From a bacterium (GTDB lineage Bacteria > Patescibacteriota > Minisyncoccia > Phycocordibacterales > JBBTRF01), in contig JBAXTI010000001.1 of assembly GCA_037130265.1 (NCBI GenBank), positions 235,086 to 299,085 on the forward strand: a stretch of 64,000 bases of DNA, given 5' to 3'. Below the pieces are notes generated by a model. That model made no database searches, was not told where the DNA came from, and saw only the letters and a list, made by a program, of their open reading frames with translations. Position numbers and translations under genes: made by a program. Every line of letters starts with the position of its first letter. The stretch's first letter is position 1. Below are positions 1 through 64,000 of the stretch, piece by piece.

Positions 1-26
1 ACGATTGGGATGGGGCTCTGATAAAT

Positions 27-365
27 ATGCGTTCTTTCAAAAATGGGGTACTCGAACCGCCGAATTCCAATAGAATCAATTTGATTAAAAAGATCCCAGG
101 TTCAAATAATTTTCTTTTGATTGCTGCGGAGAAACAAAATGGCTTCTTTGTCGTCACGCATTTTGAGACGGTGACCGAAAATGGAAATGAACTAAAAAGT
201 CTCCTCGGACGAGGAGACTTGATAGGTCCGACTGGGACTCCCCTGGGTCCAGCAGACTTTCTTGTCGCTTCCTCGCCTGAGGCGTTTCTTCGGGGGGTTT
301 CAGGAAGCGGAGACCAAGACAATATATCAAAAAGCAGCAAAGAAATCAATCGTAAACGATTGTAG
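27..365 (+). CDS. hypothetical protein (small, Lys/Ser-rich C-terminus)
   Basis: ORF at the window edge with no recognisable motifs. Kept only because it has no competing overlap. Confidence 0.2.
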   Translation: MRSFKNGVLEPPNSNRINLIKKIPGSNNFLLIAAEKQNGFFVVTHFETVTENGNELKSLLGRGDLIGPTGTPLGPADFLVASSPEAFLRGVSGSGDQDNISKSSKEINRKRL

Positions 366-493
366 ATAATAAGTTTTTTGGCAACACAAAAGGCATTCAA
401 CTGGAGCCTACCGAGCGCGACTGGCGCGAGCTCGAGGAATTTTCTACCAAGAAAATATCCGTGCTCCAGGAGAATGCCTTTTGTGTTGGCTGC

Positions 494-1735
494 TTATTTC
501 TTATCTACGAACGCCAACGCCATCTTCTGCTCCCTCGGATCAAACAATGCGATCTTGAAGTTGTATGTCTTGCCGAGTTCGAGCTTTGCGCGGAGCTTGT
601 CCTCGCCACCGAATTCGCTGACGTGTACCAAGCCGGCAACACCTTCTTCAATAGAAGCGAGGGCACCGTGTCGGTTGAACTTGATGATCACGCCGCTCAC
701 CACATCGTCCTTCTTGTACTTCTTTGCCGCCTCTTTCCATGGGTTCTCCTTGAGAGCCTTGATAGAGAGAGAAATCTTGCCCTCCTTGATCTCGATGATC
801 TTCACGCGAACCTTCTGACCAGTCTTGAACATGGTTCGAGGATCTTCAACGAGTGACCAGTCGATCTCAGAGATGTGGACCAAGCCTTCGAGGCCATCCT
901 CCACCTTCACGAAGACGCCGAAGTCTACGATACCGGTGACAGTGCCTTCGAGCTCATCGCCCACATTGTATTTGCCAATGATCTCCTGCTTGTCTTTCTG
1001 GTCTGGATTCTTCTCAGAGAAGATGAGCTTGCCTTCCTTTGGAATAGCAGAGATCACGCAGACAGCAATGCGCTGACCGACGAGCTTCTTCAACTCATCC
1101 AAAATGCGGTCCTTGTCGCCATCGGCTACACGAGGGTAGTGCTCAGCTTTGAGCTGAGATGCTGGGAGGAATCCCATGATACCCTGCCACTCGATGATCA
1201 AACCACCCTTGTTGGCCTCCTTTACTGGCAATTCGTATACCTTTCGATCACGAATCGCGTCTTCGATCTCGCTCCAAATGAGAGCCTGTCGAGCCTCCTT
1301 GAGGGAGAGTTCGATGTAGCCGTTCTCATTTTCTGCATCCACAACCTTTGCAGCAACATTGTCGCCGATGTTGATCTTCTTGATCACATCTCGAGCGGCG
1401 ATGTACTCACGGCCGTAGATAATACCGGTACCATATGGAGGCAAGTCGATATACACACCGGTTTTGTCGATGTTGATGACCTTTCCTTCTACGACGTCGC
1501 CAACTACTGGGGTAACAGCAGTCTGCTCAAGGAACGAGTCCATGAGATGCGCCTTTTTTGGAGCAACTTTTTCTGCTTCCGCTTTTGCTGCTGCCTTCGC
1601 TGCTGCCTTGCCGGCTGCGCGAGGAGACTTCTTTGCTACTTCTGCAACCTCAGCTTTCGCCTCGGTCTTTGCTACTTTCTCTTCCTTTGCATCTACTGGC
1701 ACAGCTTTTGCCTTCTTGCCGATCTTGAATAACAT
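494..1735 (-). CDS. rpsA: 30S ribosomal protein S1, with repeated S1 RNA-binding domains and a Lys/Ala-rich N-terminal tail
   Basis: Several S1-domain repeats are visible in the translation: GDVVEGKVINIDKTGVYIDL, IGDNVAAKVVDAEN, VGQRIAVCVISAIPKEGKLIFS, VGDELEGTVTGIVDFGVFVKV...GLVHISEI, KTGQKVRVKIIEIKEGKISLS and GVIIKFNRHGALASIEEGVAGLVHVSE. An N-terminal KAKAEVAEVAKK/AAKAAAKAEAEK low-complexity tail is also present. Confidence 0.85.
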   Translation of the reverse strand: MLFKIGKKAKAVPVDAKEEKVAKTEAKAEVAEVAKKSPRAAGKAAAKAAAKAEAEKVAPKKAHLMDSFLEQTAVTPVVGDVVEGKVINIDKTGVYIDLPPYGTGIIYGREYIAARDVIKKINIGDNVAAKVVDAENENGYIELSLKEARQALIWSEIEDAIRDRKVYELPVKEANKGGLIIEWQGIMGFLPASQLKAEHYPRVADGDKDRILDELKKLVGQRIAVCVISAIPKEGKLIFSEKNPDQKDKQEIIGKYNVGDELEGTVTGIVDFGVFVKVEDGLEGLVHISEIDWSLVEDPRTMFKTGQKVRVKIIEIKEGKISLSIKALKENPWKEAAKKYKKDDVVSGVIIKFNRHGALASIEEGVAGLVHVSEFGGEDKLRAKLELGKTYNFKIALFDPREQKMALAFVDKK

Positions 1736-2001
1736 ATTGTATAGGTCGATCTCGTTTCCGCGCTACGCCATGAGGCCGGCCTGCCGAAACATCTTGCGAT
1801 GTTGTGTCGGCGGCTCCCTCGTGCGCCTTGTTGCGCGGGGCTATCGAGTCGAAATATGATAAAAGTACTTAAAAACCTCTAAATACAGCCCTTGACGAGC
1901 GTTGGGATAGTATATCGAAAAGTGGGGAAAAGGCAATAGCGGATGATCCAAACGGCCTATTTGCTTTAGCCCCAGCTCGGGTATGGTATACTTTTACCGC
2001 T

Positions 2002-2637
2002 ATGGTAATCACATATTTAGGCGGACAGTGTTTCAAGATGCAATTTGGCGACATGGTGATCGCTTTCAATCCGCCTGCCAAGGATTCTGAGCTGAAGTCT
2101 CCGCGTTTCGGTGCAGATATTGGTTTGGTGAGTTTGAACCATCCGGATTTTTCTGGTGCTGAGCAGCTCGAATTTGGCGAGAAGAAGCCGTTCATCGTTT
2201 CAGGTCCTGGCGAATATGAAGTGAAGGGCATTTTCATCAAAGGTTTTAAGTCGAAGTCTCAATACGGCGGCAAGGACAAGCTCAACACGATCTACACTCT
2301 CGGTCTCGACAGTATGAATATTTGTTTTCTTGGAGCAGTGAGCGAAGACCTCGATGTGGAGACAAACGAAGCGATCGATGACATCGATGTGCTCTTTGTG
2401 CCGATTGGCGGCGAAGGTGTGCTGTCACCATCAGCCGCATACAAGATGGCGGTGAAGCTCGAGCCGAAACTCATCATTCCAATGCATTTCGGTGCGATCG
2501 GAGGGAAGGATGCTCTCAAGGCCTTCTTGAAAGAGGCGGGCGAGACCTCTAAACCTGTGGACAAACTCACCATCAAAAAGAAAGATTTGGAAGGGAAGAG
2601 TGGTGAGGTGGTGGTGTTGGAGCCGGCAAATGCATAG
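2002..2637 (+). CDS. metallo-beta-lactamase-fold metal-dependent hydrolase (UPF0173-like)
   Basis: The N-terminus MVITYLGGQCFKMQFGDMVIAFNPP and overall layout resemble UPF0173 MBL-fold hydrolases. The length of about 210 aa fits. Confidence 0.55.
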   Translation: MVITYLGGQCFKMQFGDMVIAFNPPAKDSELKSPRFGADIGLVSLNHPDFSGAEQLEFGEKKPFIVSGPGEYEVKGIFIKGFKSKSQYGGKDKLNTIYTLGLDSMNICFLGAVSEDLDVETNEAIDDIDVLFVPIGGEGVLSPSAAYKMAVKLEPKLIIPMHFGAIGGKDALKAFLKEAGETSKPVDKLTIKKKDLEGKSGEVVVLEPANA

Positions 2638-2675
2638 AGCCACCGGCTGCGCGGGACACGTAACCAGCGACGCTA

Positions 2676-2681
2676 TATAAT
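2676..2681 (+). promoter_or_regulatory. candidate -10 box (TATAAT) 6 nt upstream of the ATG at 2688; possible leaderless transcript
   Basis: A TATAAT hexamer lies at 2676-2681 and the ORF's ATG is at 2688. No Shine-Dalgarno sequence fits in the gap. Confidence 0.3.
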
Positions 2682-2687
2682 AGATAC

Positions 2688-2987
2688 ATGGAACGATTCT
2701 TCTCCGAGTTGCGAAATAAGCCGTATCGACATCGAAGAAATATTGCACTTGGTGTGGCGGCCGGAGTGACACTTGTGATTTTCTCTGTGTGGATTGTGTC
2801 GACGAAAGAGCGTTTCGACGCGCGGCTAGACAGTATGGCGAAAAACACTTCCACTACCACTTCTGGAGTGGTCGTGGGTGCGGCGATCGAGCCAGCTAGT
2901 CCATTTGAAGCGATCTCCCAGACCATGAGTGAGGGCATCGATACCATACAAAAGCAGTTTGAGGAACTCTCCAAATTGGCAAAATAG
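2688..2987 (+). CDS. hypothetical small membrane protein
   Basis: One predicted TM helix (IALGVAAGVTLVIFSVWIV). The gene lies immediately upstream of gyrA on the same strand. Confidence 0.35.
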   Translation: MERFFSELRNKPYRHRRNIALGVAAGVTLVIFSVWIVSTKERFDARLDSMAKNTSTTTSGVVVGAAIEPASPFEAISQTMSEGIDTIQKQFEELSKLAK

Positions 2988-3029
2988 TGCTAGAATAGAG
3001 GCTCATTATTACACGCGTTTCATATCACG

Positions 3030-6000
3030 ATGTCATCTAAAGATTCAGACAAGAAGCCAAAGGGCGGCAGCGAGGGCAAAAGCGACAAGGGTGGAAAAGG
3101 CGGCGCATCAGAGGCGTCGGCTTTGCCTGCGCGAGAGAATGTGGTGAGTCGCAGTATCACGACTGAAATGCGCGACTCGTATTTGGACTACGCGATGTCC
3201 GTGATCACTGCGCGTGCTTTGCCAGATGTGCGCGATGGTTTGAAGCCGGTACACCGACGTATTTTGTACGCGATGCATGAAATGGGTCTCACCGCGAGCA
3301 CGAAGACACGAAAGTCGGCCGCGGTGGTGGGAGACGTACTCGGAAAGTATCACCCGCACGGCAACGTGGCGGTATATGAGTCGATGGTGAAGATGGCCCA
3401 GGATTTTTCGATTCGGTATCCGCTGATTATTGGGCAAGGTAACTTTGGTTGTTTTACAAAAGACACAAAAGTCCGATTGGCTGACGGCCGCAATCTCTCT
3501 TTTGGCGAGCTCATCGATGAGGATAAGAATGGTAAGAAAAATTACGCCTTCACTGTCTCAAAAGAAGGAAAGATTGAAATCGCTCAACTCACAAAACCGC
3601 GGCTCACTATCAAAGGCGCCGAAATTATGAAAGTGATTCTTGATAATGGCGAGGAAATTCGATGCACGCTGAATCATAAGTTCCTTTTGAAAAACCAGGA
3701 ATACAAAGAGGCGCAATATTTGAAACCGGGCGAATCATTGATGCCTCTTTACACTCGTCTTTCTACGAAAGGCGAAAGTGCACTCTCGGACATGGTGGGA
3801 TATGAAATGATCTACCAACCGCTTGAAAATACTTGGGAGTATGCACATTATTTGGCCGACGCTTTCAACATCTCGACTGGAAAGTATGCAAAATCAGCTG
3901 GCAAGGTGCGACATCATGTCGATTTCAATAAACTCAATAATAGCCCAGAAAACATCCAGCGAATGCAGTGGCTTGAGCATTGGCGCCTCCACTCTGAACT
4001 AACCGCGAGTCGTCATAAAAATGATCCTGAGTATGTAAAAAAGCTTGCTGAAGGCAGAAAGATTTTCCGTGCCAAGAGCGGCATAAAAGAGCAGTACAGC
4101 CAGAGGATGTCAAAGAGAAATAAGCAGAATTGGCAGAATCCTGAATATCGTGCACAGATGATCGAGACGCTCCGTCGAGTGAATCTTGAGTATATTGCTA
4201 CTCATCCTGAAAAGCGCCTAGAACTTTCAGCTCGCGCAACCAAGACGTTGAAGCGATTGTGGCAAGATGAGACGTATCGCCAAGAGATGCACGAACGAAT
4301 CGTCCGAGGGAATAAAAACCACACCACCAATAAGACCGGCAAGAAAAAGTTTGATACGGTCTGCAAGAAATTGATCGAAGTCGGAGTACCGATTTCTAAA
4401 GAGACCTACGATGAATTTCGTCCGAAGGTGTATCCATACAAAGCGGCTACTTCGTGGGAGGTCGGTTTCAGTAAATATTACAATGGCAATATTGAACAGT
4501 TGACCGTAGAGCTTGCAGGAAATCACAAAGTGTCCAGTGTCGAATTTTCTGGCGAACACGAGGATGTATACGATCTCACTTTGCCAATAAGTCACAACTT
4601 TGCGCTGGCGGCGGGCGTATTTGTGCACAACTCCATCGACGGTGACGGTGCGGCAGCAGAACGATACACCGAAGCGAAGATGGCGCGTGTGTCCTCGACC
4701 CTGCTTCAGGATATTGAGAAAGACACTGTTGACTTTCGTCCAAACTACGAAAATACTCGCAAGGAGCCGAGTGTGTTGCCGGCCGCTGTTCCGAACCTAC
4801 TGCTGAACGGCACCCTCGGTATCGCCGTCGGTATGGCGACCAACATCCCGCCGCACAACCTTGGCGAAGTGGTGGACGCAACAACTCATCTCATCGAAAA
4901 CCCCGACGCTTCGACCGAAGATCTTTTGCAATTTGTGAAGGGTCCCGATTTCCCGACCGGTGCGATGCTCTACGCTTCAGCAGAAATGAAACATGCATAT
5001 ACCACCGGTCGTGGTGGTGTGGTAGTACGTGGCGAGGCGGAAATTGTCGAGACAAAGACTGGTTCATTCCAGATTGTCATCACTTCGATCCCATATCGTG
5101 TAAATAAGGCCGACCTCATCCTCACCATTGCCGACCTTGTGCGAGAGAAGAAAATTGAAGGTATTAGAACGATGCGTGATGAATCGACCAAGGACATCCG
5201 TGTCGTAATCGACCTCAAACAAGGCGCTTTCCCTCAGGCTGTATTGAACTTTTTGTATAAACACACCCAGCTTGAAGACACCTTCCACTTCAACACTGTT
5301 GCCCTCGTGGACGGCGTGCCGCAGACACTTTCGCTGAAGAGTGTACTGGAGGAATTTGTGAAGCACCGACAGATCGTCGTGCGACGCCGAACAGAATTTG
5401 ACCTTCGCAAGGCCGAAGACCGCGAGCATATCTTGCTCGGCTTGAAAAAGGCGCTCGACCATATCGATGAGATCATTAAATTGATCAAAAAGTCGAAGGA
5501 CACTCCGGAGGCGCATCTCAATTTGATGAAGACCTTCAAATTCTCCGACCGCCAGGCGACTGCTATTTTGGAAATGAAGCTGTCACGACTTGCGGGTCTC
5601 GAGCGACAGAAGATTGAGGACGAGCTCAATGCTGTCCAGGCGCTCATCCGCGAGCTCAAGGATTTGCTCTCGAGTGCAAAGAAGATTTTGGCCGTGATTA
5701 AGAAAGAATTGCTCGAAGTTCGCGCGAAATACGGCGACGAACGACGCACTAAAGTCATCCGTGGCGGCGTGAAAGAATTCAAGCCGGAAGATACCATTCC
5801 TGATGTGGATTCTGTGCTCGTGCTCACCGCAGGTGGCTACATCAAGCGCACCTTGCCAGACGAATATCGCCGACAGAAGCGTGGCGGTGTGGGTGTTGTC
5901 GATCTCGATACCAAGGAAGAGGATTTCATCACCCATATTTTGAATGCGAACACGCATGCGGATATGTTGTTCTTCACGAACAAGGGCAAGGCGTACCAGA

Positions 6001-6782
6001 TCAAGATGTACGAGATTCCAGAAGGCAAGCGTGCTACAAAAGGTAAGTCTATTGTAAACTTCCTCGCGCTCGCCGATGATGAACGTGTCACCTCGATTCT
6101 CCCAATGCCAAAGGAGGTGAAGAAGAGTGGTCTCAGTCTCTTCATGGTCACCAAAAACGGCGTAGGCAAGAAGGTGAATGCTGAAACCTTCCATGATGTG
6201 CGCCGAAGTGGTCTCATTGCTATTGGCCTCGATGCAGGTGACAGTTTGGTGTCCGTACGATTTGTGGAGAAGGGCGACGAAGTGATCCTTGCGACGAGCG
6301 AAGGTCAGTCGATTCGATTCAAAGAAACTGATATTCGTGAGATGGGTCGTGCGGCGATGGGCGTTATCGCGATGCGTCTCGAAAAGGGCGACACGGTCAT
6401 TGGTGCCGACGTCGTGAAGAAAGATATGAAGAAGCCGGCATTGCTGGTGATCATGAGCAACGGCTATGGCAAGCAGACCGAGCTCTCCGAATACAAGGTC
6501 CAGAAGCGCGGCGGTTCCGGTATTTTGACTGCGAAGATCACCGACAAGACCGGCAAGGTGATCACCTCGAGTGTGGTGGATACTGCAGCTGCAAAGGATG
6601 GGAAAGATGCCAAGGAGGGCGAGGCGGAGCTGGAGATGAACGAGCTTGTAGCTATTTCAAAAAAGAGTCAGGTGATCCGGTGCGATATCGCGGAGATACC
6701 AGTGCTCGGCCGACAGACTCAGGGTGTGCGTATTATGCGTCTGCGTGATGGGGACTCTTTGGCGAGTGCGGTGTGTTTGTAG
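3030..6782 (+). CDS. gyrA: DNA gyrase subunit A interrupted by a 394-aa intein
   Basis: The N-extein carries canonical GyrA motifs ([48 protein letters not shown]). After the intein the sequence resumes with [20 protein letters not shown], which includes the catalytic Tyr in RYTEA. A long GyrA C-terminal beta-pinwheel region follows. Total length is 1250 aa against about 830-900 for an uninterrupted GyrA. Confidence 0.92.
3450..4631 (+). mobile_element. intein within gyrA (Cys1 ... His-Asn/Ser+1) carrying an HNH-type endonuclease module
   Basis: The insert starts with Cys directly after GNFG ([13 protein letters not shown], splicing block A). Block B is TLNHKFL. It ends [22 protein letters not shown] followed by S+1. 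The middle region contains [18 protein letters not shown] (His-His...Asn...Asn, an HNH signature) and three tandem motifs of about 20 aa ([42 protein letters not shown]). Confidence 0.8.
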
Positions 6783-6850
6783 GAAACTGAAAAATAGGTA
6801 GGACTGCAAAAGAAGCGAAGAAAAAAGCGGAAAAAATATGAAAAGAAAGA

Positions 6851-6886
6851 ACGCCCTCCGAGTGATTGGGGGCGTTTCGCTTTTCT
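6851..6886. terminator. bidirectional rho-independent terminator between convergent gyrA and the 6933-8093 gene
   Basis: Hairpin acgccctccgagtgattgggggcgt followed by ttcgcttttctt. Confidence 0.6.
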
Positions 6887-6932
6887 TGTGCACGGAAGGC
6901 GCACGAGAATTTGTAGAACTCTTCTGCAGCGT

Positions 6933-8093
6933 TCAGGGACGGCTTTGGGCGGCCTGCTGAATCACTCGGATGCGCCAGAATCGATTGCTCGACCCGACGC
7001 TGTTCACCGGCGTGGGGCAGAGGTAGTGGGCGATACCGCTCTGTGAGAGGGCGGGTAGCGTTACCTCTGTGGTCCACTGGACTGCGGGTCCAAAACCACC
7101 AGCGCTTTCGAGCACCACGAGGTCTCCGGGTTGTCCCACGATGCTCACCTTTGGCTTTCCGCTGACGAGCGAGACGCCGGTGACCATTGGATTCCCGATC
7201 GGTTGCCCGGTCGGTAGCCAATATCGCGGAAACGTGCCGTCCGCCGCTTCGAGAGCGAGGACTGCCGGAGTTCCGTTGGTTAGGAGCGAGAGGTGGATGC
7301 CGATGCGGCCGATGCCGTAGAGGCGGAGGAGTTTGACTCCGTCCGTATGTTCGTAGTCGCCGTAGGCCGACATATCGGCCTGAGTCCGGTCGATAATCGA
7401 ACTACCCCAGCCCTTACTTTGGACTTCGCTCACGCTGCCGTCTGGGTTACCCGTGAAGACTCGAGCATATGTTTTTCGCTCAAAGTAATACTGGAAATAC
7501 CAAGGCGGCGGAGGCAATTGGTCGAAATACTTCAGGTCCGGGAAGGACAAGAAGATGTAGGGTGAGAGGTAGACGGGAATCGTGTCGGCCATAGCGGTGT
7601 TCGGAAGTTTGAAGCCTCCGGAACCATTGGGGAGAATCGGGATGATTCCGTTGATACCCGCCATCTCCAACGTGGTCGTCGGAACATTATCCTGTGGGAA
7701 GATGCTCGTGATGCCCACCTCCTTCGCTGTGGCGATGAGGAGGAAGGTTGCATTCGTCGCGTTGTTGTTCGCTGATGGAAAGTTTGTTGCCAAACATGCC
7801 ACCTGAAAAGCAACTTCGCGTAGTTTGCTGACGACCGCATCTGGGCTGAGGCCTGCGGAGAAGGAGATATTGGTGAACAAGACAGGTGCTTCTTCTTGGA
7901 CCGCATAGTAGTCGTGTGGGGTCCGATAGAGCGATGCACTAATCGTATTCACTTTCGCAAGTTGTTGTGTGCGAATCTGGCTGATGGTGCTTGGGAGCAC
8001 ATCAGCTGCTCCAACCTCCACCGTGACCAGCTGGGTCAGGTAGGCGAGGGAACCGACAAGGGCGGCAAGCGCCCGATTGCGTAGGGCATTCAT
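6933..8093 (-). CDS. hypothetical secreted protein (N-terminal signal peptide)
   Basis: MNALRNRALAALVGSLAYLTQLVTV looks like a signal peptide. No recognisable catalytic motifs. It is convergent with gyrA. Confidence 0.45.
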   Translation of the reverse strand: MNALRNRALAALVGSLAYLTQLVTVEVGAADVLPSTISQIRTQQLAKVNTISASLYRTPHDYYAVQEEAPVLFTNISFSAGLSPDAVVSKLREVAFQVACLATNFPSANNNATNATFLLIATAKEVGITSIFPQDNVPTTTLEMAGINGIIPILPNGSGGFKLPNTAMADTIPVYLSPYIFLSFPDLKYFDQLPPPPWYFQYYFERKTYARVFTGNPDGSVSEVQSKGWGSSIIDRTQADMSAYGDYEHTDGVKLLRLYGIGRIGIHLSLLTNGTPAVLALEAADGTFPRYWLPTGQPIGNPMVTGVSLVSGKPKVSIVGQPGDLVVLESAGGFGPAVQWTTEVTLPALSQSGIAHYLCPTPVNSVGSSNRFWRIRVIQQAAQSRP

Positions 8094-8322
8094 AGGTAAA
8101 TTGCATGGACGGGGGTTGCGGTTGACCGTTGTTTGACTGCAGAAAAGTTGTCAAAGCCGTTATTAACACTACCTCTAAAAATATGAAAAGTCAAGAGTTA
8201 TCCACAGATGCTTAAAAAGCCCACTATCCAAGGATTTTGCAATCCACAGTGGTTTGATTTTGTCTTGAAAAAAAGTGATATACTTCAAAAGTACTCATTA
8301 ATTTGTTTCCATTTTTTTCACC

Positions 8323-9957
8323 ATGAAACACCTCTCCAAAACTCTCCTTGACATCGCCCGAGCCGCCACGTTACTTCTTGTGATCGGACTTGGCGCCAGC
8401 GTAGTGTCGGCGCAGTTTTCGACACCGCTGGTGCTGACGTCTTCATGGGTAGAAGCTCCCTCTAATGCTCCTGCAAATAATGCATCCGCGCCAATCAACG
8501 TCAGTGTGAATGCTCAGCGAAAGTCAGGTTCTCTTTTGCTCGGTACATCTGCAGTTTTGAACTACCCTCAAACGATCATGCTTGACGTCCTCGGCCTCGC
8601 CAGCACTACCGTCCTTTCCACCGACTACCTCCTTGTTGCCAAAGACTTCACCTATGCCAAAGGCAGTAACCTTGCCGGCAAGGTGTTGACATCGGATGCG
8701 TATGGGGTGGCGAGTTGGGCGGCGCCGGTGGCATCATCTTGTACCGCAGGGACTTCAGGTACGGATGCTTTCAGTAATCCAGGTACCTACACCTGGACAG
8801 TTCCATCAGGCGTCACTTCTATAAAGGTGAAGGTATGGGGTGCGGGTGGAAATGGTGGTAGTGGTGCGCCTTCATATGCAGCGGCGGGTGCAAATGGCGG
8901 TGGTGGTGGTGGAGGGGGTGGTGGTGGAGGATACGCTGAAAAAACCATCACGATTCCCGCTGGGACGACTAGCTATCAGGTGACGGTAGGTGCTCATGGT
9001 GTTACCGGATTTTCAGCCTTCGACACTTCTGCTGTGAAAGCGACAAACGGCAGTAATGGTGTGAATCATACTGACAACGGCTCTACGGGTAGCGCTGGTG
9101 GTGCTGGTGGTGCTCCAATCGGTACATACACAGCATCTCAAAATGGTACTGCTGGTTCTGTTGGACAATCTGGCGGATACACAAATTGTGGTGGCGGCTT
9201 TAGCTACGACGGTAGCGGTGGTAATGGTGGTGCCTCAGTTTCACCTTCTACTGCAGGTGCCGGAGGTATTATTGGTTCATGTAGTCAGTCTGGCGTTGCT
9301 GGCGGTGCTGGAACTGTCGGTGGCGGAGGTGGGGGTGGTTCTGGATACTCTGGTGCGGTGCTGAACGGTGGTGCTGGAGGGGACGGACGAGTAACTATTG
9401 AATACAGTACGGGTGGATCTTGTGCAGCAACACAGACCACTACTTCAACCACCGGTGCCACTATTGTTTGCGGTGGCTGGGATGTGAAATACAACTCCGG
9501 CTACGTTGCCGGATCAAATTGGGGATGTGCTGTGCCTGACACTACATCAGTGGCATGTCCTGCTGGTTATGACGATATTAAATCAAGCAAGGTGACGATC
9601 AGCTTGGCGGAGCAAACACATTTGTGCGTACTGCACGCATCTGGTGGTACGACCTCGACTGGAGCCATAAGCGTCCCTTCAGGTACTCATTGCGGTTATT
9701 TTTCAGGAGTGCTAGATACCAACAAACAATATACATTTGGCAGTCGTCAAACTACAGGACTCTGTCAATCAAAGGCGCTCGTATACTCAGATGCATATAG
9801 CGGATTTTCAACAATGGGCGCTGGTGCCACGCAAGCATCTCGAAATAGTTACTTCTGTCCGGCTGGCTTTTCTTTCCTTTATTACACATACGCACCAGAT
9901 TCTAACGGTGACACGTATCGAGGTGACAGTTTTACTGGCACTTGCATGAAAGACTAG
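8323..9957 (+). CDS. secreted glycine-rich surface protein with a poly-Gly tract and a Cys-rich C-terminal domain
   Basis: Signal peptide (MKHLSKTLLDIARAATLLLVIGLGASVVSAQF). A G12 run is encoded by a (GGT/GGN)n repeat at about 8881-8940. Many GGxGG repeats are present. The C-terminal roughly 180 aa contain more than 12 Cys. Confidence 0.6.
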   Translation: MKHLSKTLLDIARAATLLLVIGLGASVVSAQFSTPLVLTSSWVEAPSNAPANNASAPINVSVNAQRKSGSLLLGTSAVLNYPQTIMLDVLGLASTTVLSTDYLLVAKDFTYAKGSNLAGKVLTSDAYGVASWAAPVASSCTAGTSGTDAFSNPGTYTWTVPSGVTSIKVKVWGAGGNGGSGAPSYAAAGANGGGGGGGGGGGGYAEKTITIPAGTTSYQVTVGAHGVTGFSAFDTSAVKATNGSNGVNHTDNGSTGSAGGAGGAPIGTYTASQNGTAGSVGQSGGYTNCGGGFSYDGSGGNGGASVSPSTAGAGGIIGSCSQSGVAGGAGTVGGGGGGGSGYSGAVLNGGAGGDGRVTIEYSTGGSCAATQTTTSTTGATIVCGGWDVKYNSGYVAGSNWGCAVPDTTSVACPAGYDDIKSSKVTISLAEQTHLCVLHASGGTTSTGAISVPSGTHCGYFSGVLDTNKQYTFGSRQTTGLCQSKALVYSDAYSGFSTMGAGATQASRNSYFCPAGFSFLYYTYAPDSNGDTYRGDSFTGTCMKD

Positions 9958-9988
9958 CGATCAATCGCCCAACTTTGTGCTTTAAACC

Positions 9989-10516
9989 ATGTTCTCCCAT
10001 CCACACAAAAATACTGATCAGCTGGGGTTGATGCCTGGAATGAAGGTGGCGGATTTGGGTGCGGGCGTGGGGGCGTATGCGATCCCTGTGGCGCAGGCGG
10101 TGGGTGAAAAAGGACGAGTGTATGCGGTGGAGGTGCAGCAGGAGTTGGTCGCGAAGATCAAGGCGAATGTCGAACACGCTCGCTTGAAAAATGTCGAGTA
10201 TCTGTGGGGGAATATCGAACAGCGTGGTGGTACACATATTGGCGATGAGCTCGTGGACTTCGTGATTGTGGCGAATGTGTTGTTTCAGGCAGTCGACAAG
10301 GCGGGTTTGGTCGTGGAGGTGCGACGCATCTTGAAGAAAGGAGGCAAAGCCGTTGTGATCGATTGGAAAGAGTCTTTTGGTGGCATCGGCCCAGCAGTGC
10401 AGGAGGTGGTGAATGAATCGAAGGCGAAAGAATTGTTTACACAGCATGGCTTCCAGCATCTGCGGGGCATCTCAGCAGGGGATCATCATTACGGGCTTAT
10501 CTTCACAAAAATATGA
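9989..10516 (+). CDS. class I SAM-dependent methyltransferase
   Basis: Motif I VADLGAGVGAYAIPVA, then a post-I acidic residue (VYAVEV), then motif IV-like VIVANVLFQ. Confidence 0.65.
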   Translation: MFSHPHKNTDQLGLMPGMKVADLGAGVGAYAIPVAQAVGEKGRVYAVEVQQELVAKIKANVEHARLKNVEYLWGNIEQRGGTHIGDELVDFVIVANVLFQAVDKAGLVVEVRRILKKGGKAVVIDWKESFGGIGPAVQEVVNESKAKELFTQHGFQHLRGISAGDHHYGLIFTKI

Positions 10517-11811
10517 AAGGCATGAGTACATTTCAGATCGTCCTCACTGGCTTGTTTGCCGGAGCGACCCTCGTGGCGTTGGTCGTGTTTGCGACCTTCA
10601 AGGGTTCGGCGAGCAAAGATTTTCCAGCGATCGTGTTGTGGGGTACGCTGCCAGCTGCTGAGTTCTCTCAGGCAGTGTCTGCGGTGAATCAAACCTTACC
10701 GAAACGCTTGTCTGTCACCTATGTCGAGAAGAGGGAAAAGGATTTTGATCGCGACCTCACCGAAGCGCTCGCTTCTGGTGCTGGGCCTGATGCTGTTTTG
10801 TTGCCTCACACCAGTCTGTATCGCCAACAGAGTCGCATTCTGCCGATTCCGGAGGCGAGCCTGCCGCTGAGGACTTTTCGAGACACCTTCACCGACCAGG
10901 CTCGCCTCTATGAGACCGCCGGCGGCGTCTGGGCACTGCCATTTGTGAGTGATCCGCTCGTGATGTATTGGAACAAGGATATGTTCAATGCCGCTGGCCT
11001 CGCGAATCCGCCAAAATATTGGGATGAATTTCTCACCCTCGTTCCGCAGCTCACCAAAAAGGATGCGGCAGGCAATCTCACGCAAAGTGCGGTACCGTTT
11101 GGCGAAGTGGTGAATGTTGCCAATGCAAAGGATACCCTCTCGGCATTGCTCTTGCAGGCAGGAACACCGATTGTGCGAGTTGAACAGGATGGTAGAGCTT
11201 CCAGCGCTTTGTCCGATCGGGCTCAAGGTGCATCAGAAACCCCAGCGCCATCGGTGGTGGCTTTTTATACGCAATTCTCCAATCCATCGAAAACGACATT
11301 TACCTGGAATCGTGCGGTGGGCGACGCACAGAATTTCTTTTTGGCCGGCAATCTTGCAACTTATTTTGCTTTTGCAAGTGAAAATCAAGCCTTGTTGCGC
11401 AAGAATCCAAACCTCAATTTCGATATTGCCGCTCTGCCTCAGCCTCGGGATGTGAAGGTGCCGGTGGTATATGCCAAGCTGTATGGGTTTGCTTTAATGA
11501 AGGCAGGGAAGAATCCCGCTGGTACTTTTGAAACGCTCTCTGTGTTGTCGGGGAGTGCATTCGTGGATACGTTTGTGAAATTTGGCAGCGCATCGCCAGT
11601 GCGTCGCGACCTTCTTTCCATTGTGCCTACCGATCCGGCGCAGGTGGTGGCGTATCGAGCGGCGCTCGTCGCCCGCAGCTGGCTCGACCCAGAGCCTGTG
11701 GCGAGCGCCGCCATCTTCAAACGCATGATCGAAACCGTCACCTCAGGCAAGTATCGCCCAAGCGAGGCGGTGGGTGCTGCATCGCAAGAATTGCAGGCTC
11801 TGCTACAATAA
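10513..11811 (+). CDS. membrane-anchored extracellular solute-binding-protein-like protein
   Basis: An N-terminal TM anchor is followed by a periplasmic-binding-protein-like region (WALPFVSDPLVMYWNKDMFNAAGLANPPKYWDEF). The start overlaps the stop of the upstream gene by 4 nt. Confidence 0.4.
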   Translation: MKGMSTFQIVLTGLFAGATLVALVVFATFKGSASKDFPAIVLWGTLPAAEFSQAVSAVNQTLPKRLSVTYVEKREKDFDRDLTEALASGAGPDAVLLPHTSLYRQQSRILPIPEASLPLRTFRDTFTDQARLYETAGGVWALPFVSDPLVMYWNKDMFNAAGLANPPKYWDEFLTLVPQLTKKDAAGNLTQSAVPFGEVVNVANAKDTLSALLLQAGTPIVRVEQDGRASSALSDRAQGASETPAPSVVAFYTQFSNPSKTTFTWNRAVGDAQNFFLAGNLATYFAFASENQALLRKNPNLNFDIAALPQPRDVKVPVVYAKLYGFALMKAGKNPAGTFETLSVLSGSAFVDTFVKFGSASPVRRDLLSIVPTDPAQVVAYRAALVARSWLDPEPVASAAIFKRMIETVTSGKYRPSEAVGAASQELQALLQ

Positions 11812-11817
11812 AGACAC

Positions 11818-12315
11818 ATGCAAAATACCCAAACATTTTTTAGAACCAGTTTCGCCTCGCTGACCCTGTCGCTGCTCGTCACGTCCATTCTCCTGTTCGT
11901 TTTTTCCGCGGCCTTCTTACCAGTGACTGCGAACGCGGCAACCAGTGGCAGCTTCTTCGGCCTCCAGAAGCCCAACCTCATCGTCTGCGGGGATTTTGGC
12001 AATTCGGCCAACCCAACAGCCAATCATGAATGTACGTTCGCCGATGTGGTGACATTGGCGAAAAATCTCGTGAACTTTGCTTTCTATCTTTCCATTCCAG
12101 CGGTCATCCTGCTCCTCTCCTACGCTGGCTACCTCTACATGACCTCCGCAGGGGATGAGGGGAAAGTTGGGCAGGCCCACACGATCTTCACCAACGTCGC
12201 GATCGGCTTTTGTATTATTTTGGCGGCGTGGCTCATTGTGACCACTGTGTTGAAGGCCGTGTTGGATCAGACAGCCTACCCGATTTTGAATGGGGACAAG
12301 ATTGAGATAAAATAA
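11818..12315 (+). CDS. TrbC/VirB2-like (T4SS-pilin-like) small membrane protein, paralog 1 (signal peptide plus 2 TM hairpin)
   Basis: Cleavable-looking signal peptide (...PVTANA), a Cys-x15-Cys loop, then two hydrophobic helices flanking a GDEGKVGQAH loop. The YxGYLYxTSAGDExKV core is shared with the four downstream paralogs. Confidence 0.55.
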   Translation: MQNTQTFFRTSFASLTLSLLVTSILLFVFSAAFLPVTANAATSGSFFGLQKPNLIVCGDFGNSANPTANHECTFADVVTLAKNLVNFAFYLSIPAVILLLSYAGYLYMTSAGDEGKVGQAHTIFTNVAIGFCIILAAWLIVTTVLKAVLDQTAYPILNGDKIEIK

Positions 12316-12319
12316 AGAT

Positions 12320-12724
12320 ATGAAACATATTTCGCAGACAACACAACGATATCCAGCTCTAAGACGCATTGCCGCTCACTGCCTCGTCGCGATCGCGCTA
12401 TTTGCTGTGTCGGCGCCGCTGGTGCACGCACAGAGCTACAATTCACCAACGCCATTAGGCTTCTCCAACCCACTGAAAGCCACCTCGATTGAAGCTCTGC
12501 TTGCCGACATTCTCCAGCTAGTGAGCCGTCTCGGTGCAATCATTGCCGTCCTGTATTTCATCTACGGTGGCTTTCTGTATGTCACCGCACAGGGCGACGA
12601 GGACAAGGTGGGGAAGGCTCACGGCACGCTCAAATGGGCCGCGGTGGGTACAGCGGTATTGCTCAGTGCTGAGATCATCGCGCGCATCATCGAGAATACG
12701 GTGAGAAGCGTCAGTAATATATAA
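12320..12724 (+). CDS. TrbC/VirB2-like pilin-like small membrane protein, paralog 2
   Basis: Signal peptide (...PLVHAQ). The core is AIIAVLYFIYGGFLYVTAQGDEDKVGKAHGTLKWAAVGTAVLLSAEIIARII. Confidence 0.55.
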   Translation: MKHISQTTQRYPALRRIAAHCLVAIALFAVSAPLVHAQSYNSPTPLGFSNPLKATSIEALLADILQLVSRLGAIIAVLYFIYGGFLYVTAQGDEDKVGKAHGTLKWAAVGTAVLLSAEIIARIIENTVRSVSNI

Positions 12725-12729
12725 TCACC

Positions 12730-12996
12730 ATGCTCAACGGCGTCACCGATTTCAAAAGCCTCATCGATGTCTTCTATAACATCATCGGTGGAACACTAGC
12801 GCCACTTCTTTTTGCTACGGCGATCGTCGCCTTTCTCTACGGTGTACAAAAGTACATTTTGGCTGGCGCCAGCGAAGACAAGGTGAAGGAGGGGAGAGAC
12901 ATGATGATTTACGGTATCATTGGCCTAGCCGTGATGTTCTCTGTCTGGGGATTGGTGCGACTGGTGATCAGCACCTTCTTTACAGGACAGTTTTAG
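12730..12996 (+). CDS. TrbC/VirB2-like pilin-like small membrane protein, paralog 3 (no signal peptide)
   Basis: AIVAFLYGVQKYILAGASEDKVKEGRDMMIYGIIGLAVMFSVWGLVRLV has the same two-helix layout and the same G-x-x-E-D-K-V loop. Confidence 0.5.
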   Translation: MLNGVTDFKSLIDVFYNIIGGTLAPLLFATAIVAFLYGVQKYILAGASEDKVKEGRDMMIYGIIGLAVMFSVWGLVRLVISTFFTGQF

Positions 12997-13020
12997 GCGG
13001 GTTCTGTCCACAACCTCGAT

Positions 13021-13048
13021 TTGTCGCCATTTCTCAGGCTGGTATAAT
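13021..13048 (+). promoter_or_regulatory. sigma70-like promoter (TTGTCG-N16-TATAAT) inside the pilin-like array
   Basis: TTGTCG at 13021-13026, a 16-nt spacer and TATAAT at 13043-13048, which is about 60 nt upstream of the ATG at 13108. Confidence 0.45.
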
Positions 13049-13107
13049 GGAGCGAGGTAATATTTGCCTTTGTATCTATTACTTATTTATCAGGAGTTTA
13101 TTATATT

Positions 13108-13500
13108 TTGATTATGAAAACGTTTTTGCGCGGAATTTCAGCGGTTGGAGCAGCATTTTTTCCAGTGTTCGTTTTTGCTGCAGATGCAACCGCCCTCAAT
13201 TCTAATAAGGGGATTGGCGGTTTGGCTCGACTGTTCGGACAGATACTAGACTGGGCTGTTCCAACCCTCATTGCCTGTGCGGTGGTGTATTTCCTTTACG
13301 GTGTACTCCTGTATGTAATCATGGGAGATGACGAGGAGAAGAAGGAAAAAGCGAAGAGCACGATACTTTATGGCATTGTCGGCATTTTTGTCATGGTATC
13401 AGTTTTCGGCCTCGTTAAGTTGGTCCAGAACACTTTTACCGGTAGCATTGATTCGAATGCAAGCCTTACTCCTCCTAGCCTGTCTGGCCTAACTCCGTAA
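13108..13500 (+). CDS. TrbC/VirB2-like pilin-like small membrane protein, paralog 4 (signal peptide)
   Basis: Signal peptide (...FVFAADA). The core is ACAVVYFLYGVLLYVIMGDDEEKKEKAKSTILYGIVGIFVMVSVFGLVKLV. Confidence 0.55.
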   Translation: MIMKTFLRGISAVGAAFFPVFVFAADATALNSNKGIGGLARLFGQILDWAVPTLIACAVVYFLYGVLLYVIMGDDEEKKEKAKSTILYGIVGIFVMVSVFGLVKLVQNTFTGSIDSNASLTPPSLSGLTP

Positions 13501-13507
13501 AAAAGAC

Positions 13508-13774
13508 GTGGCCGCTGTCTCCAATGCTGGAAATACGTTGATCAATAAGCTTGCCGACGTCATCGTCAATCCGGTGCTCAAGCTCGCCTTCGCGATAGCC
13601 TTCCTAGCCTTCCTCTGGGGGGTCTTCCAGTATGTGAAGGGGGCGGACAATGAGGAGGCACGTGCTCTCGGGGTGAAACACATGACCTGGGGAGTGGTCG
13701 GGTTGGCGATCATGGTGACTGCTAAGGCCATTGTGAATCTCATTGGTGTGACGGTTGGGGTGTCGGTGTTCTAG
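13508..13774 (+). CDS. TrbC/VirB2-like pilin-like small membrane protein, paralog 5
   Basis: The core is AFAIAFLAFLWGVFQYVKGADNEEARALGVKHMTWGVVGLAIMVTAKAIVNLI. Confidence 0.5.
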   Translation: MAAVSNAGNTLINKLADVIVNPVLKLAFAIAFLAFLWGVFQYVKGADNEEARALGVKHMTWGVVGLAIMVTAKAIVNLIGVTVGVSVF

Positions 13775-13840
13775 TGTGATGCGCCACAAGGCGAATCTCT
13801 CGGGTCGGCAAAAATAAAGGCAAATAAAGGCAAAGAAAAA

Positions 13841-13884
13841 AGAGCGGGGACCGTGAGGTTCCCGCTCTTCGCGTTTTGTTTTTG
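13841..13884. terminator. bidirectional rho-independent terminator
   Basis: Hairpin agagcggggaccgtgaggttcccgctct followed by tcgcgttttgtttttg. It lies between the convergent pilin-like array and the 13900-14589 gene. It is preceded by the direct repeat aaataaaggcaaataaaggcaaag. Confidence 0.65.
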
Positions 13885-13899
13885 CGTTGTTACTTCTGC

Positions 13900-14589
13900 C
13901 TATCGAACGTGTTCGAGGCGGAAGGTGTAGGTCTGGCCATTCACTGCAAAGCTGCCGGTGAATAGGGTGTCGTTGATGAAGTTCCCGATGAACCTCCCTC
14001 GCATGTTTCTTTCGAGGTTCTCCACGATGCCTTCTGGCAAGCGTTGGTTCCACTCGTAGCGACTGTGCGATGTGATCCCTTCGTAGGGCGAGGGGACACT
14101 GAACATGAACCGAGGTTCCTGCCCTCTGACCCTCTCGAGGATTCTCACGTCGTCGGTCTTCCAGACCAATCTCCCAGTAGCGGCTTCCTGTTCGGAATAC
14201 CGCCAGACTTCTGGTGAGGCTGGGGACGGACTAGAGACGATGCTGGCCTGTATCAGTGTCATGCCATTCGACCACTTGTGCTTGTCGACGGCGTAGTAGA
14301 TACCGTAGAGGACACCGGCGATGAGGAGGAGCCAGGCAGCCTTCACTGCGAGCCACTTTATGGCGCGCCAGCAGGTTGCCAGGAAGCCTTTCTCTTTGTC
14401 GGCCGCTTTCTTTGCCGCGGCTTCTGCTTCAGCTTTCGCCTTGGCTTCTGCAGCGGCTTTGGCAGCCGGGTCGGTGGGGAGGGGCTCTGCCGGCTTCTCC
14501 TTCTTTTTTAGCGCCCATTGCCCGATTATTACGGCCAGCACAACCAATGCAATGGCCACGATTCCTACGATCACGATTGTTGTATCCAT
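13900..14589 (-). CDS. hypothetical membrane protein with a Lys/Ala-rich linker; possibly the partner protein of the upstream SPFH gene
   Basis: N-terminal TM segment (IVIVGIVAIALVVLAVIIG), a KPAEPLPTDPAAKAAAEAKAKAEAEAAAKKAADKEK low-complexity stretch, a second TM and a beta-rich C-terminus. It lies 12 nt downstream of the SPFH gene on the same strand. Confidence 0.4.
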   Translation of the reverse strand: MDTTIVIVGIVAIALVVLAVIIGQWALKKKEKPAEPLPTDPAAKAAAEAKAKAEAEAAAKKAADKEKGFLATCWRAIKWLAVKAAWLLLIAGVLYGIYYAVDKHKWSNGMTLIQASIVSSPSPASPEVWRYSEQEAATGRLVWKTDDVRILERVRGQEPRFMFSVPSPYEGITSHSRYEWNQRLPEGIVENLERNMRGRFIGNFINDTLFTGSFAVNGQTYTFRLEHVR

Positions 14590-14601
14590 AGGTGTTGTCT
14601 T

Positions 14602-16056
14602 TCAGGGTGTTGCTTGTGTGGTGTTTGGACTCGGTGCTGGAGGCCGTGCACTGTGAGAGGCTTGAGCGGTGAGGGTGAGACGTTTTGACGCGTCTTCTCC
14701 CAGGACCAGTGTTCCTCCCATTGTGCCGACTGATCTTGCGAACAGACCAGGAACGGCACCTGGGTTGTTGCTGTAGTGTTCAAGCTCGGCCTTAAGCCTT
14801 GCGTTGTCCGCCACGGCTTGTAATCTGGTAGCCTCAGCCTTCGCTGCTGCTTCCTTAATCACGCCTTTACCTTGAGCTTCTTTAACAGTCTCGGCCATCA
14901 TGGCGGTAGTCAGCTCCTGTCTTTGTGCCTCGAGTTTGTCATCGAGCTCAACGCTGAGGAATCGAATCTCGATCACCTTCACTCCGAGGATTTCGGTGAT
15001 GGACGGGTTACAGCCATCGCGCTCGTTGATGACGTTCATCACGCCTTCGACAATTTCCTGTCGCGCCTTCTTACAGGTTGCAACAGTTAGTTCCGTCGGT
15101 GCTGCTGATGTTTCGGGTGTGGTTACAACTCCGTCCTTCAGCAGATCGAAGTATCTGTGCTGAGCTACTCTCTCGCGAAGCTTGTCTTCGATTGCGCCAG
15201 TCGCTCGCTCCAGCCAGCTATTGCTGCCGGTCCGAAACTGCATGAGATAGATGTTGGTCGCCTCAAAGGTTACCAGTAGCTCTATCTTCACCGGGATGAC
15301 CTGGTTCTCCTTGCCAGCTGTTTCGAGTTCTTTAAACATCATGCCGACCGTGCTCTTATAGAAGATTGACCGAGCCTCGTCGCTTTTTGGGGTAAGGTGG
15401 TAGTCAATGCTTCCGGCCTTGCTGTCCGAGTTCTTCACAAACTTGTTGTAGGCTAATGGCCATGTCCTCAGCTGGAAGAACGGATAGATCCCGATCCATT
15501 GCATGTTGAACAGTGACATAAGGACCATGTCTCGCCAGTGGAGTAGTGACCACAGGCTTCTCTTCGAAGTCTCGTAGTCTTTCTCGTCTTCTTTTCGAAG
15601 AGCAACTTGCTCTGCAGTTGCTGTGGCGGGTAAGGGGTCAATTGGAATTTTCCGAACCTCCCCGATGCGATGACCTTCTTGCACGACATACATGTCTCTC
15701 ACGCCGGATATAAACCGATGAGGAAGATCACCCTTCATGATCGTGAAGAAGCCGTTCTCCTCTGCGAACATGAAGAATCGGTCACGTTTCGCTGCACCGT
15801 AGATGGCGAAGACGATCGTGGTAAGGCAAGCGATACATGCAATCACGACGAGTGTCCACACGACCGGATTCCAGTCGGGGAGCGTCCAATGAGGCAGCCA
15901 AGACATCAGATCGATGTCCTGCATACGGAATGATGTGGTGTTGGTCACGCTTGGCTTGGGTGCCTCTTTCGAGCCGCCGAAGCTTCGTATGACCACGATG
16001 ATGGCGAAGCTCAGCCCTGATAGGAGGGTGAGTGCGCCGATGATTTGGTGTTTCAT
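14602..16056 (-). CDS. SPFH/band-7 (stomatin/flotillin/HflC-like) membrane protein
   Basis: Two N-terminal TM segments, a core resembling an SPFH domain (QVIPVKIELLVTFEATNIYLMQF...) and a C-terminal Ala/Glu-rich coiled-coil (EAQRQELTTAMMAETVKEAQGKGVIKEAAAKAEATRLQAVADNARLKAE) typical of band-7 proteins. Confidence 0.5.
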   Translation of the reverse strand: MKHQIIGALTLLSGLSFAIIVVIRSFGGSKEAPKPSVTNTTSFRMQDIDLMSWLPHWTLPDWNPVVWTLVVIACIACLTTIVFAIYGAAKRDRFFMFAEENGFFTIMKGDLPHRFISGVRDMYVVQEGHRIGEVRKIPIDPLPATATAEQVALRKEDEKDYETSKRSLWSLLHWRDMVLMSLFNMQWIGIYPFFQLRTWPLAYNKFVKNSDSKAGSIDYHLTPKSDEARSIFYKSTVGMMFKELETAGKENQVIPVKIELLVTFEATNIYLMQFRTGSNSWLERATGAIEDKLRERVAQHRYFDLLKDGVVTTPETSAAPTELTVATCKKARQEIVEGVMNVINERDGCNPSITEILGVKVIEIRFLSVELDDKLEAQRQELTTAMMAETVKEAQGKGVIKEAAAKAEATRLQAVADNARLKAELEHYSNNPGAVPGLFARSVGTMGGTLVLGEDASKRLTLTAQASHSARPPAPSPNTTQATP

Positions 16057-16309
16057 AATACTTATTTGGTTGTCAGGGAAGCGGTTTGGCCGCTTCGGGC
16101 TATGGTTGAGGCGCTTGTTTTTGGTTGTTCAGCGCCGGTGGTACTGGTGTGAATGATAGCATAGAAAGATGTAAAAGTCAAGGGGTGGGAGCGGGGTGGC
16201 TGTTGTGTCGGAAATGGCCTATTGAAGGCACGGTTTTGGCGTGATGGAGGCAAAAGAAAACGCCCTCGGGTGGAGGGCGTTTGGGTATGGCCGATGCGGC
16301 TCGACGTGG

Positions 16310-16693
16310 CTAGCCTTTGATTGCCTCCACCAAGTGGGCTGTAGCGAAGGGTTTTTGGAGGAAGATGAGCTTCCTGGGGGACACCTTGGTCTGGGTGTCT
16401 TGAACCCTTTTCGGGTCTGCTCCGCCGCTCATCAAAATGAGCCTTGCGTCGGGGAACAGTTGTGCCGCCAACTGGAGGACGAAATCCCCGGTCCCGTTGA
16501 CGAGGTGGTAGTCGCTGATCACGACGTCCGGCCAGGTGCTTTTGTCGCCGCCTGCGATCGCCTGCATGGTGGTAGCGATTTCGAGTGCATCGGAGATCAC
16601 TACCACTTTTGCGTCAGAGATGAATCGGGGTAGTATCGACAACAACATTCGCCCGACTTCCGCGTTGTCTTCCGCAATTAGGATGAACATGGT
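16310..16693 (-). CDS. single-domain response regulator (CheY-like receiver, no output domain)
   Basis: MFILIAEDNAEVGRML...DVVISDYHLVNGTGDFVLQLAAQLFPDARLILMSGG shows the acidic pocket (ED), a phospho-acceptor Asp in VVISDYHL and the conserved MSG. The likely start is the internal Met at 16693; the longer ORF extension is probably not coding. Confidence 0.65.
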   Translation of the reverse strand, partial: TMFILIAEDNAEVGRMLLSILPRFISDAKVVVISDALEIATTMQAIAGGDKSTWPDVVISDYHLVNGTGDFVLQLAAQLFPDARLILMSGGADPKRVQDTQTKVSPRKLIFLQKPFATAHLVEAIKG

Positions 16694-16925
16694 TTTAAAG
16701 ACCGAATACCGAGTTGTGGTTGAGAACAGACCATACCATAGCACCAATTACACTCTTCGTCAAGTAGTGCGCGGGAGAGGCTTGGTCACGAGTTCTTCTC
16801 GCTCTGCTCGAAGCCTCTCGACCCCGCCTCAGAAAAGCTTCCCCGAAGCTTTTCTTCCGGCTTTCAAGTCCTCTCCGCTTGGGTATGAAAAACAGCCGAC
16901 AGGGAGTCGGCCATTTTTCATACGG

Positions 16926-17006
16926 TGCGCGGGAGAGGACTTGAACCTCCATGCCTTGCGGCACTTGCTCCTAAGGCAAGCGTGTCTGCCATTTCACCAC
17001 CCGCGC
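16926..17006 (-). tRNA. tRNA-Leu (anticodon TAG), type II with long variable arm
   Basis: Reverse complement GCGCGGGTGGTGAAATGGCAGACACGCTTGCCTTAGGAGCAAGTGCCGCAAGGCATGGAGGTTCAAGTCCTCTCCCGCGCA. Acceptor GCGCGGG/CCCGCGC, anticodon loop CTTAGGA, T-loop TTCAAGT. No encoded CCA. Confidence 0.85.
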
Positions 17007-17340
17007 ATAGGGGTATCGTAACATATTCGAGGAACATCGGCTTCGCCGATTGTGCAATGCTTGTGCACCCAGTAAGGCGGGTTGCGAAACGCAACACCGG
17101 GCCGCCTTGTCTGGTAAGGTGCGGCCCACCGGCCGCTCTATTTCTGTGCACCAATCTCCTCACTTTGCTTCGCTGCGTTCGTCGCTTGGTGCACCCAGTA
17201 GGATTCTCGGCTACCGCCGCGGGTGCTTTTCCATCTCATTTCGCTCCGCTCATTCGATAAGGAAAAGCCTTTCGAATCCTACCCGCAGGCACGCAGGTGC
17301 CTGCTTGGGTGCACTATTCGCTTCACTCCGTTTCGCTCTG

Positions 17341-17413
17341 TGCACCCAGTAGGATTCGAACCTACGACCTACCGCTTAAGAGGCGGATGCTCTACCAACT
17401 GAGCTATAGGTGC
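17341..17413 (-). tRNA. tRNA-Lys (anticodon CTT)
   Basis: Reverse complement GCACCTATAGCTCAGTTGGTAGAGCATCCGCCTCTTAAGCGGTAGGTCGTAGGTTCGAATCCTACTGGGTGCA. Acceptor GCACCTA/TGGGTGC, anticodon loop CTCTTAA, T-arm GTAGG-TTCGAAT-CCTAC. Confidence 0.85.
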
Positions 17414-17518
17414 ATGTCGGGAAAATATAACAGATTTCTGGCTTATTCGCAAGAAAAAAGAACCACCGTCGCTGTGAGCGCCGGTGGTGGTGGGGATACT
17501 CGCTATCGACGTGACGTT

Positions 17519-18145
17519 CTACATAGAGCACCTGTTTATTTCCTGGAAGTGAACGAGGCACTTAAAGGCGTCCCTTGAGAATGCGCATATGGATAGTCGA
17601 AAATCAATCGTGCCATCCGGATTGGTGGTTTGATGGCACGTGTAGGAGAGGTGCCGTGCGTTCACTCCCAACACGAAACAGTGCTGGCTCAGTCCGTCGA
17701 TAATCGTATTCATTTGTGATCGGACTTGCTTGGGAACCGATTCAAACGCGATGTGGTCCGAGCTGATACGGGACTTTTTTGGAGCGACGAAGTATTCGAG
17801 CGCGTCCACAACTCTGTCTGAAAGGAACAGCCGATATCCTTCCGTCCAATTGTCGCTAAACGTTTTTGCGACATTGCGTGCGAGACAGAGGGCGGCGTAA
17901 AACTCTGGACAGAGAAGTGGCGTCCAGGGATTCAGCCGCAATGAAGCGTAGGTGGCGGCGATATCCGTCTGCAGCAACAGGCAAGCAGAGAGTAGCGATG
18001 TAGAGAAGGCGAGGAAGTGCGGTCGGACCACTTTCCATTCCTTTTTCCAACCCTCCATTTCTGCAAGGAAGCTGTCGTGAGTGCGTTGTTCGAGCAATGA
18101 AACAAACAGGCTGAGTAATGTTGGGTGCATGGTGTGTGGCAACAA
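17519..18145 (-). CDS. hypothetical protein between tRNA-Lys and tRNA-Leu(TAA)
   Basis: ORF of 208 aa with no recognisable motifs, flanked by tRNAs on the same strand. Confidence 0.3.
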   Translation of the reverse strand: MLPHTMHPTLLSLFVSLLEQRTHDSFLAEMEGWKKEWKVVRPHFLAFSTSLLSACLLLQTDIAATYASLRLNPWTPLLCPEFYAALCLARNVAKTFSDNWTEGYRLFLSDRVVDALEYFVAPKKSRISSDHIAFESVPKQVRSQMNTIIDGLSQHCFVLGVNARHLSYTCHQTTNPDGTIDFRLSICAFSRDAFKCLVHFQEINRCSM

Positions 18146-18247
18146 TGAGCCGTGTCCCCTGTGCCCTCCGAAGGATAGCGAAAATCAGGGTCTGAGCGCA
18201 TTGTATCCTCAGAGTCAGGGGTGGTCAAAGGAAAACTGTATTTTTTG

Positions 18248-18330
18248 TGCCCGGGGTGGGAATCGAACCCACATTCCTTTTGAGAACACCATTTTAAGTG
18301 GTGCGCGGCTACCAATTACGCCACCCGGGC
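18248..18330 (-). tRNA. tRNA-Leu (anticodon TAA), type II
   Basis: Reverse complement GCCCGGGTGGCGTAATTGGTAGCCGCGCACCACTTAAAATGGTGTTCTCAAAAGGAATGTGGGTTCGATTCCCACCCCGGGCA. Anticodon stem CACCA/TGGTG, loop CTTAAAA, long variable arm. Confidence 0.85.
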
Positions 18331-18370
18331 AGGTATTATTTCACTTACTTAATTCTAACAGAGAAATTTG

Positions 18371-18447
18371 TGGAGGCGTAGGCCGGGATCGAACCGGCGC
18401 ATAGCAGTTTTGCAGACTGCCGCGTTGACCAACTTCGCCACTACGCC
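18371..18447 (-). tRNA. tRNA-Cys (anticodon GCA), CCA encoded
   Basis: Reverse complement GGCGTAGTGGCGAAGTTGGTCAACGCGGCAGTCTGCAAAACTGCTATGCGCCGGTTCGATCCCGGCCTACGCCTCCA. Anticodon loop CTGCAAA, T-arm GCCGG-TTCGATC-CCGGC. Confidence 0.85.
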
Positions 18448-18514
18448 ATTGTGCCGCGGGACGCTGCGCCATGTAGGACGGCCGTTCCAGTCTAGCACGA
18501 CGGCTTTTGACGCG

Positions 18515-18832
18515 CTACCGCATCAACTCATCAATGCGCTGTCGGTGCTTCTCGCCTTTATCCACAGCGAAGTCGAAGAGGGGAACGCGGCCGATGCGGG
18601 ACTTTTCGCGGACGTACGACTGGAAGTCGCCACGCTTGCGGACGAGGAATTCTACGACAGCATGCTCCTTGTCGACAGGTAATACAGTGAAATACACGGT
18701 GGCACGACGGCCCTGATCGCCCATCTCCACGTCGGTGACGGTGACCATCGAAGAACCGTTTGATTCGCGCTGCAAAAAGTCGCCTGCTAAGGCTTTCACA
18801 ATCTCGCGTGCTTTTTCGTCTTTTCGGTGCAT
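18515..18832 (-). CDS. rbfA: ribosome-binding factor A
   Basis: MVTVTDVEMGDQGRRATVYFTVL is a RbfA-like core. The gene is immediately downstream of infB, which is the conserved infB-rbfA order. Confidence 0.7.
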   Translation of the reverse strand: MHRKDEKAREIVKALAGDFLQRESNGSSMVTVTDVEMGDQGRRATVYFTVLPVDKEHAVVEFLVRKRGDFQSYVREKSRIGRVPLFDFAVDKGEKHRQRIDELMR

Positions 18833-18869
18833 GGGGTGGGGAGCGGCCGCTGAAAGACGGCCGCGGGAA

Positions 18870-20450
18870 TTATTTCGTAACTAATGAATAACACTCGATC
18901 TGGTCGCCTGGCGCGATCTCTATCTTCGATTCGATCATGGTGCCAAACTCGCTGTCTTTGTTGACCTCGCTGACTTTTTCTTTCTTCTGCTGGAGTTCGC
19001 GGATCTTGCCCTTGCCGATCTCGCTGTCGCGACGCATGATGCGCACGTCTGCGCCAATGTTCACAATGCCACCGAGTACTCGACCGCCGACAACCTGCTT
19101 GTCCTTGGTCTTGCTAAAGATTTTGAGAATCTTCGCGGTGCCAGTGACTTCTTCGGCGGTGACCTTCGGTACATTTTTTGCGACTACTGCCTCAATCCAT
19201 TCAATGAGCTTGTAGATGATGTCGAACGAATACATTTCGACGTTTAAACGTTCTCCCATCATCCTAGCCTGAGTGTCGATCGCCACGTTGAAACCGAGAA
19301 TCTTGGTGCCTGGCTGGACAACGGCCATCTTTACGTCCGCTTCGGTGATCGTGCCGACGCCCGACTGCACGAGCTTGATCTGTACTTTGTCGTTTTTGAT
19401 CTTGGCAATTTCATGCTGGATTGCTTCCATGGTGCCGGACACATCGGCTTTGATGATGAGAGTGATGGTCACTTTTTCATTTGCGTCGATGGCACCGCTG
19501 CCATTTTTTGCAACCGTCTTTGCTGCCATCTTTTTTGCCACGGCCACTGCGACCACTGCTTCAGCATCACGCTTGTTGTCGAAGACACGGAAGATTTCGC
19601 CAATGGTGGGAGTGGAGTCGAACCCGAGCAGCTTCACTGGGCTAGAAAAATGCGCCTCCTCTATGCGTGCGCCAGTGAAATCCTCAATCGCTCGCACTGG
19701 GGTGAGGCTGGTGTCACAAACCACAAAGGTGCCTTTTTTCAAAGTGCCGTCTTTGATAATGAGAGTGCCAGAAATACCTTTGCGTGGATCGAGCTTGCTT
19801 TCGATGACAATTCCTTCCGCCTTTTTCGAAAGATCTCCCTTGAGTTCCGCCAATTCGGCAGTGAGGAGGATGAGGTCGAGCAACTCGGGAACACCCTCGC
19901 CGGTTTTGCCAGAAATACCTACCCAAGAGATCTGGCCACCGTAGCCTTCGATGTAGATCTCATGTTCAGCAAGGCTTTGTTTGGTGCGTTCGAGGTTGGC
20001 CTTCGGTGAATCCATTTTGTTGATACCGACGATGTATGGAATACCGGCTTCTTTAATGCAGTTGAGTGCTTCGACGGTTTGCGGCTTCACCCCCTCTTCT
20101 GCAGAAACAATGAGGATGGCGATATCGGCGACATTAGCGCCACGAACACGGATACCCTTGAAGGCGGCGTGGCCGGGGGTGTCGAGGAAGGTAATGAAAT
20201 TCTTTTTCGTGCCACGCGTGTGACAGACCTCGTATGCAGCGATGTGTTGGGTGATGCCGCCGGCTTCTTTGGCGCAGGTATTGGTCTTACGGATATAATC
20301 GAGCAAGGTCGATTTGCCGTGGTCGATGTGCCCCATAACAGCGACGACTGGTGGTCGCTCAATGATCGTCGCTGAAATTGCTGGGGTTTTTTTAGACATG
20401 GAAATTGGGGTGTTGTTTTGAGGGTGGTGACAGCCTTCGGCGTGTCGCAC
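18870..20450 (-). CDS. infB: translation initiation factor IF-2 (short form, G-domain onward)
   Basis: P-loop VAVMGHIDHGKSTLLD, DTPGHAAF, NKMD, and C-terminal beta-barrel domains (GTAKILKIFS..., IRELQQKKEKV). Confidence 0.9.
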   Translation of the reverse strand: MRHAEGCHHPQNNTPISMSKKTPAISATIIERPPVVAVMGHIDHGKSTLLDYIRKTNTCAKEAGGITQHIAAYEVCHTRGTKKNFITFLDTPGHAAFKGIRVRGANVADIAILIVSAEEGVKPQTVEALNCIKEAGIPYIVGINKMDSPKANLERTKQSLAEHEIYIEGYGGQISWVGISGKTGEGVPELLDLILLTAELAELKGDLSKKAEGIVIESKLDPRKGISGTLIIKDGTLKKGTFVVCDTSLTPVRAIEDFTGARIEEAHFSSPVKLLGFDSTPTIGEIFRVFDNKRDAEAVVAVAVAKKMAAKTVAKNGSGAIDANEKVTITLIIKADVSGTMEAIQHEIAKIKNDKVQIKLVQSGVGTITEADVKMAVVQPGTKILGFNVAIDTQARMMGERLNVEMYSFDIIYKLIEWIEAVVAKNVPKVTAEEVTGTAKILKIFSKTKDKQVVGGRVLGGIVNIGADVRIMRRDSEIGKGKIRELQQKKEKVSEVNKDSEFGTMIESKIEIAPGDQIECYSLVTK

Positions 20451-20456
20451 GCTCTC

Positions 20457-20942
20457 TTATTGAATTGTCAGCGCGTGTTTTGCTTTGGAGATAGCCTCCT
20501 CTTCTTCCGGTGAGAGCTCGAATTCGGAAATGAAATTCTTAAGGGGCTTCGCGAAGATGCCGAGGCGGTCTCGGGCATTGAGAGTGGAGATCACGACGCC
20601 ATCACCTTTTTCGTTGAGGTAGGCTGTCGCGAAGCTCATGTTGCCACCCGCGCCGATGCCTTTGAAGGCGTTGAAACGCACGGTCTCAACGGCGCGGGTG
20701 CTTCTCGCGAGGCGTCGCTCCACAAGTGTGAGATACTTCTCCATCTCTTGCTGAAACTCCTCACTTTCCTCCAACCCTTTTTTGATATGGAGTACAGTGT
20801 CTTCGAGACTCTTGGCGTTTTTGCCGACAAGTAATCGATGGACGCGGACTTCCAAGTGGACAATGAGCACAATGAGTATCAGGGCAATGCCGGAAACTGC
20901 GTACAAAAGCAGGTTCAAAGGAATTGAACTAACATCAAAAGT
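20457..20942 (-). CDS. DUF4446-like membrane protein
   Basis: An N-terminal TM segment (LLLYAVSGIALILIVLIVHL) is followed by a region resembling DUF4446 proteins. The probable start is the internal Met (MTFDVSS) at 20942. Confidence 0.45.
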   Translation of the reverse strand, partial: TFDVSSIPLNLLLYAVSGIALILIVLIVHLEVRVHRLLVGKNAKSLEDTVLHIKKGLEESEEFQQEMEKYLTLVERRLARSTRAVETVRFNAFKGIGAGGNMSFATAYLNEKGDGVVISTLNARDRLGIFAKPLKNFISEFELSPEEEEAISKAKHALTIQ

Positions 20943-20991
20943 CATCTCGATACTATACCTCTTTTGTTGACTTTTTGCAAAAAGCGACGTT

Positions 20992-22395
20992 GTGGGATAC
21001 CATCTTGGTATGTTGGATTTCCTCAATAGATTGGCCAAAAAAGGTAAGATGAGAGGTGTTCCGACATTTCTCAATCGTCGCGTATATTTGGATTATGCTG
21101 CACTGACGCCACCAGATGTCCGTGTGTCGCGCGAAGTGGCGCAGACTGTGCAGCGATATTTTGCCAACCCGTCGGCTATTCATGCTGATGGTGTCCAGGC
21201 TCGAAAAGCGCTGGCGAGTGCCCGTTCTCGTGTTGCCAAAGTGTTGGGTGCACAGGCCGACGAGGTGTTGTTTGTCGCCACGGGTACCGAGGCGAACAAT
21301 CTCGCGATCTTTGGTTTGTTCAAAAAATTGGTGATGCCTAAAATACTCGGTGGCTTCGGCCTCAAGCCGAGTGACTTGCATTGTCTCGTGTCCGAGATCG
21401 AGCATGCTTCGGTGCTGGAATCAGCTCGACATCTCGCGGAGGTTGGCGTGAATGTTGAATATGTCTCGATCGATGCCTCGGGTCGCATTGATGTTGCGGA
21501 ATTGCGCAAGAAACTTCGGCCGAATACGTTTTTGGTATCCGTGATGTCGGCAAACAATGAGATAGGTACCATCCAGCCGGTCGATGAGGTGGCGAAAGCA
21601 GTGCGCAAGGCACGAAAAGAAAATGTGCTCGCGGGAATGGTCACGGGTGCTGTTGGTGAGACAGGTCACGCTGCATCGGCGCCGATGTTTCCGTTGTTGC
21701 ATTGCGATGCAAGTCAATCGCCACTGTATATGAAGCTGTCGACACCAGGATTTGGTGCAGACATGATCACGCTCGATAGTCACAAGGTCTGTGGACCGCG
21801 AAGTGTCGGTGTGTTGTGGGTGCGACGCGGCATTGAGCTAATGTCGATCCTCTATGGTGGCGGACAGGAGCATGGCGTGCGTTCGGGTACCGAAAATGTG
21901 CCAGGGGTGACGGGGATGGCGAAAGCGCTCGAGCTTGCCGAAGGCTTGCGAGAGCGCGAGGTGGAGAGACTCACTGAATTGCGAAGTTATTTCATTGTGC
22001 GCGCGCAAGAAATGATCGCCGAAAAAGCTTCACACGTCAAAATGTTTCTCAATGGTTCGTCCAATGTCGATGCACTGCATCAGTCGCCACATATTGTGAG
22101 CTTTTCGTTTGAAAAAACAGAGGGTATGATTGATCACGAGTTTTTGTTGTTGAAATTGGATGCGCGCGGCGTTGCGTGCTCCACCAAGAGCGCTTGTCTT
22201 CGCGACGAGGACGAGTCCTACGTGATCCGCGCGCTCCGCCGCGCCCAAGCTGCCGCAATCGCCAACGGCACCTTGTCTGCCGCCACTGTTCCATCGACCC
22301 CGCATGCTCTCCGTTTTTCCTTTGGCCGCTGGACGACCAAGCGAGAAATCGACCGTGCTCTCACTGCGCTTGTTGAGTCGCTTCGTTCTATTTGA
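20992..22395 (+). CDS. cysteine desulfurase (class V aminotransferase, NifS/IscS/SufS family)
   Basis: VYLDYAALTPP, ATGTEANNLAIFG, SHKVCGPRSVGVLWVRRG (PLP-Lys region) and a GGGQEHGVRSGTENVPGVTGM active-site loop. The true start may be an internal Met (MRGVPTF...). Confidence 0.8.
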   Translation: MGYHLGMLDFLNRLAKKGKMRGVPTFLNRRVYLDYAALTPPDVRVSREVAQTVQRYFANPSAIHADGVQARKALASARSRVAKVLGAQADEVLFVATGTEANNLAIFGLFKKLVMPKILGGFGLKPSDLHCLVSEIEHASVLESARHLAEVGVNVEYVSIDASGRIDVAELRKKLRPNTFLVSVMSANNEIGTIQPVDEVAKAVRKARKENVLAGMVTGAVGETGHAASAPMFPLLHCDASQSPLYMKLSTPGFGADMITLDSHKVCGPRSVGVLWVRRGIELMSILYGGGQEHGVRSGTENVPGVTGMAKALELAEGLREREVERLTELRSYFIVRAQEMIAEKASHVKMFLNGSSNVDALHQSPHIVSFSFEKTEGMIDHEFLLLKLDARGVACSTKSACLRDEDESYVIRALRRAQAAAIANGTLSAATVPSTPHALRFSFGRWTTKREIDRALTALVESLRSI

Positions 22396-22408
22396 TACAA
22401 TACAAGAC

Positions 22409-23194
22409 ATGGAAGAGCTTTCGAAACACCAAATCGTCCTCGTGACGCTATTGGTGAGTTTCATTACCTCGGTAGCCACTGGCATCGTGACGGTTTCTCT
22501 TGTCGAGCAAGCACCCCAGGGTGTGACGCAGACCATCAATCGTGTTATCGAACGTACGGTGGAGAAGGTGGTGCCGGGTGGTATGCCAGCGACAGTGATC
22601 ATTTCTCAAGATGGCAGTCGGGCTAATGCGGAAGATCTCGTTGTTTCAGCAGTAGAGAAGAATGCCAAGAGTTTGGTGCGCATCAAAGGTACGGTCAATG
22701 CCGATCCGCCAACATTCGCTGGCCTGGGTCTCGTGGTCTCAAAAGATTGGATTGTTGCCGACAAGAGTATCGTCGTGGAGGGCGGCTCGTATCTCGCAGT
22801 GATGTCGGATGGCAAAATCCTCGACCTTGATCTTGTTGCTCGCAACGAAGTGATCAAGATCGCGGTGTTCAAGGCACGTCTCGATCCGAAGCTCGACTAT
22901 CAGTTGAAGCCGATTAAAATGGGGGACTCCAATTCGGTGAAGATCGGCCAGGATGTGATTGTGCTCGCTGGAGCCGAACGAAACGTCATCTCTCGCAGTA
23001 CCATCACTGGTCTCATCACCAATTCCGACGGCACCCCTTCGAACATCGAGACTGACTCGCTGCTCAACTATAGTGCTGAGCCACTCATCGCCCTCAATGG
23101 TGAGGTGGTGGGTATCAAGACTCGTCGCGAGGGCGTCAATCCAGCCGACTTTCTTCCGATCAATAGTTTGGCTGATATGTTGAAAGGTCTTTGA
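22409..23194 (+). CDS. membrane-anchored trypsin-like (HtrA/S1C-like) domain protein, apparently catalytically inactive
   Basis: A TM anchor (IVLVTLLVSFITSVATGIVTVSLV) is followed by an HtrA-like domain. GLGLVVSKDWIVADKSIV aligns with GSGFIISxDGYILTNNHVV, with the His position as Lys. SAEPLIALNGEVVGIKT aligns with GNSGGPLVNxxGEVIGINT, with the Ser position as Ala. Confidence 0.45.
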   Translation: MEELSKHQIVLVTLLVSFITSVATGIVTVSLVEQAPQGVTQTINRVIERTVEKVVPGGMPATVIISQDGSRANAEDLVVSAVEKNAKSLVRIKGTVNADPPTFAGLGLVVSKDWIVADKSIVVEGGSYLAVMSDGKILDLDLVARNEVIKIAVFKARLDPKLDYQLKPIKMGDSNSVKIGQDVIVLAGAERNVISRSTITGLITNSDGTPSNIETDSLLNYSAEPLIALNGEVVGIKTRREGVNPADFLPINSLADMLKGL

Positions 23195-23227
23195 CTTGCC
23201 GTCGGAAGGCGAATATAGTTACCACAT

Positions 23228-26026
23228 ATGCCTCCACTCAACCATTTCACTACCAAAGCCAAAGAAGCCATCCGGCGAGCTCATGAGCTCGCTATTGAGC
23301 GCGGACAGAATCATGTAAACCCGATACACCTCCTCATTTCTCTCGTGTTGCAAGAGGAGAGCATGGTGATTTCAATTTTGGATAAATTGGAGGTGGACAC
23401 GGTGCTTTTGACCGATTCTTTGCTCGATGCGATCGAGTCTCCTGATGGCGCCCCAGTGCTTGCGCCGTCATATCAGCTGTATCTCACTCCGGAATTGGCC
23501 CAGGCGATAGAGTCGTCGAGCAAAGTCGCGGCGGCATTGAAGGATGATTTTGTTTCGACTGAACATTTGTTCATCGCGTTACTCGAAGTGCAGGGGACGG
23601 TGAGGGAGATTATTGCAAAGTTCCGTATCGAGAAGGCTGCGGTATTGAAGGTGCTCGAAGAATTGAAGGCGACGAAGCCGAATGAATCGCATGGCCCGAA
23701 GAAGAATAAATTTATTCCTAAATACACTCGCAGCCTCACCAAGCTCGCAGCAGAGAACAAGCTCGATCCAGTAATTGGCCGAGATACTGAGACTTCGCGC
23801 CTGATTCAGATTTTGTCTCGACGTACGAAAAACAACCCGATTTTGATCGGCGAGTCTGGCGTGGGGAAGACCGCGATTGCAGAGGGGCTGGCGTTGCGCA
23901 TGGCGAGCGGGGATGTTCCAGAGTCACTCAAGGACAAGGAGCTCGTGTCGCTTGATCTCGGCTTACTTATCGCCGGTACAAAATACCGAGGTGAATTTGA
24001 AGAGCGTTTGAAGAATATTATGAAGGAGGTGGAGAAGTCGGCTGGGAAGATCATTTTGTTCATCGATGAGATCCACACTATTGTGGGTGCCGGTGCAGCG
24101 GAAGGTTCGATGGATGCATCGAACATGCTAAAGCCCGCGCTCGCTCGCGGCGAGCTTCGCGCGATCGGCGCCACCACGCTCCGCGAGTTTCAGAAACACA
24201 TCGAGAAGGACCCCGCGCTCACGCGACGCTTCCAGCCGGTGTTTGTGAGCGAGCCGAGCGCGGAGGACGCCGTGGCCATTTTGCGTGGACTGAAAGAAAA
24301 ATACGAGATCTTCCACGGCGTCAAAATCAGCGACGAAGCTATCCTCGCGTCGGTCAATTTGAGTACTCGATATATCACCGATCGTTTTTTGCCGGACAAA
24401 GCAATCGACCTCATCGACGAAGCCGCTTCACAGCTGAAAATTTCTCTCGAAAACATGCCACCGGTGCTCGAAGAGACGCGTCGAAAAATCATGCGTTTGC
24501 AGATCGAGCATGAGGCATTGAAGGGCGAAGCAAAGACCAAAAAGACCGCGAAGGCACGATTGAAGGAGATCGACAAAGAGATTGCTGACCTACGTGAGAC
24601 GACTTCGGAATTGGAATTGAAGTGGAAGAATGAAAAGGAAATCATCACTGGCATTAAGACCGCGAAGCACGAGCTCGAAGCATTGCGTCTCGAGGCAGAG
24701 CAGGCAGAGGCGCGTGCCGACCTCGCAAAAGCGGCAGAGATTCGCTATGGCAAAATCCCAGCTGTCGAGAAGGAGCTCGAAAACAAGAGCAAGCGTCTGA
24801 AAAAGCTTCAGACCGGACGACGTATTTTGAAAGAGGAGATTACTGAGTCAGATATCGCTGACATCGTGTCGCGCTGGACGGGTATTCCAGTGAACCGCAT
24901 GCTCGAAGAAGAGATGAAGAAGCTCGCGCGTATGGAGGAGTTTTTGCACAAGCGAATCATCGGCCAGGATGAGGCGGTGAAGAAAATCTCGGACACTATT
25001 AAGCGTTCGCGTGTCGGCATTGCCGATCCCAATCGTCCGATCGGTTCATTCATCTTCCTCGGACCGACCGGTGTGGGCAAGACCGAGCTCACCAAGGCAC
25101 TCGCAGAGTTTATGTTCGACGACGAAAAGGCGTTGCTCCGCGTGGACATGTCTGAATACATGGAAAAGCATTCCGTTTCGAAGATTATCGGCGCACCACC
25201 AGGCTATGTTGGTCACGATGAGGCCAATAGCTTTGCTGAGCAGGTGCGACATCGTCCGTACTCGGTGGTTCTGTTTGATGAAATCGAGAAGGCCCATCCG
25301 GATGTGTTCAATATTTTGCTCCAAGTGCTCGACAATGGGCGACTCACTGACACTAAGGGACGCGTGATCAATTTCAAAAATACGATCATCATCATGACCT
25401 CGAACATCGGCGCGCAATTCATCGACAAGATGGAGCGTATCGGTTTTAGCGGCGGCACTACCGAGAAGCAGCAGTATGAAGACGTGAAGGAAAAAGTGAT
25501 GACGAGCTTGAAGGATTATTTCCGACCAGAATTTTTGAATCGTCTCGATGACGTGTTGGTGTTCGATGTACTTTCACAGGCAGCGATTGGCGACATTGTG
25601 AATATCCAGGTGGAGGTTGTGAAGAAGCGTTTGGCGGAGAAGGAGATCAAGCTCGAGCTCTCGCCGGATGTGTTCGCAGTGCTCGCGAAGGAGGGATACA
25701 ATCCGCAGTATGGCGCGCGTCCATTGAAGCGCTTGATTCAAACCAAGATTTTGACGCCGATTGCATCACTTATGATCGCGCATAACATGATGCGTGGCGG
25801 GACGGTGTTGGTGAAGCTGGTGAGTGGTGCGAGTGCGGGAGCGGCTACGAACAGCACGAAGCCCTCAGCGGAGATTGCTGGCGCTGGCACCGCAACAGCT
25901 GCTATAAGCGAGTTTACGTTTGAGGTGAAGCCGTCGGCTGAAAGTGCGAAGAAGGCGCGCAAGAGCGGGGTGGTGGTTTCTGGAGGCGCCGCTACGCCAG
26001 CAGGGAAGGAGAAGATGGGGGCGTAG
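23228..26026 (+). CDS. clpB: ATP-dependent chaperone ClpB (Hsp100: two AAA+ modules plus a middle coiled-coil) with a low-complexity C-terminal tail
   Basis: Clp N-domain, D1 Walker [16 protein letters not shown], an M-domain coiled-coil ([43 protein letters not shown]), D2 Walker [18 protein letters not shown], and sensor-2 GARPLKR. Confidence 0.9.
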
Positions 26027-26073
26027 TAGAGTGGTTAATTGCGAGAAAAGACTCGAGAGAATATAATTCTCTC

Positions 26074-26865
26074 ATGGCTCGTAAGTGGACAACTGAAGAA
26101 GAAAGCAACCATCGACACGAGCTGAGCGAGTTGTACGAACACGGTAACTTATCTATTGGACAGATCGCAAAGCGGCTCGGCATTGCTCAGCAGACCATTT
26201 TCAAGCGCATTCGTCGGCTCGGTCTCGTGCCTCACCCTGAGCGAAAGTCGAAGTATAGAAATACGCGGAATGACATCCATATCCCAGAAGAATATTCCGA
26301 TGAACTGGCGGAATTTATCGGGATCATGCTTGGGGACGGTCACCTGTCGCACTTTCAGGCGGTGGTTACATTGGGAACGAAAGAGGTTCCCTATGCTCGG
26401 TATGTCCGTAGGCTCATCACGAAGCTTTTTAAAGCAGAGGCGTCAATCTCGATTCGTGCTGACGGATATCGAGATGTATATCTCAGCTCGGTTGTGGTGA
26501 CAAAATGGCTACGGACACACGGTCTCGTTTCAAATAAAGTATTGGGTCAAGTCGCTCCACCAAAATGGATTTTTACGAAGCCTTCTTTCAAAGAGGCTTT
26601 TATAAGGGGAGTGTTCGATACTGATGGGTCCGTATACAAACTTCGTTTTGGCGTGCAAGTCTCATTTTCCAATCGATCCAGGCCGCTGCTCCGGTCTTTA
26701 CAATTAGCCTTAAGGCAATTACAATACACACCATCTGAGATCAGTGGATACCAGTTGTATCTCACGAAGAATTCAGACCTCAGACGCTTTCTGAAGGAGA
26801 TTTGTCCGAGGAATCCGAAGCATGTTCGTCGGTTCAGGCTCTTTCTGAAATCAGTAAAGAAGTAA
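26074..26865 (+). CDS. free-standing HTH plus double-motif LAGLIDADG homing-endonuclease-like protein
   Basis: Two LAGLIDADG motifs are present (AEFIGIMLGDGHLS and FIRGVFDTDGSVYK). The N-terminal HTH is LSIGQIAKRLGIAQQTIFKRIRRLG. The stop at 26865 is 13 nt before the tRNA-Tyr 5' end. Confidence 0.75.
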   Translation: MARKWTTEEESNHRHELSELYEHGNLSIGQIAKRLGIAQQTIFKRIRRLGLVPHPERKSKYRNTRNDIHIPEEYSDELAEFIGIMLGDGHLSHFQAVVTLGTKEVPYARYVRRLITKLFKAEASISIRADGYRDVYLSSVVVTKWLRTHGLVSNKVLGQVAPPKWIFTKPSFKEAFIRGVFDTDGSVYKLRFGVQVSFSNRSRPLLRSLQLALRQLQYTPSEISGYQLYLTKNSDLRRFLKEICPRNPKHVRRFRLFLKSVKK

Positions 26866-26878
26866 GCAGAGAACAGAA

Positions 26879-26963
26879 TGCGCAGGTACTCAAGCGGTCA
26901 ACGAGGACCGGCTGTAAACCGGTTGGCTACGCCTACGGGGGTTCGAGTCCCTCCCTGCGCACC
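26879..26963 (+). tRNA. tRNA-Tyr (anticodon GTA), long variable arm, CCA encoded
   Basis: GCGCAGGTACTCAAGCGGTCAACGAGGACCGGCTGTAAACCGGTTGGCTACGCCTACGGGGGTTCGAGTCCCTCCCTGCGCACCA. Anticodon loop CTGTAAA. Confidence 0.9.
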
Positions 26964-26974
26964 AAAATACAGCA

Positions 26975-26999
26975 AAAAAGCCCTAAAATAGGGCTTTTT
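26975..26999 (+). terminator. rho-independent terminator after tRNA-Tyr
   Basis: aaaagccctaaaatagggcttttttg. Confidence 0.7.
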
Positions 27000-27038
27000 T
27001 GCTGCGTCAGTTCAAGTTATTGAACCATTACGGCTCTA

Positions 27039-27066
27039 TTGACAAATGACATGAAGGTGATATAAT
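27039..27066 (+). promoter_or_regulatory. consensus sigma70-like promoter TTGACA-N16-TATAAT
   Basis: ttgaca at 27039-27044 and tataat at 27061-27066. The spacer is exactly 16 nt. It lies upstream of the 27167/27473 gene pair. Confidence 0.55.
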
Positions 27067-27166
27067 ACACAACAGTTAACTCGAGAAACGGGCACAACGC
27101 CCAATTCTGTTTTAGAGAGCCGTCGCTCTTTGAAATCGGTCAAATTGCAGTCAAAAACTCCTATCT

Positions 27167-27472
27167 ATGAGCGCACACCGTCCGTCAGTTCAGCCAGAAA
27201 AGGTCAAGGACTGGGTCCTTTTCCTCGGTTTCGTGTCGTTAGCTGCCGGCCTTGCCGTCAGCTGCTACATCTTCGGATTCGGAACCTCGCCGTCCGCTTC
27301 TGCGGCCGGTAAGAAGTCGCCCATTGTGCCTGTTCGCGAAATGCGTCAGGCACAGCCGTCGCCGGATCAAGCCGGTGACTTCGTGTCACGCTCAAACAGC
27401 GCGAACCGCGATACGGATCTGCCGATCGAAGTGAAGTCCACCCTGAGTGGCACACTTCAACGGCCGCAGTGA
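27167..27472 (+). CDS. hypothetical small membrane protein
   Basis: One TM helix (WVLFLGFVSLAAGLAVSCYIFGF). It is directly upstream of the 27473 gene and abuts it. Confidence 0.3.
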   Translation: MSAHRPSVQPEKVKDWVLFLGFVSLAAGLAVSCYIFGFGTSPSASAAGKKSPIVPVREMRQAQPSPDQAGDFVSRSNSANRDTDLPIEVKSTLSGTLQRPQ

Positions 27473-28651
27473 ATGTCGGTGAAATTGAACAAAAAACAAC
27501 GCAAGAAAACACAAAAAACAACCGCAACTCAGAAACGCAACTCAGAAATCCAGAAACGCATGAAAAAGTCCAGTCTCTGTCTCCTGTCCCTCGTCCTCAT
27601 CGCGCTCATCGCTACTTCGGCCCTCGCAGGTCAGAGTGTGCGGCCAGCTCCGCCGAACCTCGGCATGATCAAGTCGGCAGCGCTCCTCTGGAGCTACGCC
27701 GACTCGCAAGCCACGGAAGGCAACTTCCAGGCCTATGGCGACACCGTCCTCAACGACTGGGGCCGCACAATGGTGACAGCCAAGCTGTTGTCGCCGGAAA
27801 GCGAAACCTTTGTTGGCGACGCCGAAAAGGTGCTCGCGTTAATCAACGAGCAGAGCCTGTATTTCAGGGTGTCCTCGGCCATCGGCAAGTTCTACTACTA
27901 CGGCTCGATCAACAACGCGAAGGGTCGCCAGCTCTTCTATACGGGCGGCGAAACCAAGCTGGTTCCTGATCGCTATGGCGACTACGAGCTCGCTGACAAT
28001 GCGCGCTACTCCGTCTGGGGATTGGTGCCGGTGGTGCCGATTGCCTTCGATGGCTTGCAGTCTGCGAAAGTGGTCGTGCAAGACGCCTCTGGCAACGTGC
28101 AGACGAGCCCGCTCGAAGTGAACGACGGTTATCTCATGTTCCCGACCAACCTCGTGGACCGTGCTGGTGACCTGATCCTCACACGCACTGTGGAAGGTCA
28201 AGAGCAGCCGGAAACGCTGGCTTACGACCTCCATACAGCGAAGCCGAAGCCGCTCAGCTACGTCTACGGCGCTTCCCGTGGGCAGCTCGAAAAGCTGTTC
28301 AAGATGAACATCCAGAGCGGCGAGCCGTCCTGGAAGTTTGATGGCTGGGGCATCGGCAACACGGACTTCGTGCTGATCTTCGATGTGCAGTCTCCTCGCT
28401 CAGACCTATGGTCCCTCGAGGTCAACAAGCTCAACGATGCAAACGGCCAAGTTGCCGTGGGTGTCGTTGTCCGCTCGGCCGCAGACAGTGGCTTCGAGAA
28501 AGCGGTATATTTGCCGTTTGACGAGAAGAACAACTTCTCCAACCCGGTGAAAATCGGGTTGCCGGAAGGGAAATGGCACGTGATTCCGATCTGGCCCAGT
28601 GACCCATACCGCTATCTCTACCTTCAGTGGTGGGGCGGCGGCAAGGGCTGA
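27473..28651 (+). CDS. hypothetical secreted protein
   Basis: A signal peptide (MKKSSLCLLSLVLIALIATSALAGQ) is present after a Lys-rich leader. No recognisable catalytic motif. Confidence 0.5.
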   Translation: MSVKLNKKQRKKTQKTTATQKRNSEIQKRMKKSSLCLLSLVLIALIATSALAGQSVRPAPPNLGMIKSAALLWSYADSQATEGNFQAYGDTVLNDWGRTMVTAKLLSPESETFVGDAEKVLALINEQSLYFRVSSAIGKFYYYGSINNAKGRQLFYTGGETKLVPDRYGDYELADNARYSVWGLVPVVPIAFDGLQSAKVVVQDASGNVQTSPLEVNDGYLMFPTNLVDRAGDLILTRTVEGQEQPETLAYDLHTAKPKPLSYVYGASRGQLEKLFKMNIQSGEPSWKFDGWGIGNTDFVLIFDVQSPRSDLWSLEVNKLNDANGQVAVGVVVRSAADSGFEKAVYLPFDEKNNFSNPVKIGLPEGKWHVIPIWPSDPYRYLYLQWWGGGKG

Positions 28652-28696
28652 ACAGGCCGACTGCAATTGACTCGATTGATTCGCAGTTACAGTAAG

Positions 28697-28727
28697 CAGC
28701 GCACTCCAAGGGGTGCGCTGTTTTTTC
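28697..28727. terminator. rho-independent terminator (convergent with alr)
   Basis: cagcgcactccaaggggtgcgctg followed by ttttttc. Confidence 0.65.
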
Positions 28728-28777
28728 TTGCCTGCGCATGACTTCTCGCGGTATATCCTCCCGGCGTCGTTCGTTCT

Positions 28778-30004
28778 CTAGCCTCTCACCACTCTCCTCA
28801 ACCCCTCCGGAATATGTACGAGTAATTCGTATGGCGAAGCGTTGGCGCGGTCGGCCATTTGCAGGATCGAGTTGGTGTCGCGTGAGTCTGCACTGATCAG
28901 GGTGACTGGTGTACCGATTTTCATCAAATGTGCGGGGAGGTGCGAAATGTCGATGGTCGTAATATTCATACTCACGCGGCCGACAATGCGGCAGACAAAT
29001 TGCGCGACCTTCACGGTACCTTCATTGGAGAGCCGTCGGTCGATGCCTTCGTTGTATCCTGCCGGGATGGTGGCGATGGTCATATCTTTTGGCGCTTCAA
29101 AGGTGCCGTTGTATCCAAGAAGCGCGCCGCGCGGCACTTTTTTGGTAGAGCTAATGAGCGAGGTCATTTCGAGGACGGGTTTCAAACCGAGGCGGGCATC
29201 GCGCGGCGCACTCGTCGGGATCCCATACAATCCAAGACCAAGGCGCATCACATTGGCCTGAATCGTGCCGGCGTGAAAGAGGCCACTCGTCGCTGAGAGA
29301 TGAAAGAAGGCGAGTTGAGGGAAGGAGCTCGGCGACGCTTTTTGTTTTTCTTTTGTTGACGTCACTAGACTGTTCCACAGCATGATTTGCTTTCGAGTGT
29401 ATTCGGCATCGTCATTTTCACCATCTGCGAGATGTGAGCAGAGACCTTCGAGGCGGAGCATTTGGCGACCGTCTTCGTCCTTGGTCTGGCAGGTGAGGGC
29501 GAGTGCCTCGTCGAGCTCTTTTGGGTGGATGCCCTGGCGATGCATGCCGGTGTCGATTTTGATGTGGAAAGAAGTTGGGCGCGCGAGCGTCGGCGCGAGC
29601 GCGCGGAGTTGCTCCATGCTCGAAATAGTGAAGGCGACATTCTTCAGCCGATTGCGCACGATATTTTCATTGGCCGAAAAACCGATAATAAGCAGCGGCG
29701 TCACAACCCCTTCGTTGCGCAGGATCAACGCCTCGTGATATGAGTCTACCACCATGAAAGGCGCGGGCACGGGCGCCCCGGCCAACACTCCGGCCACCTC
29801 CAGCAAGCCGTGCCCATACGCATTGCTTTTGAGCACAGGCGCCACTGGCAGCTGGCTCGCCACTCGATATATTTCCAGATTGTGCAGCAAATGCTTCTTG
29901 AAGATCGCCACTTCCACCAGTGGGGTGTAGCGATTGCGATATGAGCGAAATCGTTTCAAGCCGGGCCGGAGCAAGGCCGTCAGTGCCGATAGGGTGAGAT
30001 TCAT
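28778..30004 (-). CDS. alr: alanine racemase
   Basis: PLP-binding motif VAPVLKSNAYGHG, with a downstream TIM-barrel plus C-terminal beta-domain layout. The start is placed at the internal Met (MNLTLSAL...) at 30004. The tracker's longer ORF begins with TTG and would overlap rpmG, so it is unlikely to be real. Confidence 0.75.
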   Translation of the reverse strand: MNLTLSALTALLRPGLKRFRSYRNRYTPLVEVAIFKKHLLHNLEIYRVASQLPVAPVLKSNAYGHGLLEVAGVLAGAPVPAPFMVVDSYHEALILRNEGVVTPLLIIGFSANENIVRNRLKNVAFTISSMEQLRALAPTLARPTSFHIKIDTGMHRQGIHPKELDEALALTCQTKDEDGRQMLRLEGLCSHLADGENDDAEYTRKQIMLWNSLVTSTKEKQKASPSSFPQLAFFHLSATSGLFHAGTIQANVMRLGLGLYGIPTSAPRDARLGLKPVLEMTSLISSTKKVPRGALLGYNGTFEAPKDMTIATIPAGYNEGIDRRLSNEGTVKVAQFVCRIVGRVSMNITTIDISHLPAHLMKIGTPVTLISADSRDTNSILQMADRANASPYELLVHIPEGLRRVVRG

Positions 30005-30137
30005 GTAGGGGAATGATAGCAGAAGGGGGCGGGAGAAGCTATACATGAGGCCAATTGGTCCGAAAAGGTCGATTTTACAGCAATTCATTGACAAAATAGG
30101 CCCATTTGAGCTATATTTGACGTCTAAACAACTACCC

Positions 30138-30293
30138 ATGTCACAAGAACGATTGATCCAACTCAAGAACAAGTCCACCGGCGAGGTGTATTGGAGCCGC
30201 AAGAACAAGAAGAAAGTCGAGCGCAAGATCGAGCTTTCGAAGTACAGCAAGAAGCTCCGCAAGCACGTGGTGTTCAAGGAGGCGAAGAAGTAG
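30138..30293 (+). CDS. rpmG: 50S ribosomal protein L33
   Basis: MSQERLIQLKNKSTGEVYWSRKNKKKVERKIELSKYSKKLRKHVVFKEAKK is a good match to L33 (STGxxYxTxKNKKNxPEKLELKKYDPxxRKHVLFKE). The ATG is at 30138 inside the listed 30045 ORF. Confidence 0.8.
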   Translation: MSQERLIQLKNKSTGEVYWSRKNKKKVERKIELSKYSKKLRKHVVFKEAKK

Positions 30294-30317
30294 TCTCGAA
30301 TTCAGGGATATTGAGAG

Positions 30318-30341
30318 AGCCGCCGTAAGGCGGTTTTCTTC
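30318..30341 (+). terminator. rho-independent terminator after rpmG
   Basis: gagccgccgtaaggcggttttcttctt. Confidence 0.6.
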
Positions 30342-30357
30342 TTGGTATAATTGAATA

Positions 30358-31019
30358 GTGAAGAAGAAAACTGAGCAACAAAAAGCGGCCCGAATCTTGC
30401 GAAAAAAGGGGTATTCGATGTCGGAGATCGCTGTCAAATTAATGGTGTCGCAAAGCTCTATATCTCTATGGACAAAGGACATTATGCTTTCTCCGGTGGC
30501 GCAAAAGAGAATCCATTCCATTGTCCTTTCAAGAAGAGAGACCGTGTCGAACACATTAAGAAGGAAGAAAAGGAATCGACTGGAACTAGCTGATAGTGTT
30601 GCAGCTGGGGAAATGCACCTTGGGGTATCTTCTTTGCGTCCGAATATGTTTTCGGTACTCGCCATGATCTATTTTTGTGAAGGAAATAAAATGATAGTAA
30701 TGTTGGTTTCACTAATTCTGATCCGGAATTAATGCGACTTTTCATTCAGTTATTGAGAAAATGTTTCTCTTTGGATGAGTCGAAGTTCAGGGCCTGTCTG
30801 CACGCTCATGACTATCATGATATCGAAAGGCAGAAAGCGTTTTGGTCTGAGGTGACGAATATTCCGCTGAAACAGTTTACAAAAACCTATAACAAGAAAA
30901 GCGCTCACGTATTCAAAAAACCAGGATATCAAGGGTGTCTGAGGATAAATTACTACGACGCGCACGTGGCGCGCGTGCTTCTGGCGTTTGCAAAAAAGCT
31001 CATGAAACACTATAGTTAA
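30358..31019 (+). pseudogene. frameshifted paralog of the HTH plus LAGLIDADG-like endonuclease family (same family as 46144-46854)
   Basis: Two ORFs (30358-30732 and 30732-31019) in adjacent frames together align along the full length of the 46144 protein. The HTH GYSMSEIAVKLMVSQSSISLWTKD matches TYSEILEAVPVARSTLSLWLRG. MIYFCEGNK matches LYWAEGSK. NDSNVGFTNSDPELMRLFIQLL matches NPGSGTYFSNTDLRMLQVF. YDAHVARVLLAF matches YYGCLRVKV. The frame switch maps to the A-rich run ggaaataaaatg at about 30685-30695. Confidence 0.65.
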
Positions 31020-31027
31020 TCCTCGAA

Positions 31028-31101
31028 GGGCGATTAGGTAAGTGGTATACCGGCGGACTCCAAACCCGCATTCGGAGGTCCGATTCCTCCATCGCCCGCC
31101 A
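31028..31101 (+). tRNA. tRNA-Trp (anticodon CCA), CCA encoded; slightly atypical T-loop (TCCGATT)
   Basis: GGGCGATTAGGTAAGTGGTATACCGGCGGACTCCAAACCCGCATTCGGAGGTCCGATTCCTCCATCGCCCGCCA. Acceptor GGGCGAT/ATCGCCC, D-stem GGTA/TACC, anticodon loop CTCCAAA, T-arm GGAGG-TCCGATT-CCTCC. It begins 8 nt after the pseudogene's stop. Confidence 0.7.
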
Positions 31102-31106
31102 ACTTA

Positions 31107-31961
31107 GTGGAAGAAATACTCCAGCAAAAGATCTTGCAATTTAAGCAGCCTCATCGCCAGGCTTTTTCGCGACGATACCCACTCCTGCTCCCGCTGATTA
31201 TTTTTGTGAAAAGGCTGCTGAAGCGGGCGAAAAATTGGCGGACGATTGGTCGGCCGCTCAAAAAAGCCGACTACTTGCCCTGCGTGGCCGCGCGACACTC
31301 ATCGCTACTGTACCGCAAGCTCGGCAGCTCTGATCCGGCGTTGCAGATCGGCAAGGTGCACAATCTGAAGCTGGCTGTGGCACGGATAGATCGCATCGTG
31401 ATTCGGCCCGGCAAGACCTTTTCGTTTTGGCATCAGATTGGTTCGACTGGTAAGCGACAAGGATATGTCGATGGTCTTGTGTTGTCGAACGGTATTGCGG
31501 GAAAAGGAGTTGGCGGCGGTCTCTGTCAGCTTGCCAACTTCCTCTATTGGATCGTCCTGCACACGGATGTTGAAATCGTCGAAAGACATCACCATTCCAT
31601 TGATGCCTTTCCGGACTCCGGTCGCACGCTTCCATTTGGTAGTGGTGCGACCGTCTTCCACAATTACATCGATCTGCAAATAAAAAATGTGTCGCAACAC
31701 CCGCTCCAGATCAAGCTATGGTTCACCGACGAATGTCTGAAGGGTCAGATCCTTTCGGACGTGCCGCAGGAAAAGAAATTTCATGTTATCGAAAAGAATC
31801 ACTGTTTCGTGCGCTCTGGCACCGATGTGTTTCGGTACAACGAGTTGTATCGCGAGACTCGCGTGAAGGGCGAATTGGTGAAGGAAGAACAGATTGTGGT
31901 GAACTTTGCGCCGGTGAAGTACGCACTCTCTACTTCAGAAAACGTGATACAGATTTCATAA
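31107..31961 (+). CDS. VanW-like domain protein
   Basis: GKTFSFWHQIGSTGKRQGYVDGLVLSNGIAGKGVGGGLCQLANFLYW is the conserved VanW-domain core. Confidence 0.65.
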   Translation: MEEILQQKILQFKQPHRQAFSRRYPLLLPLIIFVKRLLKRAKNWRTIGRPLKKADYLPCVAARHSSLLYRKLGSSDPALQIGKVHNLKLAVARIDRIVIRPGKTFSFWHQIGSTGKRQGYVDGLVLSNGIAGKGVGGGLCQLANFLYWIVLHTDVEIVERHHHSIDAFPDSGRTLPFGSGATVFHNYIDLQIKNVSQHPLQIKLWFTDECLKGQILSDVPQEKKFHVIEKNHCFVRSGTDVFRYNELYRETRVKGELVKEEQIVVNFAPVKYALSTSENVIQIS

Positions 31962-32883
31962 TTTCTTCGTCCGTTCCACTCCCAAACCACTGAATCCGCT
32001 TGTTCCGCTTGAACCACGCGAGCTGACGTTTGGCGTAATGCCAGATCTCGAAGCCTAGACGTTCGATCATCTCTTCTCGAGTGATCTTTTGCTGGAGAAA
32101 AAGTGCAAGGTAGCGATATTCGAGACCGAGTTCTTCCATCCGTTTCCATGAAAGGTTGGCGACTCCGGTGGAGCTAGCGGTTGCGCCATCATGCAGCTTC
32201 TGTGCCTCTTCAGTCATGCCTTGTTTCTCGATACGGTCGGTGAGTCGGGTCTGAATTTTTGCGCGCAATGTCTCGGCGTCGGGATTGATACCGATGAAGA
32301 GTGGGTCGTATGGCGAGGAATCAACAGAGCCATCGGCGTTCTTAGTAGTGGAAAGCTCAGGCACTTTTCCCAGTGCGCTCGCAATCTCGATTGCACGAAT
32401 CACTCGGCGCAGGTTGTGCGGGTCAATCGCTTCGGCGCGCTCCGGGTCGAGTGCTTTTAGTTGGGTCACCAACGCCGCAGGATCTTTTTTGCCAATCTTG
32501 GCGAGCTCGGCACGCAATGTTGGATTTGGTGGTACATCGGGAAACACGATACCATCCACGAGTGCGTCGATATAGAAGCCGGTACCGCCGCAAATAATCG
32601 GCAGTTTGCCTCGCTTCGCGATGTCTGCGATCGCCCTAGCCGCCAATTTCTTGTATCGCTCCACTGTGAACTTCCGCAACGGGGAAGCGACATCGAGTAG
32701 ATGGTGCGGCACGTCCTGCATTTCGGTGAGCGTTATTTTGCCGGTGCCCACATCGAGCCCTTTGTACACTTGTCGTGAATCTGCAGAGATCACTTCGCCA
32801 TTAAACTGCTTCGCCAGGCGCACCGCTAGATCGCTCTTGCCAGAAGCGGTTGGGCCGACGACCACGAGAATCTTTACTGTCAT
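31930..32883 (-). CDS. miaA: tRNA dimethylallyltransferase (i6A37 synthase)
   Basis: P-loop MTVKILVVVGPTASGKSDLAVRLAK, then ISADSRQVYKGLDVGTGKIT. The start is placed at the Met (ATG at 32881-32883) immediately after the tRNA-Leu(CAA) 3' end. The listed ORF's first 10 codons are actually tRNA sequence. Confidence 0.85.
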   Translation of the reverse strand: MTVKILVVVGPTASGKSDLAVRLAKQFNGEVISADSRQVYKGLDVGTGKITLTEMQDVPHHLLDVASPLRKFTVERYKKLAARAIADIAKRGKLPIICGGTGFYIDALVDGIVFPDVPPNPTLRAELAKIGKKDPAALVTQLKALDPERAEAIDPHNLRRVIRAIEIASALGKVPELSTTKNADGSVDSSPYDPLFIGINPDAETLRAKIQTRLTDRIEKQGMTEEAQKLHDGATASSTGVANLSWKRMEELGLEYRYLALFLQQKITREEMIERLGFEIWHYAKRQLAWFKRNKRIQWFGSGTDEEIMKSVSRFLK

Positions 32884-32967
32884 TGGTGCCAGGGGGGAGA
32901 CTTGAACTCCCATGCCTTACGGCGGTCGATTTTGAGTCGACTACGTATACCATTTCGTCACCCTGGC
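32884..32967 (-). tRNA. tRNA-Leu (anticodon CAA), type II, CCA encoded
   Basis: Reverse complement GCCAGGGTGACGAAATGGTATACGTAGTCGACTCAAAATCGACCGCCGTAAGGCATGGGAGTTCAAGTCTCCCCCCTGGCACCA. Anticodon stem GTCGA/TCGAC, loop CTCAAAA, T-arm GGGAG-TTCAAGT-CTCCC. Confidence 0.8.
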
Positions 32968-33101
32968 GAATATTCCAACCCGTCCAAATGTGCGTCTGAA
33001 AAACCTAGCCCAGTGTAGCAATTTTGGCCAAAAAATCAATTTTCCTCGATATTCACACGGGCAACCATCATTCGCTACCGCTCCATGTTAGAATACCTCA
33101 C

Positions 33102-34160
33102 ATGACCCCTCCCGCATCACAATTCTTCAGCGACTCCATTTTCTGGATCGACATCGACAAGGTAAGTCCGAACCCGTTTCAGCCACGAAAGGAGTTCGAC
33201 GAGTTGCGTCTCAAAGACCTTGCCGAATCTATCCGCATGTACGGCATTCTCCAACCGCTCGTGGTCACCCGCAAAGAGGTCGTGAAGGCCGATGGGGGCC
33301 TCTCCACCGAATACGAGCTCATCTCTGGTGAGCGCCGTCTCCGTGCCTCAAAGCTTGCGGGCCTCAGCCAGGTGCCGACCCTCATTCGTGCATCAGAAGA
33401 GAGTGACCGTGTGAAGCTCGAGCTTGCGATCATCGAAAACCTCCAGCGCGAAGACCTCAACGCTGTCGACCGCGCTCGCGCTTTCCAGCGTCTTGTTGAA
33501 GAGTTCAAATTTAAGCACGGCCAAATCGCCGAGAAGATGGGGAAGAGTCGCGAGTATGTCACCAACACCCTTCGCCTCCTTTCAATGCCACCAGACTTGC
33601 TTGAGGCGCTTTCGATGGGGCGTATTTCCGAGGGTCATGCCCGACCGCTCATGATGCTCAATGATCGTCCCGAGGAGCAGACCGTTTTGTTTAAGGAAAT
33701 CATTTTGAAGAAGCTCACTGTACGTGAAGCCGAGGCTATTGCCCGACGCGTTGCCTTTGACAAGATCCGCAAGAAGGAGCGGATGATTGCTCCAGATATT
33801 ATCGAGATGGAAGAGAAGCTCACCGAGACTCTTGGCACTCGCGTGCACATCGAACAGCGCGACAAGGGTGGCAAGATTACCATCGACTACTTCGGACCAG
33901 ACGATCTTCGTACGCTCATGGAATTGATACACAAGAAGACATTGGCCGGGGTGATTTCTGTCGCACCTGTGGCGGCACGTGCGGCGCCGATTGTGCCTGT
34001 CACACCGGTTCTTGGTGCTGCTGAGGCTGTGAATACCGAAGCTGTAGTCTCTGATGCTGTCACTGAGCCAGAAGCTCCGCTCGACGATCGTAGTGTCGAT
34101 GAAAAGAAAGCCGATGAAAATGACGAAAACTTGTACTCGGTAAATAACTTTGTTGTATAG
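33102..34160 (+). CDS. parB: chromosome partitioning protein ParB/Spo0J
   Basis: ParB box ILQPLVV...ELISGERRLRASKLAGL, then an HTH (GQIAEKMGKSREYVTNTLRLL) and a C-terminal dimerisation region with an Ala/Val-rich tail. The start is chosen at the internal Met (MTPPAS). Confidence 0.8.
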   Translation: MTPPASQFFSDSIFWIDIDKVSPNPFQPRKEFDELRLKDLAESIRMYGILQPLVVTRKEVVKADGGLSTEYELISGERRLRASKLAGLSQVPTLIRASEESDRVKLELAIIENLQREDLNAVDRARAFQRLVEEFKFKHGQIAEKMGKSREYVTNTLRLLSMPPDLLEALSMGRISEGHARPLMMLNDRPEEQTVLFKEIILKKLTVREAEAIARRVAFDKIRKKERMIAPDIIEMEEKLTETLGTRVHIEQRDKGGKITIDYFGPDDLRTLMELIHKKTLAGVISVAPVAARAAPIVPVTPVLGAAEAVNTEAVVSDAVTEPEAPLDDRSVDEKKADENDENLYSVNNFVV

Positions 34161-34172
34161 AGGCTTGCGCCG

Positions 34173-36554
34173 CTATACCAACTTGTGCGGATTGTGATTT
34201 GGACAAGTCTTGTCTGAGCAGCGTTCAGGGATGGTCTTCGTGCCGGCCATCATGAGGGCTCCACAAGGGGTGAGACCTTTGCCATCGCCTTTGTCACGGC
34301 CATGTGCACAGATATTGCCAGTCGGCTTGGCTTTGATCGCATTCTTGCACTTCGGATAGTTCGAACAGCTGTAGAAGAGTCCAAAGCGGCCGCGGCGCTC
34401 GGTCATCATGCCGGTGCCACACATTGGGCAGGCGACGCCAGTAGAGTTTTGGCGTTCGAGCTCGGCGTCTTTCTTGATAAACTTGCACTTCGGATACAGG
34501 TTGCAACAAATAAATTTGCCGAAGCGACCCTCGCGCTCGATGAGCTTGCCCTTGCCACATTCCGGACACGCCTCGCCGGTTTCTTTTGGACCCGCGAGCT
34601 CCTTGCCTTCGAAGGTGCGCGCGCCCGTACATTCTGGGAACTTTGCACAACTCAAAAACTTGCCGGTTCGTCCGAGTTTGATGATCATGTCGCCGCCGCA
34701 GATCGGACACTTGAATTCTGCCGGTGCATCGCCGAGGTTGGTAACCTTCGCGGTCTTTTCTTTCGCTTTGATATCTTTTTGAAACGGCGTATAGAAATTC
34801 TTTAGCGTTTTTTCATACTCCGCCTTGCCGAGTGCGATGTCGTCGAGCTTGTCTTCCATGTCGGCAGTGAAGGTGTCGCTGATGTATTCAGCAAAGTTTT
34901 CTTCGAGGAACGAGCTCACCACGTCGCCAGTGTCAGTCGGCTTCAAGGCTTTTTGCTCCTTCACGACGTACTCGCGCTCTTCGATGGTCTTGATGATGGA
35001 TGCGTAGGTCGATGGTCGGCCGATGCCGCGCTTCTCGAGCTCCTTCACAAGGCCCGCTTCAGAATATCGGCCCGGTGGTTCGGTAGTCTTGGCGTCGGTC
35101 TTCATGGCGATGAGTGAAAGCGCCTCGTCTTTCGCAACCTTCGGCACTTCGACATCCTCACCACGTGCTTCAGGATCCGCCGCAATCCAGCCGGGGAACA
35201 ACACACGTGAGCCGTTGATGGTGAAGTCCGGAATCTCCTTTGCGCCGAGCTTCGCAAGTACCTCCGCCGTAATATTGGCCGTGACCTTGGTGCGCATGAT
35301 GCGTGCGTCCGACATTTGTGAGGCGACAGTGCGCTGCCAGATCAGTTCATACAAAGCCTCCTGCTCGGGTGCTGAGCCGGCGGTGCGCTGGCCGATGTTT
35401 GTCGGTCGAATCGCCTCGTGCGCTTCCTGTGCATTCTTGCTCTTGGTCGTGAAGACACGCGGACTGAGATATTCCTTGCCCCAAGTGCTTTCGATGGTCG
35501 AATAGATCTGCGTCAAGGCCTGCTGACTAAGATTGGTACTGTCGGTACGCATGTAGCTGATATGTCCGGCCTCGTACAGCTTCTGCGCGATACCCATGGT
35601 ACGGGAAGGAGCGTAGCCGAGACGAGAGCTCGCGGCCTGTTGAAGTGTCGAAGTAATGAACGGTGCTTTCGGTGAACGCTTGGTGTCGGTCTCGGAAATA
35701 TCGGAAATGTACCAGCCATTTTGCTCGCCAGCTTTAGTGCCGACATCAACAATTCGCTCCATTTCTTTTTGATCGCGAGGCTCTTCGACGCAGGTCACGG
35801 TGAAGGCGGGAGCAGCGGCACTCGATGTGCCAGAGGATTTCTTGCCCGCACCGTTTGTGCTCACGCCCGTCGGCTGTACTTCGGCACTAATCACCCAAAA
35901 TGCTTCCGGGATGAAGGCGCGGATTTCGCGTTCGCGTTCCATGATGATTCGCAAGGCAGGGGATTGCACACGGCCGGCAGAGAGACCGTAGCGGACCTTC
36001 TTCCAGATGAGGCCAGAGAGGTCGTATCCCACGAGTCGGTCGAGTACGCGGCGGGCTTCCTGGGCACGGCGGAGATTTTCATCGATCTCACGCGGATGTT
36101 CCATCGCCTCTTTTACGGCGTCCTTGGTGATTTCGTGAAAGACGATACGCTTTGGGTTTTTTAATTTCAACGCCTCCTTAATGTGCCAAGCGATAGCCTC
36201 ACCCTCTCGATCGGGGTCGGTTGCAAGGAGTACTTCTGAAGCTGTTTCGGCAAGTTCGGTCAATTCCGCGATTACTTTTTCCTTGCCTTTGGAAATTTCA
36301 TAGTGGGGAATGAAGCCGCCGGGGATGTCGATCGCTTTCTTGTTATTCTTCGGCAGGTCGCGAACATGTCCGACCGATGCACGCACGGTGTACTCGCCAT
36401 CGAGGTACTTTGAAATCGTTTTCGCTTTCGCCGGAGACTCGACGATGAGCAATTTCTTCCCGGTTTTTCGAGAAAAGCCTCGTGTTGCTGGCGCGTCTTC
36501 CGCCGCGACTTTTATTTTTCCGGAAGATTTTTTTGTTGAAACTTTTTGTGCCAT
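34173..36554 (-). CDS. topA: DNA topoisomerase I with C-terminal Zn-ribbon repeats
   Basis: TOPRIM LLIVESPAKAKTISKYLG...VGHVRDL, the active-site Tyr region GHISYMRTDS, and four or more CxxC...CxxC zinc ribbons at the C-terminus. Confidence 0.9.
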   Translation of the reverse strand: MAQKVSTKKSSGKIKVAAEDAPATRGFSRKTGKKLLIVESPAKAKTISKYLDGEYTVRASVGHVRDLPKNNKKAIDIPGGFIPHYEISKGKEKVIAELTELAETASEVLLATDPDREGEAIAWHIKEALKLKNPKRIVFHEITKDAVKEAMEHPREIDENLRRAQEARRVLDRLVGYDLSGLIWKKVRYGLSAGRVQSPALRIIMEREREIRAFIPEAFWVISAEVQPTGVSTNGAGKKSSGTSSAAAPAFTVTCVEEPRDQKEMERIVDVGTKAGEQNGWYISDISETDTKRSPKAPFITSTLQQAASSRLGYAPSRTMGIAQKLYEAGHISYMRTDSTNLSQQALTQIYSTIESTWGKEYLSPRVFTTKSKNAQEAHEAIRPTNIGQRTAGSAPEQEALYELIWQRTVASQMSDARIMRTKVTANITAEVLAKLGAKEIPDFTINGSRVLFPGWIAADPEARGEDVEVPKVAKDEALSLIAMKTDAKTTEPPGRYSEAGLVKELEKRGIGRPSTYASIIKTIEEREYVVKEQKALKPTDTGDVVSSFLEENFAEYISDTFTADMEDKLDDIALGKAEYEKTLKNFYTPFQKDIKAKEKTAKVTNLGDAPAEFKCPICGGDMIIKLGRTGKFLSCAKFPECTGARTFEGKELAGPKETGEACPECGKGKLIEREGRFGKFICCNLYPKCKFIKKDAELERQNSTGVACPMCGTGMMTERRGRFGLFYSCSNYPKCKNAIKAKPTGNICAHGRDKGDGKGLTPCGALMMAGTKTIPERCSDKTCPNHNPHKLV

Positions 36555-36748
36555 TGGTGCTAAGTATTACATTAAGGAGCGGAACGTGGCAAGTTTGTGT
36601 CTGATAAAAGTGGGGGCGAGGTATCTCACGATGTTTTTCAGTACCTGCGGATTTGTCATACTTTCCTCATACTTTCGTATGACAAATCCGCAGGTACTTT
36701 TTTTTTGCTTCGTCGCCACCATCCTGAATTTTTCTTGAGCATTGCCGA

Positions 36749-37756
36749 TCATTTTTTACGAATTTCATTGAAGCCGGCAACGACTAATTTCTTTATTTCG
36801 AGCAGCGATATCGTGACATTGGTCTCCGAAGCACTCCAGCCGAGCTCTTCGATAAGGCGGTCTCGGGTCTTGGGATGGCTGAGGCAATTTAGAAGGCGGT
36901 TTTCCGCTATGGTGAGGTCGGCGGGCTTCACGCGAGTGCTTGCACGAGCTTTTCCTCGAATCTTCTCGACCTCAAATCCAAGCGCGACCAACACCTCGTG
37001 TGCACAGGTTACCGGGGCCGCACCTTTCGAGATGAGAAAGTGTGGGCCGGCTGCGTGCTCTGAGAAGATCGAGCCGGGTACGGCGAGAATGTCACGATTT
37101 TGATCGGTGGCGAGCTGGCTAGTGATGAGGGTGCCGCTGGGGCGCTTGGCTTCGATCACGAGCGTGGCGTGCGACAGTCCGGACATGATGCGATTGCGTG
37201 CGGGAAAATGATACGGAGCAGGGCGGGTGCCAGGAGGGTTTTCCGATACGAGGCAGCCGCCCTCGGCGAGGATGCGGCGCGCGATATGTTGATTTGAGGC
37301 GGGGTAGATAGAGTCGTCGTCGAGACCTGAGCCGAGGACAGCGACGGTCTTCAGACCGGCGAGTATGGCGGCTTCATGGGCAATGCCGTCGATGCCAAGG
37401 GCGAGGCCGGAGACTATGGTGATGGGGTAGCCGCGAAGTCCTGCGATGATCATTTCGCAGGCTTCGCGGCCATATGGTGTGTATTGTCGCGAGCCGATCA
37501 CGCAGAGGAGCTTTCGGCCACCAATCATGCTGCCCGAGCCGATCATACTGCCCATACCGCTCATGCTGCCAACACAACCCTCGGCATATCCATGAAGTAG
37601 ACTCTCGTCCCCTCTACTATAGAGTCGTTTTGGTCGGCCGGTGATCTCCTTGAGCTGGCGGGGCAGTTTGTCGGCAGAAAGCTCCTCGATTGGGTATTTT
37701 GGCGAAATTTCGTGTTCCATTCCAGAATTGTACGATTTCTGATATGATGAAAACAA
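36749..37756 (-). CDS. dprA: DNA processing protein DprA (Smf)
   Basis: Rossmann-like core GSRQYTPYGREACEMIIAGLRGYPITIVSGLALGIDGIAHEAAILAGLKTVAVLGSGLD. Confidence 0.8.
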   Translation of the reverse strand: MFSSYQKSYNSGMEHEISPKYPIEELSADKLPRQLKEITGRPKRLYSRGDESLLHGYAEGCVGSMSGMGSMIGSGSMIGGRKLLCVIGSRQYTPYGREACEMIIAGLRGYPITIVSGLALGIDGIAHEAAILAGLKTVAVLGSGLDDDSIYPASNQHIARRILAEGGCLVSENPPGTRPAPYHFPARNRIMSGLSHATLVIEAKRPSGTLITSQLATDQNRDILAVPGSIFSEHAAGPHFLISKGAAPVTCAHEVLVALGFEVEKIRGKARASTRVKPADLTIAENRLLNCLSHPKTRDRLIEELGWSASETNVTISLLEIKKLVVAGFNEIRKK

Positions 37757-37782
37757 GTAAAAACTTCATTTTTTCTTGAACA

Positions 37783-39081
37783 ATGCTTGATATTAAATTC
37801 ATCAGGGAGAATACCGAGCTTATACAGCTTGCTGCAAAGCGGAAATCAGTACCATTCGATGTCACTGCATTGATCAGTGTTGATGACAAGCGCCGTGAGC
37901 TCATGACCTCGCTCGAAAAGAAGCGTGCGGAGCAAAACGCGTACAACGAGCGCATTGTGAAGGCTGCGACTTCGGCTGACCCGAATGAACGCGCCACCCT
38001 CATTGCACAGATGAAGACGCTCAAGGACAGCATGCAGGCCGAGGAAGAGGCGCTCAAGGTGGTGATGAAAGAGTGGCAGGCGCTAATGGTACAGGTGCCA
38101 AATATTCCGGATATGTCTGTGCCGGACGGCAACAGTGATGCGGAGAACAAAGAGGTGAAGGCTTGGGGCGAGATTCCAAAGTTTGATTTTGCGCCAAAGA
38201 GCCATATCGAGCTCATGGAGGCGCTCAATCTCTGTGATTTTGACCGCGGTACTAAATTGGCCGGCTTCCGAGGCTATGTTTTGAAGAATGATGCGGTACT
38301 TCTCAATTTTGCTCTCTGGCAATTTGTGCTTGAGATGTATACCAAAAAAGGTTTCTCTCCAGCCATGGTGCCATCACTTGTGAACAAGAATCTGCTCATG
38401 GGCACCGGCTATCTCCCACAGGGTGAGGAGGATTTATACAAAACACAAGACACTACCTATCTCGCAGGCACTGGTGAGGTGGCGGCGATGGGATATCACA
38501 TGGATGAAGTACTCGACAAGTCTCAGCTCCCAGAAAAAACACTCGCTTTTTCTCCGTGTTTCCGACGCGAAGCTGGTGCACATAGCAAAGACACCAAGGG
38601 CGTGAAACGTGTGCATGAATTTTTCAAATTTGAACAAGTGATCCTCTGCGAGGCGAGCCACGAGACTAGCGTCGCACTTCATGAAGAGCTTCTCGCCAAT
38701 GTCGAGGAGATGATGCAGGCGCTCAATATTCCATACCACGTCGTACTCAACTGTGCCGGCGACCTCGGTCTTGGCCAGGTGAAGAAATACGATGTCGAAG
38801 CGTGGGTACCGTCCCAGAAGGCGTGGTGTGAGACACATTCATGTTCATATTTCCATGACTTCCAGACCCGCCGACTCAATATTCGATACAAGGATGCGGA
38901 GGGCAAAATGCGATTTGTGCACTCGCTCAACAACACAGCGCTCGCCAGCCCACGAATCCTCATCCCAATTCTCGAAAACAATCAACAGGCCGACGGATCG
39001 ATCAAGATTCCGCAGGTTCTCCAGAAATATATGGGCGGTCGCACTGTCATTCCTGCCACGCCAGCTAACGGGAATAACTAA
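37783..39081 (+). CDS. serS: serine--tRNA ligase
   Basis: MLDIKFIREN is the typical SerS N-terminus with a coiled-coil arm. Class II motifs are present (FRREAGAHSKDTKGVKRVHEFFKFEQV and GSIKIPQVLQKYMGG at the C-terminus). Confidence 0.9.
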   Translation: MLDIKFIRENTELIQLAAKRKSVPFDVTALISVDDKRRELMTSLEKKRAEQNAYNERIVKAATSADPNERATLIAQMKTLKDSMQAEEEALKVVMKEWQALMVQVPNIPDMSVPDGNSDAENKEVKAWGEIPKFDFAPKSHIELMEALNLCDFDRGTKLAGFRGYVLKNDAVLLNFALWQFVLEMYTKKGFSPAMVPSLVNKNLLMGTGYLPQGEEDLYKTQDTTYLAGTGEVAAMGYHMDEVLDKSQLPEKTLAFSPCFRREAGAHSKDTKGVKRVHEFFKFEQVILCEASHETSVALHEELLANVEEMMQALNIPYHVVLNCAGDLGLGQVKKYDVEAWVPSQKAWCETHSCSYFHDFQTRRLNIRYKDAEGKMRFVHSLNNTALASPRILIPILENNQQADGSIKIPQVLQKYMGGRTVIPATPANGNN

Positions 39082-39956
39082 TGGCGATCGGGCGTTCATC
39101 GAACCTCACCTCACCGCAGTATGCTCGACGGCAACACGAGCAGAAGATTCGCAAGGCAATCGTGGCGAGTGTTTCGTTGCTGATTATTCTCGCGTGCGTG
39201 ATCATCGTCGCTCGGTTGCGTATTTTTCAGATTCAATCGGTCCGGGTGGAGGGGAATTCGGTGACTGCGACGGGCGATGTGCAGGCGAAGGTTGTCGATC
39301 TCACCGCTGGCAATTATCTTTTTGTATTTCCGAAGACCAACGTACTCCTGTATCCAAAGCGAGTCATTCTCACTGCTCTCAAAAAAGAATGGTTCCGCAT
39401 CGATACTGTCTCGGCAGAATTGAATGGTCAGTGGCGAGGCCGGGCTGAACTCACGATACAGATGAGTGAGCGCAAGCCGATGTACGTGTGGTGCGGAAGT
39501 GTACCCCTGGCGGTTGTTTTGCCGGGTTCTGGCAGCGAAGATTGTCTTTATTCCGACGAAACTGGCTATCTCTACGCAACCGCTGCATCCTTTTCAGGGA
39601 CTCCATATGTGAAGCTGTATGGCGGTGTTGCAAACGATCTTTCACCGCTCGGTGCGCATTTTCTCGCTTCTTCGACACCGAATGCATTTGGCAGCGCTCT
39701 CTCTTTTGTCTCCGCGATTGGTGGTGTGGAATTCTTCGGTGCTTCGTTTAAGCCGATGGCCCTCATCGCCAAAGAGAACAATGAGTTTGAAGTGGTGGCT
39801 GCCGGCGGTACGCGCATTTTCTTCACCCTGAATCAAGATATCCAACGTTCCATCGAGGCGTTTCGCCGAGTGGTTGATTCAGAACATCTCATCACTGTAC
39901 CCGTGGAGTATATTGATCTGCGCTATGGGAACAAGGTGTATTACAAAAACCGCTAG
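39081..39956 (+). CDS. FtsQ/DivIB-like cell-division protein (POTRA-containing)
   Basis: A single TM segment (IVASVSLLIILACVIIVA) is followed by a POTRA-like pattern IQSVRVEGNSVTATGDVQAKVVDL...LLYPKRVILTAL...IDTVSAELNGQWRGRAELTIQMSERKP. Confidence 0.45.
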   Translation: MAIGRSSNLTSPQYARRQHEQKIRKAIVASVSLLIILACVIIVARLRIFQIQSVRVEGNSVTATGDVQAKVVDLTAGNYLFVFPKTNVLLYPKRVILTALKKEWFRIDTVSAELNGQWRGRAELTIQMSERKPMYVWCGSVPLAVVLPGSGSEDCLYSDETGYLYATAASFSGTPYVKLYGGVANDLSPLGAHFLASSTPNAFGSALSFVSAIGGVEFFGASFKPMALIAKENNEFEVVAAGGTRIFFTLNQDIQRSIEAFRRVVDSEHLITVPVEYIDLRYGNKVYYKNR

Positions 39957-39974
39957 CTGCGGTATACTATTGAG

Positions 39975-40364
39975 GTGAAAGCTCTGACTCTCTCGTGGCA
40001 GTATTTGCGATGGCACTACTCTCGGGCATTTGCCGAAATGTTCCGCATCATTGGGCGGGCATATTGGTTCGAGTATCACTTTTTTTCAGTCGGGATTCTG
40101 TTGAGGTCGTTTTTTGAGCCTTGGAAGCGTCTTGGCGAGGAAAAGGGAGAAACATTCAAGCTCGATGAGTGGCTACAGGCGACAGTGATCAATACATTGA
40201 TGCGACTCATCGGCATGTCACTACGCGCAGTCATTCTCATTTTTGCGCTGATCGTATGTGTGGTCACGACGGTGGTCGTGGCTTTGTTTGTGGCGATGTG
40301 GTGCTTGCTGCCGTTTATTATTCTCGCGCTGATCGTGAGAGGGATTCAGTTGGCGATTCAGTAG
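39975..40364 (+). CDS. hypothetical small membrane protein
   Basis: Three predicted TM segments. It lies directly upstream of the Clp-like ATPase gene. Confidence 0.35.
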   Translation: MKALTLSWQYLRWHYSRAFAEMFRIIGRAYWFEYHFFSVGILLRSFFEPWKRLGEEKGETFKLDEWLQATVINTLMRLIGMSLRAVILIFALIVCVVTTVVVALFVAMWCLLPFIILALIVRGIQLAIQ

Positions 40365-40383
40365 TGTGTATTTTTAATATGTA

Positions 40384-42834
40384 TTGACCATGGACTCCTC
40401 ACTCATCCAAAAAAAGATTCAAGCATTCCAACCGGCCTTGGCACTCGATGCTTTGGTTGGTTCAGCAAAGCGCCGGACGACGCGTCAGGTCTGGGCGACC
40501 GTGTTCGTGTCGCTTTTGGCGGTGGTGCTCGCCGGAAAGGGGGGCAATCTTGCGCTCGGACTTTTCTGCATTTCCTTTGCAATCGTGTTGAAGGTGTATG
40601 CGATCGAATTTTTCTTCAATTCATATGCGCATAGTCGTGATGCCGACTCTTCGTACATGCTCGCTTCGATGCTGTATCGCTGTACGACATTGCATCCGAC
40701 TGCTGTGTTTATCCTTTCGCCTTTTGGCCGCTGGACATTGAATCGGTGTGGTGTCGGCCGCCTCCCAGCACAGGCATTTTTGACACAAATGACCCATTCG
40801 GCGCAGCCGTTGCCATTGGACCTTTCGGAGGTGCGCACGTTTGCGCAGTTTGTTGAAGAATTGCTCCATGTTGATACGGCGTTTGCACAGTTTTTGCGAG
40901 AATCTGGGGTGGAGAAGAGTGCGTGTATCGGCGCGGCGGAGTGGTGTGAGATTCGCGAGAAGGCTCGTATTGCACAGGCGCGCTGGTGGAGTCATGAAAG
41001 TCTCGCGCGTATTCCGGGATTGGCGAAAGATTGGGCGTATGGCAAAACATATCATTTGGATCGTTTTGGCCGGGATGTGATTGTTGATGCACGTCGACAT
41101 TCGGCTTTGTCGTCTCCTGCGGCTTCGACATTGAGCCTGAATCCTGAATCGTCTTTCCGCCGTGCCGAAATGGTGGCGGTGGAGAAGGTCTTGGTACGAG
41201 ATGGTGCGGGCAGTGCTCTGTTGGTGGGCGACAAGGCGAATGGGGTAATGGATGTGATTCATGGAATCGCCCGGATGATTGATCTCGGTATTGCATACCC
41301 AGAAATCGAGCACAAGCGTTTGATTCGTCTTGATACCCCTTCGATCATGGCGTCGGTGAAGGATCGTGGTTCTTGCGAGGCGTTACTCATTTCTATTTTC
41401 AATGAAGTGGTGAAGGCGGGGAATGTGATTGTGGTGATCGATGAGTTTGCGCTGTTTGTACGCGACACTGCCGCCCTCGGAATCGAAGTACAGTCGCTCC
41501 TTGCCCCGTATCTGTCCTCGGGCGGCGTCCAGCTCATCGCGGTCTCCGACGTGCATTCGTTCCATCAGGTGTTGGAGCCAAAAGCTGAGCTTATGCGATT
41601 TTTTGAAAAGATTCTCCTTGCGCCGATCGACTCCCGTGTGCTTGTGGAGCTGTTGGAGTCGGAAATCGAGCGTGTGGAGCGTCGCAACGGTGTTTTCTTC
41701 ACCTTTCCGGCCATGAAGGAGGTGGTGGAAAGTGCAGAGCGGTATTTTTCACAGGGTTCAAGTATCGACAAGGCACATGACCTCATTGCCGAGATTGCGC
41801 CTTTTGTGCGCGGGCAGAAGCGCAATGTGGTGGAGCGGGCAGATGTGCTCAGTGTGGTGAGCACCAAGACAGGTATTCCACTTGGCGAAGCGTCGGCGGG
41901 CGAGAAGGATGTACTTTTGAAACTTGAAAGTATCTTGCATCAGCGGATTGTTGGGCAGGCGGCGGGTATTCAAGCGATCAGCAACGCAATGCGACGTGCG
42001 CGTTCCGGCGTGAACAATCCAAAGCGTCCGATGGGCTCCTTCCTCTTTATCGGACCAACGGGTGTGGGTAAGACGGAGATGACGAAGGCTCTGGCGAGTG
42101 TATTTTTTGGCAGCGAAGATCGGATCATGCGTTTCGATATGTCGGAATATCGCACGCCGGATGCGCTTGAGCGACTCATCGGCTCGGCGAGTGGTGGGGC
42201 GCCTGGCTTGTTGGCTTCACATTTGCGCGACCAACAATATGGCGTGCTTTTGCTCGATGAATTCGAGAAAACAAACTCCACCGTGCACGATCTGTTTTTG
42301 CAGATCTTGGACGAAGGTTTTTTCACTGATGCGAGTGGTGAGCGGGTGAATGCGCGAAACACTATTATTATTGCGACCTCGAATGCGGGGAGTGATGTGA
42401 TTTGGAAGTTGCTCGGCAATATGAGCGGCAGTGCGGCGGGTGCCAGTGTTGGTGGCGCGACGGGCACATCGATCGCAGATAAAAAATCTGAGATTATCGA
42501 CTCGATCGTTGAGCGCGCAATTTTCAAACCGGAATTGTTGAATCGTTTTGATGATGTGGTGTTGTTCCAGCCGCTTTCGCCGAACGACATGGAGAAGGTC
42601 GGGCGACTCATGTTGGCAAAGCTGAACAAGCGCCTCGATGAAAAGGGGGTGAGTGTCGAAGTTACCGACGAATTGGTGGCGTATTTGGTGAAGGAGGGGT
42701 GTGACCAGAAGTTTGGGGCACGAGCGATGAATCGAGCCATTCAGGAGAAGGTGGAGCAGGCCGTGGCGAAGGCACTTTTGAAAGGTGAGGCAAAACCTGG
42801 TACAGTGCTGCACATCCGACCGGAGGAGCTGTAG
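40384..42834 (+). CDS. membrane-anchored Clp/Hsp100-family ATPase with degenerate D1 and intact D2
   Basis: About 100 N-terminal aa contain two hydrophobic helices. A D1-like region follows with Walker A replaced (LLVGDKANGVMDVIHGIARMI where ClpA/B has LIGEPGVGKTAIxEGLA), although IVVIDEF and PDKAIDL-like elements (IDKAHDLIAE) are retained. A canonical D2 follows ([77 protein letters not shown], sensor GARAMNR). Confidence 0.7.
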   Translation: MTMDSSLIQKKIQAFQPALALDALVGSAKRRTTRQVWATVFVSLLAVVLAGKGGNLALGLFCISFAIVLKVYAIEFFFNSYAHSRDADSSYMLASMLYRCTTLHPTAVFILSPFGRWTLNRCGVGRLPAQAFLTQMTHSAQPLPLDLSEVRTFAQFVEELLHVDTAFAQFLRESGVEKSACIGAAEWCEIREKARIAQARWWSHESLARIPGLAKDWAYGKTYHLDRFGRDVIVDARRHSALSSPAASTLSLNPESSFRRAEMVAVEKVLVRDGAGSALLVGDKANGVMDVIHGIARMIDLGIAYPEIEHKRLIRLDTPSIMASVKDRGSCEALLISIFNEVVKAGNVIVVIDEFALFVRDTAALGIEVQSLLAPYLSSGGVQLIAVSDVHSFHQVLEPKAELMRFFEKILLAPIDSRVLVELLESEIERVERRNGVFFTFPAMKEVVESAERYFSQGSSIDKAHDLIAEIAPFVRGQKRNVVERADVLSVVSTKTGIPLGEASAGEKDVLLKLESILHQRIVGQAAGIQAISNAMRRARSGVNNPKRPMGSFLFIGPTGVGKTEMTKALASVFFGSEDRIMRFDMSEYRTPDALERLIGSASGGAPGLLASHLRDQQYGVLLLDEFEKTNSTVHDLFLQILDEGFFTDASGERVNARNTIIIATSNAGSDVIWKLLGNMSGSAAGASVGGATGTSIADKKSEIIDSIVERAIFKPELLNRFDDVVLFQPLSPNDMEKVGRLMLAKLNKRLDEKGVSVEVTDELVAYLVKEGCDQKFGARAMNRAIQEKVEQAVAKALLKGEAKPGTVLHIRPEEL

Positions 42835-44154
42835 GTGGGGGAGGGGCCAATCTGGTACGTGGCGATTTATATGAATTTTTTTCAGAAAACACGAGACATA
42901 TTTAGCGATACTTTTGGCCACCTTTTTTCTGCTGATGTAGAGCGGGGGGATTTGTGGTATCGATTGAAGCAGGCGAAAGCGGGTCTGGAGGCTGGCAAGG
43001 CGGGTGAGAAGCCGGCCGAGCCAATTTTCGTGTTGGCACCGATGGCAGATGTGACCGATGCGGCGTTCCGAAAGATTATTGCGAAGTACAGCCGGATGGG
43101 CGCGCGAGCGCAGGGGGCGCCGGATGAGCGGGTGGCTGGCGGCCCGGACGCAATGTGGACGGAATTTGTGTCGGCGGACGGACTCGCTCGCGCGCCCAAA
43201 ATCGGCCGAGACAAATTGTTGCGAGATTTGTTGTATAGCGAAGGGGAGCGGCCGATCATCGCACAGTTTTTCACTTCGAATCCGGCTCATATGGAGCTGG
43301 CCGCTGAACTCGCGGTGGAGATGGGGTTTGATGGGATCGATATTAATATGGGCTGTCCGGACAAAAGTATTGAGAAGCAGGGGGCGGGGGCGTCGATGAT
43401 CAAAAGTCCACGAGTTGCGCGCCGAGTACTTCGAGCGGCTCTGCGCGGTGCTGCGAATGGTGCAAAGAAGTACGGCAAGCCCGTCCCGGCAGTCTCCGTG
43501 AAGACGCGTATTGGGTATGGAAAAAACGAATTGGCGACATGGTTGCCGGCATTGCTCGCGGAGCGTCCCGCATTGATTACTGTCCATGCTCGTAATCGCA
43601 AAGAACTTTCTTTGGTACCAGCGCGTTGGGAACATGTGCGCGAAGCGGTGGAGATCCGGGATCGAGTGCAAGCGAATTTGCCGATCGAAAAGCGCACGCT
43701 CATTTTTGGTAATGGTGATGCACGAAATCTTGCTGATGCTCGAGAAAAAGCGCGCATGAGTGGTGCTGATGGGGTGATGCTTGGCCGTGCCATCTTCGGC
43801 AACCCATGGCTTTTCGACGAAAGCGCCTATATGCATGTGGATACGAATGCTGGTGGCAAGGGTGTTGATGCGGCGAGCGGGCACGCAATTGGTTTTGGTG
43901 GGGCGGTGTTGGGCGTTGATCATTTTTATAACAAAGCTCAGATCGAAGAACGCCTCCGAGTGATGGTGGAGCATACGGAACTCTTTGAAAAACTGCTTGG
44001 TGACCTAAAGAACTTCTCGATTATGAAGAAGCATTACAAGGCGTATGTGCATGGTTGGGAAGGGGCGAAGGAGCTGCGTGCACTGCTCATGCAGACCAAC
44101 TCAGCAGGGGAGGCGAAGGGGGTTGTGGACAACTATTTGACTAAAACAAGCTAG
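42835..44154 (+). CDS. dus: tRNA-dihydrouridine synthase (Dus family) with an N-terminal extension
   Basis: VLAPMADVTDAAFRKI, GFDGIDINMGCPDKSIEKQGAGASMI (catalytic Cys) and VSVKTRIGY. Confidence 0.8.
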   Translation: MGEGPIWYVAIYMNFFQKTRDIFSDTFGHLFSADVERGDLWYRLKQAKAGLEAGKAGEKPAEPIFVLAPMADVTDAAFRKIIAKYSRMGARAQGAPDERVAGGPDAMWTEFVSADGLARAPKIGRDKLLRDLLYSEGERPIIAQFFTSNPAHMELAAELAVEMGFDGIDINMGCPDKSIEKQGAGASMIKSPRVARRVLRAALRGAANGAKKYGKPVPAVSVKTRIGYGKNELATWLPALLAERPALITVHARNRKELSLVPARWEHVREAVEIRDRVQANLPIEKRTLIFGNGDARNLADAREKARMSGADGVMLGRAIFGNPWLFDESAYMHVDTNAGGKGVDAASGHAIGFGGAVLGVDHFYNKAQIEERLRVMVEHTELFEKLLGDLKNFSIMKKHYKAYVHGWEGAKELRALLMQTNSAGEAKGVVDNYLTKTS

Positions 44155-44722
44155 CGTGCTATAATAGCAAATAGATGTTGAGTGGGATTGCAATGGATTG
44201 CGCGCAAGCAATATGTCCTATGGCCCAGCTCACTTCCACGGTGGCAAATCCTCGCAAGAGGGAATTCGTGTGCAAAATGAATTATTTCGCTGCCGTAGCC
44301 CTTTCCCGCCACCCCTCTCCGCACTGTAGTGCTCGGGGTGGCGGTTTTCTTTTGTGAAAAATTACACACTTGAGTTGGCTTTATTAAAAAACAGGTATAC
44401 AATTATCTAGGGTTGAGGTCATAACAATTCAGTCGATTGAGCGCGACCAGCTCACAAAAAAGATCGATTGATACAAGACGGAAGGAACCAAACAATGCGA
44501 CCACATACGATAGTCATCGCAACGGGAGTCGAAGCAAGTGCGTGCCATCAAGAGTGCAACGCCGGTGCTCGCGGCTCGTCTTTCCTTGTTCATGAACTCG
44601 TCTGCGCCTCTGGTGGGCGCTAAAGGAGGTGATCATTCATCTCGAGGGCGGCCAGGCTCGTTTGCTGGTTTAGCGTAATGCTGACACTCAAGTGAGTGCG
44701 TCCTCGTCACTTTTTTGGTTGT

Positions 44723-44752
44723 GGTTTCGGTTTGGTTTGGTTTGGTTTGGTT
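44723..44752. repeat. simple tandem repeat (GGTTT/GGTTTC)x6
   Basis: ggtttcggtttggtttggtttggtttggtt lies inside the 750-nt noncoding region upstream of dnaX. Confidence 0.8.
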
Positions 44753-44906
44753 ACGGTCTCGGTTCTGTGTTGGTTTGTGTTTCGCGAAGACTGTTTGCTT
44801 CGCGTTCTGGTGGTTAGCGGGTCCGGTTGAAGGGAGCGACACCTTCAGCCGGGCCTTTTTTGTTTGCCAATTATTTCTTCCTGTCTTTTTCTGCTATACT
44901 TTCCGC

Positions 44907-46124
44907 ATGAAAGCCGAGGAAAAGAGCAAGAAAGGGGCCGACGGAGCAGCCGGGACGATGGCTGTCAAGGAGGTGAGCGCAGCCCGCACCGCTTCCCACA
45001 GCGCTTTGTACCGCAAATACCGCCCTGCGAGCTTTGCCGACGTGCTTGGACAGGAGCAGGTGGTGAAGGCGCTCGAGGGGGCGATTGGTGCCGGTAAAAA
45101 TACCGCGGGCAAAAGCGGCACTTCGACCACCGGCCGGCCGAACATTTCCCACGCCTACCTCTTCTCCGGCTCACGTGGCACGGGCAAGACCTCAGTGGCA
45201 CGCATTTTTGCACAGGCAATCGGTACGTCGGCCAATGACCTCTACGAGATCGATGCGGCATCGAATCGTGGCATCGACGATGTGCGCGAGCTTCGCGAGG
45301 CGGTGAACACATTGCCTTTTGAGTCGCCATACAAGGTGTACATCATCGACGAGGTGCACATGCTCACCAAGGAGGCCTTCAACGCGCTCTTGAAGACGCT
45401 TGAGGAGCCGCCTGCGCATGTTGTGTTTATTTTGGCGACGACGGATCCGGAAAAGCTTCCGCAGACGGTGGTGTCGCGCTGTCAGACGTTTGTGTTCAAG
45501 AAACCGGGGACGGAGCTACTCAAGGAGAGTGTGTTGCGTGTGTCGAAAGCAGAAGGATTCAAGGTTGCAGATGAGGCCGCTGAGCTCATCGCCTTGCTTG
45601 GCGACGGATCGTATCGCGACACGCTCGGTGCGCTTCAGAAGGTGCTGGGGGCGGTGGGGGGAGGTGAGGCCGGTAGCGCGAAGGGTGCAAAAAGTAGCGG
45701 TGCGACGGAGGTGACCCTCGAAGACGTCGAGCGCGTCACTTCGGCGCCGCGTTCGAAGCTGGTGCAAGACTTCATTCTCGGTCTTGGCGAGGGGTCGGCG
45801 GGCGGTGCTGAAAAAGCGTTGGCGGTGATCCGACAGACGCAGGAGCACGGTGTCGACATGCGTGTGTTTGTGACGATGGTGTTGCAGAAAGTCCGCTTCA
45901 TCTTGCTCATGCGTATGTCGGCAGAAATGGAGAAGATTGCAAAGGAGCAATTTTCCGAGGCGGAATTTGTGTTTCTGAAGAAATGTGCGGGGGATGGTTC
46001 CGGCACAAAGATTAATTCAAAAGTGGTGCTCGAATTGCTTGCCGCACTTGAGCAGACAGGCAGTTCGCCGATTCCGCAATTGCCGCTCGAGCTTGCGGTT
46101 TTGCGGTTGACCCAAGAGAAATAA
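44907..46124 (+). CDS. dnaX: DNA polymerase III subunit gamma/tau (short form)
   Basis: YRKYRPASFADVLGQEQV, Walker A HAYLFSGSRGTGKTSVARIFA, YKVYIIDEVHML, and EEPPAHVVFILATTDPEKLPQTVVSRCQ. The start is placed at the ATG at 44907 (MKAEEKSKK). The upstream in-frame extension is hydrophobic and low-complexity and is unlikely to be real. Confidence 0.85.
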   Translation: MKAEEKSKKGADGAAGTMAVKEVSAARTASHSALYRKYRPASFADVLGQEQVVKALEGAIGAGKNTAGKSGTSTTGRPNISHAYLFSGSRGTGKTSVARIFAQAIGTSANDLYEIDAASNRGIDDVRELREAVNTLPFESPYKVYIIDEVHMLTKEAFNALLKTLEEPPAHVVFILATTDPEKLPQTVVSRCQTFVFKKPGTELLKESVLRVSKAEGFKVADEAAELIALLGDGSYRDTLGALQKVLGAVGGGEAGSAKGAKSSGATEVTLEDVERVTSAPRSKLVQDFILGLGEGSAGGAEKALAVIRQTQEHGVDMRVFVTMVLQKVRFILLMRMSAEMEKIAKEQFSEAEFVFLKKCAGDGSGTKINSKVVLELLAALEQTGSSPIPQLPLELAVLRLTQEK

Positions 46125-46143
46125 TTTTTGATATAATTGACGA

Positions 46144-46854
46144 ATGCACAATGCGGCATCGTATCCTCTGTTCAAGACGAGGGCCGTGCAGCTTCGTCTG
46201 GAAGGAAAAACATATAGTGAAATCCTAGAGGCTGTGCCTGTGGCAAGGTCGACACTTTCGCTTTGGCTAAGAGGCACTTCTTTGGCGGAACCGCAGAAGC
46301 AAAGATATACCGAAAAGAAGCGCCTAGCCGCTTTGAGAGGCGGACAAAAAAGAAAGCAGGACCGGATCGATATCACCAAGACTATTTTTGAAAAGTGCCG
46401 CAGCGATATTTCCATGATCACGACGAGAGAGCTATGGCTCATCGGGATTTCGCTGTATTGGGCAGAAGGGTCGAAGCAAAAAGAGTACAATCCCGGCTCA
46501 GGTACATATTTTTCTAATACTGATTTGAGAATGTTGCAAGTATTTGTCGCTTGGTTGGAGCGATGCGTTGGTATCCAATCTGAGGATATTTCTTACGACC
46601 TTTTCTTACACGAGACTGCGCGGAAAAAGTTGCTCGAAGTCGAAACGTATTGGAGAAGCGGACTGAATATTACGCGAGATCAGCAGTTCAGTGTGTATTG
46701 GAAACGGACTCAGATACGGACGAGCAGGCGCAACATTGGCGACTTGTATTATGGGTGTCTTCGGGTTAAAGTAAGGGCGAGTTCGTCGTTGAATCGAGCA
46801 CTTGCCGGCTGGGCTGATGCGATTACTGGTGCTGTCTGTTGTCACGAGATATAG
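46144..46854 (+). CDS. HTH plus LAGLIDADG-like (single degenerate motif) endonuclease-like protein
   Basis: The N-terminal HTH is TYSEILEAVPVARSTLSLWLRG. WLIGISLYWAEGSK resembles a LAGLIDADG helix, with Glu at the acidic position. It is paralogous to the 30358-31019 pseudogene. The stop at 46854 is 14 nt before tRNA-Gln. Confidence 0.55.
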   Translation: MHNAASYPLFKTRAVQLRLEGKTYSEILEAVPVARSTLSLWLRGTSLAEPQKQRYTEKKRLAALRGGQKRKQDRIDITKTIFEKCRSDISMITTRELWLIGISLYWAEGSKQKEYNPGSGTYFSNTDLRMLQVFVAWLERCVGIQSEDISYDLFLHETARKKLLEVETYWRSGLNITRDQQFSVYWKRTQIRTSRRNIGDLYYGCLRVKVRASSSLNRALAGWADAITGAVCCHEI

Positions 46855-46868
46855 TGTTTCCAATTTTT

Positions 46869-46939
46869 TGGGGGATCGTCTAATGGTAGGACATCAGGTT
46901 TTGGTCCTGAGTATCGGGGTTCGAGTCCCTGTCCCCCAG
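46869..46939 (+). tRNA. tRNA-Gln (anticodon TTG)
   Basis: TGGGGGATCGTCTAATGGTAGGACATCAGGTTTTGGTCCTGAGTATCGGGGTTCGAGTCCCTGTCCCCCAG. U1-A72 and G73 match the bacterial Gln identity set. Anticodon loop TTTTGGT. Confidence 0.85.
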
Positions 46940-47024
46940 CAGTCTAGTTTAGTTCTGAACGACCAAGAGGGGTCAGAACAAACAGATATCTATACCGTCA
47001 TCGCATACCTGCTGAGAGCAGTAT

Positions 47025-47052
47025 TCAAGACAAAAAATCACCGATACAAGTC
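47025..47052 (+). terminator. rho-independent terminator downstream of tRNA-Gln
   Basis: aatcaccgatacaagtcggtgatt followed by ttttg. Confidence 0.65.
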
Positions 47053-47093
47053 GGTGATTTTTTGTTAAGATAAGATGGATTAATTGATTATGT

Positions 47094-47675
47094 ATGTCAG
47101 AAAATACCTGGAAAGAATACTTCGAAAGAACAAAAGATAGTAAACCTAGACCTCTACTTGTTAAGGCAGTGGATTTGGTGGTGGACAAAAATGAAGCACT
47201 TGATTTGGGCTCGGGTGCTTTTAATGATGTTAGATACTTGGTTTCGAAAGGTTTTAAACATATTACAGCTGTAGACAGTAAACCGATAGCTCAAGGTATC
47301 ATTCAGAATTTTCCGACAGAAATTGTCTCATATATTATCAGTTCTTTTGAGAATTTTGATTTTGTTGAAAACAAATATGATCTTATAAATGCTCAATACT
47401 CTCTACCATTTAACCCAGAGAATACTCTTGAAAGAGTTTTCAAATCAATCACTTCTTCTCTTAAAGATGGAGGGATACTCACAGGTCAATTTTTTGGAAC
47501 TAAAGATGAATGGAATGTTGAAGGCCATAAAATGAATTTTCAAACTCGCGAACAAGCAGAAAAATTACTAAGTGGTTTAGAAGTTATTGATTTTCAAGAA
47601 GAGGAGGAAGATAGAAAAACAGCAAAGGGAGATATGAAGCATTGGCACGTTTTCCATTTTATAATAAAAAAATAA
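47094..47675 (+). CDS. class I SAM-dependent methyltransferase (island cargo)
   Basis: Motif I ALDLGSGAFNDVRYLVSKGFKHITAVD. Small MTase fold, possibly TehB-like. Confidence 0.55.
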   Translation: MSENTWKEYFERTKDSKPRPLLVKAVDLVVDKNEALDLGSGAFNDVRYLVSKGFKHITAVDSKPIAQGIIQNFPTEIVSYIISSFENFDFVENKYDLINAQYSLPFNPENTLERVFKSITSSLKDGGILTGQFFGTKDEWNVEGHKMNFQTREQAEKLLSGLEVIDFQEEEEDRKTAKGDMKHWHVFHFIIKK

Positions 47676-47676
47676 T

Positions 47677-48171
47677 ATGGAAATAAAAACTCAAATAACA
47701 AATAGTAGAGGAAAAGTTTTCGATACTATATATAAAGATGGAGATCCTGAAACAGATTTAGAAAATAGTGTTATACACGGTGTTCATTCATTTTGCTTTT
47801 ATAAAGATAAGATGGTTATAGTTTCAAATTCAAGAAAAGAGTGGACTCCTCCTGGTGGCGGTATTGAACCTGGAGAGAATTATAAAGAAGCATCTATCCG
47901 TGAAATAAAAGAGGAAGCAAACATGAAAGTTCTTCACCAAGAGTGCATTGGTTACCAAGACGTTTGGATATCGGATGAAAACAGGATGGTAAGGCAGGTA
48001 CGAATGTTTTGTATAGTTGAACCATATGGAGATTTTGAGAAAGATCCTGATGGAGATATTTTAGAAATAAAACTGATTGATCCAAAAGATTATAAAGAAT
48101 ATATAAAATGGGGAGAAATCGGAGATCATTTGATGGGAAGAGCTTTAGAGCTTAGTCAAAAAATAAAATGA
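47677..48171 (+). CDS. NUDIX hydrolase (island cargo)
   Basis: Nudix box GGGIEPGENYKEASIREIKEEANM (Gx5Ex7REUxEExGU). Confidence 0.75.
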   Translation: MEIKTQITNSRGKVFDTIYKDGDPETDLENSVIHGVHSFCFYKDKMVIVSNSRKEWTPPGGGIEPGENYKEASIREIKEEANMKVLHQECIGYQDVWISDENRMVRQVRMFCIVEPYGDFEKDPDGDILEIKLIDPKDYKEYIKWGEIGDHLMGRALELSQKIK

Positions 48172-48812
48172 AACTTATTTTTCAATATAATAAAGAAAAA
48201 GATATTTGGTGCATCCTTAACAAAGGAAAAAGTTCTAATAATTCTCCAATTCCTACTAAAGTATATGAAGAACTTGTGGCAACATGCGGAGAAAATCCTT
48301 CGGCGGATTCCACATCTTCTTTTGTAAATAAATACTTTTTAGATAAAAACATAAAAGTAAATGAATATATAGAAAAATATCAGAGGGACTGGTATAGCAT
48401 TACAGAGAAATATCAAAAAAGAGCAGAGTCAGTGTTTGGAGTTTCATTACCGAGCGACATTGTTGTGTATCTTACGATTAATAATAGATGTCCATACAAC
48501 ATAGAAGATAATTACTTTTTTGTGACAATTCCTGCTTCTTCAGTTAGAAGAACAATAATGCACGAATTGTGGCATTTCTATATGTGGTACGGGCTAGGAG
48601 CAGATCAAGAAGAAAAATTAGGAAAGCAAAAGTATAATGATTTAAAAGAGGCTTTGACTGTATTGCTCAACGTGGAATGTAAAGATTTACTGCCAGAAGG
48701 GGTATATGATGGCGGTTATCCACAACATAAGGAAGTGAGAGAAGAAATTTTAGAATATTGGTCAAAAAATAAAAATATCAAGGATCTTTGGAAATATTTA
48801 CAGACAAAATAA
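48168..48812 (+). CDS. hypothetical protein with an HExxH motif (island cargo)
   Basis: IMHELWHFYMW contains HExxH. There is no other recognisable similarity. Confidence 0.35.
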   Translation: MKLIFQYNKEKDIWCILNKGKSSNNSPIPTKVYEELVATCGENPSADSTSSFVNKYFLDKNIKVNEYIEKYQRDWYSITEKYQKRAESVFGVSLPSDIVVYLTINNRCPYNIEDNYFFVTIPASSVRRTIMHELWHFYMWYGLGADQEEKLGKQKYNDLKEALTVLLNVECKDLLPEGVYDGGYPQHKEVREEILEYWSKNKNIKDLWKYLQTK

Positions 48813-48813
48813 T

Positions 48814-49581
48814 ATGGACATCGATAAACACAAAAAACAATTCGGTAATCAAGCAGAAAACTATACTAAGTATAGAAAACCATATACTGAAAAGTTATAT
48901 GAGCTTCTTTTCTCCTTAGCTCCTGGAAAAAAGATTCTAGATATAGCTTGTGGTACAGGTAAATCTACAGAACCGATGGTCAGAAGCGGAACGGAAGTTA
49001 TAGGATGTGATCACGATCCACTGATGATTGCAGAAGCTATTAAGCAGGCTGAGATTAAAAGCTCACCTATTAAATACATTGTTGCAGATGTTGAACATTT
49101 ACCATTTGAAGATTCAAACTTTGATGTAGTAACTGTAGGCACGGCATTTCATTGGTTTGTAAATGAAAAGTCTGTTACAGAAATAAAACGAGTACTTAAG
49201 GAAAAGGGTTTATTTTTTATTTTTTGGACTCTTACCACTAAAGATGTACCTGAAGAAGATTCCATCCCAGGAAGTTTCTATAAAACATTCAATTGGGATA
49301 AAGTTCCACCTGAATTAAGAAATTTAGATTATATTTCAAATTTCTTCAAAGAGCAGGGATTCCAGAATGTTAACACCGCAAGAATTCCATTTAGTCACAA
49401 TGATACCGTCGAAGAACAAGTAGGACTAATGAAAACAGCTTCAAGTTACGAGATTCTATCAGATAGTGAAAAAGAACGATTTATCAGAGAGTTAACTGAA
49501 CTTCTTACAACTAAATTAGGTAATAGACCCTACTTCACTTACGAAGAGGAAATACAGGTGTGTTATGGGTTCAAGAAATAA
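48814..49581 (+). CDS. class I SAM-dependent methyltransferase (island cargo)
   Basis: Motif I ILDIACGTGKSTEPM, then post-I GCDHD, then VTVGTAFHWF. Confidence 0.65.
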   Translation: MDIDKHKKQFGNQAENYTKYRKPYTEKLYELLFSLAPGKKILDIACGTGKSTEPMVRSGTEVIGCDHDPLMIAEAIKQAEIKSSPIKYIVADVEHLPFEDSNFDVVTVGTAFHWFVNEKSVTEIKRVLKEKGLFFIFWTLTTKDVPEEDSIPGSFYKTFNWDKVPPELRNLDYISNFFKEQGFQNVNTARIPFSHNDTVEEQVGLMKTASSYEILSDSEKERFIRELTELLTTKLGNRPYFTYEEEIQVCYGFKK

Positions 49582-49598
49582 TCATATAAAGTAATTAT

Positions 49599-50585
49599 AT
49601 GGAGTCAGTTTTACAAAAAATAACGGAAGAATATAACCTCAATTTTAAAGTTCTTGATAAGGTTACTCAAGGTTTTTTAAGTGATAATTATATTCTTGCT
49701 GATGGTCAAAAGAAGTATTTTCTTAAGAAATATAGGTTTAAAAATAAAGAACGAATGAGTGAGGTACATTCTGCGAAAAGATATTTCTTCGAAGGTGGTA
49801 TTCCAGTAATTATGCCCTTGCTCACAGATTCAGATGAAAGCTTTTTTGAACATAATGGGAGTTTTTATGCCCTCTTTCCTTTCATATTAGACCATCAACT
49901 TAAACCAGATGAAATCACTAAAGACGCGATTGTTTCTCTTGGAGAAACTCTTGCTCGACTACATCTTCGAGGAAAAGAAAGTAAACTTAAAATAAATGAA
50001 TTTTTCAGACCATGGGATAAAGAAGAGCGAATGAGAGGAATCAATCAAATTCTCGAAAAGATCTCACTCATAGAAAACAAAACCGATTTTGATATTCAAG
50101 CCGAAAAGAACATCTTGCTCAAGAAATCAGTTATTGAATCAAATAATCGAACATATGAATCTTTTAACTTTCTTAATGATCACCTCATTCACGGCGATTA
50201 CATGATAGGAAATGTATTTTTTGATGACCAGAACAATGTATCCAATGTGTTTGATTTTGAAAAAACAGAATATGCACCTAGATTTTTTGAGCTGTTTCGT
50301 TCAATGATATATACAACTTTCTTTGATGAAAATATTACGGAAGAGACTTTGGCTAATACAAAACTCTATCTCGATTCATATTTGAATATATATCCTATGT
50401 CAAAAGAGGAATTGGATGATGCTTTTACAGCATATTATATCAACAGATCTCACTCTTACTGGGTGGAAGCTGAGCATTATCTTAGAGGGAATACGAGAGC
50501 TGATGAACTTCTTGAAAGTGATATTGCACGCATGAATTATTTTTCAGAGAATTTTGAAGTATTAAAGAAGTATCTTATAGAATAG
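49599..50585 (+). CDS. aminoglycoside-phosphotransferase/choline-kinase-fold (APH-like) kinase (island cargo)
   Basis: Brenner motif HGDYMIGNVFFDD and a downstream DFE (VFDFEKTEYAP) are present. Length and layout fit small-molecule kinases of the APH/ChoK/HSK-II family. Confidence 0.6.
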   Translation: MESVLQKITEEYNLNFKVLDKVTQGFLSDNYILADGQKKYFLKKYRFKNKERMSEVHSAKRYFFEGGIPVIMPLLTDSDESFFEHNGSFYALFPFILDHQLKPDEITKDAIVSLGETLARLHLRGKESKLKINEFFRPWDKEERMRGINQILEKISLIENKTDFDIQAEKNILLKKSVIESNNRTYESFNFLNDHLIHGDYMIGNVFFDDQNNVSNVFDFEKTEYAPRFFELFRSMIYTTFFDENITEETLANTKLYLDSYLNIYPMSKEELDDAFTAYYINRSHSYWVEAEHYLRGNTRADELLESDIARMNYFSENFEVLKKYLIE

Positions 50586-51918
50586 TAATAAGTTTCTCTT
50601 TCAGAATAATCTTACTCTTTAAACATCCCAGTAAATCTCTTTTTTCAAATATTGATCCTTCGGTTAGTAAATACCTAGCGTAGTTTCTAATGTCAGCATC
50701 TTTCGCTTGATAGTTTTCTTCAGTCTTACCCATTATTCCAGAATGAAATTTCTTATGTCTCTCTATTTCGATTTCCAACTTCTTTTTAAGACCAGATTTG
50801 TCTAGATCAATCCTATCTATCATTTCTAGTAATTGTGATATTAAAACTTTTTCTTCAATGTAGCCTTCTTTGCAATGAATATTTTTAGATCGAGTACAAC
50901 CATAGTATATATACTTTGCTATCGTTCCATCTTTTAGATTCTTATACTTTTCCTGTGCAGTTACTCCTGATCCACATACTCCACAAGTAAGCATCCGAGT
51001 AAATGCAAACTCTTTATTTTTTTCAGTCGATTTTATTTGTAAATGTAATTGTTTTTGTGCCGCATCAAACAAATCTTTTGATATGAGTGGAGTATGTTTA
51101 CCTTGAAACCATCTACCACTTAATTTTGGGTATTCAAAAGTGCCATGATAAAAGTGATTATCTAAAATAGTGTAGACATTACTTAGGGTTAGAGGCTTTC
51201 CATTTCTGGATAGGAATTTAATCTCTCGTAACCATTTATATACTTTTCTGCCACTCCAACTCTCATATCCGACTTTCGTAAACATTTCTTTGATAATTGA
51301 GCTTCTGTCTGGATCTACTAATACTACGCCCGGCTTGTCTCTGTCTTTAGAATTTAAGTAGCCAGTAGGAGCGACACTCGGCCAAAGTCCCATTTCACAT
51401 TTTGTTTTGAGTCCTCGTTTTACATTAATGCTTTTATTGTCGTTCTCAAGTTTGGCTTGTGATCCGAGAATCATGAGTAGAAATTTCTCATTTGGATTGT
51501 TTGTAAATCTTTGGCTATGAGTCCGTATCTCAATTAACTTTTTCTGATCTAGTAAGTCTACTAATGATCCAAGATCTCCAGCATTTCTGCTTAAACGATC
51601 TGGATGCCACACAAGTATTCCATCAAACTTTCCATTCCTAATATCTGTAAGAAGTTTGTTGTATACCGGTCTTTGCCCGCAATCTTTTGCTGAATGGGAT
51701 TCTCTATAAATCTCTAGAATATTGAGGTTATCCCTTTGGGCAATGTTGAGCATCTCTTTAACCTGAGAATCTACTGACAAAGCCTGCCTTTCCTCGGCTT
51801 CGCTTGATTTACGGGCATACTCATTAACAGATGAGTCTCTACCAAATGAAAAAAGATTCAGCAAAAACTGTCCTGTGCTACGGAGACTCAAACACGTGGG
51901 GTTCAAAATAATCTTCAT
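50575..51918 (-). CDS. large serine recombinase (resolvase/invertase catalytic domain, recombinase domain and Zn-ribbon)
   Basis: N-terminal ARKSSEAEERQALSVDSQ (catalytic Ser region), GILVWHPDRLSRN, then a recombinase domain and CGVCGS...YYGCTRSK...HC zinc ribbon. Confidence 0.75.
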   Translation of the reverse strand: MKIILNPTCLSLRSTGQFLLNLFSFGRDSSVNEYARKSSEAEERQALSVDSQVKEMLNIAQRDNLNILEIYRESHSAKDCGQRPVYNKLLTDIRNGKFDGILVWHPDRLSRNAGDLGSLVDLLDQKKLIEIRTHSQRFTNNPNEKFLLMILGSQAKLENDNKSINVKRGLKTKCEMGLWPSVAPTGYLNSKDRDKPGVVLVDPDRSSIIKEMFTKVGYESWSGRKVYKWLREIKFLSRNGKPLTLSNVYTILDNHFYHGTFEYPKLSGRWFQGKHTPLISKDLFDAAQKQLHLQIKSTEKNKEFAFTRMLTCGVCGSGVTAQEKYKNLKDGTIAKYIYYGCTRSKNIHCKEGYIEEKVLISQLLEMIDRIDLDKSGLKKKLEIEIERHKKFHSGIMGKTEENYQAKDADIRNYARYLLTEGSIFEKRDLLGCLKSKIILKEKLITIL

Positions 51919-51972
51919 GAAGGATTCGATAGTGCCTTGCCCAGTGAACCATCGTTCACCTATAATAGGTGA

Positions 51973-53250
51973 GTGAATCAGTCGACGAAAAATGCCGCGT
52001 CCGCGACTGCGCCAAAAATTGCCGTCTCAAAAACCCTCCTCCACATCGACGGGGATGCGTTTTTTGTGGGCGTTGAGGTGGCGAAGAATCCGAAGCTCAA
52101 AGGTCTGCCGGTGGTGACTGGCGAGGAGCGCGGGATCGTATCGGCGCTGTCGTACGAAGCCAAGGCGCTCGGGGTTATTCGTGGCATGCCAATTTTCAGG
52201 CTGAAAAAAGAATTTCCGCAGGTCATCATCCTGCCCGGCGACTACGCGTCGTATGTGCGGTATTCGCAGCTGATGTTCGACATCGTCCGCCGATACGCCG
52301 ATGATGTCGAGGAATACAGTATCGATGAATGCTTCGCCGACCTCACTGGCCTGGATCGACCGCTGAAAATGACGTATTTGCAAATGGCCCAGCGGATCAA
52401 GAAAGAGATCACCGAAGAGCTCGGCCTGTCGGTGTCTATTGGCCTCGCGCCCACCAAGGTGCTCGCGAAAGTCGCGTCGAAATGGGTGAAGCCCAATGGT
52501 CTCACTGTGATTGGCTGTGAGACAGCGCCCGACTTCCTCGAAAATACGCCGATAGAAAAAATCTGGGGGATTGGGCCGCGAACCTCCGAGCTTTTGAAAC
52601 GAAAGGGAATACACACCGCCGGTGATTTTGCTCGCAAAGAATTGTCGTGGTTGCAAGTGCATCTGTCGAAGCCGTATCTGACTATTTGGCAGGAACTGAA
52701 TGGTATTTCCGTCGTACCCATCGACCCGGAGAAAAAGACCACCTATTCCTCGATACAAAAGACGAGGTCGTTTCATCCGAGCACCAACGACACAACATTT
52801 CTCATCTCGCAGCTCTCGAAACACATCGAGGATGCCTGTGCAAAAGCTCGGCACTTCAAGCTTGCACCGAAGAAGGTATCTTTTTTCCTGAAGTCGAAAG
52901 ATTTTGTGTATTCCAATCACACCGTCACGCTCGCATCGCCGACCAATGCACCGGAAATCATCGTGTCGCTAGCCGTGAAGGAATTTCAAAAGATCTACGC
53001 CAAACGAACCCTGTATCGCACCACCGGAGTGACGCTTCACGACTTGGTACCGTCGGGTGCGCATCAAGCAGACTTGTTTGGTGGGAGTGAGATGGCCAAC
53101 AAGCTCGAGGCGATTCATGGCCGGATCGACATGCTCGAAGACAAATTCGGCAAACGCACCGTGTATTTGGCTTCGACCCACAACGCACTCCAACAAAAGG
53201 CGGGTGGTACCGATGCGGATGATTTGGATCGGGATTTGTTGTTTTTGTAA
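51973..53250 (+). CDS. dinB: DNA polymerase IV (Y-family)
   Basis: LLHIDGDAFFVGVEV, SIDECFADLTG, LSVSIGLAPTKVLAKVAS, IWGIGPRTSELLKRKGIHTAGD. Confidence 0.8.
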   Translation: MNQSTKNAASATAPKIAVSKTLLHIDGDAFFVGVEVAKNPKLKGLPVVTGEERGIVSALSYEAKALGVIRGMPIFRLKKEFPQVIILPGDYASYVRYSQLMFDIVRRYADDVEEYSIDECFADLTGLDRPLKMTYLQMAQRIKKEITEELGLSVSIGLAPTKVLAKVASKWVKPNGLTVIGCETAPDFLENTPIEKIWGIGPRTSELLKRKGIHTAGDFARKELSWLQVHLSKPYLTIWQELNGISVVPIDPEKKTTYSSIQKTRSFHPSTNDTTFLISQLSKHIEDACAKARHFKLAPKKVSFFLKSKDFVYSNHTVTLASPTNAPEIIVSLAVKEFQKIYAKRTLYRTTGVTLHDLVPSGAHQADLFGGSEMANKLEAIHGRIDMLEDKFGKRTVYLASTHNALQQKAGGTDADDLDRDLLFL

Positions 53251-53293
53251 TTGGTGAAAGGTCACGTCCGACGAATTTTGTTATACTGCCTAA

Positions 53294-53911
53294 ATGCTAA
53301 AGATATATGTTGCCCGACATGGACAGAATGTAGATAACCTAAAGGGTATATTGAATGGACACAGGGATGAGCCTCTGACTGAAAAAGGCGTTGAGCAAGC
53401 GCATGAAGTTGCGGATAAGATAAAAGAATTCGCTATTATTTTTAATGCTATCTATAGCTCACCGCTGATCAGAGCTCTTGAGACCGCAAAAATAATATCC
53501 GGGACGTTGGGAATGTCGTCGCCGCAAAAAGAGAATCTGCTCATTGAAAGAAATTTCGGCATTATGACCGGAAGAATGATTTCTGAAATCGAGACTATGT
53601 GTGAGCCACATATTATTAAGACAGATACAATCACTTATTTTCTCAACCCAGAAGGAGCAGAGACGTTCCCAGACATGATGAATAGGGCTGAGGTGCTTTT
53701 GAATAAAATTAAAAGTGTACATCAAAGTGGAAGCATCTTGCTGGTTTGTCATGGCGATATCGGAAAGATGATTTACGCAACATACTATGGTTTAGATTGG
53801 AAAACAGTCCTCACCCAGTTTCATTTTGGTAATTGTGACCTACTTCTTCTCTCAGAGGACTCTCCGGCAGAAGAGGCACATGTTTTTAAGTTTGAACAAC
53901 ATAATCATTAG
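53294..53911 (+). CDS. histidine phosphatase superfamily protein (phosphoglycerate-mutase-like)
   Basis: The RHG catalytic motif is present in IYVARHGQNVDN, and the second His is in LLVCHGDIGK. GC content is lower than the neighbouring genes. Confidence 0.7.
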   Translation: MLKIYVARHGQNVDNLKGILNGHRDEPLTEKGVEQAHEVADKIKEFAIIFNAIYSSPLIRALETAKIISGTLGMSSPQKENLLIERNFGIMTGRMISEIETMCEPHIIKTDTITYFLNPEGAETFPDMMNRAEVLLNKIKSVHQSGSILLVCHGDIGKMIYATYYGLDWKTVLTQFHFGNCDLLLLSEDSPAEEAHVFKFEQHNH

Positions 53912-53933
53912 CTAGAATAGTTCCAATCTTGTC

Positions 53934-54553
53934 TTGTTTATTGACCCCATGAACTCCGCAATCCACGAATTCCTCCTCTTCGGTCTAAAACAAGCTCGGG
54001 CCTGCGTCTTCGTGGGGTCGTTCTTCGTACTTCTGTTTCTGTCCAACCACATTCCGCTGTTCGGTCTCGCTCGATACGACTTTCTGTTTATCGCGGCGGT
54101 GGGGAGCTATATCAGCCAAGCGTGGAAAATCATGAAGTTTCGGCTGAGCGATTACGAGCACTACGCGGCGAGTGCGGTGCTCTGCTTTCTCATCTATCTC
54201 AACTTTTTCACCAATCACTACATCTACGACTTCCGATACTTTTTGATCGCCGCTGTCTTCGCTTTTTTCTGGAAGACCCGGGTGTATTTCACGGTCTCTA
54301 GCAAGGAGCGCTACATGCCAATGAACATCGGCTTCCTACTCATCGCCTCTTTCATTTGGGTAGCAGAAAATATCTCCACCTACCTCGGTGCTTGGAAGTA
54401 CCCCGACCAGGTCCACATGTGTGGAGCGTGGTCTCCACCGGTAAAATCACCTCGTGGTTCCTGATGGTCATCATTAGCTTTATTCTGGTGGCGTATCTGA
54501 AGCATTTTAAGAGGGAAATGAGGGGTTCTGGTTCCATAGCGCAAGTCCGCTAG
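53934..54553 (+). pseudogene. DUF817-like polytopic membrane protein, apparently frameshifted near 54415
   Basis: Frame 1 (53934-54464) ends ...WKYPDQVHMCGAWSPPVKSPRGS. The adjacent frame (54356-54553) continues with a hydrophobic membrane-like sequence WSVVSTGKITSWFLMVIISFILVAYL. There is no homopolymer at the switch point. Confidence 0.4.
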
Positions 54554-54669
54554 GCTCGCGCGCGTTCTTCATTTATTGTCCACACGCTACTTTCTTTCGA
54601 GGCTGTACAATAAACAGTATTTTTCGGTTACTGTTTTTTTATTATCAATAAACACAAACCCATCACTCC

Positions 54670-55993
54670 ATGAACACCTCTTGCTTTAGTCGCCGCGGTA
54701 TATTGAGTCCCGTTACTATCTTTGGTTCACTACTACTCGCGATACTCTCCGCATCTTTTTTCTGCCTCTTCGGTTTCTGCCGCTACGACCATCTCTACCG
54801 ACATCGTCACTGGCGGGACTATTAGTTCTGGTAATATTAATTCGACTGGCACCATTGCTGCATCTTCTACGATCAACACGAGCGGTACTACTGGTGGTTA
54901 CAAGATAGATGGCAATTTGATCTTGCAAGCATCGAGTTCGAGGGCCACCTTGGGCACAGGATATCAGACACTGCTGTCCAACATTTCCGGTGCATACTCA
55001 AATGCGTACGGCCTACAGGCGCTCCAAAGCAATACTACTGGTTCGTACAACAACGCCTTTGGTTACCAGGCACTCAATGCCAACACGACCGGAAGTTTTA
55101 ATACCGCCTTTGGCGATCGCGCTCTCAGCCTCGGAACTACTGGCTCGCGAAATACCGCGGTCGGTTATTTATCTCTCATCAACAACACTGCTTCGTATAA
55201 CACGTCTGTAGGCTGGCAATCCCTCCGGGCCAATACCAGCGGTAGTAGTAACGCGGCCTTCGGTCTTTCTGCGATGGATGATAACACTACTGGTAGCTAC
55301 AATACTGCTGTGGGTGCCCAAGCGATGCAGCACAGTACCACCGCTTCGTATAATACTGCCGTGGGCACGAATGTGATGCTTAACAACACTTCTGGCGATT
55401 CCAATACTGCAATCGGACATCAGGCGCTTCTCGCAAATACTACCGGTTATGGCAATAATGCAATGGGTGTTGGTGCTATGGAGTACAACACTACTGGTTC
55501 GTACAACAATGTTATCGGATTGTTGTCTATGTATCAAAATACTACTGGTTCTTACAATACCGTCCTCGGATATCAGGCTGGATACATGGTGACAACTGGT
55601 AGCAACAATCTTATTCTTTCGAGCGCGACCTCTTCTCTGTCCAATGCCAACCTCACGACGGGCAATCAGAATATCATCATTGGAAACAATATTTCTTTCC
55701 CAAGCGCCACGGCAAACGGCCAACTTAACATTGGCAACATTATTTATGGCACGAGTATCACAGGCACCGGCTCGAATCTCTCTAATGGAAATATTGGCAT
55801 TGGCACTACCACTCCGGCTACCAAGCTCCATGTTTCTTCTGGAGCGAGTGCGACCACTACTGTTAGTGTAGGTGAACTCGGCCTCACTTCAAGCAAAGCA
55901 TGTGTGAATATGAATCGAGCGGACGGTGGGGCAGGCAGCTTCTACATCAATGCTTCGGGTGCGCTTGTTTCAGAAGCTAACTATTGCCGCTAA
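54670..55993 (+). CDS. secreted tandem-repeat surface protein (about 14-aa N-T-x-G-S-x-N-T-A-x-G-x-x-A-L repeats); signal peptide and body are in different frames, separated by a T6 tract
   Basis: The ATG at 54670 encodes MNTSCFSRRGILSPVTIFGSLLLAILSAS (signal-peptide-like) and then runs into a stop at 54825. The main ORF (54722-55993, TTG start, no signal peptide) is in the +1 frame, and the two frames meet at gcatcTTTTTTctg (54756-54761). The body has at least 18 tandem repeats such as ANTTGSYNTAVGAQAMQHSTTASYNTAVGTNVMLNNTSGDSNTAIGHQALL. Confidence 0.6.
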
Positions 55994-56005
55994 AAGCCAG
56001 TTTGT

Positions 56006-56755
56006 ATGAGAAAATATCTCACTCTTATCCTGTCGGTAGCCGTATTTGCTCCCTATGTGGCATTCGCTGCTTATAATGATGTGACACTCACCACAGATGC
56101 GCTTATTGGCGTGGCCGGCTACACGTTGAATATCACCGGTTCGAGTGCCGCCATACAATCGATCGTGGTAAATGATTCAAACTTCCAGGTCAGTATTTCT
56201 TCCGGTTCCTCTATTCAGATCACCTCACCGACCCAGCAAGAGTTGTCGGTTGATATCAGTTCCTTCACCACTAGCAATGTCTGCGTAACAGGGACTTCTG
56301 TCCTCACTCTCGCTTCAAGTGGTGCCTCGGGGACAGTCACCGTCACTCCGAGTTCGACGGTGTGTACGACGCCAGCTTCCAGCAATAGTGTGGCGATCGG
56401 CAACGGTCCGATTGTGGGTAGTATTGTGGGTAGTGGTTTCTATCGTCCTGCTTCCTCATCGGGTGTGTCTGTTCAGGCGCAGGCGACATCGTCTGTGTCG
56501 GTTGCGAAAGACAAGAAACAGCAATTCAGCAAAGACCTTTTTTTGGGAAAGACGGATCCAGAAGTCTTGGAGCTGCAGCGGTTTTTGAACAATAATGGCT
56601 TTGTCGTGTCTGTCAGCGGGATGGGGTCAAAGGGAGGGGAAACTACGTATTTTGGTGCAGCTACTCGAGCCGCTCTCATTCGATTTCAAAAGGCTCGGAA
56701 GATCTCTCCTGCTCAGGGATATTTCGGTTCTGTTACGCGCAAAGCTTTGAAGTAG
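56006..56755 (+). CDS. secreted Thr/Ser-rich protein with a C-terminal peptidoglycan-binding (PG_binding_1-like) domain
   Basis: Signal peptide MRKYLTLILSVAVFAPYVAFAAY. The C-terminus is DLFLGKTDPEVLELQRFLNNNGFVVSVSGMGSKGGETTYFGAATRAALIRFQKARKISPAQGYFGSVTRKAL. Confidence 0.65.
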   Translation: MRKYLTLILSVAVFAPYVAFAAYNDVTLTTDALIGVAGYTLNITGSSAAIQSIVVNDSNFQVSISSGSSIQITSPTQQELSVDISSFTTSNVCVTGTSVLTLASSGASGTVTVTPSSTVCTTPASSNSVAIGNGPIVGSIVGSGFYRPASSSGVSVQAQATSSVSVAKDKKQQFSKDLFLGKTDPEVLELQRFLNNNGFVVSVSGMGSKGGETTYFGAATRAALIRFQKARKISPAQGYFGSVTRKALK

Positions 56756-56855
56756 TCTTGAGTTAAGGTTCATGTCTAACAAGCGCATATCTTTTTCACA
56801 TTTTTTCTGTATAATAAGCGAATAAGCCTTTATTTCATTTTCAACACACATTCAC

Positions 56856-56963
56856 ATGGCAAAACGAGTAGCCCAGGATATTAAGAACAAGACCTCACGT
56901 TCACGCAAGACTGCGAAGCGTCGAGCGGCGAAGAGTGCGAAGCGAGCAGCACGAAGCAAGTAA
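56856..56963 (+). CDS. candidate 35-aa highly basic protein (MAKRVAQDIKNKTSRSRKTAKRRAAKSAKRAARSK)
   Basis: ATG at 56856 and TAA at 56961. A perfect palindrome aggggcatttcatgcccct follows the stop. It is below the ORF-track size cutoff and I recognise no family. Confidence 0.3.
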   Translation: MAKRVAQDIKNKTSRSRKTAKRRAAKSAKRAARSK

Positions 56964-57139
56964 GGGGCATTTCATGCCCCTTGTCACGACGGCGCTCGGA
57001 TGCTGTGCGAATGAGGACATTCTCACGCAATCCTCGCTTGTCGTGATAAACCCCTCGCTATTTTCCACGATATGGTGTATACTAGTTGGGAAACCGAGTC
57101 GAGTTTTGCAGCTAATAGAAAAACAAAAAACAACACAAA

Positions 57140-57337
57140 ATGAAAGGAACAATCAAGACTTTGACCGACCGAGGATTTGGTTTCATTGCTCGCGATGGCG
57201 AAGCAAAGGACCTCTTCTTCCACTCAAAGGAGTTGGTAGGAGTCATGTTTGATCAGTTGAAGGTGGGAGATGTTCTCACTTTCGAAGTGGTACAGGGAGA
57301 CAAGGGTCCTTCTGCAACACAGGTATCTCGAGCGTAA
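57140..57337 (+). CDS. cspA: cold-shock protein (CspA family)
   Basis: MKGTIKTLTDRGFGFIARDGEAKDLFFH carries the RNP1 and RNP2 motifs of a cold-shock domain. Confidence 0.9.
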   Translation: MKGTIKTLTDRGFGFIARDGEAKDLFFHSKELVGVMFDQLKVGDVLTFEVVQGDKGPSATQVSRA

Positions 57338-57365
57338 GCTTAAGACCTCTGAAAGACAACAAAAA

Positions 57366-57395
57366 ACCGCAGCCCGAAAGGGTCGCGGTTTTTTG
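57366..57395. terminator. bidirectional rho-independent terminator (cspA / msrAB convergent)
   Basis: aaccgcagcccgaaagggtcgcggtt followed by ttttg. Confidence 0.7.
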
Positions 57396-57420
57396 TTGGT
57401 GGTGCGTGTTGTGTCGAGGG

Positions 57421-58641
57421 TTACTGAAATAGCTTCAAGTACTCTCCCAACCCCTGCTTCACGAGATCCTCTTTTGGAACAAAGCGCAGCGAAGCGGAGT
57501 TCATGCAATATCGCAGGCCCGTCGGTGCGGGGCCGTCGGTGAAGACGTGTCCAAGATGGGAGTTGGCATATCGGGAACGAACCTCGGTGCGTTTGGTAAA
57601 CCAGCCGTTGTCCTCGTGCAAAGTCACGACATCGGATGCGATTGGCTTGGTGAACGAGGGCCAGCCGGTACCAGAGTCGTATTTGTCGGTCGAAGAATAC
57701 AATGGCTCACCAGAGACGATGTCGACGTAGATACCAGCGCGCTTGTTCTCGTTGTATTTGTTTTCAAATGGCTTTTCGGTGCCCGCTTGCTGGGTCACTT
57801 CATACTGAAGAGGAGTAAGTCGAGCGCGCAAGGTGGCATCGTCTGGTTTGGTGAAGGCAGTTTTTGCGGCAAAAATGTCTGATGCCGCCGAAGTTTTCAC
57901 TGTAGTGCTTGGGACGCCGAAAAGATTGTCATATTTCCCGCCGCCCCAAATCAACTTAGAAAAAGCATCGCGTCCAGAAGCTTTGCGATAGTATTCGTAT
58001 CGAGTAGTGTTTTTCTTGTAGAAATCCTGATGATAGTCTTCGGCAATCCAGAATTCGCCGACTGGTTCGATGACTGTTGCGATGGGCTTTGGAAATATCT
58101 TTAGCTTAGACACTTCCGCAATCACCTTCTCGGCGATCAGCTTTTCGGCATCGGTTTGGTAGTACACCGCGGAAGTATACTGGTGGCCACGATCATAGAA
58201 GGAGCCCGTTGCGTCGGTGGGGTCGCTGTGGCGAAGAAGCCAAAATACTAGCTGGGCATAGGTGACCTTTTGCGGATCGTACTCCACCTTCACGCTTTCT
58301 CGATGACCAGTCGCCCCTTTCGAAACCTCAGCGTAGGTTGGACCGTCTATTCCTGTGGTACCGCCGGTGTAGCCTGATACTGCTTCTACTACACCTGGGA
58401 GCTTCTCGAAGTCACTTTCGACGCACCAAAAACAGCCACCAGCGAAATAGGCGAGAGCGGTAGTGGTGCTGGTTGGCAATGGCGAAGTGCTGAGTGTTGG
58501 TCCGGTCGATTGGGCCGACTCATCGAGTACGCTTGGTGCAAAATGGCCTTGATACCATCCATAGCCCCATTGTACTGCCGCTGCCACGAAGGCAATGGCC
58601 GCGACTGCTCCGACGATTGTCCAAATACGTTGTGTGTTCAT
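57421..58641 (-). CDS. msrAB: exported bifunctional peptide-methionine sulfoxide reductase MsrA-MsrB
   Basis: An N-terminal TM/signal segment is followed by the MsrA active site [12 protein letters not shown], and then a C-terminal MsrB (SelR) domain ([15 protein letters not shown]...[11 protein letters not shown]). Confidence 0.85.
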
Positions 58642-58705
58642 CGCTCTATTCTATCACCGCCCTCTGTATTTTTATCTTCGCTACAATGTTTGCTACACTA
58701 TTCGT

Positions 58706-59074
58706 ATGAAATTAAAAGAACTTTTCAAATTGACCGGTTTGCCAGTGTTGGCTGCATCCTTGTGTTGTCTGAGCCCGCTTATTCTCGTCGCGTTCGGCTT
58801 GTCCACCGCCACTTTTTCGGCGTCGCTCGCCGATAGTCTTTACGGCGACTATCGCTGGGCATTCCGTGTTGTTGGTCTCATGCTGCTCGCATGGAGTCTC
58901 GTCTTGTATTTCCGTCGTCAGAAGGGGATTTGTACGCTCGATGAAGTAAAGAAGCGAAGACAGGAGATTGTGAACGTCACACTTCTTGCGCTCATTGTGG
59001 CGATTGTTGGTTACAGCATCTTCCTCTACGTCGTGGTGCATTATGCGGGGTTGCCATTTGGGATTTGGGAGTAG
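58706..59074 (+). CDS. MerT-like small membrane protein with vicinal Cys pair in TM1
   Basis: PVLAASLCCLSPLILVAFG has the CC in the first TM helix as in MerT. Two further TM helices follow. The start is taken at the internal ATG at 58706 (MKLKELF). The gene lies upstream of a P1B-type ATPase. Confidence 0.45.
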   Translation: MKLKELFKLTGLPVLAASLCCLSPLILVAFGLSTATFSASLADSLYGDYRWAFRVVGLMLLAWSLVLYFRRQKGICTLDEVKKRRQEIVNVTLLALIVAIVGYSIFLYVVVHYAGLPFGIWE

Positions 59075-59180
59075 TTCTGCGCTGAGTACCTCTCTGCTTA
59101 AATAGCTATCAAAGGGGGCTGGTAGCGGTCCCAGAGGGGGTATGGTATGATAGCTCGCATAAGTAATTAATATAATCAAT

Positions 59181-59459
59181 ATGCCAAAAGCAGCAAAACC
59201 AGCAGCAAAGAAAGTCAATTCAGCATTCATGAAGCCAATGACTGTCAGCGCAGACCTCGCCGCTGTCGTGGGAAAGGGACCAATGCCTCGATCTGAGGTG
59301 GTGAAGGCTCTCTGGGCATACATCAAGAAGAATAAGCTCCAGGATGAGAAGAACAAGCGAAATATCAACGCTGACGCTTCTTTGAAAAAGGTGTTCGGTG
59401 GCAAGGCTACTGTGAACATGTTTGAAATGACTAGCTTGGTTTCAAAGCACCTTTCATAA
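59181..59459 (+). CDS. SWIB/MDM2-domain protein
   Basis: A basic N-terminus is followed by MKPMTVSADLAAVVGKGPMPRSEVVKALWAYIKKNKLQDEKNKRNINADASLKKVFG, the canonical SWIB fold sequence. Confidence 0.75.
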   Translation: MPKAAKPAAKKVNSAFMKPMTVSADLAAVVGKGPMPRSEVVKALWAYIKKNKLQDEKNKRNINADASLKKVFGGKATVNMFEMTSLVSKHLS

Positions 59460-59462
59460 TTT

Positions 59463-61361
59463 TTGAAGAGGATTGATCCGAAAGGGTCGATGAAACAAAA
59501 ACGCCGGCCCGATGGCCGGCGTTTTTGTTTCTGGAAACGTTCGCCACTTTTCGGCGGCCGCGGTGTAGTCGTGATACAATATTTTTCTATGCAAACCCAT
59601 TTCATTGTGCCGGGCCTCGTACTTGTTTGTTTAATTCTCGGCATTTTTCATGTCCCGTACGTATTTTTGTTGGCTGTCTGTATTGGTCTCTTCAAAATAG
59701 TCACAAAATCGTACGAAGAGATCCGTGAGGGCCGATACAGTCTCGACTACGTAGCATTTCTCGCGATGGTGGTTTCGATCGTCTCTCACGAATATCTTGC
59801 TGGCGGGGTGATCGCTCTGATGTATACCGGTGGAGAGGCACTTGAAGCCTTTGCGAATGGTCGAGCGTACGCAGCGTTGAAGTCGCTCGGCGATACGATT
59901 CCAAAATACTGTCTCGTAGCGACTGGTCCAGCAGGTGATGGTGGCTATGACAGTGTGGCGATTCAAGAGGTGGAGGATGGTGACCGTGTCTTGATCAAAC
60001 GCGGGGAGATTGTACCCCTCGACGGTACGGTGGTCTCGACTGGCGGCGCGGTGCTCAGTATGGCCAATCTCACGGGCGAATCCGACCCTGTTTCTTTAAA
60101 AAAAGGGACCTTTGTGAAAAGCGGCGCTGTGAACGCTGGAGAAAGCTTCGATCTCGATGTGGTTGGAGATTTTTCTTCCTCGACGTATCACAAGATCGCG
60201 CAGCTCGTAGAGGAAGCAAAGGCGAATCCCGCACCCCTCGTGCGAATGTCATCTCGAGCGAATGCATATTTCACCTTCGCGACGTTTTTGTTTGCCGGGA
60301 TTGCGTATGTGGTGAGTGACGAGATTACTCGGGCGCTTGCGGTGTTGGTGATTGCGACACCGTGCCCGCTCATTATTGCTGCGCCTGCCGCCTTTATCGG
60401 TGGAATGTCGCGCCTTGCTCGGTCGGGTATCATTTTGCGGAAGTCTGCAGCATTTGAAGGACTCCAGAAGGCGAAGAAAATCTTTTTCGACAAGACTGGC
60501 ACGCTCACAATGGGCGAGCCGTCTTTGCGACAGGTTCATTTGTTACATCATCAATTAAAGGACGAGGCGGAAGCTTTGGCGATTGCAGCAGCGATCGAGA
60601 TTCACTCACTGCATCCGCTGGCGCAGGCTTTGGTGGTCGAGGCGCGCCGGCGCGGGGTGGAGTACACGCCGGCGCTGAATGTCGCGGAGAAGATTGGCGA
60701 AGGGATCTCCGGGGAGATTTCTGGACAGGTATTTTCGTTGAAGCGCGCCAGCGCTATTGATGATGAAGATACTTCAGGGATTATTCTCGCTTTGTCGGCA
60801 AATGGTGTGGAGCTCGCCCATTTTATTTTTGCGGACGAGTTGAAGGCCGGTGTCGGCACGTTGTTTTCAAATCTGTCTGCTCGTGGAGCTGAAATTGAGA
60901 TCATCACTGGAGATAGCAAGGCGAATGCGGAAGCTGTGTTTGCTGGTTTTGGTGTCACGGTGCGGGCCAATGTCTCACCGGAGGACAAATATCGCCTGGT
61001 GGAGGCGGCGCATAAACAAGGTCAGGGTGTGGTGATGATTGGCGATGGATTGAATGATGCTCCGGCGCTCGCACGAGCCGATGTTGGTGTGGTGTTTTCT
61101 GGATCGGAGAATGGTGCGTCGATTGAGGTGTCGGATGTGGTGATCCTCGACCACCGAATTGAGAAATTGGACGAATTGTTTGCTGCGGCCGAAAAAACGG
61201 TGCGTGTGGCACGGCAGAGTATTTACGGCGGCATTGCATTGTCGGTGATTGGGATGGCTTTCGCTGCTTTTGGATATATTCCGCCGGTCACCGGTGCCTT
61301 TATTCAGGAGGGGATTGATATTATTGTCATCTTAAATGCGCTGCGAACATTGCGGGCGTAG
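59463..61361 (+). CDS. P1B-type heavy-metal-translocating P-type ATPase lacking an N-terminal metal-binding domain (P1B-4-like)
   Basis: TGES-like region GEIVPLDG, a transmembrane xPC motif (ATPCPLIIAAP), DKTGTLT, and GDGLNDAPALARADVG. A size of about 630 aa and the absence of an HMA domain fit the P1B-4 subgroup. The true start is probably an internal Met. Confidence 0.8.
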   Translation: MKRIDPKGSMKQKRRPDGRRFCFWKRSPLFGGRGVVVIQYFSMQTHFIVPGLVLVCLILGIFHVPYVFLLAVCIGLFKIVTKSYEEIREGRYSLDYVAFLAMVVSIVSHEYLAGGVIALMYTGGEALEAFANGRAYAALKSLGDTIPKYCLVATGPAGDGGYDSVAIQEVEDGDRVLIKRGEIVPLDGTVVSTGGAVLSMANLTGESDPVSLKKGTFVKSGAVNAGESFDLDVVGDFSSSTYHKIAQLVEEAKANPAPLVRMSSRANAYFTFATFLFAGIAYVVSDEITRALAVLVIATPCPLIIAAPAAFIGGMSRLARSGIILRKSAAFEGLQKAKKIFFDKTGTLTMGEPSLRQVHLLHHQLKDEAEALAIAAAIEIHSLHPLAQALVVEARRRGVEYTPALNVAEKIGEGISGEISGQVFSLKRASAIDDEDTSGIILALSANGVELAHFIFADELKAGVGTLFSNLSARGAEIEIITGDSKANAEAVFAGFGVTVRANVSPEDKYRLVEAAHKQGQGVVMIGDGLNDAPALARADVGVVFSGSENGASIEVSDVVILDHRIEKLDELFAAAEKTVRVARQSIYGGIALSVIGMAFAAFGYIPPVTGAFIQEGIDIIVILNALRTLRA

Positions 61362-62242
61362 TGGTCGCAGGATACAATAGTCTGGCAATGGCGAAAGACA
61401 AGTACAGCGCGGTGTGGGTGTCGCACTCCTCGATGGGAGATTTTTTGAAGTGTCCGCGTGCGTACTATTTGCATAACATATACAAAGATCCAAAGACTCG
61501 CCGCAAGATGAGCGTGGTTGGTCCTGCGCTCTCTCTCGGTACGGCCGTGCATGGGGTGGTGGAGGGATTGGCGGATTTCAAGGCCGAAGAGCGATTTACT
61601 GGACGAGACCTATTGGCTGAATACGAGAAGCAGTGGGCAAAGGTTTCAGGTGAAAAAGGCGGTTTCAAGAGTGTTGAAGATGAGGCTGAGTGGAAGGCGC
61701 GTGGAGAAGTGATGATCGAGCGAGTGATTGCACATCCAGGACCGTTGGTGAAGAAGGCGTTGAAGCTGAAGGGTGGGCAGAATGATATGCTGCCGAATTA
61801 CTTTTTGTCTGAGGATGAGAATATTATTTTGTGCGGGAAGATTGATTGGCTTGAATATGTGCCGGAGGATGACAGTGTTCGCGTGCTCGATTTCAAGACG
61901 GGGAAACGGGAGGAGGAGGGCGAGTCGCTGCAGCTGCCGATCTATTTGCTGTTGTTGAACGAATTGCAGAAGCGCAAAGTGAGTGGTGCAAGCTATTGGT
62001 ATTTGGATCGAGACGATGAGCCGAAGTTGGTGGAGCTGCCCTCGTTGGAGGTCGCGCGAGAAAAAGTGCTCACCGTGGCTCGGGCAGTGAAGGCCGCCCG
62101 CGAGAAGGGCGTGTTTGAGTGTCCACGCGTTCTCGCGGGCGGCTCCTCTTGTTTCGCCTGCGCACCATACGAAGCAATTCTGCGTGGTGAAGCCAAGTCC
62201 CTCGGTGTGGGGGAATATAATCAAGATTTGTTTCTTGTTTAA
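61361..62242 (+). CDS. PD-(D/E)XK nuclease superfamily protein (Cas4/RecB-nuclease-like with 4-Cys cluster)
   Basis: One Cys lies in the N-terminal FLKCPRAYYL. The core is ILCGKIDWLEY...VRVLDFKTGK (D...D/E-x-K). A C-terminal CPRVLAGGSSCFACAPYE supplies three more Cys, an Fe-S-like arrangement as in Cas4/AddB nucleases. Confidence 0.55.
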   Translation: MVAGYNSLAMAKDKYSAVWVSHSSMGDFLKCPRAYYLHNIYKDPKTRRKMSVVGPALSLGTAVHGVVEGLADFKAEERFTGRDLLAEYEKQWAKVSGEKGGFKSVEDEAEWKARGEVMIERVIAHPGPLVKKALKLKGGQNDMLPNYFLSEDENIILCGKIDWLEYVPEDDSVRVLDFKTGKREEEGESLQLPIYLLLLNELQKRKVSGASYWYLDRDDEPKLVELPSLEVAREKVLTVARAVKAAREKGVFECPRVLAGGSSCFACAPYEAILRGEAKSLGVGEYNQDLFLV

Positions 62243-62342
62243 ATCGGGCGAAATTTGTCGGTTGAGAATCAGTCGTGGAGCTGCGCCAGGCTGGGAGGGC
62301 GGTGTCTGTGGTGGTGTTCAAGAGGGGTGGTGAAGTAAAAAT

Positions 62343-62401
62343 AGTACCCTCGGATTTTGCATACAAAAGTATGAAGAAAGTATGCAAAATCCGAGGGTAC
62401 T
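62343..62401. repeat. perfect 21-bp inverted repeat with a 17-nt loop
   Basis: agtaccctcggattttgcata (62343-62363) is the exact reverse complement of tatgcaaaatccgagggtact (62381-62401). No U-tract follows. Confidence 0.9.
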
Positions 62402-62469
62402 CAGAAATGTTGACGGACACCTCTGCTATACTTTTTCCTGCTATACTATTTGGCACACAAGATATCGAT

Positions 62470-63246
62470 ATGACAAGGAAACCACAAAAACCCCGAACGC
62501 TCAAAGACCTCGTGCGCGAGCTGAGGGCGAACGCCAACGCCAAGAAGGCGGAGCAGCTTGCTGGCTATTTTAAAACTGGGCTAGGTGAATATGGCGCGGG
62601 CGATCGCTTCCTTGGCTTGACCGTGCCTCAACAGCGAACGATCGCCCGCGCTTACTCCCACCTTTCTTTCGCCGATCTCACCACTCTCGCAAAAAACCCA
62701 ATTCACGAACACCGCTTCACCTGCACAGAAATCTTGAACCAGAAAATGGTTATTGCGATGCGGTCGCCAAACGGTGCTGCTGCAAAATTACCCCAGCCAC
62801 TTGTTGATCAGGAGCAGATCGCGAAGTGGTATATCGAACACGCTCGCTGTTTCAACAATTGGGACCTCGTAGACAACTCCGCCCGGGACATCCTCGGTGC
62901 CTATCTGCATCAAAAAGGGAACACGGCCATTCTCGATCGCTTGGCACGATCAGCCAATTTATGGGAGCGGCGTATTGCAGTCATCGCTACACACTTTTTC
63001 ATTCAGAAAGGCGAATTTGCCGATACCCTCCGCATCTGCGAGACGCTCATAGGCGACGACCACGACCTCATTCACAAGGCTTGCGGCTGGATGCTTCGCG
63101 AGACAGGGAAACGTTCTCCAGAGGGCCTAAAAGCCCTCAAGAGCTTCCTAGGTATGCATGCTGTGTCCATGCCGAGGACGATGCTTCGATACGCCATTGA
63201 GCGATTTTCGGCCTCCCAGCGAGCGAAGTATCTCAAGATGGCCTAA
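62470..63246 (+). CDS. DNA alkylation repair protein (AlkD/AlkC-like HEAT-repeat glycosylase family)
   Basis: LRANANAKKAEQLAGYFKTGLGEYGAGDRFLGLTVPQQRTIAR resembles the N-terminus of the DNA_alkylation family. Length is about 258 aa from the internal ATG at 62470. Confidence 0.55.
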   Translation: MTRKPQKPRTLKDLVRELRANANAKKAEQLAGYFKTGLGEYGAGDRFLGLTVPQQRTIARAYSHLSFADLTTLAKNPIHEHRFTCTEILNQKMVIAMRSPNGAAAKLPQPLVDQEQIAKWYIEHARCFNNWDLVDNSARDILGAYLHQKGNTAILDRLARSANLWERRIAVIATHFFIQKGEFADTLRICETLIGDDHDLIHKACGWMLRETGKRSPEGLKALKSFLGMHAVSMPRTMLRYAIERFSASQRAKYLKMA

Positions 63247-63314
63247 CCACGGCCCCCTATGGAAAATGGTCAAAAAACATGGCCAAAAAGGCTATTTTGT
63301 GGTAGTGTTCGTGG

Positions 63315-64000
63315 ATGAAAAAAGCGATCAACGTCGCCGTCGTTTTAGGCCTTAGCGTGAGCATTTTGGCCGGTTTTGCACCCTTCGCTCAGGCGCAGGT
63401 GCTTGCGCCCGTCTACGACCCTCGACCATTCGGCTCTACTCTCGAAGTGCATGTAAACGACAACGGCTCGGTCTCTGTCCAGGGTGCTCGCGTTGAACAG
63501 GTTTCCGGTACCACGATCTTCTGCAAGGTGTATTGGGGTGTTTCGTTTATTCGCCTCACTGTTCGTACCAACGATAAGACCATTTTTGAGAAGCGGTTTG
63601 GACAGGCCGTTACTGTGAAGGAGATTTCCGTCGGCGATTTCATTTCAGTCAACGGAGACCTTTTCGAAGGCTCAAACTCTCTCGACGTAGTGGCAAAGAA
63701 GGTGAAGAATTGGTCGTTACAGACATTGGAGGAAGGTTTTTCCGGCACGATTACCGATCTCGGCACGAGTACCCCGACGCAATTGGCCTACGTTCTTAAT
63801 TCAAAGACCCGAGGCAAGATTACGCTGTTGGTAGCTTCATCGACTCCGGTGAACAAGGGTACTTTGGTGCTGAGCACGAGTGTCCTGGGTGTCGGCTCGA
63901 AAATTACTTCCGCAACCGGTGTATACAACAATCTCCAAAAAACACTCGAGGTGCAGACGATCCGCATCTATCAAGATATGTCGATTTTCAAGCCACGAAA
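63315..64000 (+). CDS. secreted hypothetical protein (5' part; continues past the window end)
   Basis: ATG at 63315. Signal peptide MKKAINVAVVLGLSVSILAGFAPFAQAQV. The frame is open to the end of the window. It is not in the ORF track because no stop falls inside the window. Confidence 0.5.
   Translation, partial: MKKAINVAVVLGLSVSILAGFAPFAQAQVLAPVYDPRPFGSTLEVHVNDNGSVSVQGARVEQVSGTTIFCKVYWGVSFIRLTVRTNDKTIFEKRFGQAVTVKEISVGDFISVNGDLFEGSNSLDVVAKKVKNWSLQTLEEGFSGTITDLGTSTPTQLAYVLNSKTRGKITLLVASSTPVNKGTLVLSTSVLGVGSKITSATGVYNNLQKTLEVQTIRIYQDMSIFKPR

Follow-up and report, generated by a model that had tools for sequence, protein, structure and literature searches.

The genes oipA, sabA and hopZ of Helicobacter pylori carry CT repeats in the region that codes for the signal peptide, and slipped-strand changes in these repeats switch the genes on and off (PMC10564699). 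Homopolymer contingency loci have been catalogued with PhasomeIt in Neisseria and Campylobacter (PMC5953494, PMC6321876): The tract lies in the 5' part of the coding sequence, and a change of one nucleotide in either direction toggles translation of a surface determinant. One published phasome analysis applied cut-offs of at least 11 for T tracts, at least 9 for G tracts and at least 6 for dinucleotide repeats (PMC5953494), and gene families in these genera mix phase-variable members with 'locked' ones whose tracts fall under the cut-off. A full-text literature search returned nothing on phase variation in Patescibacteria, the lone co-mention concerning archaeal methylation.

The locus considered here belongs to a Patescibacteria bacterium and was found in a 64-kb window, by which we mean the whole stretch of DNA analysed; its features are collected in Table 1. 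An initial annotation had noted that the only convincing signal peptide (from ATG 54670) and the body of a repeat protein lie in different frames, that a run of six T sits where the frames meet, that loss of one T would fuse the two parts, and that the body, when started at TTG, has no export signal, and each of these observations was confirmed. Frame 1 from the ATG encodes MNTSCFSRRGILSPVTIFGSLLLAILSASFF..., with a basic n-region and a hydrophobic core (Kyte-Doolittle 11-mer mean up to 2.5), and what follows the signal peptide is out-of-frame read-through to a TAG stop. Within the interval where both frames must join, the T6 run is the sole homopolymer. Removing one T in silico yields a 440-aa fusion (...LLLAILSASFSASSVSA↓ATTISTDIVTGG, the arrow marking cleavage), and a T8 allele is likewise in frame (441 aa); T4, T6, T7 and T9 alleles give products of only 51-79 aa. 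The repaired protein opens with a Sec signal peptide of textbook form and has an AXA site (...SASFSASSVSA↓ATTISTDIVTGG), with cleavage predicted at SVSA↓ATTIST. The body ORF keeps all motifs of its family and has no second lesion, and its nominal start at TTG 54722 is merely the first start-type codon in the open frame 2, from which the N-terminus reads MVHYYSRYSPHLFSASSVSAATTIST and lacks a hydrophobic core. Because of the extra T in the signal-peptide region, translation from the ancestral ATG ends after 51 codons, and this stop leaves the body without an export signal or a credible start: The allele is null.

Table 1. Positions of the frameshifted gene, its parts and its neighbours in the 64-kb window
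Feature	Coordinates	Strand	Remarks
DUF817 pseudogene	53934..54553	+	internal deletion of 198 nt (in frame) plus a frameshift close to the 3' end
Lineage-specific segment with two-gene cassette	54517..56779	+	closest relatives have a 90-124-aa ORF instead
T7 tract	54634..54640	+	30 nt 5' of ATG 54670; probable promoter or leader
ORF1, 51 aa	54670..54825	+	first ~30 codons comprise the Sec-type signal peptide MNTSCFSRRGILSPVTIFGSLLLAILSASF with its ancestral start
Body ORF, 423 codons	54722..55993	+	frame 2, open from 54707
T6 homopolymer	54756..54761	+	meeting point of signal-peptide frame 1 and body frame 2
Mature N-terminus defining the family, A↓ATTISTDIVTGG	54779..54817	+	directly 3' of the predicted signal-peptidase site
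About 12 tandem 17-residue units, NTTGSYNTAxGxxALxx	54980..55588	+	modelled as beta-solenoid
C-terminal 65-aa module, GIGTTTPATKLHVSSGASATTTVSVGELGLTSSKACVNMN...NYCR, two conserved Cys	55796..55990	+	68-83% identity to at least 15 other loci
Partner gene, secreted protein with C-terminal PG_binding_1	56006..56755	+	PF01471, E 4e-10; 12 nt downstream

Homologues were sought with the frame-repaired protein as query, and of the more than 7500 repeat-region relatives that were returned, end-to-end matches form a small subset (P0002, P0004, P0011, P0017 and P0020 at 43-53% identity, and a 543-aa gene at locus L006 with 50% identity to the repaired protein). In each of the end-to-end homologues an in-frame signal peptide leads directly into A↓(A/S)TTIST(N/D)I.TGG, and they share the C-terminus ...KLHVSSGASATTTV.(I/V)GELGL..SKACVNMN..DG..GSFY......E.NYCR. 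The intact homologues recovered come mainly from Patescibacteria, loci with like architecture bearing names such as Paceibacteria, Taylorbacteria and Adlerbacteria, and in all of them the signal peptide directly adjoins the ATTIST motif; orthologues that begin at the in-frame TTG and lack a signal peptide, as the initial annotation had envisaged for an intact gene, did not turn up. Since every intact homologue joins an in-frame signal peptide to this motif, the ancestral gene was fused and the window copy bears a +1 lesion. ORF1 and L018 have similar n-regions (CFSRRGIL and YFSRRNIF, the latter in a protein starting MKKYFSRRNIF...). This likeness, together with the architecture of the homologues, establishes ATG 54670 as the ancestral start, and the ORF1 signal peptide is no chance match. 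Scans of GTDB genomes and metagenomes yielded no close orthologue (above 55% identity; the best had 50%), and none of the 423-aa, 440-aa and 51-aa products had an exact match in the collection, which does contain the neighbouring proteins.

The family to which we assign this gene is defined here and has no name; it comprises loci L003, L005, L006, L008, L009, L014, L015/L066 and L018, along with L067, L068, L075, L081 and L099-L101. After frame repair, the window protein carries all three of its distinguishing features, namely the signal peptide, the ATTIST motif and the NYCR module. The product of the gene that follows also has a signal peptide, and in L005 and L018 (55-58% identity), as well as in L008 and L081, a homologue of this partner comes immediately after the family gene, a conserved adjacency that supports the earlier guess that the two genes are co-functional. 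As judged from these sequences, the family represents widespread secreted fibres of Patescibacteria that are paired with a peptidoglycan-binding partner, and the probable role of this partner is to anchor the fibre in the wall.

The repeats that make up the middle of the protein had been described as having a period of about 14 residues; self-identity reaches 0.44 at a lag of 17 residues, against 0.06 at a lag of 14, and the period is accordingly 17. No tandem repeat was found at the DNA level within the repeat region. In the AlphaFold2 model (mean pLDDT 68, repeats 72-91) there is one short strand per 17 residues, and the repeat fold is modelled as a generic beta-solenoid. Neither a Foldseek search with this model (no significant match), nor profile searches of the repaired protein against Pfam and NCBIfam, nor a PDB sequence search with the protein assigned it to a family or a known structure. 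Giant proteins contain many copies of the C-terminal module (26,285 representatives at E < 1e-3 in a HMMER scan), so the module alone does not define the family.

The initial annotation had compared the repeats with YadA-like adhesins and phage tail fibres. Most repeat-region relatives carry labels such as 'tail fiber domain-containing' or 'trimeric autotransporter adhesin'. These relatives end mostly in the intramolecular chaperone domain Peptidase_S74, which a Pfam search found to be absent from the window protein; YadA_head and Hep_Hag repeats were not detected in it by profile; and there was no match to YadA_anchor, the C-terminus being formed by the 65-aa NYCR module instead. A match of the alignment profile to the phage fibre 6f45 arises only via the S74 part of the homologues, which the window protein lacks.

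In the closest genomes (L104, L108 and L109, whose DinB genes have 81-83% nucleotide identity to that of the window), the gene order is DinB ... DUF817 - small ORF - CSD - MsrAB - MerT, and the cassette of fibre and peptidoglycan-binding genes is absent from all three. The window DUF817 gene, by nucleotide comparison with the same genomes, has lost 66 codons and is frameshifted: Its profile match covers positions 1-44 and 109-217, with the last 22 positions lying in a frame-2 ORF (54356-54553), and DUF817 homologues (n = 2583) are mostly 255-270 aa long, 75-84% identical and intact, and the figures for length and identity hold for those of Patescibacteria. The fibre gene and DUF817, the only two disrupted genes that we noticed in the 64-kb window, are thus neighbours at a variable site. 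The two-gene cassette is accessory, and its absence from the nearest relatives, along with the decayed DUF817, favours plain decay. A search for att-like direct repeats flanking the low-GC island gave nothing convincing, and a scan for promoters and terminators near the gene gave nothing exceeding shuffled expectation. Elsewhere in the window, two pairs of in-frame abutting ORFs were suspected of being further split genes. The pair 40384/42835 proved to be distinct genes, one for a ClpB-like AAA protein and one for Dus, and the pair 27167/27473 gave no Pfam match.

Before the lesion is interpreted, it has to be asked whether the genome really contains six T, and whether six T really silence the gene. 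If the extra T were an assembly or sequencing error, or the consensus of a mixed population, the true sequence would be T5 and the gene intact. Indel errors arise most often at homopolymers, and the gene has no other flaw. However, T6 is present both in a SPAdes contig (ERZ4222710 in ENA, 368 kb, coverage of about 20), on which the 423-aa ORF is annotated, and in the Logan contig of SRR12676966, with 0 mismatches to the window over 12.4-12.75 kb; the assemblies may share reads, so their independence is not proven. A GenBank MAG has the same neighbouring proteins (MEI6345901/02/04/05) on a 464-kb contig, in a comparison that covered the surroundings of the tract. The window holds 106 A/T runs of at least 6 (93 A6/T6 runs and 13 longer ones). 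About 65 other ORFs are compact and look intact, among them those for ClpB, TopA, IF-2, SerRS and an intein-bearing GyrA of 1250 aa, and none is split at any of these runs, which makes an artefact unlikely. The other broken gene, DUF817, has a deletion of 198 nt, which is impossible as a homopolymer error, and we consider artefact an improbable explanation. More improbable still is that a full-length protein is made from T6 by recoding, either through +1 ribosomal frameshifting on UUU_U or through transcriptional slippage. If tRNA-Phe slipped by +1 from UUU (54757-59) to UUU (54758-60), the product would be identical to that of T5, and T runs are known, in principle, to permit slippage at a low level. 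Yet no homologue has a shift at this point and the site is not conserved, the A-site codon in the 0 frame is the common UUC and neither a stop nor a rare codon, there is no Shine-Dalgarno-like stimulator upstream and no stable RNA structure downstream (fold z = +0.47), and six T are fewer than the tracts of about 9 or more nucleotides at which transcriptional slippage is efficient. What characterizes prfB-like +1 frameshifting or slippage, a conserved site with stimulators or else a long run, is thus missing, and recoding was rejected for want of a stimulatory element at the shift site. The least credible of these explanations, to which we give almost no weight, is that the gene is intact as annotated, starting at TTG 54722 and encoding a non-exported protein of 423 aa. 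Gene callers do report 423 aa in both public assemblies, and a GenBank number was apparently assigned to this product between MEI6345902 and MEI6345904. But the product begins MVHYYSRYSPHLFSASSVSA↓ATTIST, that is, with the tail of a signal peptide that has lost its hydrophobic core; by-eye inspection found no Shine-Dalgarno-like ribosome-binding site ahead of the TTG; the ORF that starts at the upstream ATG supplies the missing half of the signal peptide, which is homologous to that of L018; and all homologues are predicted to be exported. The public annotation that uses the TTG start is probably wrong.

A more serious alternative is that of the initial annotation, under which this is a true contingency locus: T6 would be its 'off' phase, T5 or T8 cells in the same population would be 'on', and the episymbiont would vary a surface fibre exposed to hosts or phages. 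Several elements of this proposal hold up. The lesion occupies the textbook position of a switch, among the 5' codons for the signal peptide of a surface protein; nothing in the body is damaged; the locus behaves as a toggle, in that T5 and T8 each restore a good signal peptide ('on') and T4, T6, T7 and T9 do not ('off'); and repeats occur at the 5' ends of other family members (L067 and L009/L023/L025/L075, described below). The tract itself does not fit the proposal. It is not a hypermutable repeat of the kind expected at a contingency locus, being an ordinary run, one among the many A6/T6 runs of the window, and it falls far under the lengths that give high switching rates (cut-offs of PMC5953494). 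Its position and length are not conserved among homologues, T6 is the length on which the SPAdes and Logan assemblies agree, and a DNA pattern search of JGI metagenomes, in which the T run was allowed to vary in length, did not find the locus. The decay of the neighbouring DUF817 gene and the dispensability of the cassette in relatives also count against a maintained switch, and we regard a contingency locus at T6 as rather unlikely. The explanation that we favour, with confidence only slightly above even, is a recent null allele produced by slippage; the gene would be an incipient pseudogene, and not a dedicated switch, in a surface cassette that can be dispensed with. The first gene of this cassette, when in frame, encodes a Sec-exported protein composed of the signal peptide, ATTISTDIVTGG, about 12 solenoid repeats of 17 aa and the Cys module, and the second a secreted peptidoglycan-binding protein that probably serves as the wall tether of the fibre. 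Replication slippage, most simply from T5 to T6, would then have struck the signal-peptide coding region, presumably not long ago, in a cassette that appears dispensable and subject to fast turnover; reversion from T6 to T5 would be possible in principle, at the low rate of any 6-nt run. The lack of a second lesion in the body is equally expected of a maintained phase-variable gene.

Repeats are found at the equivalent end of homologues, as would be expected of a modular phase-variable family, and their length makes selection for switchable expression plausible. The gene at L067 (contig OBEQ011034161.1, with the A run and the CT repeat at 3199-3246) reads ATG-A7-CAAATTGGC-T6-(CT)13, with (CT)13 encoding the LSLSLS of the signal peptide; it is out of frame as assembled and would be restored by A6, by (CT)14, or by A8 together with (CT)12. 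At L009 (5983-5991) and L025, G9 lies 13-15 nt before the start, and in L075, which belongs to another organism, the corresponding position is occupied by G11. L023 and L025 stem from the Ga0209542 and Ga0209541 samples. The L023 contig, which shows no difference from L009 across 5.27 kb on the downstream side, ends in at least G11 at the poly-G site; poly-G at a contig end can be a sequencing artefact, so this excess may be one, which tells against taking the extra G as evidence of switching. Among 758 kb of fetched loci there are 8 G/C runs of at least 8, and half of them are the tracts of L009, L023, L025 and L075. Runs of T7 or T8 occur within the signal peptides of L005, L018, L099 and L009. 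By hand count, family 5' ends carry about 0.7 tracts of at least 7 each, compared with 0.14-0.25 for other genes at the same loci (a control figure obtained by subtracting the family tracts from the totals); such tracts are thus about 4-5 times commoner at family 5' ends, in small numbers and with the AT-richness of promoters as a confounder. Irreversible loss also occurs in the family, since the L009-type gene has an in-frame TGA in three assemblies (L009, L023 and L025).

Taken broadly, these repeats raise the possibility that the surface-fibre family, window gene included, is SSR phase-variable, with T6 in the 'off' state or recently locked off. The proposed switches would be poly-G just upstream of the start, and CT and A/T tracts inside the signal-peptide coding region. 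We regard this family-wide reading as tentative and on balance doubtful. L067 and the poly-G loci are, at any rate, much better candidates for switches, and a much better lead, than the T6 run of the window.

By itself the window locus matters little: An accessory surface gene is represented there by a null allele. The wider value lies in a fibre family several members of which have long repeats at their 5' ends; one member (L067) is out of frame as assembled, and one differs in tract length between assemblies that are otherwise the same (L023 and L009). For CPR bacteria, attachment to the host is physical and essential, and exposure to phages is heavy. Diversity-generating retroelements have already been described in these bacteria; phase variation of the fibre family, if true, would stand beside them as the first evidence of contingency loci in ultra-small episymbionts, and confirmed switching would reveal stochastic on/off control of surface structures in CPR bacteria.

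Set against described proteins, the window protein differs from those labelled 'tail fiber' or 'trimeric autotransporter adhesin', which carry Peptidase_S74 (PF13884) or the YadA head (PF05658) and whose repeat proteins occur in Bacteroidota, Patescibacteria and others: It is without S74, YadA anchor or T9SS tail, and has the ATTIST N-terminus and the NYCR module. With the ATTIST...NYCR family of Patescibacteria it shares the signal peptide, the motif A↓(A/S)TTIST(N/D)I.TGG, a variable middle and the 65-aa C-terminal module, often with a PG_binding_1 gene next; the middles differ among members, 17-aa repeats being present in some only, and the window copy is frameshifted in its signal peptide whereas most others are intact. 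Its likeness to oipA, sabA and hopZ of H. pylori consists in a frame-setting repeat in the signal peptide, an 'off' state that amounts to a short leader, and an intact body; yet H. pylori is a Gram-negative pathogen and the window organism a Patescibacteria bacterium, and the repeat in question is a 6-nt homopolymer, seen at no length other than T6, and not a long hypermutable repeat. With the loci of Neisseria and Campylobacter it has in common a homopolymer in the 5' coding region at which a change of one nucleotide would toggle translation, and by the PhasomeIt cut-offs (G of at least 9, T of at least 11) T6 would count as the mark of a non-phase-variable, locked homologue. The design of oipA and sabA is shared, within the same family, by L067 with its (CT)13.

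The 5' end of the family member at locus L067 is a strong candidate for a contingency locus. Its T6 run and (CT)13 tract both lie within the region encoding the signal peptide. The start is out of frame in the assembly as it stands; the addition of one CT unit or the loss of a single A would restore a secreted protein of 335-336 aa. In four other loci with family members, poly-G tracts (see table) precede the family gene start by 13-15 nt. Two of these loci, L009 and L023, are identical across 5.27 kb downstream apart from the poly-G itself, and G/C runs of eight or more are very rare elsewhere in the 758 kb of loci.

The L009-type orthologue is interrupted in its repeat region by an in-frame TGA (...SYNT*LGREAG...), which recurs in three assemblies and marks either a nonsense pseudogene or a site of read-through. 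An alternative ATG is present at L009 6005, and its use would leave the T7 run of the signal peptide out of frame.

Features at family loci, in the window and in its closest genomes
Feature	Location	Strand	Description
Poly-G	L009 5983-5991		G9
Poly-G	L025 3983-3991		G9
Poly-G	L023 1-11		at least G11, at contig end
Poly-G	L075 777-787		G11; organism differs
In-frame TGA	L009 6748-6750 = L023 768-770 = L025 4748-4750
Family member 5' end	L067 3152-3250, contig OBEQ011034161.1		A10 upstream, then ATG-A6-CAAAA-ATG-A7, then T6 + (CT)13
Copper-resistance block	between DinB and DUF817 in closest genomes		CsoR-like repressor, P-type ATPase, multicopper oxidase
tRNA-Gln	window 46869-46940		island start
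Large serine recombinase	window 50575-51918	minus	island end
Island cargo	within window 46869-51918		two methyltransferases, NUDIX hydrolase, APH-family phosphotransferase

The cassette comprising the fibre and peptidoglycan-binding genes (window 54517-56779) is missing entirely from the three closest genomes (L104 8753-9211, L108 and L109), in which a hypothetical ORF of 90-124 aa occupies the corresponding position between DUF817 and the cold-shock gene. These genomes also carry the copper-resistance block, which the window lacks at that position. The DUF817 gene (window 53934-54553), which adjoins the fibre gene on its upstream side, is a pseudogene: It has undergone an internal in-frame loss of 198 nt (66 codons) and has a second lesion, a frameshift close to the 3' end, with the final 22 positions of the DUF817 profile falling in a frame-2 ORF (window 54356-54553). 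Unbroken homologues are 255-270 aa long and 75-84% identical; the public annotation (MEI6345902.1) gives a 171-aa protein.

Elsewhere in the window, an island of low GC content (46869-51918; 32-41% vs. about 52%) is probably an integrated mobile element; a search for direct repeats flanking this island found none. The GyrA gene (3030-6782, 1250 aa) contains an intein, whose Intein_splicing domain (residues 150-534) splits the DNA_topoisoIV domain into two parts, and residues 153-361 of a 544-aa ORF (8323-9957) match the Pfam glycine-rich domain Gly_rich_2 (E 6e-8).

In the two closest homologues that have the cassette, a TACAAT box, identified by eye only, lies only about 8-9 nt ahead of the ATG (L005 ~1530-1549, L018 ~3270-3289), and because of this spacing their mRNAs may be leaderless or have a very short leader. 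At L015 5107-8106 (= L066 3107-6106), three tandem paralogues of 366, 234 and ~380 aa have the ATTIST N-terminus and NYCR C-terminal module in common and differ in their middles, forming a small surface-protein array within one Paceibacterota genome. The 65-aa C-terminal module itself (GIGTTTP.TKLHV..., window 55796-55990) matched 26,285 cluster representatives at E < 1e-3 in a full HMMER scan, and recurs as the repeat unit of giant proteins (P0123-P0272) of 1200-7700 aa, each with 15-60 copies.
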